NCBI GenBank assembly: GCA_050575255.1
Contig: JBNZDD010013627.1
Location: 2,690,607-2,754,606 of the forward strand
Direction: 5' to 3'
Length of the DNA: 64,000 nucleotides
From: Harriotta raleighana
Lineage: Eukaryota
In this document: in pieces, positions 1 through 64,000 of the stretch
Numbering within the stretch: position 1 is the stretch's first letter
Layout of the letters: the number at the start of each line of letters is the position of its first letter
The notes under the pieces: generated by a model
What the model was told of the DNA's origin: nothing
What the model saw: the letters and a program-made list of their open reading frames with translations, nothing else
The model's database searches: none
Made by a program: the position numbers and the translations under genes

Positions 1-128
1 GGTCTATTAGGCTATGGGGAGCGAGCAGGGCAGTGGGATTAAATCGCTCTTTTCAAAGAGCCGGCACAGACTAGATGGGCCGAATGGCCTCCTTTTGTGC
101 CGTAAAATTCTATGAATCTATGAATCTA
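1..128 (+). mobile_element. CR1 LINE 3' end
   Basis: GGCTATGGGGAGCGAGCAGG...GATGGGCCGAATGGCCTCCTT followed by a (TCTATGAA)-type tail, typical of a CR1 3' UTR. Confidence 0.75.
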
Positions 129-388
129 TTTGTACCTTGAAAGAGACATAGTTTTCATCTTTTTTATCTCGACTTGTGTCCTGGCCATCAAGTCATCCAG
201 ATAAACTAGGTCATTGATCCTGTAGGTCTATTGGGTCCTTGCAGTGAACAAAATACATAAACTAGCATGTTAGTCGACAAAAACTCTACACTTTGCAATG
301 TTTCCTGATGGATGCTTTGAGATATGAAGAGATGCTACAAAACTGCATATTTTCTCGAGTTAACTTAAATTAATTTAACATTTTTTAG

Positions 389-528
389 GGTCCGCTCAAT
401 GGGCATCTTTGACATCTGAAAAGAGGAACTTGCTTCTCAGATCCCTGGAGACCATGGATTCAGACAATCGACCAGAATTGAAAGACAAGGCCGCACAGCT
501 CAAGAAACAGCTCAAAAGCCTCCCATAA
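389..528 (+). CDS. ECPAS: Proteasome adaptor ECM29/ECPAS, last coding exon (gene starts upstream of the window)
   Basis: ttttttAG acceptor at 387-388. Translates [45 protein letters not shown], matching the recalled human ECM29 C-terminus ([44 protein letters not shown]). Confidence 0.85.
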
Positions 529-2733
529 GCTTGTAAATGTTTGTGCTCTTCAACAGGGTAACTTCAGCTGAAGATCTGTGACCAAAACGTGGTCCAGTTT
601 TGGACACCTAAAATCTTGTTTGCATTGTGGGGTAGACCTGTTCTAGAGTATGACAAAAATGCTGCACCTTCTGCTTAGAAGAAGTACGGTGCTAGTATGG
701 TGAATTCCGTATTCAAATGTGGGTGTTTGTGTGTTAAACTTAGTCACATTACGCAGATTATCCTGTATCTGCATCAGATGCGAATTATATCTATGCATCT
801 TGTTTTGTCTTCCTCCAGTGAAGTGAAGAGCTAAGAAATCTGAGGGTAAGGTCACGGAGAGTTTATTTTGATGCATGTTTCAAATACAATAGCTGGTTCA
901 GAATTGGAGGGGTGGTGCACACGGCTGTACTGAACTAATCAATTCAACTGAGAGCGTTCACTTCAGTTGAGTTGACACAAAGCAGAATAATAAAGTTAAA
1001 CTTTAGCCTGTTAAGTTGCGGTTTGAAGACGCGCAGATTGTTTCAGGTTTATAAGATCTGGCAACCCACTGTGCAAGGTACCTTGTGCCTCCCATTTTAT
1101 ATGTCATTCGGCACTGCCATTGAAATGACATGATGTATATCAGACATTATAACTTGTGCTGGACCTGTGTTTTTAATGTATTGAAAGGTGTAAGAGTTGA
1201 AGCTTCCCTGTCCTACGTGTGCATGTTAGTGTGCACCAGAAAGCAGTTCATCTATTAACTCTCATCGGGGTTTTGTTAACCATATGGACTTCTTGTCCAT
1301 TCAGCAGAATAAGAATTGGCAACATCTATTCCATACCCATGTTTTTTTCTTGTTTTTAACGTTTTATTGAGTTGACTTTCTTCATAATATTGTCGAGTTC
1401 TGTGGAAACACAATATCCATTGTTCTTCATTATATAACCTGTTTTGCCGTGCTGGCTTTTTCCATTTTGTTGCTTGTTTGTAAAGTGGAAATGATATTAC
1501 CCAATAGTTATTTTAAGTAGTTCTGCATCCTGACATACACTTTGTAGACTTGTTTTGAGTTTTAGGGAACTGAGGAGCCAACAGTTTTCACACTTGTTTC
1601 ATATGTAAAGATTTTGTTGGAGGTGTTTGAAAATGCAATGATTGTTTAAAGAACCATTAGCAAATTATCAAAATTTTGCACATATCCTTAATGCACACTT
1701 CTTTCCATACATGTCTCAAATGCGCCAATGAATACTTTAGGGCAACTCATTCAATTGTAGTTTGATGGTTTTATTCAGATTATACTGTATTCTTAATCAA
1801 ATAAATCACACTTCATTTTTTAGTGACCTACTTTAAAAGAATCCTTAAAATGCTGCAAATTAATTTTTCGAAGAAACCTGAGACAGCTTTGAGAGTAATT
1901 GTGTTTTTTAAACTGGAACATGGACAGATTCTGATAACATACACGGTTACACAAGGAATCTACATTGTTTCTTTACCAGCTCAGTTTCAACGGTCAGTAT
2001 AGTCATTTAGAATGGTGATATCTATAATACAGCAGGTTGAACGTGCTACCAATTTGGGATTAATCAGAAAAACATCTCCACAGTGATAAATAGAATGTTT
2101 TAATCTAATTTTTAAGACACTTTACAAAAAAAATTAAATTCTAAAATAAATTATATTGAAACCTAGCTGGAAATTTCATTCCTGAATGTTTCCCATCAAA
2201 TTAAGTCTTTGTTTTACATAATTGAGGTAGCAACACATTTAGCTCCAGCTCTGCTCGTAGGCCAAATCCACTGCCTCAGTTGGTTGAGTGTAGTTGGTTC
2301 ACAAACCAGATTTTAGCTGAGAATCAGACAGAATTGAAAGGTTTCCAAGTGAGTGGAAACTAATGACTCGACTGGTGCTGCTTGAATTGTGCTCATACAT
2401 CATGATGATCACCATTGCTGTGCAGTGTGGAGAAATGCCTCCTCTCCTGGTCAGTCAGTCAGTCGGTCGGTGTCTGACGGCAGACATTCTGTTTGTCTTT
2501 CAGTTAAATGATCTTTTGTTTTCAGTGCAGTTCTTTGGCGTACCGGTATTGAGTATAGATTTATAACTGATATTGAATTGACCTTACTATTGTACAGTAA
2601 ATGGCAACATGTTTATTTTCCTGATCCTCAAATGTCATTTAAGGATGCTTTGCTTTTTAGAATTCTTGATGGTTTTGAAAGAAATGTGAAAAACAGTTGT
2701 CTCTTTATTGCTCCACGTATAGTGGTGATGTGT

Positions 2734-2764
<31 letters not shown>

Positions 2765-3545
2765 AGAGCCAAGTAGATGTGGCCTTCCTCAAGTTTTCTA
2801 TGAAGAATGATTGCACTATTTTAATAACTTGAACACTGTATCTTGCCCAGTGTGGGCGATTCTTGCTGCTGCCATTTGCTAGTGAAGCTTTGTACTGAAG
2901 AAGAAACCTGCTATTTTGTTTTTGATTTGACAATGGATGGCGGCACATGTTCTCGACCTAATTGGTTTGTGCAAAATTTAAATCAAACTTTTAATAACCC
3001 CAAAAAGATGCCTGAATCAAAGTCCCCTTAAACCGCGTAGATTTGGGATTACCATCCAATACTTCAAATCTTTCCACTGTGAAATGCATTGTGGAGATGA
3101 TGCAAATGGATTTACACAGGTCAGAGTAAAATCCCCATCCAATACAAGGTCAGAGCCAACTCACAAGTAACTAGATGTGAAAGAAGCTGGTTGAAATAGA
3201 CTTGATTCCTGTGCTATTCAAACTTGGTGCCATTGCATTTTAGTATAATCTTAATAAGGTGCAGTCCACCGCAATTTCTGGCTGAAAGAAAAAGTAACAA
3301 TACACTAGATATATCTAATTCTGTGTCTTAGTGTAATCTCCAGGTGATCAATTCAGACCTGGAGATGAGGGTTGTTTGAGAATAAGAGTGGGCCCCTTAA
3401 AGAAATGTCCATTTGAAATGTGCTTGCATGATGTATATAAAAAAAATTATGCTTGGGTCTCATGTGAGACATTTTGGGGGGGCGGGGGGTGATGAATACA
3501 GACACTTTAACATCGCCAAAACCAATAAATGCTTTTGTGCTGTTG
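529..3545 (+). other. ECPAS: Probable ECPAS 3' UTR with alternative AATAAA signals (989, ~1800, ~2145, 3524)
   Basis: TE-poor, AT-rich stretch after the stop codon. AATAAA at 3524-3529 is followed by a GT/T-rich tract. True 3' end not determinable. Confidence 0.45.
2734..2766. repeat. (CA)n microsatellite
   Basis: Directly visible. Confidence 0.95.
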
Positions 3546-4179
3546 TACTACTTATTTCTGCTTTTGAATTTTGAGTTTTTATAATCATGAATGTGCATTA
3601 CATTTTAATGGTATTGTCAGAGACAAAACTTGTGATAATTTAACTGGAGTGAAAATAAAATGATAGCTCAATGCTATTGTGCAACAAGAGGATACATTAA
3701 GAGTGCAATTAATAATAAAATAATAATCCTTGCATTTGATGCAATGTTTTATCACGTCTTTGAGACGTCTCAAAGTACTTCACTGTAAAGTTAATTGACT
3801 GTATATTTTATGGGTGAAATGTATTTCAACCCAACGGTAGTGTACTTAGAGGGAGCCATGTACAAAGTCAAAATGATTAGGAACAACAGCAAGAGTTAAT
3901 AGCAAAGCCTGAAGAACATTCTTTTGGGGCTGAATAGTCTCCAAGCAGAAACAAAGTAAGGACGTAAATCTTATCATACTCGAGGACACGTAATTAGAAA
4001 TAGACTAATACAACATGATCTTTTTTCGTTTGAATGTTGGGTAAATTAGTCTCTAATACTTGCTGAAATTATATTAACAGATAGAAAGAAGCCATTTCCT
4101 CTGGTAGTTGAATCCAAAATAAAGGGCGTTGTCTTTTAAGAGTGAAATAAGGAAGCATTTTTTCACATAAATAATGGTA

Positions 4180-4372
4180 GAAAACAGGAACATTTTTCCC
4201 AAAAGGCACTGGATGCTGGGGGTCGATAGACTTTTGATAGGTAAAGGTATATTAAAGGATATGGTGAAAAAAAAGAAAATTGGAATCAAAAGGATTAGTT
4301 GAGGTACAGATCAGCCATGATCTAATTACATGCCAGAACAGATTGTGAGGGCTGAATGGCCTACTCCTGTTA
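4180..4372 (+). mobile_element. CR1-type LINE 3' fragment
   Basis: ...TACAGATCAGCCATGATCTAATT...GGGCTGAATGGCCTACTCCTGTT end motif, shared with 46484-46602 and 55019-55316. Confidence 0.65.
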
Positions 4373-6489
4373 TGATTTATTTAAGACAAAAGATTTGTTA
4401 GAAATAACGATAGACTGATCAGCTGTATAATTTTTTTTAATTTCTCAGAACCTCGAGACATTCTCCCGATGTGAAAGGTGCTATATAACAACAAAATTAC
4501 ATTTGTATAAATGCAATTTGTTGTCGATTTGATTCTGAACCCCATCTATGTTTACCATGCCTCTAAATGTATTTCTCTCTAGAATCCCCATTAGAACTTA
4601 TTGACACTTATTGTAGAGCCAGAGGTGCAGCTTCAGCACAATTAATGTTCATTTCAAATCAGTGTAGCCCAGCATCGTATAAGCATTGTTCATCATCACA
4701 TCACAATGTGTTGATACAAGAAGCATATAGTCCAATACTGATCACACCAATTATTTGCCACTACAGTATTAATTTAACCAGTTTGAATCATGCCAGCAGT
4801 TTCCGAAAATGACAAATTAATTTCGGATTCAATGTCCCATGGCCAAATTGGGAAGGTAGAACTAATTCACCTTTCATAGTTAAAGACTTAAATGGAGGAA
4901 AGGCAGTAAAATTTGTTTTTGTCTGAATTTGGTCTTTTAATGATCTACCACCTCCATTTTATTCATGAAACCCATCAGCGATTCATTCTGTTACTACACA
5001 CCAGGAATGTTTGTTGCCAATTATATTCTGTTCTTATTCTGATTGCTGCCGTTAATAGCTCAGTTAACTCTGCTTTTTAATATGTTTTCTCGGTTCCTCA
5101 CAGTTCTCAGTGACTCAAGTTCGGTTTCAGAATATGTGGTTTTGTTTCATGTGTTTTAATCCTTTTGTGAGTACCAGTACTTCCGTTGCCTCCCCTCCAT
5201 AAATTCTAGCTTTGTATCCCCTTTTCTGAAAACAAATTTGGATGTATGGAAATCCTTTCTATTGATTTGTAATATCCAGGGGATGCACTCTCGTCCCAGA
5301 GAAAGAGCCCTTTATTTCATTTGTTTCAAATGTCAATTTGTTGTGGTTTAAATCCTAAGTGACGTATGCAGAGAAAACACTTGGACAGGAAGATTTATGC
5401 TCAGATTATCATTCAACTAATAATTATTGTGGACCAAGCCCATTGGGATTCAGTTGTCAACCGTGTGTGAATCATTGCTAATGAAAGAAATAATAAATTG
5501 GTCATTTCAATCCACGACTGTTTGTGGCACTCTGTTGTGTGCAATTAGCAGTTGTGTTTCACCCACAAATATACAGTCAATTCACTTTACAGTACATGAT
5601 AATTGACTGTGAAATGCTTTGAGACTTCTAGAAGATGTGAAAAGTGCTATAATCAAATGCAAGTATTCTTATCACAGCAAGAACAACAATCAGGTCTTTG
5701 AAAACCTCCAAACCACCTTAAACATACGTAAATTATTCACCCCATTGCTGTTTATGAATAATTATTTGAATAGGTCAGCTATATTATATTTTTCTCAAAA
5801 TAGGTATTTGGGCTCTGTTTTTCTTTCCTGCCCTTCACGGGTATTTTAAATTTAAAGTTACTACTGAACAAGAGAATAGAACATTTTGTAGTCGATGGAT
5901 GATGCCTGCTGGTGGAATTTACTAAGAGGAGAAAATTGAGTTATCATTCAATGACTGGCGCTATATCAATTCAATTTTTTGTTTTATACGGTTGCCGGAA
6001 GACCTGTTTTCTCCTCAAGAGTTCTCAGTGCAATCCCCTGAAGCCCTGAAATGTCTTGACAACACGATAAACCGTTGCGTTCCTGTGTTTCTTGTGTTAT
6101 TACTTGTGTTCAAAAAGTTTCTTGATTTCCAAACTTGCCTGTGGGAGATTGGAAAACCCACGTTTGGATTGCAGCCAAAACATTTCGCCTTTATGTGGGC
6201 AACATGTGCCAAATGAGGTCATGGATGGAGTCATAATAATAATAATAATAATCTTTGCATTTGAAATAGCGCCTTATCACATCAAGGACTTATCAGCACT
6301 TCACAGAATATATTGTAAAGTGGATTGACTTTGTATTTTGTAGGCAAAATCGACTTGTTTCATTCCCTCACTCATCAGCAATGCTTCACACACACGATTG
6401 CTTTCTCTGGCCATCATCATCTAGAGATATGTGTGCATTTCCTATCTCATTATATGTCTATTCACATTTCATAAGAGATGATGGGATAT

Positions 6490-6805
6490 GGAGCTCCTGT
6501 GGCTCAGTGGTTAGAGCACTCGCCTTACAAGCATGAGATCTGTGTTCAAATCCAGGCAGATCAGGGCGAAACCTTGGGCAAGTTTCCTTACTCCACATGC
6601 CTAATAATAATCCCTCTAAAAAAAAATACAATAATAAAATTGGTCATTTCAATCCATGACTGTTTGTGGGACGCTGCTGTGCGCAATTGGCTGCCGATTT
6701 ACGCCCACAAATATACAGTCAATTCACATTACAGTATATTCTGTGAAGCGCTTGAGACGCCAATAAGATGTGAAAAGCGCTATATCAAATGCAAGGATTA
6801 TTATG
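6490..6805 (+). mobile_element. Full-length tRNA-derived SINE with L2-type 3' tail
   Basis: A-box TGGCTCAGTGG, B-box GTTCAAATCC, conserved body (CCCACAAATATACAGTCAATTCAC), tail GCGCTATATCAAATGCAAGGATTATTA. Dozens of copies or fragments in the window. Confidence 0.9.
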
Positions 6806-8124
6806 TTGTGGTATGATCATTAACACAGTACATGATAATTGTCACTTTTGAGTGGGTTCACCTTGAACAAGGCAACCATTGCTGTTGGTGACAAGTAGAA
6901 AATGTTATGATGGTTATGGTCAGAAACCTGTGGTCTGACAGACTCTACAGACACAGCTGCTTGTCAGCATTTTTGAGTCAGCAATGACATTATTGTGGCC
7001 GTGTATGGAGCCATCAATCACAATGGGAAGATACGTGTACAAATGATAGGAAGACAGTCAGTAAGAGGTAGTAGCTGAAAATTTAACAAGGGGGCACATG
7101 GTGAGACTGTGCTGTAAGTATCCATGTTATATCAAGGACGTTATAATGGGGTAGGCCTATATTTTGTAGGGATAGGATTTGCATTAATATGATTCACCAA
7201 ACAAGCCATGTTATGGATACCTAATCTGGAGGGTCGTTGGCCAGGATAGCAGGAAAAACTCTTTTTTTCTTTCCAAGTATTATCATGGGAACCTTTTAAC
7301 ACCCACAGACGGATATGATGCTGATACAATTCATTAACCAAACTATGGTACTTCTGACTAACGTAGTTTCTCCCCCGATCACTGTAACTGGGAATTCAAA
7401 TTCTGTCAAGGGGATTGAACCCACAACTTTATGACTCAGAAAATGATGCCACCAAATTAATGCCAATTCTCATTATCATAATTGTGTAAGTTCACCATTA
7501 TGATAATGTCTTTATTTGTATTTAAATCTGATATAGTATTGCGTTAAACGGATGAGGAAGTGATCCTGAAATGCAAATGATCCTACATTCTTCTGTTGAC
7601 TCCAAACGCAAGGCTTGATATATATCTTCCACTGGATAATTTTAATACATCATTTTAATGTATTAATTTTAATACATTAAAATTGCTGTTTAAGAACAAT
7701 GTATTGTTCAAATCCGATGCTTTATAAAATACTAAGAACAATGCCTTTTCACCTGAAACATGTGAAACAATACATTTTCCGGTATCTGAAACCAGTGAGG
7801 AAATGTGCTCCAATTGAGGAATGACCAAGATTGTGAGGAATAGGGTAAGGTTGAAAAAATCTAAATGAGAAGAATCCAAAAATGTGGATGGAGGACATCT
7901 GTTGTATTTCATGTGATATATTTATCTGAGTGTATTAATATGTATATGAAATTCACAATAAAATTGATTTTAAAAATACTCAGGAAACTAAAGTATACTT
8001 TTTAATGGGGGAGACTTGTGGAGACATATTTATTTGAACTGACACTTGCCAAAACTCATCACCATCCTAAAGATTATCCAGACTAGAGTTATCTAGAGTT
8101 CCACAGATATATGGCGCCTAAACG

Positions 8125-8440
8125 GGGAGTCCTGTAGCTAAATAGTTTGAGCACTCGCCTTGCAAGCTAGAGACCTGTGTTCGATTCCAGGTTGGGCATA
8201 ACCTTGAGCAAGTTTCTTTACTCCACGTGCCTAATAATAATCCCTCAAAAAATAAACAATAATCAATTGGTATTTTCATTCCACGACTGTTTGTGGGACA
8301 CTGCTTTGCGCAATTTGCTGCCACGTTTAACCCACAAATAGACAGTCAATTCGCTTTACAGTATATTCTGTGAAGTGCTTTGAAACATCTAGAAGATGTG
8401 AAAAGCACTATATCAAATTCAAGGATTTTTATGATTATAT
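8125..8440 (+). mobile_element. tRNA-derived SINE (full length)
   Basis: Same head, body and tail as 6490-6805. Confidence 0.88.
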
Positions 8441-9547
8441 TTCTATGTCTGGAATGGAATTCCTGTAGGGTTCTGGGCAATGAACAGAATCAGACCAGTT
8501 TATTCGTTATAGTTTAATTAAGGATCTGAGAAAAGATGACCAAAGACACTCAGAAATTCGTGCTTTGAAAATTCCTTGCTGAATAAGAAATGTAAAGTTT
8601 GTTAGATCATTGAACTAACAAACTTGTCAGTAGCATAGATTACATCAAAGCAACAGAATCAGTAGTTTGCCGGTCCATAAATCATTAAAATCTTTGCTTC
8701 TTTGGTAGAGTTAGTTGGTGAATTCACAAACAGCAGGTAAAAATCTTACATCACATGTAAAGTATCTTGCTTCAGACCAGAAATCTCTTGTTTGGGGTTC
8801 GTTGATTACAAAGTCAAAGTTGAACCTTCAATGGATCAATCTTCAGTGTATTGGGACGTCCTCCCGACATGAAAGGCCCAATACAAATGTAATTTTGTTG
8901 TTGGTGGTGATGGAGTACTTTACTCAACAGTTGTTATACATCGTTTACTCTTCTTCCTAAAAACAACACATTTGCTTCACCACTTTATATCGCCACATGA
9001 AAGATGGCTCTTGTGTGGACAGCACCTGGTAAGCAAAGTCCTAGGCTGAACAAAGTATAGTTCAACCATACATTTTTTATAATCGATTTTCCACAGACGG
9101 GATCAGAATGCAAAATCTTCCCATTCTCATGACCAGGAAGTAATTATCTCACATACAATAATAGTAAAATATAATCACCAGAATTGTACTACACCATGTG
9201 GAGAATTGTGATTATTATAGAACAACATAGATGATTATAAAACTTGATTTGATATTGAAAAGATATTTGCAACACCAGCATGTCTACAGCCCTCTATCTA
9301 TTGGGATGAGTTATCTCAAAGCACTTTACTTAGAAGCTCCAAGTAGATGGAGAGAAGAGGAAGATGAATTTAAGGCTGTTGACCAAATGCAGAATCAAGG
9401 AAAGAATGAGTAAGGCTAAAATAAATTTAGGATGACTGACTGGGGTACTGGCAGTGAAAATCAGAGTGTCTACAGAGTGAGTGAAAATATTCTGTGGTCA
9501 CTCTATGCCCCCATTAAAATAAATAATCTTTGCATTTACTATAGCTG

Positions 9548-10184
9548 CCTTATCATCACATCCATCACATTCATCACATCCAGGTTCAACTATGGGAACT
9601 CTCTCCTTGTCGGCCTTCCCAGCTCCTCCCTTCACAAGCTGTAGATTATTCAGAACTCTGCAGCTCGTGTACTCTCCCGCACTGGGCTCCGCGACCACAT
9701 TACTCCCAGCCTCACCCATCTCCATTGGCTCCCCATCCCCCAGAGAATCGAATTCAAGATCCTCGTCCTCATCTTCAAGACCATTCACGGCCTTGCTCCC
9801 GCCTATCTCTCCGAGCTGCTGTCTCCCTATCAGCCTGCCTGTCCCCTCCGTTCAGTGGGCTCCGGCTTGCTCCATGTCCCCCGCCCGAACTGCACTAACA
9901 TTGGCGGATGGGCTTTCAGCCTTTCTGCCCTCACACTCTGGAACTCCATCCCGCAATCCTTTTGCCTCGCTGCTCCCTTTCCTCCTTAAGGACAGTCTCA
10001 AGACCTTCCTCTTCAACCATGCCTTCTGCTGCTCTCCTAACTCTCCCCCCTTTCCTACTCTCATTCCTCCTTCCCCTACCCTGACCTTTCCCCCACTGCT
10101 CGGGTCCCGACCTAACTGTTCAGTGCCTTGGGACATCCTCCCGAAGTGAAAGGCGCTCTATAAATGTAATTTTGTTATTGTTTT
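9548..10184 (+). mobile_element. L2 LINE 3' fragment (ORF2 C-terminus plus tail)
   Basis: Translates ITSRFNYGNSLLVGLP...LHWLP...FKILVL motifs. Tail GGGACATCCTCCCGAAGTGAAAGGCGCT...(TTG)n. Confidence 0.85.
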
Positions 10185-11460
10185 ATCACATCACACGACC
10201 CCTCAAAGCCTTTTGCATGATATACTGTAAAGTGGTGTGTATGTAATTTTATGAACAATCATAATGTCTGTCCCCTTTTTATAGGCTCACTAACTGGTGG
10301 AAACAGATTATATTCACCTTATCAATCCCTNATTGTTTTATCACATCACACGACCCCTCAAAGCCTTTTGCATGATATACTGTAAAGTGGTGTGTATGTA
10401 ATTTTATGAACAATCATAGGCTCACTAACTGGTGGAAACAGATTATATTCACCTTATCAATCCCTTATCAATATTCTAAAGATCTCTTATCAGATCACTT
10501 CTCAAATACCTCATCTACAGAGAGAAAAAGTCAAAAGCTGCCCAATCTTTCCTGACAATTGTATCTTCTCATTACAGATAGCATCCAGGTAAATCTACGC
10601 TGCACTCTCTCCCTTGCTACAATATCCTTTCTTGTGTCGTGGTCAGAACTGTATAGTAATCCAAATGTAGACTAACCAAGGTTTATAACAAATTAACCTC
10701 AGTACAATTTCATATAAAATTAGCAGTTTCACCCATAAAATATAGTCAATTCACTTTACATTATATTCTGTGAAGTGCTTTGAGAATTCTTGAAGACAGG
10801 ATAGATGCTATAGCAAATGTAAGGATTATTATTATTAACAGCCTATGCAACCCTCAGGCAAACTAAAACTTGGATTTATTTCTTCTACACACAAACTAGA
10901 CAATACAATACAAAATAATATTAGTACAAAGCCTTTCACGTCGGGANATTTCTTTCTTCTACACACAAACTAGACAATACAATACAAAATAATATTAGTA
11001 CAAAGCCTTTCACGTCGGGAAGGCCCTGGAGGAGATTTATATGATGTACTTCTGCTTGTGAGGTACCAAGCCATATTTAACAAAATGTGTGTTGGCGGAG
11101 TGTTCCACAAATGACACCAAGTCAATATTTTTAAAGTAAACATTACAAGGATTTGTTTCACCCACAAATATACAGTCAATTTTTTCCTACTTTCCTTCCC
11201 CTTCCCCGCTCTGATCCCTACTTGACTGTACAGCGCTTTGGGACGTCCTCCCNAGACAAATATACAGTCAATTTTTTCCTACTTTCCTTCCCCTTCCCCC
11301 TCCCCGCTCTGATCCCTACTTGACTGTACAGCGCTTTGGGACGTCCTCCCAACGTGAAAGATGCTATAGAAAGGTAATTTTGATGGAATGATTGATTGAA
11401 GAACATTAGCAGCCTGTTCAGCAAAACTCACTGATGAAAGGCAATGGAAACTCACTGAAC

Positions 11461-11536
11461 CAGCTGGTCCAGGCAGCTGATGTCATTGACTTGCTGCCTA
11501 GGCAACAGCAAATAAATTATTCACAGCAGATAAAAG
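11461..11536 (+). promoter_or_regulatory. SCG5: Candidate SCG5 core promoter: two CAGCTG E-boxes, CRE-like TGATGTCA, X-box GCTGCCTAGGCAAC, TATA-like GATAAAAG
   Basis: Motifs at 11461, 11474, 11478-11485, 11493-11506 and 11529-11536, directly upstream of a candidate first exon ending in G|GTAAGA. Confidence 0.6.
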
Positions 11537-11557
11537 GCTCCTGCAAAATCCTGGGGA

Positions 11558-11626
11558 GGAAAAAAAGAAACGCTTCTGTTATCTCTAACCACACTCTCTC
11601 TGGCTGAATATCATAACTTGTCTACG
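11558..11626 (+). other. SCG5: Putative non-coding exon 1 of SCG5
   Basis: Donor G|GTAAGA at 11627. Start inferred ~28 nt after the TATA-like box. The next acceptor (12048) precedes the ATG. Confidence 0.5.
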
Positions 11627-12055
11627 GTAAGATTAGTTCATCTGTTACATCTCGAAAATATAGTGTATCCAAAAGACATCTTTTAGTGTTTATGTATAAT
11701 AAGAGCCAATGTGTGTGTATAGGAAGGACATCTTTAAGCCAGGAATTGGAAACCCCGATGATGCTTACATTGTGCATGACTGCAAAGGATAAAAATACTG
11801 CAAAAAGCTTCACTTCAGTGAAAGTCAGCTTTACCTAATGTTCAGTATGATGCCGCTGCTGTGATCTGAATCTGTCAATTTAATGTTATATTTTGGACTT
11901 CAATCACCATAACGTATCTCTGCTGCATTGTGCAGATTCGTGGCATTTAATTGCAGGCGAATGTATTGAATGTTTTAGGGAACGAGTTAAAGGAAGGTAT
12001 TTGTTTACTGTCATTATCTGCCTTGCTCTCTATTCTGTGTGCCTGCAGCTTTGCG

Positions 12056-12269
12056 ATGGCGTTAGCTATGATCTATCGAGCAGCCGCTGTGGCAGTATTT
12101 GGGCTGGCTCTGGCTTCAGCTCGCAGCTCCCGAGATCCCGACACGGTTTCTGAAGCTGAGATCCAACGGCTGCTGCATGGAGTCATGGAGCAGTTGGGCA
12201 TCGCTCGGCCTAGAGTCGAATACCCAGCTCACCAGGCAATGAACCTGGTCGGGCCGCAGAGCATTGAAG
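12056..12269 (+). CDS. SCG5: Neuroendocrine protein 7B2, coding exon 1 (signal peptide plus N-terminus)
   Basis: Acceptor ctgcAG at 12048, ATG at 12056. [71 protein letters not shown]. Donor GT at 12270. Confidence 0.93.
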
Positions 12270-13155
12270 GTACCAGATTTAACGGCTGTTGAGGAAGCTA
12301 CTGTGACTGTTCAACGTAGTTGCATTCATCCGAGGAATCAAAAAATGAAATAAATTAAATCTTTTTCTTTTTTCATTAAAATTATTGAATAAAAAAATGC
12401 AAATAAAAGTGTTTTTTTAAAAGAATATTTGAATAAAAAAGGTAAACCCAGAAAAGATTCTGAAGCAATAAATAATTATAACAATGAATAATTTAAAAAA
12501 ATGATTTTTACATATTGAATCTGGATTATATGTTAATTCTATATTAATTGGAGTATATTCATTGATAATAATGCTGCAACGTATATTTAAAATATTTAAT
12601 TCATTATAAATTAATGGATCAAAGGATTTAGATTGCATGGTATGGATAAAAGGGTTTTAATCTGAGTTTTGCGCTGAATTATTGCATGAAGGCATAAAGA
12701 TCTTTGCTTTTGAACAAGGCTGTGTCATTGGTTTACAATAATTAGTAAGGCATTTGCTTCTGAATTATTTCCACCACTCTGTTGGAGTTTGAATGTCTAT
12801 CCCTATATTTTATGATGAACTACCTTGAAGACAGGAGGACACTGTATTCCTTTAAGAAACAACTTGATATTCAAATTGGAGGACTGTATGATGAGTATTC
12901 TGGAAGAATGAAGTCTAATAGTTAAATTGAACTTTATTCACACCCTTTTTTGATCCGATGGACTCCAGACATCGAGTCACCATTTATAATTCCATTCAAT
13001 CACACAGAGACACACACATTACTACTTTATTTAACCCACCCAAACGTCATAGTAAAACAAACTACATTTTTTTTTAAAAACTGCTTTGACCAACAGGTTG
13101 ATGCTTAAGTACGACCCACTTTCAATTCCATCTCTGTGAGAAGTGGACCAGGTTT

Positions 13156-13648
13156 AGGAGTCTTGTGGCTCAGTGGTTAGAGCACTCGCTTTACAAGCGA
13201 GAGACCTGTGTTCAAATCCAGGCTGGTCAGGGCGAAACCTTGGGCAGGTTTCCTTACCCCACACGCCTAATAGTAATCCCTAAAAAGGGATTTTTAATAC
13301 AATTACATTTGTATAGCGCCTTTCACGTCAGAAGGACATCCCGAGGCCCTGGACAATCACTGTTTCAGACCTGAGCTGGGGCGGTGGGGAGGGAAGTGGG
13401 GGATTAGTTGTTGCAGATGGGATCATCGAAGAGGAGAGTCATGAGGTGAGTCTTGAAGGAGGCCAATGGTAAATAAATTGGTCATTTCAATCCACAACTG
13501 TTTATGGGACACTACTGTGCACAATTGGCTGCCGCGTTTCGCCCACAAATATACAGTCAATTCGCTTTACGGTATATTCTATGAAGCGCTTTGAGACATC
13601 TAGAAGACGTGAAAAGCGCTATATCAAATGCAAGGATTATTATTATTG
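13156..13648 (+). mobile_element. tRNA-derived SINE interrupted by an antisense L2 3' end (~13297-13468)
   Basis: SINE head, then a reverse-complement L2 tail, then the SINE body resumes. Confidence 0.8.
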
Positions 13649-13878
13649 GTAAGATTGCTAAATTAACTGCTGAGATTGGCCAACCAGACCTATCACCTGT
13701 GGTCAGCCTGGTCTTGATCTTGGCTTTATCAACTAGATCATTGGTGGCAGAATTAGTGCAATGTTTGACAGTAATTTCTCAGGAGTTTAACTTGTGCGAT
13801 ACTCCGGTTTGGGTGAGTGATGATGTCAGAGACTATTATGAGTATTAATCTGTGTTGTTTTCTCTGTGTTGTGACCAG

Positions 13879-14028
13879 GAGGTGCTCATGAAGGATTGCA
13901 GCATTTGGGCCCCTATGGTAACATCCCCAACATCGTAGCTGAACTGACCGGGGATAATATACCAAAGAATTTCAAAGAAGATCAAGGATATCCGGACCCA
14001 CCTAACCCCTGCCCACTGGGCCGAAATG
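13879..14028 (+). CDS. SCG5: 7B2 coding exon 2 (PPNPCP motif)
   Basis: AG/GT bounded, 150 nt. [50 protein letters not shown]. Confidence 0.96.
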
Positions 14029-15118
14029 GTAATTGATACAGTTCAAGAGAAACTCTTTAAAAATGTGTTGAAATTTTTTTTTTTTAATTTAAAAACTGTT
14101 TCAGAGCTTCTCAAATGCTGTTTTGAACTTAATATCTAATTGCTGCTTATTGTTCAAGGTATCTCAACAATATGATAAGGCGCTAAATCAAATGCAAGGA
14201 TTATTATCATTATTATTATGCTGTGTGTAAATAGGCTGCTGGGTTGAACCTACAAATAAACAGGCAAATCCTGGGAAGCGCTTTGAGACACTATGGCATA
14301 AAGTCCTACAGCAAATGCAAGGATTATTATTATATTGTCTCATTATGAATGGGTTTTCAAGGCTGCAAGTGCACAAACTGGTAATCTGGAAAGCCAACTT
14401 GCTCTGGGATACAGTCATTTCCTTGGAAGTAATGGCAATCTAAGCATTAATTCTCTATCACAAAATAACTTTTAAAAATCTGCGCCCTTTAAGTACAAGA
14501 GTAACGCAGATCCATGCTCTCCCAATAGCTGATTTCTTTGTGGAGTTGCTGTCTGTCTAAGAATTTGGAAAGCCTTGTATTCCTTCTACCACAATTGCTC
14601 TGAGTCACTGAGCCAGACTTCCCAGTCTTTCACCAGAGGCAAAATGCACTGACCACTTTCAATGTACAAGAACAACAAAGTTTCCCTTAACATAAGAACA
14701 TAAGAAATGCTCAATGAAAAAAGAACAAAGTCCATTTAGTTCGCCCTCCACCTTCCTGGCGGTCGCACAAACACAAACTACCTATGTATTATACCCCATA
14801 ATGTTACTCCCTAAAAGGAAACTGTGTGCAACACCTTTCAGTTATGCAGCACATTTCACATTGGTTGTCATTCAAAGCATACCCTTCAGTAAACAAATAT
14901 TGAACATGTAAATAAATTAAATAAGTAAATTAATTCACTTTATAGTATGTTCTGTGAGACGTCTCAACAACGTGATAAGGTGCTATATCAAATGTAAGGA
15001 TTATTATTATGATTGTTACAGATTTATCACTGCTAGCAAACCCTCAATACGTGGCAGTCAAAGTGGGTTGGGTTCGTGTTTACAAGCTCTCAGAGGGTGA
15101 TTGTATGATTGCTTTCAG

Positions 15119-15231
15119 CCAATGATGGATGCCTGGAGCTTACTCCTGACACAGCAGAATTCAGCCGAGAATATCAGCTACATCAGCATCTCTTTGACCC
15201 AGAGCATGACTACCCAGCCATGGGGAAATGG
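15119..15231 (+). CDS. SCG5: 7B2 coding exon 3
   Basis: 113 nt. [38 protein letters not shown]. Donor GTAAGT. Confidence 0.96.
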
Positions 15232-15874
15232 GTAAGTGATGACATCCATCCTTTCTACTTCCCAATTCTCACATTATTGGGCTCTGAAGTGTAAGTTGGA
15301 CGATGTGAAAAGGATTTGAGTTGCTCACAGAATATCTGGGGGTCTTAATTAAAGGCGTCTGTTTGCAATCGGTTGTTAGTTGATTGGTGGATCGCTTTCC
15401 AGGAATAATTATCCCCCCTTCCCCAGAAGAAAAATGTGGTTAGTCACTCTGTAAGTGTTTGTGGGACATGCTCTGCACAACTGGCTGCCGTGGTTCAACA
15501 ACAACAACAAAATTACATTTGTTTAGAAAATTCATGTGGAGAGAATATCCAATGCCCGCAAAATACACAATCAATCCACTTCACAGGTTAAGTTATTTAC
15601 TGTTAGTTACATAGTGAATACTATTAAAGTAACTATTAGTATTATATTAATAATTATTGATAATGATCCATTGTTACTATATATTACAATGTATTGTACA
15701 AATATAAAATATATAGTATATATTACATATATTAAAATATTATTAAAATATTACTGTATATTAAATAACTACTATATATTTATTAAATTCAAGAATCAAT
15801 CACTATATTAAAGTTACTATTAGTCCAACCCACATTTTAGATGCTAACATGTGGAAGAAAGACTTATCCGGCTC

Positions 15875-15976
15875 AAAAACAGAAATCGCTGGAAACATTC
15901 AGCAGGTCAGGCAGCATTTATGGAGAAAGGAAAAGTGAATCAACATTTCGGATCCATGACCCTTCATCAGAACTGG
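15875..15976 (-). mobile_element. Penelope-like element terminal repeat with a degenerate hammerhead core
   Basis: Minus strand AGTT-CTGATGA-AGGGTC-ATG-GATCC-GAAA-TGTT-GATT...GCTGCCTGACCTGCTGA. Related copies at ~46400-46657 and 60118-60245. Confidence 0.6.
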
Positions 15977-17048
15977 AGCATGTCGAGAGGAAGAGGCTTT
16001 TAAGGACTAAAAGAGGGGGAGGCAGAGCAAGGAAGACAAAGGAGAAAATGGGGTAGAGGGCAGGAATGATGGGTAAAGAGGTTTTATTGTTGTAAAAACA
16101 AAAGGGGGAATTGCAACAAAACTGGAGAGAAGAAGTGTTAATAACCTTAAACAAAGAGAATGTGAAATTGCAAAAGAACAGGCAGAGCAGGTGGTCATAG
16201 AAGAGGAGGAAGATGAGCTGTTATGGCCCGAGTTTGTTTGACTGTTGGATCTGTTAATTCTGTGGTTTCATCTGGTTCAGACATTTAATTACAATAATGT
16301 GACTGTTGGATCTGCTAATTCTACGTAGATCTGTACAGCGGATCCCACTTTTATTCATTATAAACAAATACAAAATTTTACTCTCAAGCTATTGCTGACA
16401 ATCACCAGCTAACTGCCATCCCTATGTACTTGCCTCAGTATTTAAGATGTTACATCTTGCGAACTGAATTGGTGTTCTTGTTCCAGTTACAAATTGCCCT
16501 GCAATTACTGCCAACATGGGTTGCATGACGATGAATGTTAGTCTAACAATCCACCCACTTGCTAAGACATCAAGAGTGACAGCAGCCCAAAGCATTTCAC
16601 ACCTCACTCAGCAAGGCTTTCATTACAACCCAAGGCAGACAAGGAATGGGCTAATACACGGCTGTGAAGACTGTTCCATGAGAATGCCAGATACACTCAC
16701 TGACCAGAAATTGGTTGTGAGATTATTATAAGTCAGTCACCTCGCTGTCTGAATTGAACATCAATCAATAACTGTGCTTCATGGCCCTGACAGAACAGGA
16801 CCTGAAGAATGACGCTGAAAAACAAGTCTGTCTCCCTGGTCTTCAGCTTCCCGAGTCAGTGATAGCCAACCTCATGGTGTAGTGGGTGTCAGTAGATGTA
16901 AGACCACGGCTCTGGGATAATGATGCACACTTCATACTAGGCATTCAGCCTAATGAGTGATGTTCTGCTGGCTGCACTCTATCCTCGGGAGAGTGATGTC
17001 CCATATCTTCCCATATGGCCTATCCATCGGATGAGATGTTAAAACCAA

Positions 17049-17375
17049 GGAGCTCCTGTGGCTAAGTGGTTAGAGCACTCGCCTTACATGCCTTACAAGC
17101 ATGAGTCCTGTGTTCGAATCCAGGCAGATCAGGGTGAAACCTTGGGCAAGTTTCCTTACTCCACATGCCTAATAATAATCCCTCCAAAAAAATCTACAAT
17201 AATAAAATTGGTCATTTCAATCCATGACTGTTTGTGGGACACTGCTGTGCGCAATTGGCTGCCGCGTTCTGCCCACAAATATACAGTCAATTCACTTTAC
17301 AGTATATTCTGTGAAGCGCTTTGGGACGTTGATAAGATGTGAAAAGCGCTATATCAAATGCAAAGAATCTTATTA
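17049..17375 (+). mobile_element. tRNA-derived SINE (full length, 9-bp duplication in the anticodon arm)
   Basis: Very similar to 6490-6805. Confidence 0.9.
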
Positions 17376-18459
17376 CCTGTATTATTATCCAATGGTTCAA
17401 TGAATAGATTCCCATTCTTTGTTTTAACTATTACCAGAAACCTTTATTTCTGTGTCTTTCTATTCAGTTTCTCTTTAATAATGCATCACATTATCATACA
17501 ATGAGTTGTGGAAGCATTAGGGAACCCTTGGTTCCGCAGCAACCATTAACAATTGAAAATCTGCTGCATCAATAACCTAGTTTAGAGGTAGTGATCTTTA
17601 TGGCATTGTCTTCCCTCTTGTTACCTTAGCAGTTGATCCATTTTGACACGGATTTATGAAGATGTGGAATGCTCCGCCCAGAAGGCTGAAAAAACAGGGA
17701 TGTTTAAAAGGGAGATGGATAAATATTTGAGTACGAGAGGCATTAAAAGCTCAGCAGGATGTAATAACCTAGTTGAACAGGCTCAATGAAGTGAATGGCC
17801 TTCTCCTCTGAAAACAGGACTGGATAAAAATAATAATAATAATCCTTGCATTTGATGTAGCGCTTTTCACCTCTTCTAGACGTCTCAAAACGCTTCACAG
17901 AATATACTGTAAAGTGAATTGACTGTATATTTATGAGCAAAATAAAATGCTATGGTATGGAAGGTACAGTAGCTTCTTTCCAATAACCCAGTGAAACAAC
18001 AACAAAATGACTTTTGTATCGCTTATTTCACGTCAGTAGAACGTACCAAGGCACGATCCCACTGTGTTTCCTGGTGCAGAGTTAAACCATCAGTGGTCAA
18101 GAGATTGGGACTGTGCAGAGAGCAGGTCAGTGAGCAGGTCTGTGTGGCTCTGACTTTGACAGTCTTCAGAAATCTCAAATCATCGCTGTGTGAATACCAC
18201 AAACTACATGGTTGTCAATATTGACAAATAAATATTCATAGACAATTAGTACATTGAATCTGGTTTGCAAATGTAGCAACAAATGACCTCTATTACTGAG
18301 GTAACACAGAACAGGCTTCCGGGGGAAGGGTTATGTATCTATACATGTCTCCTGACATGAAAGGCACTATACAAATATAATTGGTTGTTGTTATGCCATG
18401 TGCTAAAAACAAATATGTTTTAAATATGTTCTTAAACTTGTATCTTTATTCCTCTACAG

Positions 18460-18510
18460 AACAAGAATGTGATTTATGGAAACGTAAAGGGAGGACCAAG
18501 AAAGCGAAGG
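18460..18510 (+). CDS. SCG5: 7B2 coding exon 4 (furin site RKRR)
   Basis: ctacAG|AAC...AGG|GTAAGT. NKNVIYGNVKGGPRKRR. Confidence 0.92.
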
Positions 18511-19263
18511 GTAAGTTTAGTTTTCTATGGGTGACATATGTATAATTTATTTATATAAATACATATTCTAATCATCCAGTCAAATATAGTGGGCTATGGC
18601 TGATGGGAATAGAAGGGGTGGGCACATGTGGAATATAAAATAAATTGGTCATTTCACTCCATGACTGTTTGTGGGACACTGCTGTACGCAATTGACTGCC
18701 ACGTTTCGCTCACATATACAGTCAATTCACTTTACAATATATTCTATGAAGCATTTTGAGACTTCTAGAAGATGTGAAAAGAGCTATATCACTTGCAAGG
18801 ATTCTTCTTATTATTATTATAAACACTGGCACAGACTAGCTTGGCCGAACGACCAGTTTGGTGAAGGTTCTCACTATGATTCTCCACAATTCTCCAAAAT
18901 AGATATTTTTAAAATTAGTTTGAAGACCAACTATTTAATATAGAGTAACATAAAGTGCTATATCAAAATACAAGTATTATTATTATAGAGTAAGAGGGGG
19001 AATGAGGAATGAGGTGACTGAATATCTGGGCCAATTTAGCCTGTATGTAACAAGTGGAACAGGAATATCTAAACTGGGTGAGGAGGAAATAAAACACTGT
19101 TTTATTTACAGCATATCTGCTGCAACTATGATACAAACAACTTACTTCAGCTCAAAATAAGCGATGTTATCAACAGAAAGCATTGGTACATATTCCATTT
19201 AACCAGAAATGCTCTATCTGTGAAGAATTTGGCAGCAGCCTGCCTGGGCCTGGTTTAAATCAG

Positions 19264-19640
19264 GAATGGTACAGTGATAGAATCTCAGCTCTGAGTCAGA
19301 AACTTTGGGTTCAAATCGAACATCGGGACTTGGAATCACATAATGTGTCATCCTTCGGATGAGACGTTACACTAAAGATCCTTGTTAAGGTGCTGGTTAA
19401 AGATATCATGGCACTATTGAAAAAGAGAAGGGAGTTTCTCCCAGTTTCCTGGTCAACAAATCCTCAAAGTTAAAAAAATCGGTTACTCACTTCATGGTTG
19501 TTTTGTGGGATGTTGCTGTATACAAACTGGTTGCCACCCACAAAATAGAGTGAAAGCCACTTCAAAGAGCTGTGAAGCGCTCCGAGGCATCTCGGTCGCA
19601 TGATATGGAAACGCATCAAACACAAGGGATTTATTAATAT
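19264..19640 (+). mobile_element. Old Deu-domain SINE (SacSINE1/AmnSINE-like)
   Basis: TCGGATGAGACGTTA...AAAGATATCATGGCACTATTGAAAAAGAGAAGGGAGTTTCTCCC resembles the recalled Deu domain. Second copy ~57020-57170. Confidence 0.6.
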
Positions 19641-19791
19641 AGAGGAATTGAAGAAGCGAAAAGTTAAATGCCTTCAAAATAAACAAAAGATGCAACTGGT
19701 TTTATTATTTGAAAAAAACTATTTATTGGATATTTACTGTGAGGGATGCTATTGAAATATGATCCACTGAAGGAATTTTTTTGTTTTCCAG

Positions 19792-19890
19792 AGTGTGAAT
19801 CCGTACCTTCAAGGACAACGCCTGGACAATGTTGTTGCCAAGAAATCAGTTCCTCATTTCTCTGAAGAGGACAAAAATCTCAAGGAATAG
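19792..19890 (+). CDS. SCG5: 7B2 coding exon 5 (C-terminal PC2-inhibitory peptide), stop TAG
   Basis: [32 protein letters not shown]. Confidence 0.96.
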
Positions 19891-20182
19891 AATTCTGCTT
19901 GTCCAGCCTAACACATACCCATAGCTTTCACCCAACTCGGTGTTACACTGAAGTCCTCAAACACATGGTATTTACAGTTTAGAAGATATTATGGCAGAAA
20001 TAAGCTTTTGCGTTGTGTTGCTGTTTTGTTGCAGAGAAAATGTTTATATGGGAAATGTGAGAGAGAGTAGAGTGCCTTTAACTGTGGTCATTTAAATCTA
20101 TCAAGCCTCTGCAACTTGAACTGTAATATGGTTCATTTCAAATCATTATCTTTTTTGTTCTTTAATGATCCATTTGAGAATG

Positions 20183-20188
20183 AATAAA
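20183..20188 (+). terminator. SCG5: Probable SCG5 polyadenylation signal
   Basis: First AATAAA, ~290 nt after the stop. Confidence 0.6.
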
Positions 20189-21174
20189 ATATTCCATGGC
20201 TCCGAGTTGACCTTTAAAAGCTGCTGCCTCAGTTTACACTCTCATCAGTTGCTGAGCACCGACGAACAGGACAGAGCCAACAAGAGGTTAATTAGAACAA
20301 GGAAGGTCTCGCCTCAAACAATAATCCTTGCATTTGATACAGAGCTTTATCACGTCATCAACATGTCTCAAAGCGCTGCGCAGAATATATGACTTGTTGT
20401 TGCTCAGTCTGTAACACTGTTTAAAATGATTGGGTTCATTGCCTGAGGAAAGATAATGAGGGAAATTGGATTATATGGCTCCAGTGGGGAAGCTCACATC
20501 AGCACAGACACACAGAATCAACCGGCCTCCTTTGGTGGTGCAAATAATAATAAAAATAATAAGAAGAAATCATCAAGCAAACATTTAGCTGCCAACAAAT
20601 GTGAGACACAATCTGGATAGGCTCTAGGAGCTGAAAATCAACAAATCCCCTGGGGTGGATGAACCATTACTCCAGGGTATTCAGGGAGACAAAGCAGAAG
20701 ATGTTTGCAGCCATAACAGGCATCACGTGGGAGTCAGTCAGGACTTGGGAGGTTCCAACAGTCCGGAAGCAAGCAGCTGTTTTGTTGCCGTATTCAAGAA
20801 AGGTGGGAAAACTGACTCTGCTGAGTACAGTTCTGAAACTCGGTCAGTCTGTTCACTCGTCAAGTTCACGCACCTGTCGGAGAGCAGCAGAGGCTGCTGT
20901 AGGAAGAGGCTAAAACGTGGCATATGATTCCCCAAATGTAAAGTCCTCAGAAAAATGCATTCAAAAAGGAGCTGCTCAGTCACATACATATACAGTACAT
21001 GGCACAGGGCGCGCTTTGAATGGTAGCACATGGTTTAACAGTGTTGTTAAATTGTATTACCGGGGAATGGAAACGAACACTTCAATTAATTATTTCCATC
21101 ATTTATTATTGAAACATTGCATTTAGATATGTGAGTAGGACAAGATGGAGGAGAAACAAAGGCACAGAGATCCC

Positions 21175-21479
21175 ATAATAATAATAATACTTGCATTTCA
21201 TATAGCACTTTCCACATCTTCTAGACGTCACAAAGCGCTTCAGAAAATTTACCGTAAAGTGAATTGACTGTATTTTGGTGGGCAAAACATGCAGCCAATT
21301 GTGCACAGCAGTGTCCCACACACATTCATGGATTGAAATGACCAATTTTTTTTTTTTTTTGAGAGATTATTATTAGGTGCGTGGAGTAAGGAAGCTTGCT
21401 CAAGGTTTCAGCCTGACTGGAATTGAACTCGTCACTCACTTGTAAATCGAGTGCTCTAACCACTAAACTACAGGACTCC
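21175..21479 (-). mobile_element. tRNA-derived SINE (full length)
   Basis: Reverse complement of the 6490 family. Confidence 0.85.
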
Positions 21480-23386
21480 CATCAAGTCTCCTCCCCACCT
21501 CACCTACATTCCAGCTCATACACAATAATCCACGTTGGCTTTCACAAGAAGGAGAAGGAAATGGCCAGGTGTAAGGAGTGAGTAGAAATTCACGTACAGT
21601 ATGAATTAGACAGGTTAGCCTGGTTGGGCTGAATGGCCTGTCCATTCTATTAAATTTTTGCAAGCTTCCCTCACAATATTCCACTCCACTTCCTACATGA
21701 TGATCAGCTGCACATATCTCCTTGCTCACAGTTGAAGAAAAAGATGGAAATAAAACCACAAGCCAATTGCAGATAGAAAACCTTATTCCAATTTAATTGC
21801 TTATTATCAGACAATCAAGCAAACTCATACCACATTGTTTTTTCCTCTATATGTTATGTTATATGAAAAAAAAATTTGGGTTGCTCGTCCCGAGTGGGTT
21901 AAAGTAAATCTCTGGTACCTCATTGAAACCTGACAGACTGTTCCGCCATCTGCCGTGAGGGCTCTACATGAAGTCACAGGGTATCATCGCCCCATTTACC
22001 AGGAGCTCAAAGCGCAAAACCAACTGCACTAAATTGATAATTCTACTCAGAGAAACCCTAAGGATATTTGCAAATTAATTTGTAACTAATCCTCAAAAGG
22101 ACCCAGAGTATATTCTGAACAGCTGGACGCTCGCTTTGGCAGCTTTGCAGAAAGTGGCTTTGGTCGAAGAGACCCCCAGGTACTTGCAAGACATACATTT
22201 TGTGGATCTCACATTTTAGACCCCACTATCTCAACAACAACTTCAATTTATATAACCCTACACGCCGGACGGCGTCTCAGAGCTTGCAGCACTGAAAGGC
22301 GCTATAAAAGTGTAATTTTGTCGTTGTTGCTGCATTCGACTGGTTTAACTTAAATTGGGCTCTGGTAGCTTGAACTGCGCTCTGCAGCAAAATGATTGAT
22401 CATACAGCTGGAGTACAATACACTAGTTGTTGACTTGTATTGATGTGTGGGTTGTGGTGAACATCAATCTTTGTTTGGACACTATCCTTCCTGATTGCAC
22501 TGAAAAGGCAACGGGAAGGATTATCATTCTCATCTCATCACAGCCAAGACTCCAAAGCAGGTTAACGTTATTTCTTTGTTGAGAAGACATGTATACAAGA
22601 CACGCCCAAATAATTCTGAGCGAGCAGCAGATGGGGTTTCGGTGGCCTATTTGTGAAATCCAGGACCAAGAATTTGAGGTGCATTTGTTATATATATTTG
22701 TTACTTAAAAGTGACTGCGGAGGATGGCAGGCTCTGCTTTCCATTGACATTGCTGAGCACCCTGGAGGCTTCATGGCAGTCACTTTGATTTACATCAATG
22801 CCCCTCACCAGGGAATTTAGATGAAGCAGATATCTGTCAAATAGCTGGTGAGGAAACACAGCCTTGGGACTACAGCTGCTGGAGTCTGGGTTTCTGAATA
22901 CAGTTCATATATCCAGGGCTTGGAATGAATCCTGATTAGTTTGCAGAGATCATCAGCTGCTGCTCGGGATTCAAATCACCTCCAACTGGGTGGAACCATC
23001 ACTCAATGGGAAGGTATGAGTTGTGGATAAGATGATGGTGACACTCTCATGTATTTCACGCCAAGCTGTGTTGCTCACAAGGAAACCAGCAATGGGTTCT
23101 GGTGCTTGCCATCCACCTAGTGAGAGCTCAATCCATAATTCCTAGTTATCAAATGACCAACTCGTAACTACCCCCCCTCCAGTGCTTTGGGACGTCCTCG
23201 TGACGTGAAAGACGCTATATACAAGTGTAATTTTGTTGTTGTTGATGCTGTAACATTATTTTTGTTTCACCGCAAGATTTGTGAAATTGGAAGTCATTTG
23301 CAAAAGATATTTACTCGTCATCTCTTCCACTATAATGATTTAACTGTAAGCATGCTAAACAATGATGCTCAGGGAAACTATATATT

Positions 23387-23410
23387 TTTATTAGGACAGG
23401 AAAGTTTATT
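23387..23410 (-). terminator. SMC2: Probable SMC2 polyadenylation signals (two AATAAA)
   Basis: TTTATT on + at 23387-23392 and 23405-23410, ~160-180 nt past the stop. Confidence 0.55.
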
Positions 23411-23570
23411 TAAAAGATATAGAAAAAAAGTTGCATTCAAAAAGATTTAATAGAAAAGTATAACTTTAAAGTCAGTCAGGTTAAAGAATGGGAATAAGAA
23501 AAGTGGCAGGATTACAAAGAATATGTACGGCCGTGTACACAGTTTATACAGCCGTTTGGGTTTTTTAATC

Positions 23571-23753
23571 CTATATCTTCAGTCTGTTCCTCTTGTCTTT
23601 TACTTTTGTCTTCTCTTGATGTCCAGGGGGGTGTTTGGGGGTGATCTGGTTCTGAGTAAATCTAGCCACAGTGGATACACCATCCACAAACTTAGTTTTG
23701 AACAGGACGTTCGCATTGTTGAACATTCCATCCTTCAATGACACCACGATGAA
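23571..23753 (-). CDS. SMC2: SMC2 exon 25 (last coding exon)
   Basis: [60 protein letters not shown]. Confidence 0.95.
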
Positions 23754-24327
23754 CTGCGAGTGATTGAAAAAAACAAGTTATCAAAACAAAATGAGGTTGT
23801 CTTTCCTAAAATCATTGTATTTCCATTTAACTTCTTTTCCTTCGACAACAACTTACTTAGCCCCTTTCAAGTAAGGAAAAGGTCGTGAAACGTTTACAGG
23901 GATAAGGTAGAGTGGGTAGTGAGCATGCACACATAGTGTGCAGAAGGAATGGAGTCCATACGCTATTTGCACGAAACAAAACCAATAATAAGGCATGTTA
24001 TAACATGATTCCACTCTATACAGCAAAAGAAAAGAAAAAATACAATGATGCATTATTTAATAACCAATCTTCAATTTCATTACAGATTTAAAATGCAAAA
24101 TGACAATTGTAATCACTGTGTGTGATTTGATATTCAACACCTCACCAAGCAAACAGTCACTGGAGGCAGGAATCATCCCACTCCTCTCCTTTCACCTTGC
24201 AAGCCAAAGCTCTGACTGGTAGGGTGGTCCTAGCTGGACAAACAGTGAGATCAATGGCAAGCCCCCAAAACCTCTCACCATTTCCTTCCCCTCCCAAATT
24301 ACACGCATCTAAAGAAAAGCAACAAAC

Positions 24328-24475
24328 CTGGGAGTGTCTGAAATGTGTGCGAAGCATCTGTCCAATGTTTTGGGTATGAGATAGGTCCAGGGCTGCATCA
24401 ACCTCATCCAGGATATAAATTGGAGCAGGTTTGAAGAGCAGCATGGCCAGGATCAGAGACAGAGCCACCAATGAC
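24328..24475 (-). CDS. SMC2: SMC2 exon 24 (Walker B / D-loop)
   Basis: [49 protein letters not shown], 148 nt, AG/GT. Confidence 0.96.
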
Positions 24476-24702
24476 CTGAAGAAAACACATCTCAAAGCTT
24501 AGTTACTTAACGGAACATAACCCTGAACTAAAATAATCATTTATATAACTGATCCACCCAGAATAAATGTAAATCAGTTATATAAGTGAGCATTTTGTCG
24601 CCACTCACAAGCAGTATATATGAGTGAATCTTCAAACATATTCTTAAATGCAGCCAAAATTGAGCAAAGTGACTCTTCTTGCCTGTATATGTCCCTTTAG
24701 AG

Positions 24703-24904
24703 TAGTGGTTTGCAAACTGTGGGGTTCGCCTCCCTTGGGGGTGCGTTGGCTGGGGGGAGGGGGGGAAGCTTTAGAATCTCGAGCCCTCGAGTGCATGTGG
24801 AGCCGAGTGCATAAAGAGCCAAGTGTGAAGGAGAGGGGGGCGCAACAAAACTTTGCTGAGTTAGTAGGGTGGGGGGGCCTCTATTTGAAGTTTGGAAGCC
24901 ACTG
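24703..24904. mobile_element. hAT/Charlie-like MITE
   Basis: Imperfect TIRs TAGTGGTTTGCAAACT / AGTTTGGAAGCCACTG. Left flank CTTTAGAG is Charlie-like, but the right TSD is not preserved. Confidence 0.55.
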
Positions 24905-25108
24905 GTGCACTGGAGCCGGGAGCTTAGACCCTGGTCAAGCAAATTTACAATTTGTTTTGTTGTCATTTCTATTCGCAAATATCAAATTGGAAGATTCATA
25001 AAAATAGTGGATCCAAAACTGACAAAATTGAATAAAAACGCAACAAAAACTTCACATCAAGCAGATATTTACTCCAAAGACTTGTTAAAATAAAAGAAAA
25101 AGACGCAC

Positions 25109-25269
25109 CTTTGACCTCCGCTGAGTTCAGTGAGGTTCTCCTTCCAATCAATGCCAAGGGCCACTTTGAACTCAAGTCCATCCAGGATAGTCTTGCCTTC
25201 CGGAGGTGCCAACATGGCATTCGCTCCAGGAAGCAATGTGCAAAAAATTGAGCCAAAATCTTTGTTCAC
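25109..25269 (-). CDS. SMC2: SMC2 exon 23 (ABC signature LSGGQ)
   Basis: [54 protein letters not shown], 161 nt. Confidence 0.96.
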
Positions 25270-25324
25270 CTGCATGGAGGAGGATTACGATGTGTTCAGT
25301 TCAAAATGATTACGAATTTCATGG

Positions 25325-25905
25325 GAAATTGGCAAAAGAACCAGAGGGTTGATGAGGAGACTTTTTTTTTTAAAAAGCTACAAGTTGAAATGCACTGCCT
25401 GTAAGTTCTGTCTCACTGCCTGCTCTGTCTCTGATCCTGGCCATGCTACTTTTCAAACCTGCTCCAATTTATATCCTGGATGAGGTTGATGCAGCCCTGG
25501 ACCTATCTCATACCCAAAACATTGGACAGATGCTTCGCACACATTTCAGACACTCCCAGGTTTGTTGCTTTTCTTTAGATGCGTGTAATTTGGGAGGGGA
25601 AGGAAATGGTGAGATGTTTTGGGGGCTTGCCATTGATCTCACTGTTTGTCCAGCTAGGACCACCCTACCAGTCAGAGCTTTGGCTTGCAAGGTGAAAGGA
25701 GAGGAGTGGGATGAGGAGTGGTGGAAGCAGATTCAATAACAATTTTCAAAAATAAATTGTAAATTTACTTGGAAAGAAAATAATGACGCGGCTATGGAAA
25801 GCGAGTGGGTGGTGCAACTACTCGGTCAGCACTTTCGAAGAGCCGGTAGTAGCACAATGGGATGAATGGCCTCCCTTTAAGCTGCTGATTCTGTGATTCT
25901 TTGAT
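25325..25905 (+). mobile_element. Old CR1 3' end split by the inverted exon-24 copy
   Basis: GAAATGCACTGCCTG before and GTGGTGGAAGCAGATTCAATA...GAATGGCCTCC...GATTCTGTGATTCT after the insertion are consecutive parts of the CR1 3' region (compare 1-128). Confidence 0.7.
25422..25714 (+). repeat. Inverted duplicate of SMC2 exon 24 (lacking its first 10 nt) plus 155 nt of intron 24
   Basis: Reverse complement of 24173-24465, 290/293 identical by manual alignment. Confidence 0.95.
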
Positions 25906-26142
25906 TCATGAAGCATTCAACATACAATTGGCAGAAAATCTAAACTTCCTTCGCGACAATATTGGTTTCTCATTCTCTCCTTTATCTAGGGTTTTTTTAA
26001 AACTTAAATCTCCATCCACTTTCTAGCTCTATCAGTTTAACGTCTTCCCGGCGTGAAAAGCAGTGTGCAAATGTAATTTAGAACACAATGGTTCTTAAAC
26101 AGCAAAAAAAGGTTGTGGGTTCAAAGTGTTGTCAATGGTCAC

Positions 26143-26516
26143 AACAACAACTTTGACTTATATAGCGCCCTCCACGCCAGACGGCGTCTCAGAGCGCTTC
26201 ACAGTCATGGATCCCGGGACTGAGCCAGGGGCAGGGGCAGAAAGGTGACCAAAATCGCAGTCGAAGAGAAAGATCTTTAGCTGAGACCTGAAACTGGGAA
26301 GAGAGGGGGCGAGGTGGAGGGAGTGAGGAAGGGGGTTCCAGAGCCTCAGGGCATAGTGGTTGAAGGCACAGCCGCCGAGGGTACAGCGGAGGATTCGGGG
26401 GTCATGGAGGAGGCCAGACCCGGTGGAGCGAAGGCAACAGGTGCTGGTTTGAGGAGAGAGATCGGAGAGGTAGGGGTGTGCAGAGGAGTGGAGGGATTTG
26501 AAAACAAGGGTGAGGA
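26143..26516 (-). mobile_element. L2 LINE 3' fragment abutting the SMC2 exon 22 donor
   Basis: LTLVFKSLH...LWNPLP motifs, (TTG)n tail, close relative of 63415-63806. Confidence 0.85.
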
Positions 26517-26522
26517 GGTTAC

Positions 26523-26639
26523 CTGCTTCCATGCAACATTTAAGGCATTGTTCTTCTTTTGATCCAACTCTTCAATAGTTGAGAGAATTTTTGCTTTGTC
26601 AGTTTCAACAATTCTTTTCTTCTTCATCAGATCATTGTA
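26523..26639 (-). CDS. SMC2: SMC2 exon 22
   Basis: [39 protein letters not shown], 117 nt. Confidence 0.95.
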
Positions 26640-27833
26640 CTGTGAAAAAACCCAAAATGGAGCTCACTCAATTTCATGCTTCACACAACGAAGAAATGAC
26701 TCGCTTTCATCAATACAACTGCATTCTCAGCTGTGAATTGCTCTGAGACTCCATGTCATTGCAATTTACAGAGAACAGTCACTATTGCAGTGCAGTTACT
26801 GCTAATGTACACAACCTAGTAATTCTAAGGTGATCAACGAATGTGGTCATCACCTTACAGGAGCTTTGAGGGTGAATTGGACAAATAAGGTACTTGTTAC
26901 AGCTATTGACTTAAAGCACTATAAAACCTGTAATTTGGGTTTGGGTTTAATTATAAGAATAAATTGTGTTCTCAGCGGAGCCAATTAATATACTGGAACA
27001 TCACAGAACAACGGAACTTCACATAGCACAGTGTGGAGTAGAACTGCGTGTGTGTGTCACCTGAGGCAGTGCTCTCCCAGGTGTACTCCACACTGTGGGG
27101 TGTCTAGTCAATGCTCTATCAGGACTTCCTCGTTCCCTACGAGAGCATTACCTTGTAACAAATACTCCCTGGAGATGGGGGTTGGGGACATGCATCAAAC
27201 ACAAAACTGTTGCTAAATATTGTGGAATAAATTTGCTGTTTAGGAATCCCTCAACATCTGCACTCTACTCACTTGGGTAAAGGTGGCTCCTGGGAGAATC
27301 TACAATTGAAGTCTCTAAAGGAAGCAAGCGGTCCAGCTAGATTGACAATAGAAATCTATCTTAACATATCCAGGAAAGTGCCTAGACAACCACTAAACAT
27401 CATCTCAAACCACTGAAGGTGTATTACAAAAGATTGTAATGATAATATTTGATTTTAATCTAGCGCAAAAATATCCCAAAGTCAAATACTGGTTGTCCAA
27501 GCGCAGTGACTATATTGTAGACAAACTCAGCAGCTATTGTGAAATAAACAATTGATTATTATTAGAGGATTGTTGGCCAGGAGTCCAGATAAAGACCCTA
27601 CGTTTTCAAATTGAGTTTTTAAAGTTCATAAGGGAAGGCGGGAGACAAGGTGTTGAGTGGGAGTGGGAGCTGATAGACTGAAAGCCCAACCTCCGACAGT
27701 GGGAAGGGTAGGGTGGGATTGTGGAGAGTGAAGTAAGCCACATGTCACAATTTTCACCCCTATATTGCTGTATATCTGAGAAAGTCAATTCAGTTAATCC
27801 CAAAATGAATTAATGGACAATTTGAGTTAATAC

Positions 27834-28034
27834 CCGTTCCTCAGCCTGGCTCAGCATGTTCATTGCCCTCATGTTCACATTCTTGCCCAATTTATCTTTC
27901 TTCTCCTGGAGTTGCTGCAGCCGTTGGCTGGCCTCTTTTGGGTGTTTAGTTTTGAAATCATAGACTGTGTTGGGTTGGCCAAAGAGATCTTTTTCAGAAG
28001 CAATCCAGTCGTGCTCTTTCAGCATTCTGGTTAC
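27834..28034 (-). CDS. SMC2: SMC2 exon 21
   Basis: [28 protein letters not shown]...[15 protein letters not shown], 201 nt. Confidence 0.95.
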
Positions 28035-28039
28035 CTGTG

Positions 28040-28407
28040 CAACAACAACAACAAAATTACACTTGTATAGCGCCTTTCATGTCGGGAGGACGGCCCAAAG
28101 CGCTGAACAGTCAGGTCGTAACCTGAGCAGGGATGGTGGGGGGTGGGGGCGGGGGTAGGAAGGCCTTGAAGGAGGAAAGGGAGGAAGCAAGGCGGAAGAC
28201 TGCGGGATGGAGTTCCAGAGTGTGAGGGCAGAGAGGCTGAAAGCCCGGCCACCGATGGTTGGGTGGTTAGAGCAGTGGACGCGTGGCAGGCCTGAGTCTG
28301 CCGAATGGAGGGTGTGAGTGGGCTGATAGTGAGACAGCAGGTCAGAGAGATAGGCGGGGGAAAGGCCGTCAATGCCCTTGAAAGTGAGGACGAAGATCTT
28401 ACAAAAG
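28040..28407 (-). mobile_element. L2 LINE 3' fragment ending at the SMC2 exon 21 acceptor
   Basis: KIFVLTFK...LWNSIP motifs. Tail AATTTTGTTGTTGTTGTTG runs into CACAG|exon. Confidence 0.88.
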
Positions 28408-29244
28408 AGGATCGGAAAAGGCAGCAGTTCTAATAAAAACAACCTGGATCAGTTTAACAGCAACCGGCGTTCATCAAAATCCCTGAAAGATTATGTGTTC
28501 AGCACAGATACAAAACAAATAGGTTGCCTGAGCAATAGATCAACTCTGAAAAGATTTTTAACATGCATTTTCTCCTGATTCTTTATGCCCATGTGTTTGA
28601 ATAATTGAACCCATCCACGTGTTTCGAAACTAAAATTACCATATAGGAAAAGAAAATCTCTTCACCCTGGCTCACAGGAAGTTTCGATATTTTTTCACCA
28701 AAGTAAGAGATGCTGCAGTTCAATCAATCAGAAGAGTTAGTTTGACAACAATTTGCACTTATATAGCGCTCTTCACACAGGGCAGCGTCTTGGATCGCTT
28801 AACAGTGGCGGGAGGAGGTGACCGTAAGCAAGATCAAAGAAGAGGGTCTTCAGTCGTGATCCAAAAGAGGGAAAGAGGGGGCATGGAAGAGGAATTGGAA
28901 CAGCTCCAGTTATGGATGGATCGCAGCAGAAACACGTTTTCACTTCCAAGTAGCTTATAGGAGGCGTGAGGACGGGGAGGGCAGGGGAAAGAGAGTGTCT
29001 GAAGCCACGGTCAAAGAGGAGCGTCTTGCTGTGGGCAGCACGGAAACCTGACCTGACTGGAGGGGGTTCATAAATGGAATGGTGGGAGAGGAAAGAGCGA
29101 AGTTGGGATGCAACGATTCGTTCCAGGTCCTTGGGAGAAGAAAGGGAGGTTGGAGATGGGGTGATAGCTGGAGAGTAGTGATGAATCCAGGGAAGGTTTT
29201 TGGAGGAAGGTGTGGGGAGTCAGCCTGGGGGTTTGTGCACCTAC

Positions 29245-29439
29245 TTTAGCTGCAGCATCAGTGCTGTCCCGTTTGTGCTTGTCAATGTTGTGTTCCTCCT
29301 CCTGAATCTTCAGCTGAGCTTCGTTCTTCTGTTTCACCAGCTGTGACATGGTAGTAGTTTTGACCTGTATGTCACTATTCTGACCTTTTATGGCTTCCTT
29401 CTGTTTAGCCAGATTATCCTGGGCTTTCTTTACAATCTC
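29245..29439 (-). CDS. SMC2: SMC2 exon 20
   Basis: EIVKKAQDNLAKQKEAIKGQNSDIQ...KRDSTDAAAK, 195 nt. Confidence 0.92.
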
Positions 29440-29526
29440 CTGCAAACAACCAGCAACAGCATTGTTGGTTGTACTGAACAAAATATCACCTCCAAGCAAT
29501 ACATTTATATTCTTCTATGCCATTAC

Positions 29527-29670
29527 CTTAATCTTTTCCATTTCTTCGGTCATGTTCTTAATCTGTTCCTTGTAAGACTTGATGACTTCATCGATGGCCT
29601 CCATTTGCTGTTTGGACCCTATCTGTTCGCGCTTCAACTCTTCCTTTTCCAGGAGCACAGCATCCACTGC
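29527..29670 (-). CDS. SMC2: SMC2 exon 19
   Basis: AVDAVLLEKEELKREQIGSKQQMEAIDEVIKSYKEQIKNMTEEMEKIK, 144 nt, followed by an 87-nt intron. Confidence 0.92.
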
Positions 29671-30843
29671 CTGCAAGTTACACCAAAAACATCTCTATAC
29701 ACTACTAATCATGTTGGTATCAAGGTAACTGACAGGCTTTAATAATAATCTTTCCATTTCACACAGCACCTCATTTTGTCCTTAAGGTTTCTTCAAATCG
29801 TTTCACAGAATATATTGTAAAGTGAATTGATTGTAATTTTTTTTGAAGGGATTCAGCAGGCAATCCTCCAATCGACTAACAACCTGGTTCCTATTTATTG
29901 CGAGGTAAACAGAGACATGCAGAGTTATGAAACTTGCCGTCTGAGATCAAACCCAGGTCCTCTCGCTTGCGAGGCGAGTGTTCTAACCAATACGTGACAG
30001 GATTTCATTTTGCTATCTTTCCCAATTTTCAAACGTCACTTAAAGTTTATCTAAGAACATTTAGCAAAGGGTTTTATTTGCAGTTTGGTAGAAAAGCAGC
30101 TATAATCCTTTGTTCCCATGAAAATTTGACAAACGTATGATTTGGGATCTCAAAGTTGTATGGCAGTCAAATGAGAGTTATCCATCTGATTGCTCCTGCC
30201 ATCAATCAACCATATAGCAGCTGAATAAAGAAGTACTGGGATATATTTTTAAATGTACATAACATGTCACGACAATTGAACTCTAAACGGAAGCCAAGAT
30301 AATCAGTCATTATGCCGTAGTGAATCAGTTAGAAATCTTAGACACGCACAGCCTGCAGGTGTAATTTAATGCACTGCAATTGGGGTTGAATTTAATCAAT
30401 TTACACACTTTGCAAATGAAATGATCGAATCTCCAGCTGGACAGAGCCAAAAGCAAAGTAAAAAGGCTCAACTGGTCTATTTTTTTTGCACTGCAATCCG
30501 TCATTACCAAGGTAACATGCTTTTCTCAGGTCATAAGAATATACGACCCACAGACTAATCCCCAGTGCTTGTTTTCACACCTGATCAATCGCTTAAGAAG
30601 AGCAGCAACGACAATAGCCATGTCGGGGCGGGGGGGGGGGAGGTATAGAGATCTATTGAATTGAATCCAAAAGAGCAGGCCAGACCAAGAGTAGAGGGGA
30701 AACAATGGAAAATTAATGGACACCATACATTTTTAGAGAGTAGTGAAGCATCTCAAGGTTAGGAATAACCACTGAATACTTTTATCATATTTGTGGTTAA
30801 TATGCTAATTTGTACTGCTATCACATTCCTCACCTATAATCGT

Positions 30844-31210
30844 GGAGACCTGTAGCTCAGTGGTTAGAGCACTCGCCTCGTAAGCGAGAGACCTGGGTTT
30901 GATTCCTGGCAGGGCGAAATGTTGGGAAAGTTTCCTTACCCCACAAGCCTGTTTACCTAGTAGGAAGTAGGAACCTGGTTATTAGTCGATTGGTGTTTTT
31001 CTTTTTTTGGGGATAATAATCCCTTCAAAAAAATAATTTGATCACTTCAGTCCATGACTGTTTGTGGGACACTGCTGTGTGCAATTGGCTGCCACGATTC
31101 ATCCACAAAAATATAAAATGAATTCATTTTACAATATATTCTGTGAAGCGCCTTGAAATGTCTCGGAGACACGATAAAATGCTATATCAAATGCAAGAAT
31201 TATTATTATT
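30844..31210 (+). mobile_element. tRNA-derived SINE, longer subfamily with an extra internal segment
   Basis: Head with a perfect CTCGC/GCGAG anticodon stem, extra CCTGTTTACCTAG...GTCGATTGG block, same tail. Confidence 0.88.
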
Positions 31211-31259
31211 AGAAGTTAATTTTGACACTGGATGGAACGTGTTTTTTTCCAGGTCTGTA

Positions 31260-31584
31260 CAGGGTATCTAAAAAGTTCTGTTACCCTGTTAGAAAACAGT
31301 GATACGAGATCACAGAGGTACTGAAATAAGTTGTCAGAGATGTATTTCGGTTCGTCACTCCATCCATGTTATGGAAAATGTCCAAACTTGGCAATGGATC
31401 ATTATCGGCCATGAAAATGATGGAGCTCACACTCTGGACATCTAAATACGGTTAAACACTTATACTGAATACAATTAAGTACTTCTAGATACAATTATCA
31501 TCATTCTTCCACAGGTTTCAGTTGTTGGTCAGTGCACTGTAGAAAAATAAAACACGGGGGTAACACGATTTTGTGGACACCCTG
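31260..31584. mobile_element. Mariner-like MITE remnant
   Basis: TA|CAGGGTATCTAAAAA ... TTTTGTGGACACCCTG imperfect TIRs. Confidence 0.5.
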
Positions 31585-31673
31585 AACGTTCCTACAATCT
31601 TATGTACTTTTGAGAATTACAACTATAATCATCTGTGTTCCCTGAATGTTGGTCACATTGCATTGCCTCACAC

Positions 31674-31867
31674 CTGTTGCTTCTCTTTAGTCTTCTTACT
31701 GGAGGAATCAGCTTTCTTTTTGGCAGCATCAAGCCTCTTCTGAGCTTCCGTCAGCTCCTTTTCCCTCTCTGCTTCGGCGTTTTTCATCTTGTTCTCTAGA
31801 ACTTTGCACTTTTCTTCAGCTTTCTTTTGTACCTCCTTAGTTTTCTTGAGCGTCTCCTCACATTCAT
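31674..31867 (-). CDS. SMC2: SMC2 exon 18
   Basis: [39 protein letters not shown]...KEKQQ, 194 nt. Confidence 0.94.
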
Positions 31868-32149
31868 CTAGAGTTTAAGACAGAAACAAGGCCGCTGCAA
31901 CATTTAAGCTCACGCCAGTTTTACTGCAATAAATTACTTTATACTGCACAAGGTTGTGATTCTTCAACACTGTTTCCTGACAGAAATATTCAACTCACAC
32001 AAGCTTACAAACCGAAACCTTCTTCTAAAAAAAACACAAGGGGCGTAAAGTGGGGAGAAAGCAGAGACGAGAATCAAAAAAACACTATGTGAAGTAAGTT
32101 TTCCATAATAATAACCTAATTCATCATTTCAAAAAAGCAGAAATAATCA

Positions 32150-32497
32150 GAAACATAGAAAAGAAAAATAGAAAAATACAGTACAGGAGGCTATACAAGC
32201 CTGAATCATCTTATAGAGCAAGAAAATCACTTCAATTCCCATCTTATCCCTATACCCCTATAAACCTCTTTCTTTCAAATACTTATCAACTTCCCATTTG
32301 AAAGCTAGTTAAAAAGCTGCCTCCACCACCCAGCTCACATCCCAATCACTCACTGGATGAAAACAATTCTTCCTAAGTTCTCTTTCACTCCATATAGTGG
32401 CTAACTTATACCTATGTACACTAGATACTGACTCCCCAAGCAGTGGGAATAACTTATTATTTATCCTATCCAAACCCCTCATGATTTGGTACACTTG
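32150..32497 (-). mobile_element. CR1 LINE 3' fragment
   Basis: ORF QVYQIMRGLDRI...HRYKL resembles the CR1 ORF2 end. Confidence 0.7.
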
Positions 32498-32994
32498 CAT
32501 TTGTTGGCCATTGCATTTTCCCCCCCAAATTGAGGAAAATTAATTCCCACCATTAAGTTTTTAAACGGTTATTAAAATTGGTCACTAGCCATAACTTCCC
32601 GTTTGGTGTGTGGGCAGCACCTCAAGTGAGATTTCCTGTACACTGTTTCAACAAACCCCGAAAAAATGAAAAGCTGGGTATTTCACTAATAACTTAAGTG
32701 AAATACCCAGGAATGTCACAATCCCCAGGCAGGAAATCTAATGCACAGGGTAGTGGGCTTCTGGGCACAAGTATTAAAAAAGGAATCCAGGGAAGGGTCA
32801 GAGACTAAATGCTTCCAACACATCAGGGGACGACTCAAAGTGTTAAATATCTATCATACAAATGAATGCCTGTGTTAATTAGCATGGTCCATGTTAAGTA
32901 AAATGACATTGCTATTTTCATTGCTAAATTAATCAAGTTGGTTTATTTGGAACGGATTTCACTACTTGTCCTGTTGACCTGTCGAATGAATTAC

Positions 32995-33119
32995 CAATAG
33001 TTTTCTGCAGGGTTTCAAGCTCCTGCTGCTGCCTGTAGTAGGAACTCTGCTGAAGTTTCACCAGAAGTATTTCCTGCTCTTGCGATTTCAACTCCCACTG
33101 GAGTTTCAGCTCACGGTAC
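32995..33119 (-). CDS. SMC2: SMC2 exon 17
   Basis: YRELKLQWELKSQEQEILLVKLQQSSYYRQQQELETLQKTI, 125 nt, phases consistent. Confidence 0.94.
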
Positions 33120-33952
33120 CTGAAAAGAATGCAACTGAGTTAATTACAACTATTTTTACATTAAGGGCAAAATGGATTCAAACATTACAGTACTGACAGC
33201 AACATATCGAACAGTACAGAACTGGCTGTCGCCTTTCATCCACAATATAAACAGGCAATCCACTTTACAGCATTTTCTGTGAAGCACTTTGAGAAGTCTC
33301 AAACACATGGCAAGGTGCTCTTTCAGATGCAAGGATTATTATTATTAGCAGAAATTCACAGCACTAAGTAGGTCAGCCAGAACTTCCATTTCTGGGTTGG
33401 TCCCAGCAATTTGGAGTCTTCCATCGAGGATCAGTGAGGTTTAACTTAACTGCAAACATTTGGGCAATATGAAAATGAACAAATCCCCAAATAAAATTCA
33501 TCACCATTTGGTTGTCTGTGGGACATTGTGTGTAACAAAATGCCACCTTTCACCCACAAGAAAATCCCAGTCAATACACAGTATATCCTGTGAAGCACTT
33601 TGAGATGCCGACAAATGGGATAAGCCGCTGTATCAAATACAAGGATTATCATATGAATAATTATGTAGGTTTCTTAAAAATATTGGAGGTATTTTCAGAA
33701 GGAAAGCTACAGCAGCACATATTCACATTTCTCCTTTCATCTATTTTCCACACCTCATATCTAAACCACATTTTGAATGTTACAATAATAATTGTTCTGT
33801 TGGATATAGCATCTTTCCTACCAAGGAAAGTGTTGTAATTTGTAAAGTGTTGCAACCTTGTATTTTGGGGATGAGTATTAATTTTAATGTGGGGGTGTAG
33901 TTACCTGGAGTCCCTCATCAGAGAATAAATTGCGAGTGGTACTCTATTAATA

Positions 33953-35300
33953 CAACAACAACAAAATTACACTTGTGTAGCGCCTTTCACATCAGGAGGA
34001 CGCCACAAGGCACTGGACAGTCACTGTGTCAAACCTGAGCTGGGGACGGGGTCGGGAGGGAAGGGATTGGGAGTTGCTGATGGGACCATCGAATAGGAGA
34101 GTTTTGAGGAGAGACTTGAAGGAGGCCAGGGGGGTGGGAGGGCGAGATGGAGTTCCAGAGGTTGGGGACAGAGTGGCTAAAGGCTCACCTGCCAATGGTA
34201 GGGTGGATGGGAACGGGCAGGTTGGTAAGGGGTTAGAAAGTCACGGATGTAGGGTGGGGCGAAGTTGTGGAGGGCTTTGAATATGAGGACCAGGATCTTG
34301 AATTGGATTCTCTGGGTGATGGGGAGCCAATGGAGTTGGGAAGAGGATGGGATAGATGGGGTCATGGAGTTTGGAATGGTAGAGGAAACGGGCCGCAGAA
34401 TTCTGGATCATCTGCAGCCTGTGGAGGGAGGAATTGGGAAGCCCTACAAGCAGGGCATTTGCATAGTCAAGCCAGGATATAATGAAGGCGTCTCAGCGGC
34501 TTTGTCTGGATGAGGTAGTGCCGGAGTCGGGTAATGTTGCAGAGATGGGGAAAGGCAGAGCCAGTCATTGCTTAAATGTGGGGGAGGAAAGACAGTTGAG
34601 GGTCGAACAAAACACCTAGGTTCCTGACTGGCTTGGAGAGGTCGAGTGAGCAACCATGGAGGTTGATGCTGCCAGCGCTTGATGCGTGAAGGCGCTGCTG
34701 CAAGCCAATCATTGGGTTTCTGTCTTGTTGATATTCAACTGGAGAAAGTTAGCTGATTCCAGGATGTGAAGTCTGACAGACAATAGTAGTAAGGGGTGAA
34801 GGACTGAGCCCTGGGGGACGCCACAGGTGACAATTCAGGGGCTGGTGTCGACAAAGAGTAGACGTTGGGAGAAGAGTCCAACCAGGCAAGGGCAGGTCTG
34901 CGGGGATTAAGGAGGGAGGAGATGCGGTGTAGGAGGATGGAATGGTTGACAGTGTCAAAGGCGGCAGAGAGGAGGCCAAGGAGGCAAAGAGAGCCCTGGT
35001 CGTAGATGTTTAGAGTGTCGTTAAAGACTTTGATCAGGGCTGTCTCCGTTCTGTGGGCAGCACAGAAACAGATTGAAGGGGTTCGAGGAGGGAGTGGAGA
35101 GAGAGAAAGAAAGGAGCAAAGCTGGGAAGCAGCGTCTCGTTCCAGGGCCTTGGAGAGAAATGGGAGCTTGGAGATGGAGCGGTTGTATAACTGGAAAGTA
35201 GGGATGGGTCGAGAGAAGGTTTTTTCAAGATGGTGGTGATGACAGCAGTTTTTAGAGGGGGGAGTGGGACAGTGCCAATGGATAGAGAGAGGTTAATATC
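33953..35300 (-). mobile_element. L2 LINE, ~1.35 kb degenerate RT to 3' end
   Basis: KKPSLDP, HWLPITQRIQFKILVL and AFDTV-type motifs, (TTG)n tail. Confidence 0.85.
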
Positions 35301-35360
35301 TGAGGTAAATTGCAGACATAATGCTAAAAAAAAATTTTTTAGAACCCTACACAGACGTAC

Positions 35361-35496
35361 TTCTCCACAGTGCTTTTGAGACTCCCCAGCTCCTTATCTA
35401 CTTGCTGCAACTCAGTCTGTTTCAATTGAAGTTCATCTTGAATATCTTTGAGCTCCTGAAGCCTGCTCAGAACAGAGGCTGACTGTGCTCGGGCAC
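35361..35496 (-). CDS. SMC2: SMC2 exon 16
   Basis: GARAQSASVLSRLQELKDIQDELQLKQTELQQVDKELGSLKSTVEK, 136 nt. Confidence 0.94.
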
Positions 35497-36363
35497 CTGG
35501 TTCACAAAATAAACACATTAGCCAAGTTAGTAACAGTTAAGAAAACAAACCGCACACTATTCAACGCTCAAATTCCCATCCTGCCCCAGCTCTGCACACA
35601 TACTCTAATGTAAGTAACAGCACTTCAATCCAACTGGGATAAATAAAAGCTCCATATTCTAGTAAACAACAACAACAAAAGTACATTTGTACACGTCTTT
35701 CATGTCGGCAGGCCAATAGCACATGCTTAGCAATATTGGGTCAATTTTGTGGTATTTCTTAATGTAGAGGCTCCTTCTGGTAACCAGAAATAGGTCACAC
35801 TGACTCAAGGGAATCCTACACTGAAATAGGACAAGTTGGAAACATTCCTGCTAATCAGCATCAAAGAGATAAAGAAAGCCTATTAAGAAACACCACAATA
35901 TGAACCTCATTAAAGTTTTGTATTAGCTACTCCTTATCCAGTCCTCTTTAATGGCTCTGAGATGCCGTCCGGCATGGAGGACGCTCTATAAATCGAAGTT
36001 GTTGTTGTTGTATTTAAAGAGGTGAAAACAGTTAGAAATTCTATTCGAGGCAATATATTTTGATGTAAAATGACTTCAGTTTTAAGTCTTAAAATTGGTG
36101 TTAACGTTTGTTATGGTGAGTAAAAACATAATTTTACCCCAGCTCAAATCTCTTTGATTGTTGATCAAGTTAGTTTCTTTTGGTTACCAACCATCCAAGG
36201 GTTCTTCGCCATTTCACTTTAAATTACCACGAGTAAATGGAGATTTTTTTTTCTTCACAGTACATGTGAAGTTGATTGAAGTTACTTCCCTCCTTGTCAT
36301 ATATTACATATAAAGGACACAAATAGTTTTAAAGATGCATTCACAGCAACAGCACAAACTTAC

Positions 36364-36568
36364 CTCCACTTAATGTTCCCTGTGGGTCAAACGTATCGCC
36401 AGCAAGAGTGACTGTTTTTGTCATGATCTTCTTGTCAAAGGTTACTTTCTTAGCATTTTCCAAGGTGTCACACACGAATGCAGAACCAAAAACATGCTGC
36501 ATTGCTTTCTGCAGCTCTGAATTGTATCCAACCAGTGATAGGGCCGTATGGACATTGTCTTCACCCAC
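36364..36568 (-). CDS. SMC2: SMC2 exon 15 (hinge)
   Basis: [15 protein letters not shown]...[17 protein letters not shown], 205 nt. Confidence 0.96.
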
Positions 36569-36590
36569 CTATAACATATAGATTGTGTTA

Positions 36591-36803
36591 CCACATGCCT
36601 AATAATAATCCCTCCAAAATAACAATAATAAAATTGGTCATTTCAATCCAGGACTATTTGTGGGATGCTGCTGTGCACAATTGGTGGTGCGTTTCGCCCA
36701 CAAATATACAGTCAATTCACTTTACAGTATATTCTGTGAAGTACTTTGAGATGTCTAGAAGATGTGAAAAAGCACTATATCAAATTCAATGATTATTATT
36801 ATT
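36591..36803 (+). mobile_element. 5'-truncated SINE ~22 nt from the exon 15 acceptor
   Basis: Body and tail of the 6490 family. Confidence 0.85.
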
Positions 36804-36991
36804 TATGATATGAAATACAGTTACAAAATCATATTTACTTTACATACAATAAAATCACTGAAATTGTTTGAAGTCCTATGGCTGATAGAAGTCAAACTAA
36901 AGCACTTGGATTTGTAAAACTGGACTGGGGACACAGCACACCTTCAATCCGGAGTAATGATTCAATTCCCTTGTAGCTCTGCAGCTCTTAC

Positions 36992-37111
36992 CAAATGTTT
37001 GGCAGCTTTCACTGTTTGATCATTGATGCACCTCCCAGAAATTTTGTTGAGCGGTATGATGGTGTATCTCCGTTTGAGGTCTCCTTTCTCTAGGAGCTTC
37101 TTGCCGGTTAC
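36992..37111 (-). CDS. SMC2: SMC2 exon 14 (hinge)
   Basis: [40 protein letters not shown], 120 nt. Confidence 0.96.
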
Positions 37112-37214
37112 CTAAACAAGAGGGAAAAATATTGAGCAAAGTCCTCATTCTCCTAAGTTTTGGGGGAAAACAATTTTGTACCTTCAATTCAAAACTTCAG
37201 TCACAAGATCTGCA

Positions 37215-37672
37215 CAATAACAACAAAATTACGCTTGTATAGCCTTTTCACTTTAGGAGGACGTCCCAAGGTGCTGGCCAGTCACTGTTTCAGACCCAAG
37301 CTGAGGACCGGGGGAGGGAAGGGGTGTATTAGGAGTTGCCAATGGGTCCATCAAAGAGGAGTCTTGAGGTGAGACTTGAAGGAGGCCGGGGAGGGGGCGA
37401 GGCAGATGGACTGTGGGACAGAGTTCCAGAAGTTGGGGGCAGAGTGGCTGAAAGCTCACCCACCAATGGTGGGACGGTTTGGTCAGGGGGACATGGGGTA
37501 GGCCAGAGCCTGCTGAGCAGAGTGGATGGGTAGATTGAAAAGGGGATAGGAGGTCACGGATGTAGGGTGGGGCGAGGTTGTGGGGGAATTTGATATAGCG
37601 CTTTTTCTTTAAATGTGAGGACCAGTATCTTGAATTGGATCCTTTGGATGATGGAGAGCCAATGGAATTGCA
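37215..37672 (-). mobile_element. L2 LINE 3' fragment
   Basis: Similar to the 3' part of 33953-35300. Confidence 0.8.
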
Positions 37673-37807
37673 ACACAATTTAAGAGATATGTGTCTCGAC
37701 TTAAATAAACTCCAGAAACGATATGCACACAGCATTACGTACAATATATTTTTTCGGTGTGTTTGGCTACTAAAGATGTACTAAAGATGTTATGCACTGT
37801 CACCTAC

Positions 37808-37946
37808 CTCTGTGTCCACCACCACGTTATATAGACGGCCTCCAGCAACCACTTCCAGGGCTGTTGCTGCCGAGATTTCTTTCACAGAGATAAGTGAGGC
37901 AACAAGACCTTTGACTCTATCTGAGTTCCAGTTCTTTTCAGGATCC
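37808..37946 (-). CDS. SMC2: SMC2 exon 13 (hinge)
   Basis: [46 protein letters not shown], 139 nt. Confidence 0.96.
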
Positions 37947-38363
37947 CTAAAAAACAAACACGGGTTCGAAAAAGCTGCTGTTTAATTTATTTCACTGAAA
38001 TTAAAACACTATTCGCCACAGTGAAGATACAAAACATTTCTCAAGTCCATAAAAGAGCAATAATTCACAGTATGATAAAAAGGCTTGCATAGAGGTCATT
38101 ACCCAATGCTGTACAGAAATTCTCCCAATGTGCTGGTTTTCTTTTTCAATTGTATTCTTTTCAAAGCATACTCCCACCCACCAGACACAATGATAGTTCA
38201 TTCAACAATTTATCTTTAACATGGAGTGCACAGGGTAAGTCCCTGCTACCTGTATAAGTTACTAAAACGTCAAATCAGCCAAATGTCAGAACACTTTGTG
38301 GCAATGCACGCATCTATTTGCTTTGTAATTTGCCAAAATATTTAAGTACCTATTATAGAATGC

Positions 38364-38673
38364 AATAATAATAATCCTCGCATTTGATATAGCACTTTTC
38401 ACGTCTGACATCTCAAAGCACTTCACAGAATATACTGTAAAGTGAATTGACTGTATGTTTGTGGGCGAAACACGGCAGCCAATTACATACAGCAGTGTCC
38501 CACAGAGTTGTTGATTGAAATGACCAATTTTATTATTGTTTATTTTGGAGGTATTATTATTAGGCATGTGGAGTAAGGAAGCTTGCCTAAAGTTTCAACC
38601 TGACCTGACTGGATTCAAACACAGATCTCACGCTTGGAAGGTGAGTGCTCTAACCACTGAGCTACAGGACTCC
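38364..38673 (-). mobile_element. tRNA-derived SINE (full length)
   Basis: 6490 family. Confidence 0.88.
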
Positions 38674-38740
38674 ACATTAAGACTCTAAATTTTAACTGCG
38701 TGCTTATGCAATATCAAGGCTAGAGAATAGTAATTCTTAC

Positions 38741-38858
38741 TTGTAATCAAATCTTAAATTGGGGAATTTTCCCACCAAGGTTTCATAGGATTCTCTGAGC
38801 TTATTTACAGCTCGCGACAGGTCTCGGCGCTGGTCTAAAAGCTTCTCTTCTTTCCCAT
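38741..38858 (-). CDS. SMC2: SMC2 exon 12
   Basis: DGKEEKLLDQRRDLSRAVNKLRESYETLVGKFPNLRFDY, 118 nt. Confidence 0.94.
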
Positions 38859-39404
38859 CTTAAAAAAGAAGAAAATGTGTGAGAGAATACAATTACAGTA
38901 CAAAATAATAGTAATAGTCCAATTCTTTGGCTTTGAACTTTTACAACAATACAATGAAAGCCCAAATTGCAAATGCTGGAAATTTGCAGCAATTTGATCA
39001 GCACCCGAAAGAGAAAGGCGAGTTAATCTTATCTGCATGACCTAGTTAAAAAGCTGTCAGCCTAGACAATATGGGAGCTACAATCTACAATTTTCTCTTT
39101 CGGATGCAAACGTGGTACCAACTGAGCCAATAGATGCATAACCTTTCTGAGCTTGTAATATTGATAATAATAATAATAATCCTTGCATTTGATATAGCGC
39201 TTTTCACATTTTATCGACGTCTCAAAGCGCTTCACAGAATATACTGTAAAGTGAATTGACTCTATATTTGTGGGTGAAACGCAGCAGCCAATTGCGCACA
39301 GCAGTGTCCCACAAACAGTCATGGATTGAAATGATTTTGAGATGTTAGTTAGTTTATAATCACAGTAGAATTTGCACAGCCCACAATGCAGAAACTCGTC
39401 AAAC

Positions 39405-39564
39405 CTTCATAATTCAGTTTCTTCATTTCAGCTTCGAGTCTTTCTTTGTTTTTTTTAACAGCCTCAAAAGCATCTTGATCTTTCTTGTAACCACTGTCCA
39501 TCTTCTTCACCTCTGCTTGCTTGGTCTTCAGTTCCCCCTGAGCATGTTTCAACTTCATCTGAGC
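39405..39564 (-). CDS. SMC2: SMC2 exon 11
   Basis: [53 protein letters not shown], 160 nt. Confidence 0.95.
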
Positions 39565-41666
39565 CTAAAGAACGATAGTGATCCAGTTTAGAATTTAGAA
39601 AGGAATTTTAGTATTTGAATATTTACGCCTTCGCAGTAAAACAACAACTAGCATTTATATGAATGCATTACTGCATATTGTACACTATATACACTCACAC
39701 AGATACAATCAAATCCTAATAAATAGTTACAGAGGGAAAAGAGCTGCCTGGGAATTGATGCATAGATTCTCCCCGATCACTAAGGAGCATTGCAGTAGGC
39801 AGGACCTACACTAACACACACTGCACCAGGCAAGGTAAGCAACTGTCAGTGTGACAAAATGACCCCCTCCCTGTGACTGACAGTTTATTTGTTAAATCTC
39901 ATTTAAGTTATGTTTAGGTATAGGCACAAAATGCACTTATTTATATTAGTATCTATCACTTAATTCTGTAACCACATTGGAAATTGTGCACTTTTCGGGA
40001 GTTGTACGGTAGTGTATTAGTGTATTAAACTGTACTTCCAGGTACTGTAGTATTATATGTAAAAACTAAACATCTCTTTGTGGGAAACAATTTGCAGACA
40101 ACAAAATGCATATAACTGTCTTCTTGATCATTTTCAAAATGATAAAATATGGCACAGTCGAATATCACTCATCTGTCGTATCAATGTACTTACCTTTTCC
40201 AAGGTACTCTATTTCACGTAAGAGGATGGGTTCACTGGGTGAGTTTGACCATCTTCCCACAGTACAGGGCCCTCATCAGAAGCGTTTACTTTGGGTGCTG
40301 GCCAGCCAGGCGGCTTGCTGACATGTTCTGATAGTACAGGCAAGTTCACTCCAGGTCACTTTAATTTATCCAATCTAGTTTAATTATGGGGGTTTCTAGA
40401 ATGCAACTGCTTATGTTTTAAGTGGAATGATGAATAAATTGGAGCCCCCTTTTCACATTTTGCATGGGAAGTGGCTGGGATATTGACAGGAAGGTGACTT
40501 AAGCCATGTGGCTATTTAAGCCAGTGTCTTATTATCAGGAGTTTATGGTTTACAAATGTATATGTATACATATTCTGNGGAATGATGTGGAATGATGAAT
40601 AAATTGGAGCCCCCTTTTCACATTTTGCATGGGAAGTGGCTGGGATATTGACAGGAAGGTGACTTAAGCCATGTGGCTATTTAAGCCAGTGTCTTATTAT
40701 CAGGAGTTTATGGTTTACAAATGTATATGTATACATATTCTGCTCTTTATACATGATAGCATCTTGAGGGCTTCACAATGGTGGGGTTGAATGCCGAGCG
40801 AGGGAGAAGGGGGAGGTGATAACAGGCACAGTCAAAGAGTCAATTCTCAATATAGGATTTAGAAATAAACCTGGGGCAAGATACAGGGATTTCCAGGTTA
40901 GGGTCAAAGACAATGATCCCATATAGAAAATGTGCATAAAAGACACTAGGATCACATTGAAAATATATATTTTTAACAATTTTAGGCACAAGCTCAAGAC
41001 TTAGGGACACACTGGAATGGGCATTATTAGATTAATAGTCTGTACTTCAGCACTTTCCGCAGTGAACAAGATTAGTTTGACAAGCTAGTATGCTAGACTT
41101 GTGACATCCTCTCGATGTGTAATGCGCTATATAAATGTAATATTGTATTGTCTTTGCCGGATCTTAACACAGCTTTCCGGTTTCAGAGTCTGATTCAATC
41201 AAGATGTTGCTTCAACATAAAATATACTTTTTTTTAATAAAAAAACAACTGTCTTCAACCAGTCTTCAAACCATCTCTATGTCCCTAATCCTTCTTTAAA
41301 ATTCACATTATTTATTGATCTAAATACACATTTAGGTTTCATATTCACTTCAAATGTAGCCATACTTTTGTTACTGTGGCTCCATTATCCTATTCATAAT
41401 GGTCAGAGACCCATGGAATCAGCTCTGAATTGACTGAAACCAAAAAGCTTTCAGAAGTTTTTAAAAAGTCAAATACTAACTTCATATTGCAGTTTGTCCC
41501 AATTATATTATCAACATATTCAAGTCACTCTAGAGTGCAAATTACAGGGTGCTAAAGTGTATACGACGTAATATTGCACAATGTAGAATCCGTTACCAAC
41601 AACAGAAGCCTGGAGTTTCAGGAGTGTCTTAGCTGCAGATAAAAATCACATTATGGCACAGTTTAC

Positions 41667-41900
41667 CTGCTTGGCCTCGGTCTCCGCTTTGCTTAAATCA
41701 TTCTTGCAGGTCATCATCTGGCCAGCGATAGTCGCTGCCTCACCATCCTCATTAATGGAAAGACCAGCAGAAACAGCATTGAAGTGCTTCTGAGCAGTTG
41801 CCAGGGCTTCCTCATCTCGGGAACTGGTTTCCTGCAGAGCGATGAATTCATCCGAAATCTTCTTCGCTTCCTTCTCATTTGTTAATCGAGTCGCAGCATC
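41667..41900 (-). CDS. SMC2: SMC2 exon 10
   Basis: [19 protein letters not shown]...[40 protein letters not shown], 234 nt. Confidence 0.95.
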
Positions 41901-43012
41901 CTACCAAGGAACACAGGCAGCAGTTACTTTAGCTAGGTTTTTCTTTGCATAAACAGCAAGGCTTTGCTGTTAAGTCTTAATGATTTGAAACCAGACAGTC
42001 AGACGAAAGTTTAGCAACACCCTGGAATTCAATGAACTGTGCCAAAACTCCCTTCCTATCCACCTTCAAGATGTATCTCAAAACCCTCTTCTTCGATCGA
42101 GATTTTGGCTACCCGACTCTCCCACTCCCCAATCCCAACACCCAGCTCAGAGATCCCAGACTGTCCAGTGCCTTGGGGCGACCTCCCGACGTGAAAGGCA
42201 CTAAACAAATCTAATTTTGCATTGTATTATATAACTCAACCGTTGAAATCTCACTCAATTCAAACTCCTCTGCTCTCAATGGCCAATTAACCATTCCAGC
42301 AAAGCAACTGCCGTGGAATCCAATCCTGCAGAGTTCAGAATAATCTGCACCTTGCAGAGATAAGAGTTCCCATCTCTTTCCTCCATGAGCCTCATATTAT
42401 ATAATAATAATCCTTGCATTTGATATAGCGCTTTTCATGTCTTCTAGTTGTCTCAAAGCGCTTCACAGAATATACTGTAAAGTGAATTGACTGTATATTT
42501 GTGGGCAAAACGCGGCAGCCAATTGTACACAGCAGTGTCCCACAAACACTGGATTGAAATGACAAATTTACTACAGGTTTTTTTTTTGACTGATTATTAT
42601 TAGGCATGTGGAGTAAGGAAATTAATGCAAGTTCACTTTTGGAGTGATTGTGCGGACCCTGAGATTTATTTATCAAAAAACAGTCCAATTGTACTCAGAA
42701 AGTGTCATCTTACATCAAAATACCAGCCAGTTTGTTTAGCTAAGCAATGGCCGATTACTGGCGTACGTACAGTGAAAGCAGAAAAATCTAATGACAATTG
42801 CTCCCCATTACTACTTTGGTTTTCTTTTATGGACCCAAACTACTGTGTTATAGAAGATCTTTACTATAAATGGTGCATTAAAAACTTGAAAAGAATTACA
42901 GCAGGAGCTTTAAAAGAAAAGCTGAAGAGCCAAGAACATAAGAATTCTAAATAAAATATGAATGTTTTTAAAGCCATCTCCAGTTTAAATTGCACTGATA
43001 AGCATCTCTCAC

Positions 43013-43162
43013 CTCCTCCATAGCTTTGACAATCTCTTTACGTTTCTTCTCTTCTGCTTGAAGGCTGTCGTTCTTGTGATCGAGTGAGCTCTGTACTTTA
43101 ACTTCCTTACGGTGAGCTTCGTTCACTGCCTCTTCTAGCGTCCGAAGTACTCCACCAACCTC
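43013..43162 (-). CDS. SMC2: SMC2 exon 9
   Basis: EVGGVLRTLEEAVNEAHRKEVKVQSSLDHKNDSLQAEEKKRKEIVKAMEE, 150 nt. Confidence 0.94.
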
Positions 43163-43391
43163 CTGCGACACAGCAAACAGAAAATGAAATGGCCACCCAA
43201 ACTTATCAAAGACTCAGTACAAAGCTATTCAGCTGCAGGAAATAGTTTCTGGCCATTTTGTTTACAGATCTAAGGCTAGGAAAGAACAAACAACGTTCCA
43301 TTCAACTCCCAGGTTTTGTATCAATTCAAGACAACCCCTCGATTTCCAATATTTTCAATAGAAATTGGCCAATTAGGCAAATATACATTTA

Positions 43392-44236
43392 CAACAACAG
43401 ATTGCATTTACATAACGGCTTTCATCCAAGGCACTGGGCAATGAGGGCTTTGCCCCTGATCAGCGGGTTGGGAACAGAGAGGGGTGGAGGGCAGGGAGAG
43501 TGGATGAAGGAAGATGACCAAAGTCACAGTGCAAAATATTGATCTTAAGATGGGCTGTGAATGAGGCATGGGAGGGGGTAAGGTGGAGGAGCTCTGGGAT
43601 GGAGTTCCAGAGGATGGGGGCTAAAAGGCTGAAGGTCCGACCAACAATTATGGAACAGACAGGTCAGGAGACATAGAGCAAGCCCGTGCCTGTATAGCAG
43701 AGGGAGTGGACAGGTTGGTGAAGTTTTTAATAGGTTGTAGAGGTTTGGAGGAGCAAGACTGTGAAGGGCTTTAAAGATGAGGACAAGGATGTTGAACGTC
43801 ATCCTCTGGAGCCTGTGAAGCCAGGTGAGGATTGGGGCGATTGCTTCACAAAGCTTGTTGCAGAAGAGGACACATCATGCAAATTCCTGAATAATCTACA
43901 TCTTGCAAAGATAAGAGTACCCAACTATTTCCTCCATGAGCCTCAGAATATATAATAATCCTTGCATTTGATATAGCGCTTTTCACGTCTTCTAGACGTT
44001 TCAAAGCACTTCACAAATATATTGTAAAGTGAATTGATTGTATGTATTTGTAGGCAGAACGCAGCAGGCAGCAGTTGTGGATTCCAATGACCAATTTATT
44101 ATTGGAGGTTTTTCTTGAGGGATTATTATCAGGTGTGTGGAGTAAGGAATCTTATCCAAGGGTTTCGCTCTCCTGGAAATTGAACACAGGTCTTCGCTTG
44201 CAAGGCAAGTGCTCTATCCACTGAGCTATAGGACTG
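43392..44236 (-). mobile_element. Adjacent L2 3' fragment (43392-43915) and SINE (43951-44236)
   Basis: FNILVLIFKALHSL motif. SINE head and tail on the minus strand. Confidence 0.75.
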
Positions 44237-44391
44237 GGAAGTGGTGGAACGAGTTGCCCAACACATTGTGTTTTACAGTTTAGACTGTTTAGTAAGATAC
44301 TTTGCAGTATTTCCAACAACCTGTCAAGAATTACCAGTGTTATTACCTAACCCAAAACAGAATTTGATAATCTGTGAATTGTCCGTGGTAC

Positions 44392-44625
44392 CTTGTCTCG
44401 GAGTTTCTCCAGTTCAGCTACTTCTTTGTTGATTTCCTTCACCTTCTTCTCACTGTCCGTAATGACCTGTTGAAGCTTGACAATGCTCTCTTGCATCTCT
44501 TTTAGGTCTTCTGCAGAGCGTAGCTTGGTCTCTTCAGCACAAACAAACTGATACGCCACGTAGAGACGGCTGAGATGTTCAACCTCTCGCATTACTTTCT
44601 GGTATTCCAGATATGAAGATCTTTC
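44392..44625 (-). CDS. SMC2: SMC2 exon 8
   Basis: [37 protein letters not shown]...LEKLRDK, 234 nt. Confidence 0.96.
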
Positions 44626-46217
44626 CTACAATCACAACACACACAATCAGCACACTGGGTCCTTCAGACTTCATACAGACTGTTTAGAAAGTGAGAAAAT
44701 ATTGCGTGTTGCATTGTATAACAACAATTCACCCCCTTTTTGATAGCTTCATGAAATGTCTCGAAGCGTTTCATATTTTACTGTTAAATATAGTGACTGT
44801 TTGCAAACGTGGAAGCCGATTTGGCCATAGCAATGTCCTCAAAAAAGGCTAGGAAATGAATGACCAATTGATCTGGAGCAGACTGACTAGAATACCGAGA
44901 CAAACTCCTGTTTCAAATCATGTTATGGTTTCCTTAATGTCCAACGTCAATAGAAAAAACCTTGGTTTACTATTTCATGTAAAGTAACTCAGCTCTATGG
45001 GACTTGAATCTACAACCTCTGACCAGCGGCAAGAATGCAACCAAACAAACCAATCCGATATCATGTTTATCAGGGATCTGGAATCACGGAATCATCTGGG
45101 ATCTGGAATCATGGAATCGTATCCCGCGGACGCTAAATGCATTCACATAGCCTTTTATTTGAAGTTTGTTTAATGCAGTTAAAAGGACAATTATGAGCCC
45201 CAGTTTAAGTTGTATAATTTATGTATAGTCAACAGAAAATGCCAAAGGTTAGGGCCAAACACCTCCCAAATTGCTGCTGTGTTTGCCTTTGTGCTCTCGC
45301 AATCGGAGGGACAGACTTGAAATTGACGGGATAGCACTCCATGGAGTCTGATGGGCGTCACTCTTAAAGGAGAGGGAATACATCAAATGTGTGAAACGTA
45401 CAAGGTCAGAAGGGGAAATAGGGACTATTTGAATTTATAATCCTTGCATTTCATATAGCACTTTTCATGTCTTCTAAACGTCTCAAAGTGCTTCACAGAA
45501 TATGAAGAATGTAAAGTGAATTGACTGTATATTTTTGGGCGATACGTGGCAGCTAATTGCGCACAGCAGCGTACCACAAACAGTCGTGGATTGAAATGAC
45601 CAATTTTACTTGAGGCAATGGACTGTAAATAAGCAAGTTGTTTGCTCAGTGTCACCATAACTCTCCTAAACCTCATCATAAAATTATCCTTAGTGTTCAC
45701 GATCAGCAGAGTACCTTAAGAGGAAAACAAATTGTGTAATGGAAAATGGCGAAGCAAAGTAAGACCCAATGTGTCAAGAAATCTAAAGTTTGGATCATTT
45801 TCACTTGCCCTGTGAACAGCTGGCATTTCACATCTCCATGCTACGATAATGACAGAGAACATTTTATATAATGTCTATTAATGATGGGAAATTTCATTCA
45901 GTTTAACAATCTCTCAATCAGCTATCTGGAGCTCATTCTCTTCGCTTTGGTTATACTCTCTTGCCTTCAAACCACCCCTAAGAATATATTTCACTGTAGG
46001 TTTTGTTTACCCTCTTATTCTCCCTTCATCTCTACCTAGGTTATCCTGTGTCTCTGAAGCAATGAGGAAATGCTTCCTACATTTGGGTGCTATAGAAATT
46101 CAAGTTGTTGTAGTAGGCACAACACTTAACGGAAATCCTCTTTTAAAATAATTTTCAAACCAATTTGATTTTACAAGTCACAGACTCCTTCAATGAAGGA
46201 AACTGCTAAGTGCATAC

Positions 46218-46262
46218 CTCCTTCAGTTTCTGAACAGTTGGGGTAATTTCTTCTTCCAGAAT
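46218..46262 (-). CDS. SMC2: SMC2 exon 7
   Basis: ILEEEITPTVQKLKE, 45 nt, AG/GT. Confidence 0.93.
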
Positions 46263-46394
46263 CTAGAATAAGAAAACAAACATCAAGAAAACAAAACCAA
46301 CAGAAATATTTCGCAGAAGGAATAGGTAGAACAAGTCATACATATAGTTATTAAATCAAAAATCTTCTGAATTCTGATAACAAAGAAATAAACA

Positions 46395-46657
46395 AATAAA
46401 ATGCAAAATACTGCAGATGCTGAAAATCTGAAACAAAAACAGACGTCGCTGTGAACACTACGCAGGTCAGGCAGTATCTTAAGGGATATGGGGATATGTC
46501 GGGCAGGTAGAGTTAGATTAGAAGATTCAGCCATGATCTTATTGACTGGTGGGGCAGGCTCGAGGGGCCGACTGGCCTACTCCTGCTCCTTATTCTTATG
46601 TTTATCTGTGGAGAAAGAAAAGTGAGCCAACATTTCGGGTCCCTTTGTCAGAATTGG
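46395..46657 (-). mobile_element. Penelope-like terminal repeat interrupted by a CR1 3' end (46484-46602, +)
   Basis: GCAGGTCAGGCAGTATCT [CR1] TATCTGTGGAGAAAG...TTTCGGGTCCCTTTGTCAGAATTGG. Confidence 0.55.
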
Positions 46658-47220
46658 GGCATGTTGGAAGGTATTCAATTAATTACTTATTACTGCATGC
46701 TTTCCAACCTAAAGTGTGAATATCCTATATTTTCGATTACAGGAGTAAATGGCCTTAATTTGAAATGCACCATGTAACAGCATACCCCATCACTTCTCCA
46801 GACTCACAATCCAAAGTTCCTGATCTTCATCACACAAGCACAGGCTCAAAATTGCTCAGGTCTTATTCCAAATCCATCCCTGATTCTCATCCATATATAT
46901 TCTTAAACAGATTTACACAATTTGCAGGGTTTGGCTCTCCACGAATTTAAAAGCTCAGAACACATTCACAAACAGCTCATTGAAGAAACTAGCATTTTTG
47001 TTCAGTTGCAAATAATTAAAATATATAATTAAACACTATCTGCTTTTATTTCACTTGTATGCAAGGCATCCCTCCTCTGTACTGCTCTTGATTCATGGTC
47101 CTCTAAGCCCAAAAGAAATAAAGCCAGTGGATATGTGACCATCAATCTCCTGTATGAATGGAAAATATTGATCAGAAACTCTACCTGACATAGAGACAGA
47201 GGGGAATATAATCCATTTAC

Positions 47221-47331
47221 CTTGCAGATTTCTTTCAGCTTACTCTCCTTTTTCTCAATGGTTTTCTGGGCTGTTAATTTCTTACACTCATACATTCTGG
47301 TTCCTGCTGCTTCCTCGATCATAGATAAGAT
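47221..47331 (-). CDS. SMC2: SMC2 exon 6
   Basis: [37 protein letters not shown], 111 nt. Confidence 0.96.
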
Positions 47332-47626
47332 CTTAGGAATGAGAATCAAAGTTAACACAATATTCCTAAAATTGGACAACTTTCATGTAGTTGCTTTCAA
47401 AAGCACTACTCTTTCTCTCAAAGGTAAAAATAACAATTTGCATTTATATGGCATCTTTCACGCCACCCAGGGAGAACATTTCAAAGTACTTTACAAAGAC
47501 TGTAGGAGCTCAAGATGGGAGGATGGGGCAGGAGGGAGGTAACAAAAAGCACAAAGAGAGGATTTTAGAAGTTCTGAAAGCCAATAGAGAGTGCAGAGTG
47601 AAAGAAATTTGGAGTAAATAATAATA

Positions 47627-47995
47627 CAGTAAAACCCCGTTTATCCAGCACCCATTAAAATTTAAAAAAAATATATTTTAACACATACCATATTAATAAT
47701 AGACTAAATAATAACAGAATGTTGTATTAGCACTTTATTATTTATACTTAACTTTGCAAAGGCAGCCCTCACCCGACGGAGGTAAAAAAAACCACCCAAC
47801 TTTTAAAAGGAGCAGGAGCAAATTTAGACCCGACTAGTGGCCAGTCGCAAGAACTCGCGTGCGACAGTCAATTCATTAAACACGTCATTACTATTCGCCA
47901 GATAACTTCTGGTTCATTGAATCAGGACTTTTTTTGAGATGGCGGTTGAACGGGTTTTCTGGTTTATCGAGTCATGGATAAATTAGGTTTTACAG
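47627..47995 (+). mobile_element. pogo/Tigger-like MITE, copy A (short)
   Basis: TA|CAGTAAAACCCCGTTTATCC ... GGATAAATTAGGTTTTACAG|TA. Confidence 0.8.
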
Positions 47996-48293
47996 TATAA
48001 TTCTTGCATTTCATTTAGGTTTTATCACATCATAGAGACATCTCAAATCCAGTATCTTGTGAAGCATTTTGATATGTCTCTACATTGCGTATATTTTGTG
48101 GGCGCATTTCAAAGGGTGGGAAGCAAAGGTTCTGACAGCTCATTCTCCAATGATTAGAGTGAGCAGGAACATAGAGCTGGCAGTACAGAATGAGTGACTG
48201 TTGAGTACAGGATCACAGGAGATTGCTGAGGTAGAGATGGGCAAGACTGTTGAGGTAACAAAGGCATGGCAGCAGCCAAGCAAGATAATAATA

Positions 48294-49131
48294 CAGTAAA
48301 ACCTCGTTTATCCATGACTCAAATAATCGGAAAACCCGTTCAACCGCTATCTCAAAAAAAAAGTTCCAATCCGACTAACCAGAAGTTATCATATTGAATG
48401 TCAGGTCTAAACTCATTCCGGGTCCTTTTAAAAGGCGCGTTTTTTTAACCTCGTTCAGATGTGCCTGTCGTTGAGAAGTTAAGTACTGTATACATAATAA
48501 ATACTGCTGCAAGTAGCGGCCAGAGAGAGAGGGAGGGAGGGAGCGGAATGGAGGGGAGGAAACAGAGAGGGAAGGGAGGGGGAATGGAGTGAAAGAGAGT
48601 GGGGGGGAATGAGATATGGGGAAAGGTAGAAAGAGAGATAGGGAAAAGCATAATGGAGTGAGAGAGAGAGAGAAATGGCAGGCAGGTTGATGCAGAGGGA
48701 GGGAGAGAGAGGAAAGGGACAGAGAGGGGGGGATGAGGTTTGTGGATAGAATTCATATGATGGATTCAGACTGAATATCTTTGAGGGTCTGTGACTGTCT
48801 GTGTGTCTGTCTGTGTGTCTGTCTGTGTGTGTGCTGGCCGTTAAGTCTAAACTCGTTGCTTTTAAAGTTGCGTTTTTTACCTCCCGTCGAATCAGTGCTG
48901 CAATTGTGAAGTTAAGTATAAATAATAATGTACTAATAGAATATTCTGTTATTATTGATATGGTATGTGTCCATTATTGATATGGTATGTGTTAAAATAA
49001 TTTTTGATTTTTTGGGGAGGAAACATTATATTTAATAAAATCAATTTTTAAAAATAAATCCGTTCAACCAGAAAAACATTTAACCGCCACTGGCCAGGTC
49101 CCATGGGTGCCGGATAAAAGGGGTTTTATTG
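48294..49131 (-). mobile_element. pogo/Tigger-like MITE, copy B (inverted relative to A and D)
   Basis: TA|CAGTAAAACCTCGTTTATCC ... GGATAAAAGGGGTTTTATTG|TA, with an internal purine-rich tract. Confidence 0.85.
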
Positions 49132-50341
49132 TAATCCTTTAATTTAATGTAGCGCTTTTCACATTTTCTAGATATCTCAAAGCGCTTCACAGAATATACT
49201 GTGAAGTGAATTGACTGTATATTTGTGAGCGTACCGCAGCAACCAATTATGCACAGTAGTCATGGCTTGATGTGATTATTGTTTTTTTTTAAATCAGGCA
49301 CAAGGAAGCAAGGAAATTTACCCATGGTTTTGCCTTGCCAGAAATCTAAATAGGTTTTATCAATGGTGAGTTGACAAAAAGTTAAAGCCCAACTATGACT
49401 TGATGTCTATTGAACAGCGGTGGTTCTGGGGTCAAGTGTGAAAGCAGAAAGATAGGAGTTAGGTGTCATCTGCATATTTGTGAAAGTGAACCCCTTGTCT
49501 GCCGATGATCTGGTAGTGGAGCAAAGGTAATATCACATGACTAAAGGGGGTACAACAACATTACATTTGCATAGAGGCTTGCATGTCGGGATGGCATCCT
49601 ATGGCACTGGACAGACAGAATTTTGGATAAGGCAAAACTGTTAAGAGGCATAGTAAAGATGAAAAACTGCAAAGAAAGTAGTTAATAAAAGATCTGTCAG
49701 GGCTTATCGGACCATATCCATCTTCATTCTGCAAAAGTTATATTGCCACATCCTTCTATTCCTTTGTTGAATGATCTGACCAAAAATACACAAGTCAATA
49801 TAGTATGTGATGTTGATATCCCAGAGATACCTTAGGCACTACATAAATGTGAGTTGTTGTTTTATACCAGTGATACAGTGTAAAGCGATTTGGATCCTGA
49901 GTTGGTGCACTGCTTCAGACAGTCACAATGCCTCCCTCCTTCCATAGCGGATCAATCTTGCAAATGACACCTCACCATTGCACAGATATCAGGATCAGTT
50001 ACATCGTACCCAGTTCTGAACAGGAAGCTCTCTAGGAAACCAGAACTACTGAAATAAAGGATCATTTACAAAGTCTCAGCATAACCCAGGATTGGGAATG
50101 GTTATGTTTTAGTCAAAGCCCTTAAATAATGCATAAGCAACAAAGTTATCAGGGAAATAAATACTAAGGTAATAGCTTCAGGGAATAGATCGGGGAATGA
50201 TAGCCCTTTTATATTTCAGAACTTTGTCTCTAAAAGCTGTCATTCTTTGAACATTGTTCACACATGTTTGCCCAGATAATCCACAGCACAATACTATATA
50301 CAGTACTGTATAAAAACTGTGAAGCTTCAGTGCTCACTCAC

Positions 50342-50380
50342 CTCTGGAGGCTTCATGTTCAAGACTTTAGTGATACGCCC
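50342..50380 (-). CDS. SMC2: SMC2 exon 5 (39 nt)
   Basis: GRITKVLNMKPPE, ctAG...GTGAGT. Confidence 0.94.
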
Positions 50381-51074
50381 CTAGAATCAAAAATAAATTG
50401 AATTATTTTTAAGTAGAATTCTTAATAGGTATTAAATCTTACCGTGGAAAATTGTTCGAAGATTTTAAAAGTTGCCATCATTCTGGAAACTAAATACTGT
50501 ATAAAACAACCTCTGTACAAAATTTCAAATGAGTCGGGGTTGACTTATGTTCAATAAAAACTTTAAAATGGAAATGCAATGGAAATTCCTGTTCAGTAAT
50601 CCACAAGAATTTTGAGAGGACAGTGAGTCTACCTTCTATATAAGTGAGATTAGGACTTCATTGCATCCAATCTCTGGTATCAGTCTCTCTTTAACATATC
50701 CTATCTCCCCTACCCCCCTATCGTTTCTATTTTCTCAGCTAATTAAAGTACAGCCAGACATGTGGTTCCACTCCCAGACTCAATTGCCAATTAGGAAGGA
50801 AGCAAGAATGTCTCCCTAGTATCTGACTCATTGTCAGATTTCCTATCTTCAGCTCAGGCCATTGACACCACCAGAAACGATTGGGAAAATAATGAAAATA
50901 AACCATATTATCCATCAATACAAAAACATAACACAGTGAAGCACTGAAAGCCAATGCCACTCGTGTCTTAAGAAATATAAATTTCCCTTTTAAGTGCTAC
51001 ATTTTAAATTTTATTGAAGCTGTTCATCCATCAGTTATTCCAACTATTGACAACTCCACATTCAAATTTAAATA

Positions 51075-51504
51075 CAGTAAAATTCTGATAATCCGGCGAA
51101 TTCAGGACCCAGGAGGTGCCGGATTAGAGGATATGACGGATTATTGGACATTACTCTTAGGGATGGGAGGATTTGAGTATGATGTGCTCTTATCTATGTT
51201 ACATACCTGTATAGCGAAAACTAGAACTCTCCCCATCCGGGCGGAGCAGGTGGGACGCCTAAAGAGGCATCACACCCGCCGAAAGTTTTTAAAAATTGTG
51301 CGCGAACATGCATTTGATAAAGTGCGCATGCGCACTTATTAAACGTGACGTCAGTGACAGGCCCCCTAGGAAAATACACCGAGTGGTGTGAAGGCTTAAA
51401 CATGCCTCTGGGAAGAGATGCGCATAGAAAAAGACGCACAGTCACAGATGCCGGATTATAAAGCATTCCGGATTAATAGGTACCGGATCAAAGGAATTTT
51501 ACTG
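51075..51504. mobile_element. pogo/Tigger-like MITE, copy C (different family, CpG-rich core)
   Basis: TA|CAGTAAAATTCTGATAATCCGG ... CCGGATCAAAGGAATTTTACTG|TA, with repeated subterminal CCGGAT motifs. Confidence 0.8.
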
Positions 51505-51763
51505 TACATAGTTCAGATGTAAAAGATGTTTAATGGAATCAAGGTAATGCAGAATAATATTTTCAAATGCACCTGGACAGCATGACAACTGGACATAGGT
51601 TCATAGGTTGTGAATTTTAAGCTTTAGGGTGGATTCCAGCATTTATTTCTTTATAGTGAGATTAATTAACAACTTTGACGAATTACCAAGAGTGTCCAAG
51701 ACCAGGACAGATTGATGCAGCATCAATATACAGTACTTGCAATCTGCAATTTGGGGGAGATTA

Positions 51764-52081
51764 AATAATAATAATCCTTGCATTTGATATAACGCTTTTC
51801 ACGTCTTATCGACATCTCAAAGCGCTTTACAGAATATACTGTAAAGTGAATTGACTGTATATTTTATGGGCGAATCTCAGCAGCCAATTGCGCACAGCAG
51901 TATCCCACAAACAGTTGTGGATTGATATTACCAATTTTATTACTGTGTTGTTTTTTTGGAGGGATTATTATTAAGCGTGGAATAAGGAAATTTGCCCAAG
52001 GTTTCGCTTCTGACCTGCCTGGATTCAAAGACAGGACTCACGCTTGTAAGAGAGCTCTAACCACTGAGCTACAGCAGCTCC
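51764..52081 (-). mobile_element. tRNA-derived SINE
   Basis: 6490 family. Another copy at ~52813-53171 (-). Confidence 0.85.
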
Positions 52082-52567
52082 ACAAAATGGCTCAAACAGC
52101 TTTGTTCATCTAAGTCAATCTATCCTGTTGTAATGTTATCCATCTATTCAATTCTTATATTTCAACTTTTGTGGGAAAGCATTCCGAAATTTGGACTACT
52201 ATAAACATCCGGCCATTCACCACCAGCTTTGACATTTCATAGTCAATCGAGTCATAGTAACTTGTGGGAGCCTCTTTACACGATCTGTTTCTTAAATCAT
52301 GAATTTATCAATGGCTAAATCTACTCATCATAACCTTCGCAAAATTGCAGTCTTATTTTGACCTCGAGGCTGCTTCCATGTTGAAGCTGGAACGTATCTA
52401 GAAAACGAACTGAAAGTAAATCAGATTCAAATAAGGACATCTAATATTGTCCAGAATTTATATTCAATTGGATCTCGTAACATTTACACACTATCTCATG
52501 TGGGAAAAGTACATTGATCCCAGTGGGATAATACTTATGCCATGCTTTGTGATTGACAATTACAAAC

Positions 52568-52690
52568 CTGCATGATAAGGAAGTGTGGATTGTTAACGTT
52601 CAGGCCGACTGAACAGAACAGATCATATACCCTGGTGTTGTTGGCATTCACACCGTTGATCAGGTACTTATTTCTTCCACCAATAACCAC
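52568..52690 (-). CDS. SMC2: SMC2 exon 4 (Q-loop)
   Basis: [41 protein letters not shown], 123 nt. Confidence 0.96.
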
Positions 52691-53571
52691 CTGGAGAAAA
52701 CAAATATTCCATTTGAAACCATTTGTAATTATCACAATTATAAGGTAAGCAAAGTATTAAATTTTTTCTGAGGTTGCAAATACTCTAAATTAATAATAAG
52801 CCTTGTGTTGAACAATAATCTTTGCATTTAATATAGTGTCTTACCATATCTTCAAGAAGTCTCAAAGTGTTTCACAGAATATACTGTAAAGTGAATTGAC
52901 TCCACATTTATGTGGGCGAAAAGTGGCAGCCAATTGAACACAGCAATGTCCCCAAAACAGTCGTGGATTGTTGTAACCAATTTATTCTTATTTATTTATT
53001 TGACGGAATTATTACCCCTAGAAAAATGATCCACCGATTGACTAACAACCAAGCTCATACACACTGCTAGATAAACAGAGGCATTTGGAGTTAGGAAACT
53101 TGCCTAACATGCCGGGAATCAAACACAGGCCCTGCCAGGCAAGTGCTCTAGCAACTAAGATACAGGATTCTACTGTACTTTATCACATAAATTACAGTAG
53201 AAACAGCATTAGAGAAATGAATTCTCCAAACACTGGCTGTCTCCATTATTTAAAAATAAATTACCCAGGAAACATCCCAATATTTTCTTTCTGTAGGATT
53301 TGTGGTGAGAAGAGAGCTAGCAAATATATTGACAACACTTAACCTGCTCCAACGAAGAGTTAGCTACCTATACAATTCGATTTGCTTTTCGATAAATAGA
53401 TTGGAGTAATAAACTATTCAAATCCAAGTTGGTGAATTTTGCTGGCACTTTCGGTTAACCCCCCACATACTCTTGACTCTCAGTTGACTGTATGAAGCAC
53501 TTTGAGATATCCGCTCAACAATAACAAAATTACATTTATAGAGCATGAAAGATGATGCAGTATTTAGTATA

Positions 53572-54477
53572 CAGTAAAATCTTGTTTATCCGGCACCTAC
53601 GGGATCTGGCCAATGGCAGTTAAACTGTTTTTCCGGTTGAACGGATTTTTAAAAATATATATATATATAAAACTAAAAATTATTTTAACACATACCATAT
53701 TAATAATAGACTAAATAATAACAGAATATTCTATTAGTACATTATTATTTATACTCAACTTCGCAATCGCATCACTGATTCAATGGGAGGTAAAACAAAA
53801 CGCGACTTTAAAAAGCAACAAGTGTAGACCTAACGGCCAGCACACACACATAGACACACAGACCCTCAAAGATATTCAGTCTGAATCCATCATATAAATT
53901 TTGTCCATAATCCTTACCCCCCCTCGCTTTCCTCTCTCTCCCTCCCTCTCTCTCTACATCAACCTGCCTGCCATTCTCTCTCTCTCGCTCCACTATGCTT
54001 TTCCCCATCTCAGCCTCAGAGAGAGAGACTGAGAGAGAGAAACTGTGATTGGGAGAGAGATTCAGAGAGAGAGAGAGACTATGATTGGGGGAGAGAGAGA
54101 GAGAGAGAGAGAGACTGAGAGAGAGATACTGTGATTGGGGAAGAGTGAGACACTGAGAGAGAGCGACTGAGAGAGAGACTATGATTAGGGGAGAGAGAGT
54201 GTGAGAGAGAGACTGTGATTGGGGGAGAGAGTGTGAGAGAGAGAGAGACTGTGATCGGGCTGGGGAGAGAGACACACCCCCTTTGGAGCCCATGCTCCAA
54301 CTCATGCGAACGAGGTATAAAAAAAAAGGACTTTGAAAGGACCCGGAACAAGTTTTGACCCGACATTAAACACGTCACCAAATAATTTCCGGTTAATCGA
54401 ATCGGGACTTTTTTTTTGAGATGGCGGTTGAATGGGTTTTCCGATTATTCGAGTCACGAATAAAAAGGGTTTTACTG
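53572..54477 (+). mobile_element. pogo/Tigger-like MITE, copy D, with an internal (GA)n-CTGTGATTGGGG minisatellite (~54018-54270)
   Basis: TA|CAGTAAAATCTTGTTTATCC ... GAATAAAAAGGGTTTTACTG|TA. Internal sequence is the reverse complement of much of copy B. Confidence 0.85.
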
Positions 54478-54644
54478 TAACTTGTTACAAAGACTGTCTG
54501 TATAATTTTATTCACAGTACAAATAAGAGAAACTAAAATTTTCAGCTACTGGTACCATCAAAATTACTGAACAAATGGATTTCAGAATTTCCTCCATCTT
54601 CAGTATTAAAGCCATATTTTCTAAGGATAGGCAGATTGGCAAAA

Positions 54645-55790
54645 ATAAATTACATTTGTACAGGCCCTTGCATGTTGGGAGGACGTCTCAAGGCACTGAA
54701 CAGTCAAGAATGTGAACCTTAGCAGGGCATTGGGATCAAGAGGGGTGGAGGGCAGGGGTAGGAGGGTGGCCGAAGGCGTGGTTGAAGAGAAGGGTCTTGA
54801 GATCTGCTCAGATATTGCTCAGCGGAGGAAGCGTATGGGGTTAGCATGTCACAGAGGTAGGAAGGAGCATAGCCATGAAGGGACTTAAAGGCAAGGACGA
54901 GGATTTTGAATATCCTATGAGGGATGGGGGAGCCAGTGGAGCTGGGCGAGGGTGGAGATGATGTGTTCATGGAGCCTGGTGTGGGAAGAGGACACAAGTT
55001 GCAGAATTCTGGATGATTCCGAAATGAGAGGACATAGTCTTAAAATTAGAACCAGGCTATTTAAGAGTGAAATCAGGAAGCATTTTTTCACTCAAAGTGT
55101 GATAGAAATCGGGAATTCTCTCCTCCAAACGGTTGTGGATGCTGGATCAAGAGTGAGGTTGGTAAGAGTTTTGGTAGGTCGGGATATTACAGGATATGGG
55201 GAGAAAGCAGGAAATTGGAATTGAAAGGATAAGTTGAGCTACAGATCAGCCAAGCAAGATCTAATTAACTGGTGGAACAGACTTGAAGGGCTAAATTGCC
55301 TACTCCTGTTCCTATGATCGGCAACTTGTGGAAGGAAGAGTTGGGAAGGCCAACAAGCACGGAGTTGGCATAGTCGAGGTTTGTTGAATGTGTGGATGAG
55401 GGTTTTAGCGACCTGTGTGGAGAGGCAGTGTCGGAGCCCAGCAATGTTGTGGAGGTGGAGGAAGGCAGAGGGGGACATAGCCTGGATGTGGAACAGTTGA
55501 GTCAAACAAGATCCCAAGGTTCCGGACTGGCTTAGTGAGTTGGAGTGTGGAGCTGGAGTGGCCAACATCTATGGATGGTGACGCTGCTTAATCAGGAGAG
55601 CTTTCGTCTTGTTGAAGTTCAACTGGAGAATGTTAGCACTCATCCAGGACTTGATGTCCGACAGAGATTGTCAGGACACCAGTGGTCCTGGAGTCGAAGG
55701 TGGAGGCAGAGATAGTGTCAGGTGTCATCTGCATATATATGGAAGTTGACCCTATGTCGACGCAGAATGTCACCAAGAGGGAGCATATAT
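54645..55790 (-). mobile_element. L2 LINE fragment (YADD RT motif) interrupted by a CR1 3' end (55019-55316, +)
   Basis: ORFs YMLPLGDILRRHRVNFHIYADDT and FKILVLAFKSLHG. CR1 motif RGHSLKIR...RKHFFTQ. Confidence 0.85.
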
Positions 55791-56522
55791 AGATACAATA
55801 TATATTTGATGGAAGAGGAGGGGATTAAGGACAGAGCCCTAAGGAACAGTGCACAAGACATGGTGAGAACCACAGAAGAAGATGCATTAACCAGAGGCAG
55901 AATGCATAACAAATTATTGAGCTAGCTGAATCCATTTTAGGGTTAATGCAGAAGAAAAAAAAATATAAGCCAGGTTAAGATTTCATTTGGAGAATAACAA
56001 ATACCAATGGAAAGTAATAGAAGCAAGAGATTCAGATGACAATTTGCATAACCCAAATATTAGTTTGCAAACTTACATCCCCAGGTATCCATATCCTAAA
56101 AGACCATGCATACAGGCACCAAATCATTCTCCTCTTAAACTATTAGTTTTTTTTGTCTTAAAATTTAAAGTCATACAGAATTGTGGAATATTCTTAAATT
56201 TGTTCTTCATTTGGAAGCTTGTTTTCCTCAGTTCTTTAAAGAATCGGCTTCCAAATTAAGGTGAAATTAACACTCAATGTAAGAATTTCCCAAAATGTTG
56301 TGCAAAGTTAAATGTTATGCCTAAAACTAGTTGAATATTTGGGAGCTCTTGCTTTGCCATACAGTGACCTGCCAACTCTGGAGAAAGGGAATCAAGTTAC
56401 AGGGCTAGTTTGTGTGACTAGGCACATTGATCCAATAAATAGTATGACTTAGTTTCCTTTAGAATGGACCTACTCAATGATTTGGAACATGAAGGCATAC
56501 AATAAAATCATTGAAAACATAC

Positions 56523-56672
56523 CTGTCTGGAGACTGTAATTTCGTCATGTATCTCAAAGCCCAAGGGACTTTGCTTTTTATCCATGTTGTCAAAGGTAAT
56601 CGAAACAGTAGCTTTTGTAATTCCTGCTTGTCCATTTTTGTAGACTAAATCCTGAAGATTTGAGGCTCGGAC
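56523..56672 (-). CDS. SMC2: SMC2 exon 3
   Basis: [50 protein letters not shown], 150 nt. Confidence 0.96.
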
Positions 56673-57279
56673 CTTATAACAGAATATTTCAATGAAATTC
56701 AGGTAGAACCACACGGGTTTTTTTTTTTAAAAAAAACTTAATTCTTCAAGGTAATTTTTCTTTCTCTGTCCGGCTTTTNAACAGAATATTTCAATGAAAT
56801 TCAGGTAGAACCACACGGGTTTTTAAAAAAAAAAAAACTTAATTCTTCAAGGTAATTTTTCTTTCTCTGTCCGGCTTTTAACCAGCGGGAGTTTAAAGAG
56901 GGCATGAAAAAAAAATGGTGTAGGAAATTAGATAGTAAGAAAATAATGCTACTCTGTACTATATAAACGCAGGTAAAGTTAAACAGGTAGGCTTCTAGGC
57001 TGACAGTTTCTAGTGGAGTGGGGAAGTGCTGCATTGCTGGATGCTGCAAGTGCTGTATGTCAGATGAGACAGTAAACTGAGGTTCTGTCTGCCTGTTTAG
57101 GTGGACATTAAAGAACCCATAACACTATTGGAAAAGAGAGGTAATGTTTCCTGCTGACCTGGCAAATTGGTCTGTTAAATTGGTTATTCACCTTCAGATT
57201 GTACCGTATATAAACGTTTTTTTTAAAATTGGGCCACAGGGATTCAGCATCAAGAATGCATTACTGTACTAACTAAACG

Positions 57280-57603
57280 TGGAGTCCTGTAGCTCAATGG
57301 TCAGAGCTCTCCCTTAGCAAGCGAAAGACCCGAGTTTGATTCCTGGCAGGGAGAAACCTTGGGCAAGTTACCCTACTCTACATGCTTGATAATAATCCCT
57401 CATGAAATAAATAGAATTTAAAAAATATATTTAGTCACTCAATCCATGACTTTGTGGGACACTGCTGTGCGCAATTGGCTTCTGTGTTTTATCCACAAAT
57501 ATACAGTCAATTCACTTTAGAGTACATTCTGTGAAGCACTTTAAAAACGTCTCTAGAAGATGAGGAAAGTGCTACATCCAATGCAAGGATTATTATATTA
57601 TTA
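57280..57603 (+). mobile_element. tRNA-derived SINE
   Basis: 6490 family. Confidence 0.85.
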
Positions 57604-58069
57604 TAATCTACTGGGTTACAAATCAAAATAAATAGAAAAGTTCAAGCTGCTCTCAATTCCCTCAAATACAAGAGATACCCAAAAAATAAAAATCCAACTT
57701 ATTTTTGGCAATTTTCCTTCAAGAAACATACCTTAATCAATTGTACCTTAGGAACAAAAATATTGATAAACACTCAAACTTGGAACAGACGACTTTCATT
57801 ATCATTAATTCATCACAACACAATAATGGCCAAAATAAAATAATAATAAATTGGTCACTCAAACCACGACTGTTTGTGGGACACTACTGTGCACAATTGG
57901 CTGCCATGTTTCACCCACAAAATATATTCTGTGATGCTTTGAGACGTCTCAAACAAGTGATATGCACTATACCAATTTTAAGGATTATTTATTATTATTA
58001 TTAGCACCAGCATCTGCTAGACAGCTGCCAGGAAATTAATAGTACGTAGTGTGATGGGATGTGAGGAGC

Positions 58070-59005
58070 ATACCTATTCCCTGTGCAGAAGAAAGGTTTT
58101 GAGAGGCACCTTCAAGGAGACAAGGGAGGGAGCGAGGGGAAGTGAATGTGAGATGGGCACAAAGGCTGAAGGTCCAGCTGCCGATGGTGGAGCTGGCTGG
58201 GCGGGAGACCTGGAGCAGGCCAGAGCTTGCTGAGCGTAGGGAACGGACAGGTCAGTGGGCACAGAGGTAGGGAGAGGCAAGGCCGTGGAGGGCCTTTAAA
58301 GTGAGGCTGAGGATTTGGAATACCATCCTCTGGGGGATGGGGACCAGGGAGCCAGTGGAGCCAGGCGAGGGTGGGGGTGATGGGAGTCACGGAGTCTGAT
58401 GCAGGAAAGGTCATGAGCTGCAGAGTTCTGGATGATCTGCAGCTTGTGGAGGGAAGATTTAGGGAGGCCGACAACGAGGGAGTTACCATAGTTGAGCCTA
58501 GATGTGATGAATGCAATGGAAGAGGGTCTTGGAGGTTCTGACAACAAAATTACATTTGTACAGAGCCATTGATGTCTGGAGGAAGTCCAAAGGCTCTGGA
58601 CAGTCAATGTTTTGGACTCAAGCTGGGGGGGGGGGTGGGATCATGGATGGTGGAGGGCAGGGAGGAAAGTGTGGTTATTGAAGACACAGTTGAAGAGGAG
58701 GGTCTTGAAGGAGGCAAGGGAGGGAGCGAGGCGGAGGGATTGCCGGACGGAGTTCCAGATGGAGGTCCATTCCTCTGGAACTCCCAATGCCCTCTGATGT
58801 GAGCCAATCAGGAGGGTTTCAGTCTTGTTGACGTTCAACTGTAGAAAGTTAGCTCTCATCCAGGACTTGAGAGTCTGCCAGGACAGCAGTGGTCCTGGAG
58901 TTGAGAGTGTAGGCAGAGAGAATCAGTTGATTGGCATCTGCAAACACGTGGAAATTGACTCCACGTCTGCGGATGACGTCACCAAGAAAGAGCATATAGA
59001 GACTG
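58070..59005 (-). mobile_element. Nested L2 LINE fragments
   Basis: ITSRLNYGNSLVVGLP, NFLQLNVNKTE and FHVFADANQL motifs. Internal L2 tail at ~58540-58780. Confidence 0.8.
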
Positions 59006-59141
59006 ATTAAAGCGTGCCGCATTGTCAAATAAATTGACCACATATTTTGTGGGCGAAACACAGCATCCAATGACGCACACAAATGTCCCACAAAGTACTG
59101 TATTCCCGTTCCTGGCGTGGTCGCCGGGGCACAGCCCGCAC

Positions 59142-59309
59142 CTGGGATAGGTTGCTGATGCCGAGAAGGAAGCAGATGGAGTCCAGGATGTTGGACTTGC
59201 CGCTGCCATTCAGGCCGGTGATTGCGTTGAAGAATGGGTCGAAGCCAATGACCTCTGTCCTCTGTGCGTAAGACTTGAAGCCCTCGAGGATGATGGATTT
59301 TATGTACAT
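59142..59309 (-). CDS. SMC2: SMC2 exon 2 (first coding exon, Walker A)
   Basis: ATG at 59309. [56 protein letters not shown], donor GTGCGG. All 24 coding exons sum to 3600 nt in frame. Confidence 0.97.
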
Positions 59310-59319
59310 TGTTTTACCC

Positions 59320-59880
59320 TCACAGACAGTCACTGACCCCTCCTACAGACAGACAAGCAGTCACAAACCACCCTCCCACCACCACCCACTGACAGACAAA
59401 CAGTTATTGACTCCCCCCACCCACAGACACTCACTGACCCCCCCACACAGTCACTGACCTCCCCACAGACACTCACTGTCCCCCACAGACACTCACTGAC
59501 CTCCCCACAGACACTCACTGACCCCCCTACAGTCACTGTCCCACGAACACAGTCCCTGACCCCCCTACACACACTGACTGTCCTCCAGACACCCACTCTA
59601 CCCCATAGACACTCACTCACTGTCCAGCACAAACAGTCACTGTTCCCCAAAGACACTGTTGCCCCCCCTCACACACTCACTGTCCCCCCACACACACTCA
59701 CTGTCCCCCACACTCACTGTCCCCCCACACACACTCACTGTCCCCCACACACACACTCACTGTCCCCCCCCACACTCACTGTCCCCCCCCCACACACTCA
59801 CTGTCCCCCCCACACTCACTGTCCCCCCCACACACACACTCACTGTCCCCCACACTCACTGTCCCCCCCACACACACAGA
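59320..59880. repeat. Minisatellite, unit ~17-22 bp (CACTCACTGTCCCCC(CA)n)
   Basis: Directly visible tandem array, homogeneous at 59670-59870 and degenerate towards the ATG. Confidence 0.92.
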
Positions 59881-59912
59881 CAGACGCTCGCGCCGCCGCC
59901 GCCTCTTCCGTC

Positions 59913-59989
59913 TTCAAATCTGGCGCCAAACATCCCTGCTCAGGACCCTGCTCTGAGAAGCCCGGCCTCTGCCTCCCCTTCCTTTTATA
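59913..59989 (-). promoter_or_regulatory. SMC2: SMC2 promoter: TATAAAAG (59989-59982) and TTTGGCGC-N4-TTTGAA E2F/CHR tandem (59930-59913)
   Basis: Exact motifs in a CpG-rich patch. The 4-nt spacing is canonical for DREAM/MuvB-regulated cell-cycle genes. Confidence 0.75.
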
Positions 59990-60117
59990 AATTTTGTTTT
60001 CATTTCAATTCATAGGCGATCATTTTTTCGGCGACCGTTTATTTGATGCGGTTTGATGTAATGCAATGAATGAAACGCAGCATATTTATTACGCGTTAAA
60101 ACCCGCTTTGTTTTTCT

Positions 60118-60245
60118 CCAGTTCTGACGAACGATCGTGGACCCGAAACATTGACTCACTTTCCTTTCTCCATGGATGCTGCCTGACCTGCTGAGTTTCC
60201 CCAGCAACTTCTGTGTGGTTTTTTTTCTCTCTCTTTCTTTTCAGG
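60118..60245 (+). mobile_element. Penelope-like terminal repeat with a degenerate hammerhead core
   Basis: AGTT-CTGACGA-ACGATC-GTG-GACCC-GAAA-CATT-GACT...GCTGCCTGACCTGCTGAG. Confidence 0.6.
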
Positions 60246-60476
60246 CACCCTGTACGCCTGCCTAACGTTGGGGGCCTCGAGTTCAAAATAAGAAACGTCA
60301 CGGAGAAAGGCGGGGCGAAATGTGGAGATTGACGGCTGCTCTTAAAGGGACATCCACCCCATCATTTATTGAAGGAAAACAGTGGGTGATGTGACTGGGT
60401 GGGGTAAATAACATCTGGGAGGTTAGGCCATCGTTGATCATTACAATGGCTTCAATCCACTGTTGTTTGTGCCCCA

Positions 60477-60650
60477 AGTCAATCCACGACCGTTTGTGGG
60501 ATATTGCTGTACGCAATTGGCTGCTGCATTTCACCCACACAATATACAGACAATTCACTTTCATTACAGTATATTCTGTGAAGTGCTTTGAGACACCTTG
60601 AAGACATGATAAGGCGCTGTATCAAATGCAAGGATTACTATTATTATTTA
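60477..60650 (+). mobile_element. SINE body and tail
   Basis: 6490 family. Confidence 0.8.
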
Positions 60651-60829
60651 TTTAGTGTTTCTTGTCTCACACTGGAGATCTCTAAAGCACAATCAATCAG
60701 TTTCAAGGAGAGATAAAGAGAGGAGTTAGGAGAAAGCGAAAGAACAAGGGGAACTGTAGCGCAGTGATTGGAGCACTCACCTTACAAGTGTGAGACCTGT
60801 GTGTTTTTCCTTACTCCACACGCCTAATA

Positions 60830-61920
60830 AATGTGAGGCGATCTCTGGATTACTGTATGTGGTGCAAGTCTGGCCTTTGACCAAAAACAGTGCCACCTTC
60901 AATTTTATCTGGAGTTCTAGGATGGATCGTGTCCACAGAACCACGAAGCACAAGGCTCCAGAAAAGGGAGGGAATGGTGTCCATGATATAGCTTGGACTC
61001 TCACGGCCACCTTTCTGTGTGGCTGTGTGAAAATATGCCCGGAACCCCGATATGAGGGCACTGCGTGCAGATGTATGCTAGGCTTCTATCTGTATCCAAT
61101 GCTAAGAAGGCTTGGGATAACGGAACTACCACGGAACACCCCTCTGAGTTGGGAGTGTCCCTGGGTATTTGAAAGAAATAAAGACATTTCCAACTCAGAA
61201 CTAGGTGGATCCTTCTCGGATTCCCAGGTGGTCAGCGTGGACAGTGGTAGACACCATACGAGAAAGAGAGGTGAGGGAAACTTTGGTGGGGTATCCTTCG
61301 GCGACCGTGTCAGATCTGGGAGAATGTCTAGTCCCCAGCTGTGACTAACAAACACCAGGATGTGGCCTGGATGGCAGTCAAACGAGCTTTGGCCCTCCAT
61401 ACCTTTATGTATCATAGAGGCTTGGGGCCATCCAAATACTGCCCTCGGGACGGTGGCGGGGGGAAGGAGAACGAGGAACATCTGTTCCTACATTGCGCCT
61501 ATACCAAGGAGGTGTGGAGAGTGCCTACTCTTGCGCTTCATCTCGGGAGTCCCTCTGCCACAGCCAATATATGGCCTCTTCTCGGGTCGCACGAGGTGAC
61601 TGACATCCAATGCGCCTGGAGGGTCATCAGCTCGGTAAAGGAAGGCCTTTGGGTCTTCCGGAACTGGGAGGTCTCCAGGTGTGGAGATAGATCGGTGAAA
61701 GCCTGCCAAAGACTGGTGATGGCAAGAGTCAGGGAGTACATCACCAGGGACACGCTGGAGATAGGCTCGGACGAGGCCAAGGACAGGTGGGACCTGACCC
61801 CGCCCAGGCAACCCCAACGTGGCAGGGTACCTGTGCTCAGTGCTGTAAAAGGGACGCTCAACCTGTAACCAGAGAGCATCCCGAAATGCATGGTGTATCT
61901 GGTTTAGGTGGGGGGTAAAG
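60830..61920 (+). mobile_element. Tx1/L1-clade non-LTR retrotransposon, degenerate ORF2 C-terminus
   Basis: KHQDVAWMAVKRAL...CPRDGGGGKENEEHLFLHC zinc-knuckle (zf-RVT-like) and KAPEKGG..V.DI motif, with frameshifts. Confidence 0.75.
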
Positions 61921-61949
61921 TCTCTCCATCAGCCCTTTCACACCTTAAC

Positions 61950-62630
61950 CGTTGACAGCATCATTATCCAGGGTTACAAACTCCACCTCACCGAGCCAGT
62001 CCACAATCTTGGCGTCTTGTTCGACCCTCAACTATCCTTTCTATCCCATATCTGTGCTATGGCCCTCTCTGCCGCCACCCACCTTCGCAACATTGCCCGA
62101 CTCCACCATATTCCCATACCACAGGCTGCCAAAACTCTCATACATGCATTCATAATATCCAGGCTTGACTTCAACCTCCTTACTTGTCAGGCTCCCCAAC
62201 TCCTCCCTCTACAGGCTGCAAATCATCCAGAACTCTGCAGCCCGTGTCCTCTTCCTCACTGGGTTCTATGACTATATCACCCCCATCCTCACCTAACTCA
62301 CTGGCTTCCCTTAACCCAGAGGATATAGTTCAAGATCCTGGTCCTCACCTTTAAAGCCCTCCATAGACTCGCTCCCCACTACCTCTGCAACCTCCTAACC
62401 CCCTACCAATCTGTCCGCTCTCTGCTCAGCACGCTCCAGCCTGCATCACGTCCCCAATCATTGGCAGAAGGGCCTTCATCCTCTGCAACTCCATCCATGT
62501 CCCTTCACCTCATCCCATCCCTTTCCTCCTTCAAGACCTATCTCAAGTCCCTCCTCCTTGATGTGTTTTCGATCAACCTCCTTCACCCCCGCCCTCCACT
62601 CTCCTCAGTCCTGACCCCCAGCTCGGATCC
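61950..62630 (+). mobile_element. L2 LINE 3' fragment
   Basis: FDPQLSFLSHI...HLRNIARL...AKTLIHAFIISRLD. Confidence 0.85.
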
Positions 62631-62659
62631 GAAGTACTGTCTTGTACTCCCGCCTTAAG

Positions 62660-63385
62660 GATTTGCAGGTGGCTAGTGTACTAGGGGGATTTACGGGGTA
62701 AGAGGCATTTTGGGAGGTGAGGGGGGCAAGGGAGTCGAAGATGGAGGAGAGGGATCTGTTGAGAAAAGAGGAGAGGGTAGGTCAGTTAGTGAGGGTCAGA
62801 GAGATAGGAGTTCGGATGGTTCAAGGTTGGCAGCGAAGGAGAAAGGGGAGATATTTTTTCCATGGGAGATAGGTGATCATAGAAGAATGGGTAGGGGGAA
62901 GGAGTATGGAGGTGTTAAAGGAGATGAAGTGGTGATTCAAGAAAGCTTTATCTGTGATGGTGATGTCTGAAGCGATGAGGGCCCTGATCACCAGATCAAG
63001 CAGGTAGCCATTGATGTGGGTTGTGGAGTGGATGTGGAGGGAGAGATTAAGGAAGATGCGGATGAAGAGAAGTCACTAGAGGTAGAGCAGGAGGAGTTGA
63101 AGTGGATGTTGAAGTTGCCTAGGATGAGGAGGTGTTCAGAGCAGAAGGAGAGAGAAGACAGGAGAGTGGAGATGTCCGAGAGGAAAGTGGGGGAGGGCTT
63201 GGGAGGAAGATAGACAAGGAGGATTTTGAGGGAGAGATTGGAGGGGTGAAAGAAAGTAAGATTTTCAAAGAAAGGGAAGTTTCCAGAGAAGTAAGCGGAA
63301 CCCAAGTTTCTGTCAGGGTGAGGATGTCGAGGTTTTTGTCGACAGTGAGATTGTGGATGGTAGAAGACATGAAAAACAAGAATTA
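62660..63385 (-). mobile_element. L2 LINE endonuclease-region fragment
   Basis: LDILTLTETW and LLILGNFNIH APE-endonuclease motifs. Confidence 0.75.
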
Positions 63386-63414
63386 TTATTATATCACCTG
63401 TTTGACCCTCACCC

Positions 63415-63806
63415 TGGTGAAAATCCTCACCCTTGTTTTCAAATCTCTCCACTCCTATGCACCCCCTACCTCTCTGACCTCCTCTCTCCTCAAAACTGCA
63501 CCTGTTGCCTTCGCTCCACTGGTTCTGGCCTTCTCCGTGTCTCCCGAATCCTCCGCTCCACCATTGGCAGCCATGCCTTCAGCCACTATGCCCCAAAGCT
63601 CTGGAACGCCCTTCCTCACTCCCTTCGCCTCGCCTCCTCTCTTCCCAGTTTCAGGTCCCAGCTAAAGATCTTTCTCTTCGACCGCGCCTTTGGTCACCTT
63701 TCTACCACTGCGCCTGGCTCGGTCCCGGGATCCATTTTTATGAAGCGCTCTGAGACGCTGGCTGGGATGGAGGTCGCTATATAAATCAAAGTTGTTGTTG
63801 TTGTTG
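63415..63806 (+). mobile_element. L2 LINE 3' fragment
   Basis: [11 protein letters not shown]...KLWNALP, (TTG)n tail. Confidence 0.88.
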
Positions 63807-64000
63807 ACCCTGAACAAGAACATCTTCAGTGTTGGTTCTGAGCCTTGTGTTTGTGTGTGTTTGTGTGTGTGTGATTGCATATATGGCTGCTCTGTTGGGG
63901 CTACTTCAGATAGTAAATGTATAAATCTGTAAAGATCTGTAATTGTATAAATAGATATAAGTGAATCCTTCTCAGATGTTTCTATCAATAATATTGACGG

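What the first reader, a model, noticed from the sequence alone, without database searches (positions are those of the whole stretch)
24173..25714. Antisense copy of SMC2 exon 24 in intron 22 builds a 293-bp hairpin into the pre-mRNA
Seen: 25422-25714 is the reverse complement of 24173-24465 (290/293 identical). It covers 138 of the 148 nt of exon 24 (Walker B ILDEVD, D-loop), its 5' splice site and 155 nt of intron 24. In transcript order the antisense arm comes first, then exon 23, then exon 24. The nascent RNA could therefore fold into a near-perfect 293-bp duplex with a 956-nt loop containing exon 23 and the exon 24 acceptor. Known: long intramolecular dsRNA is an ADAR substrate (editing-complementary sequence), can occlude splice sites, can promote back-splicing and can feed Dicer. 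Inference: this may be a built-in cis-antisense regulator of an essential condensin ATPase exon (recoding, exon masking, circRNA of exon 23 or endo-siRNA). Its effect would depend on whether intron 22 is spliced out before exon 24 is transcribed.
Basis: partly seen in the sequence, partly recalled or inferred. Interest (0 to 1): 0.85.

Follow-up and report, generated by a model that had tools for sequence, protein, structure and literature searches.

The report
Backwards exon copy in SMC2 intron
In this assembly of a cartilaginous fish, the chromosome-condensation gene SMC2 carries a 293-base backwards copy of one of its essential exons in a nearby intron; it is most likely a scar of DNA-break repair of a known kind, predicted to fold onto that exon in the unspliced RNA, with no effect on the gene shown.

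Summary
In detail: 25422-25714 is the reverse complement of 24173-24465 (290/293). It covers 138 of 148 nt of the Walker B exon, its donor site and 155 nt of intron.

The copy splits an old interspersed repeat almost without loss (27 of 29 family copies run through the site). One junction has a 16-nt filler pieced from donor and flank; the other has a 6-nt microhomology with a slip. This meets the tested criteria of a repair-mediated duplication (PMC2671141).

The duplex is predicted to be very stable. A human allele of similar build goes with exon skipping and disease (CHM, PMC8756506). Here skipping would truncate an apparently single-copy essential gene, so a passenger or mildly harmful allele is likelier than a regulator.

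No read or RNA evidence was obtained, so zygosity, fixation and effect are open. The assembly is gappy; artefact about 8%. The scan has noted this kind before in other genomes. Interest 0.3.

The parts
24173..24465 (-). Donor arm: nt 11-148 of SMC2 exon 24, its 5' splice site and 155 nt of intron 24
24328..24475 (-). SMC2 exon 24 (coding exon 23; 148 nt; Walker B and D-loop region, human residues about 1091-1139)
24173..24250 (.). Fragment of an interspersed repeat in intron 24 in which the copied tract ends
   Evidence: 38 partial hits within query 1-90 at 81-96% identity
24466..25421 (-). 956-nt loop: end of intron 22, exon 23, intron 23, exon 24 acceptor and first 10 nt; single copy, no N
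25109..25269 (-). SMC2 exon 23 (161 nt, ABC signature motif), inside the loop
25325..25405 (+). Left part of the interrupted old repeat (3' fragment of a LINE; the CR1-like label is recalled, not from a call; left edge approximate)
25406..25421 (+). 16-nt junction filler: one extra base, 8 nt matching the start of the donor, then a re-copy of the left flank
   Evidence: 15 of 16 bases tiled by local templates; P about 0.001 against 197,137 random 16-mers
25422..25714 (+). Inserted copy (acceptor); antisense to exon 24 in the SMC2 transcript; ends 152 nt before the intron 22 acceptor
25713..25721 (+). Right junction: 9-nt block mirroring donor 24178-24186, read as a 6-nt microhomology with the flank plus a 3-nt extension and slip
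   Evidence: sequence; order of events inferred
25716..25910 (+). Right part of the interrupted repeat with its short-repeat 3' tail; 70-89% identical to family copies
26523..26640 (-). SMC2 exon 22 (118 nt), upstream boundary of the host intron (1253 nt)
23574..23753 (-). SMC2 exon 25, last coding exon (coding part)

Best explanation
The 293-nt backwards copy splits an old repeat in intron 22 and is most likely a repair-mediated duplication: a germline break was likely patched by copying DNA from about 1 kb away in the same gene, and the RNA hairpin it is predicted to form would be a side effect that the gene tolerates or suffers from, not an evolved switch. Inferred origin: one broken end primed on the opposite strand of intron 24 through a 6-nt microhomology, slipped after 3 nt, and copied 293 nt into exon 24. 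It then switched twice over 8-nt patches between the other broken end and the donor, and rejoined the repeat with at most about one base lost or shared. Inferred RNA behaviour: in transcripts that still hold intron 22 when exon 24 emerges (805 nt after the intron 22 acceptor), the duplex would zip from exon nt 11 across the 5' splice site. The likely results are some exon 24 skipping or intron 24 retention, A-to-I editing, and perhaps an exon 23 circle. Exon 24 skipping shifts the frame, replaces the last 110 residues with 6, and leaves the stop in the last exon, so it would probably escape nonsense-mediated decay. Transcripts that excise intron 22 first would splice normally. The allele persists either because that early route or duplex unwinding is enough, or because it is heterozygous or rare.
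For: Shown: the host repeat is continuous across the site in 27 of 29 family copies (20 of the 27 with the same one-base offset; control 11%). The filler is tiled by local templates (15 of 16 nt, P about 0.001). There is a microhomology block at the other junction, no poly(A) tail and no target-site duplication of 4 nt or more. One donor only among the scored hits. Size 293 nt and distance 956 nt fall inside the published class (50-619 nt, <5 kb, peak near 1,200 nt; PMC2671141). Four other gap-free, low-copy local copies of 53-118 nt occur in 1.064 Mb, so local copies are not rare here (their junctions were not verified). The ends bear no relation to functional boundaries. Harmful outcomes of skipping and editing were computed. 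One copy of SMC2 exon 23 in G000. Precedents: ACSBG2 inverted exon copy without coding constraint; CHM; multi-switch templated insertions as human germline variants (PMC8421209).
Against: No reads were laid, so the copy is not confirmed outside the assembly, and this assembly makes false duplicates at gaps. The filler test used templates chosen after seeing the junction. Three differences in 293 nt exceed a crude 0.18% heterozygosity proxy (P 0.017, or 0.10 if the two adjacent changes are one event). In a slow lineage this could mean millions of years of persistence, which a strongly harmful allele would not reach. Both exonic differences are synonymous (chance about 0.06-0.14 from the fractions), weakly hinting at alleles of the real exon. 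SDSA, MMBIR and polymerase-theta joining cannot be told apart from sequence.
Confidence: 0.78

Rival explanations
1. Assembly artefact: a second-haplotype or chimeric piece of the exon 24 region was placed backwards nearby by a short-read assembler or gap filler.
For: The assembly has 144 gaps in 1.064 Mb and many direct duplicates across gaps, including at N positions in this window. Both exonic differences are synonymous, as allelic variants would be. No read confirmation.
Against: No N lies within 12 kb of the arms. The gap-spanning duplicates seen are nearly all direct (7 of 8 low-copy pairs with N). The insert leaves and re-enters the host repeat at adjacent bases, with 8-nt templated patches that are too short for graph joins (inference). 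The differences lie 99 and 26 nt from the ends and 164 nt apart, unlike one heterozygous bubble (inference). The assembler may still have mis-assigned variant letters between real arms.
Confidence: 0.08
2. Co-opted cis-antisense regulator: the copy arose by repair, became fixed, and now tunes SMC2 output through editing, exon masking or back-splicing, depending on splicing speed.
For: The duplex is very stable and covers the donor site. The geometry allows kinetic control: 644 nt from the exon 23 donor to the first pairing base, with both immediate and delayed splicing reported in mammals (abstracts of 10.1101/611020 and PMC8122139). The 1% arm divergence is compatible with a long stay.
Against: No conservation, compensatory change or RNA evidence. 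Every computed alternative product loses or damages the C-terminal ATPase half. The ends are arbitrary. The class is common enough that some copies must hit exons by chance (8 of 824 human cases touch coding exons or splice sites in Table 2 of PMC2671141).
Confidence: 0.07
3. RNA-templated patch: the break was filled with reverse-transcribed SMC2 pre-mRNA (class 2 templated sequence insertion) rather than by copying nearby DNA; the RNA consequences are the same.
For: The copy runs across an exon-intron boundary of a transcribed gene. Templated insertions of 73-414 bp at breaks are described (PMC5110952, where a section title states an RNA origin; that section was not read).
Against: The donor is only 956 nt away, whereas those insertions come from distant regions. 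The switches between the break's own flank and the donor point to a DNA template at the break (inference). No poly(A).
Confidence: 0.05

Closest known systems
Repair-mediated duplications (RDs), Pace et al. [quoted passage not shown]
   Same: Insertion of 50 nt or more that interrupts a transposable element; single donor within 5 kb; microhomology and filler; no poly(A); exon copied backwards into its own gene.
   Different: Cartilaginous fishes were not among the species surveyed. The copy here is a partial exon plus donor site at 99% identity in an essential gene, upstream of the donor. The filler is fully resolved into templated patches. No empty site in a relative was seen.
CHM exon 12 intragenic inverted duplication in choroideremia (PMC8756506)
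   Same: Inverted copy of an exon within the same gene; microhomology junctions ascribed to FoSTeS/MMBIR; predicted pre-mRNA hairpin over the exon; out-of-frame skipping as the outcome.
   Different: CHM: 1,752 bp, whole exon with both splice sites, copy downstream of the exon, skipping observed in patients (hairpin cause not tested by the authors). Here: 293 bp, acceptor left free, copy upstream so that early removal of intron 22 could avoid the duplex, and no RNA data.
Complex MMBIR-type templated insertions (MMB-TI, PMC8421209)
   Same: Several template switches at short microhomologies with nearby templates in both orientations; found as germline variants.
   Different: Described in human reads; the mechanism here is inferred from one assembled sequence.
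ADAR editing-complementary sequences such as GluA2 Q/R (recalled, not read here)
   Same: Intronic sequence complementary to an exon and its donor site.
   Different: Those are short, imperfect, conserved and site-selective. This is long, near-perfect and of accidental build, which by general knowledge invites non-selective editing.

Membership tests
Repair-mediated duplication (PMC2671141) | Insertion of at least 50 bp interrupting a transposable element whose two parts are collinear within 30 bp | tested here: met
   About 310 nt inserted; 27 of 29 family copies continuous, offsets -9 to +4, mostly -1
Repair-mediated duplication (PMC2671141) | [quoted passage not shown] | tested here: met
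   2 full-length matches among 40 scored of 796 candidates
Repair-mediated duplication (PMC2671141) | Donor more than 50 bp and less than 5 kb from the acceptor; length within 50-619 bp | tested here: met
   956 nt apart, 293 nt long
Repair-mediated duplication (PMC2671141) | Microhomology, filler or small deletion at the junctions; no poly(A/T) tail | tested here: met
   6-nt microhomology, 16-nt filler, no tail
Repair-mediated duplication (PMC2671141) | Empty orthologous site in a relative or on another allele | not tested
   No reads were laid and no relative's genome is held; no second haplotype in G000. The repeat family stands in for the empty site.
Class 1 templated sequence insertion / retroposed copy (PMC5110952) | Target-site duplication, poly(A) tail, distant donor | tested here: not met
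   No tail, at most one shared base, donor 956 nt away
ADAR editing-complementary sequence | Intronic element able to pair with the exon | tested here: met
   Predicted only: duplex -609 kcal/mol, fold
ADAR editing-complementary sequence | A-to-I editing seen in RNA and dependent on the element | not tested
   No RNA holder listed; no evidence either way
ADAR editing-complementary sequence | Conservation or compensatory changes that keep the pairing | tested here: inconclusive
   3 differences, none compensatory (one leaves a G-U pair, two are mismatches); no orthologous DNA seen
Hairpin-driven exon-skipping allele (CHM type) | Skipping of the copied exon in mRNA from the allele | not tested
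   No RNA data; consequence computed only
CR1 LINE (host repeat) | ORF2 C-terminal motif and short-repeat 3' tail of CR1 | tested here: inconclusive
   Label recalled; a family copy gave no Pfam match and only unnamed clusters in the Atlas

The most novel reading that the evidence does not exclude
The copy is fixed and millions of years old in this chimaera lineage, so an essential single-copy condensin ATPase gene lives with a near-perfect 293-bp duplex over its Walker B exon and donor site. Correct SMC2 then depends on intron 22 being excised (or the duplex unwound) within about 0.8 kb of transcription, and the race has been co-opted to throttle SMC2 by skipping or editing: a natural kinetic-coupling switch born from one repair event.
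Probability: 0.07. Interest if true: 0.75.

Novelty: new member of a known kind. Interest (0 to 1): 0.3.

Why it matters
As an ordinary repair-mediated duplication it is a clear example, with fully readable template switches, from a lineage outside the published survey (PMC2671141). It has modest extra value as a natural test. The antisense arm lies upstream of the exon and in a different intron, so the locus would report whether a vertebrate intron is removed before 0.8 kb more RNA is made. Published mammalian estimates differ on this (abstracts). If the copy is fixed and splicing is normal, near-perfect exon-masking duplexes can be tolerated even in an essential gene. If it is rare and causes skipping, it is a CHM-type damaging allele in a wild fish.

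Tried and rejected
Public runs: 14 listed, 11 holding part of the stretch in 5 studies; no RNA holder listed. No reads were laid on the locus, which leaves reality in reads, zygosity, other individuals and related species open.

A second SMC2 copy or alternative haplotig that would relieve essentiality or show an empty site: none found (1 of 1 candidate; 40 of 1097 scored, one full match; 40 of 385 scored, one full match).

Naming the host repeat: no long reading frame among 40 hits, no Pfam match, unnamed Atlas clusters with a low recognition value. The label stays recalled.

A search for ADAR genes in G000 did not complete; their presence rests on general vertebrate knowledge.

Dating: 3-31 Myr for assumed rates of 2e-9 to 2e-10 per year, with intervals from 0.6 to 91 Myr. 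Rejected as a firm age, because allelic differences, synthesis errors, gene conversion or mis-assigned letters can explain three differences.

Retroposition: rejected (intron kept, no tail). Chance or paired transposons: rejected (over 200 nt of the arm are single-copy). Inversion breakpoint: rejected (exon order is collinear).

Papers: (SMC2, inverted duplication, exon skipping, A-to-I editing, chimaera; at least 3 terms) listed 3 reviews, none holding 'SMC2'; one search found none; two searches gave nothing close. This covers only the held library. Supplements were not opened; those of PMC2671141 (list of RDs) could hold further exon cases.

Full report
Verdict. The inverted copy is in the assembly as described. 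It is best read as a repair-mediated duplication, a known class, and its predicted RNA hairpin as a by-product. No read, RNA or cross-species evidence was obtained.

Observation. The arms 24173-24465 and 25422-25714 are reverse complements at 290 of 293 bases, with no gap, and are 956 nt apart. One difference is intronic (24272); two are synonymous third-position transitions in neighbouring Leu codons (24436, 24439). tblastn with Callorhinchus milii SMC2 (P0001, best hit, 94% over exon 23) maps 24 coding exons on the minus strand from 59309 to 23574. The organism is therefore probably a chimaera-like cartilaginous fish (inference). The donor exon is 24328-24475 and matches human SMC2 residues 1091-1139. 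Only two full-length matches appear among 40 scored of 796 candidates in G000. Exon 23 is found once.

What it is. The copy sits inside an old interspersed repeat. The flank to its right matches many family copies at 70-89% (29 of the 39 non-self hits were fetched). In 27 of these 29 the sequence of the left flank comes directly before it, 20 of them with the same one-base offset; the control rate was 11%. So about 310 nt were inserted with almost no loss. The repeat looks like a CR1 LINE 3' end, but that name is recalled; searches did not confirm it.

Junctions. The left junction holds 16 extra bases: one base, 8 matching the start of the donor, then a re-copy of the left flank. Local templates tile 15 of the 16, which 0.12% of 197,137 random window 16-mers reach (templates chosen after inspection). 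At the right junction a 9-nt block mirrors the donor just inside the copy's end, readable as priming on a 6-nt microhomology, 3 nt of synthesis and a slip (order inferred). There is no poly(A) tail and no real target-site duplication.

Known class. Pace et al. (PMC2671141; I read parts 1-3 of 8 and five passages) define repair-mediated duplications as insertions of 50 bp or more that split a transposon, have one donor within 5 kb, and show microhomology, filler or small deletions. They found 824 in human (up to 619 bp, distances peaking near 1,200 bp) and 80 in zebrafish. One, in ACSBG2, is an exon copied backwards into an intron of its own gene. Four of five criteria are met here; the empty orthologous site was not tested. 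Multi-switch templated insertions occur as human germline variants (PMC8421209; abstract and part 1 of 2 of one results section).

Base rate. In 1.064 Mb of G000 (four regions, not random, one holding the window) there were 86 local pairs of 50 nt or more at 88% or more. Of these, 13 were low-copy and 5 of those had no gap: 3 inverted and 2 direct, this one the longest. The other four were not verified as repair duplications. SMC2 itself holds 11 inverted pairs of 60 nt or more within 5 kb; the other 10 are 71-89% identical.

Artefact risk. The assembly is gappy (144 gaps in the sample) and shows many direct duplicates across gaps; several tandem repeats in this window sit on single N. The copy has no N within 12 kb, is inverted, and returns to the next base of the host repeat. 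Against a crude heterozygosity proxy (32 mismatches in 17,461 bases of 18 gap-spanning duplicates, 9 of them identical and 14 mismatches from one), three differences have P 0.017 and two events P 0.10. I put artefact at about 8%. Variant letters could still be mis-assigned between real arms.

How it would act (predicted). The duplex is -609 kcal/mol at 37 C against -80 and -95 for the arms alone; the exon part alone gives -283 (fold of most of the region). Pairing can start at exon nt 11, 805 nt after the intron 22 acceptor and 644 nt after the exon 23 donor, and would reach the donor site as it emerges. If intron 22 is already excised, nothing forms in cis. Abstracts report splicing after several kilobases in human and fly (10.1101/611020) or either immediate or delayed (PMC8122139), so both routes are plausible.

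Computed outcomes. Skipping exon 24 keeps the signature motif, loses Walker B, and replaces 110 residues with 6, with the stop in the last exon. Skipping exon 23 stops 76 nt before the last junction, a likely decay target by the recalled 50-nt rule. Skipping both removes 103 residues in frame. Retaining intron 24 replaces the last exon's 60 residues. Of 32 adenosines in the paired exon part, 24 would change a residue if edited. None of these looks useful.

Functional precedent. In CHM, a 1,752-bp inverted copy of exon 12 with microhomology junctions goes with exon skipping and disease, though the authors could not test the hairpin (PMC8756506; abstract and 12 of 15 passages). That SMC2 is essential is established knowledge, not tested here.

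Age. If all three differences arose after insertion, assumed rates give 3-31 Myr with intervals of 0.6-91 Myr. The shark rate of 7e-10 per generation (PMC10587355, passages) would imply about 9 million generations (my arithmetic). Allelic differences, error-prone synthesis or gene conversion could equally explain them. So the copy may be old and tolerated, or young and rare. This is the main open point and the reason the novel reading keeps 7%.

Limits. No RNA holder was listed and no reads were laid. Literature searches found no report of this locus in the held library; PMC5110952 was read in part 1 of 4, and other listed papers only as listings. Earlier notes of this scan describe the same kind in other genomes, including a backwards exon copy in elephant-shark SLBP. 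They are unchecked leads and were not used as support; no note exists for this genome or for SMC2.

Scores. Best explanation 0.78; artefact 0.08; co-opted regulator 0.07; RNA-templated patch 0.05. Novelty: new member of a known kind. Interest 0.3.

Noticed in passing
window 10181-10486, 10874-11021, 40422-40742, 56673-56882: Near-perfect tandem duplicates each centred on a single N (10331, 10947, 40578, 56779): likely scaffolding artefacts, not real duplications. A fifth N lies at 11253.
   Followed up: partly
L093:4007-4059 (G000 C13726:5124007): 53-nt single-copy inverted duplicate, 100% identical, 586 nt apart, no gap: candidate young repair duplication.
   Followed up: partly
L113:5530 (C13725:4125530), L042:4740 (C13627:2505346), L094:6016 (C13726:5136016): Three more gap-free low-copy local copies: 106 nt direct 96%, 118 nt direct 95%, 62 nt inverted 89%.
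   Followed up: no
window 36591-39334 and other SMC2 introns: Oppositely oriented repeat pairs inside the SMC2 transcript, e.g. 215 nt at 86% across 1.6 kb and 167 nt at 89% across 2.4 kb, flanking coding exons 11-13: ordinary loop-out or back-splice candidates.
   Followed up: no
window 24466-25421: The two arms could recombine and invert the loop, turning exon 23 and the exon 24 acceptor around and killing the allele (inference); an assembler could also flip it, but it lies in the sense orientation here.
   Followed up: no
window 26141-26460 and 63482-63801: 320-nt inverted pair at 87%, 37 kb apart; probably two copies of an interspersed repeat, one in intron 22.
   Followed up: no
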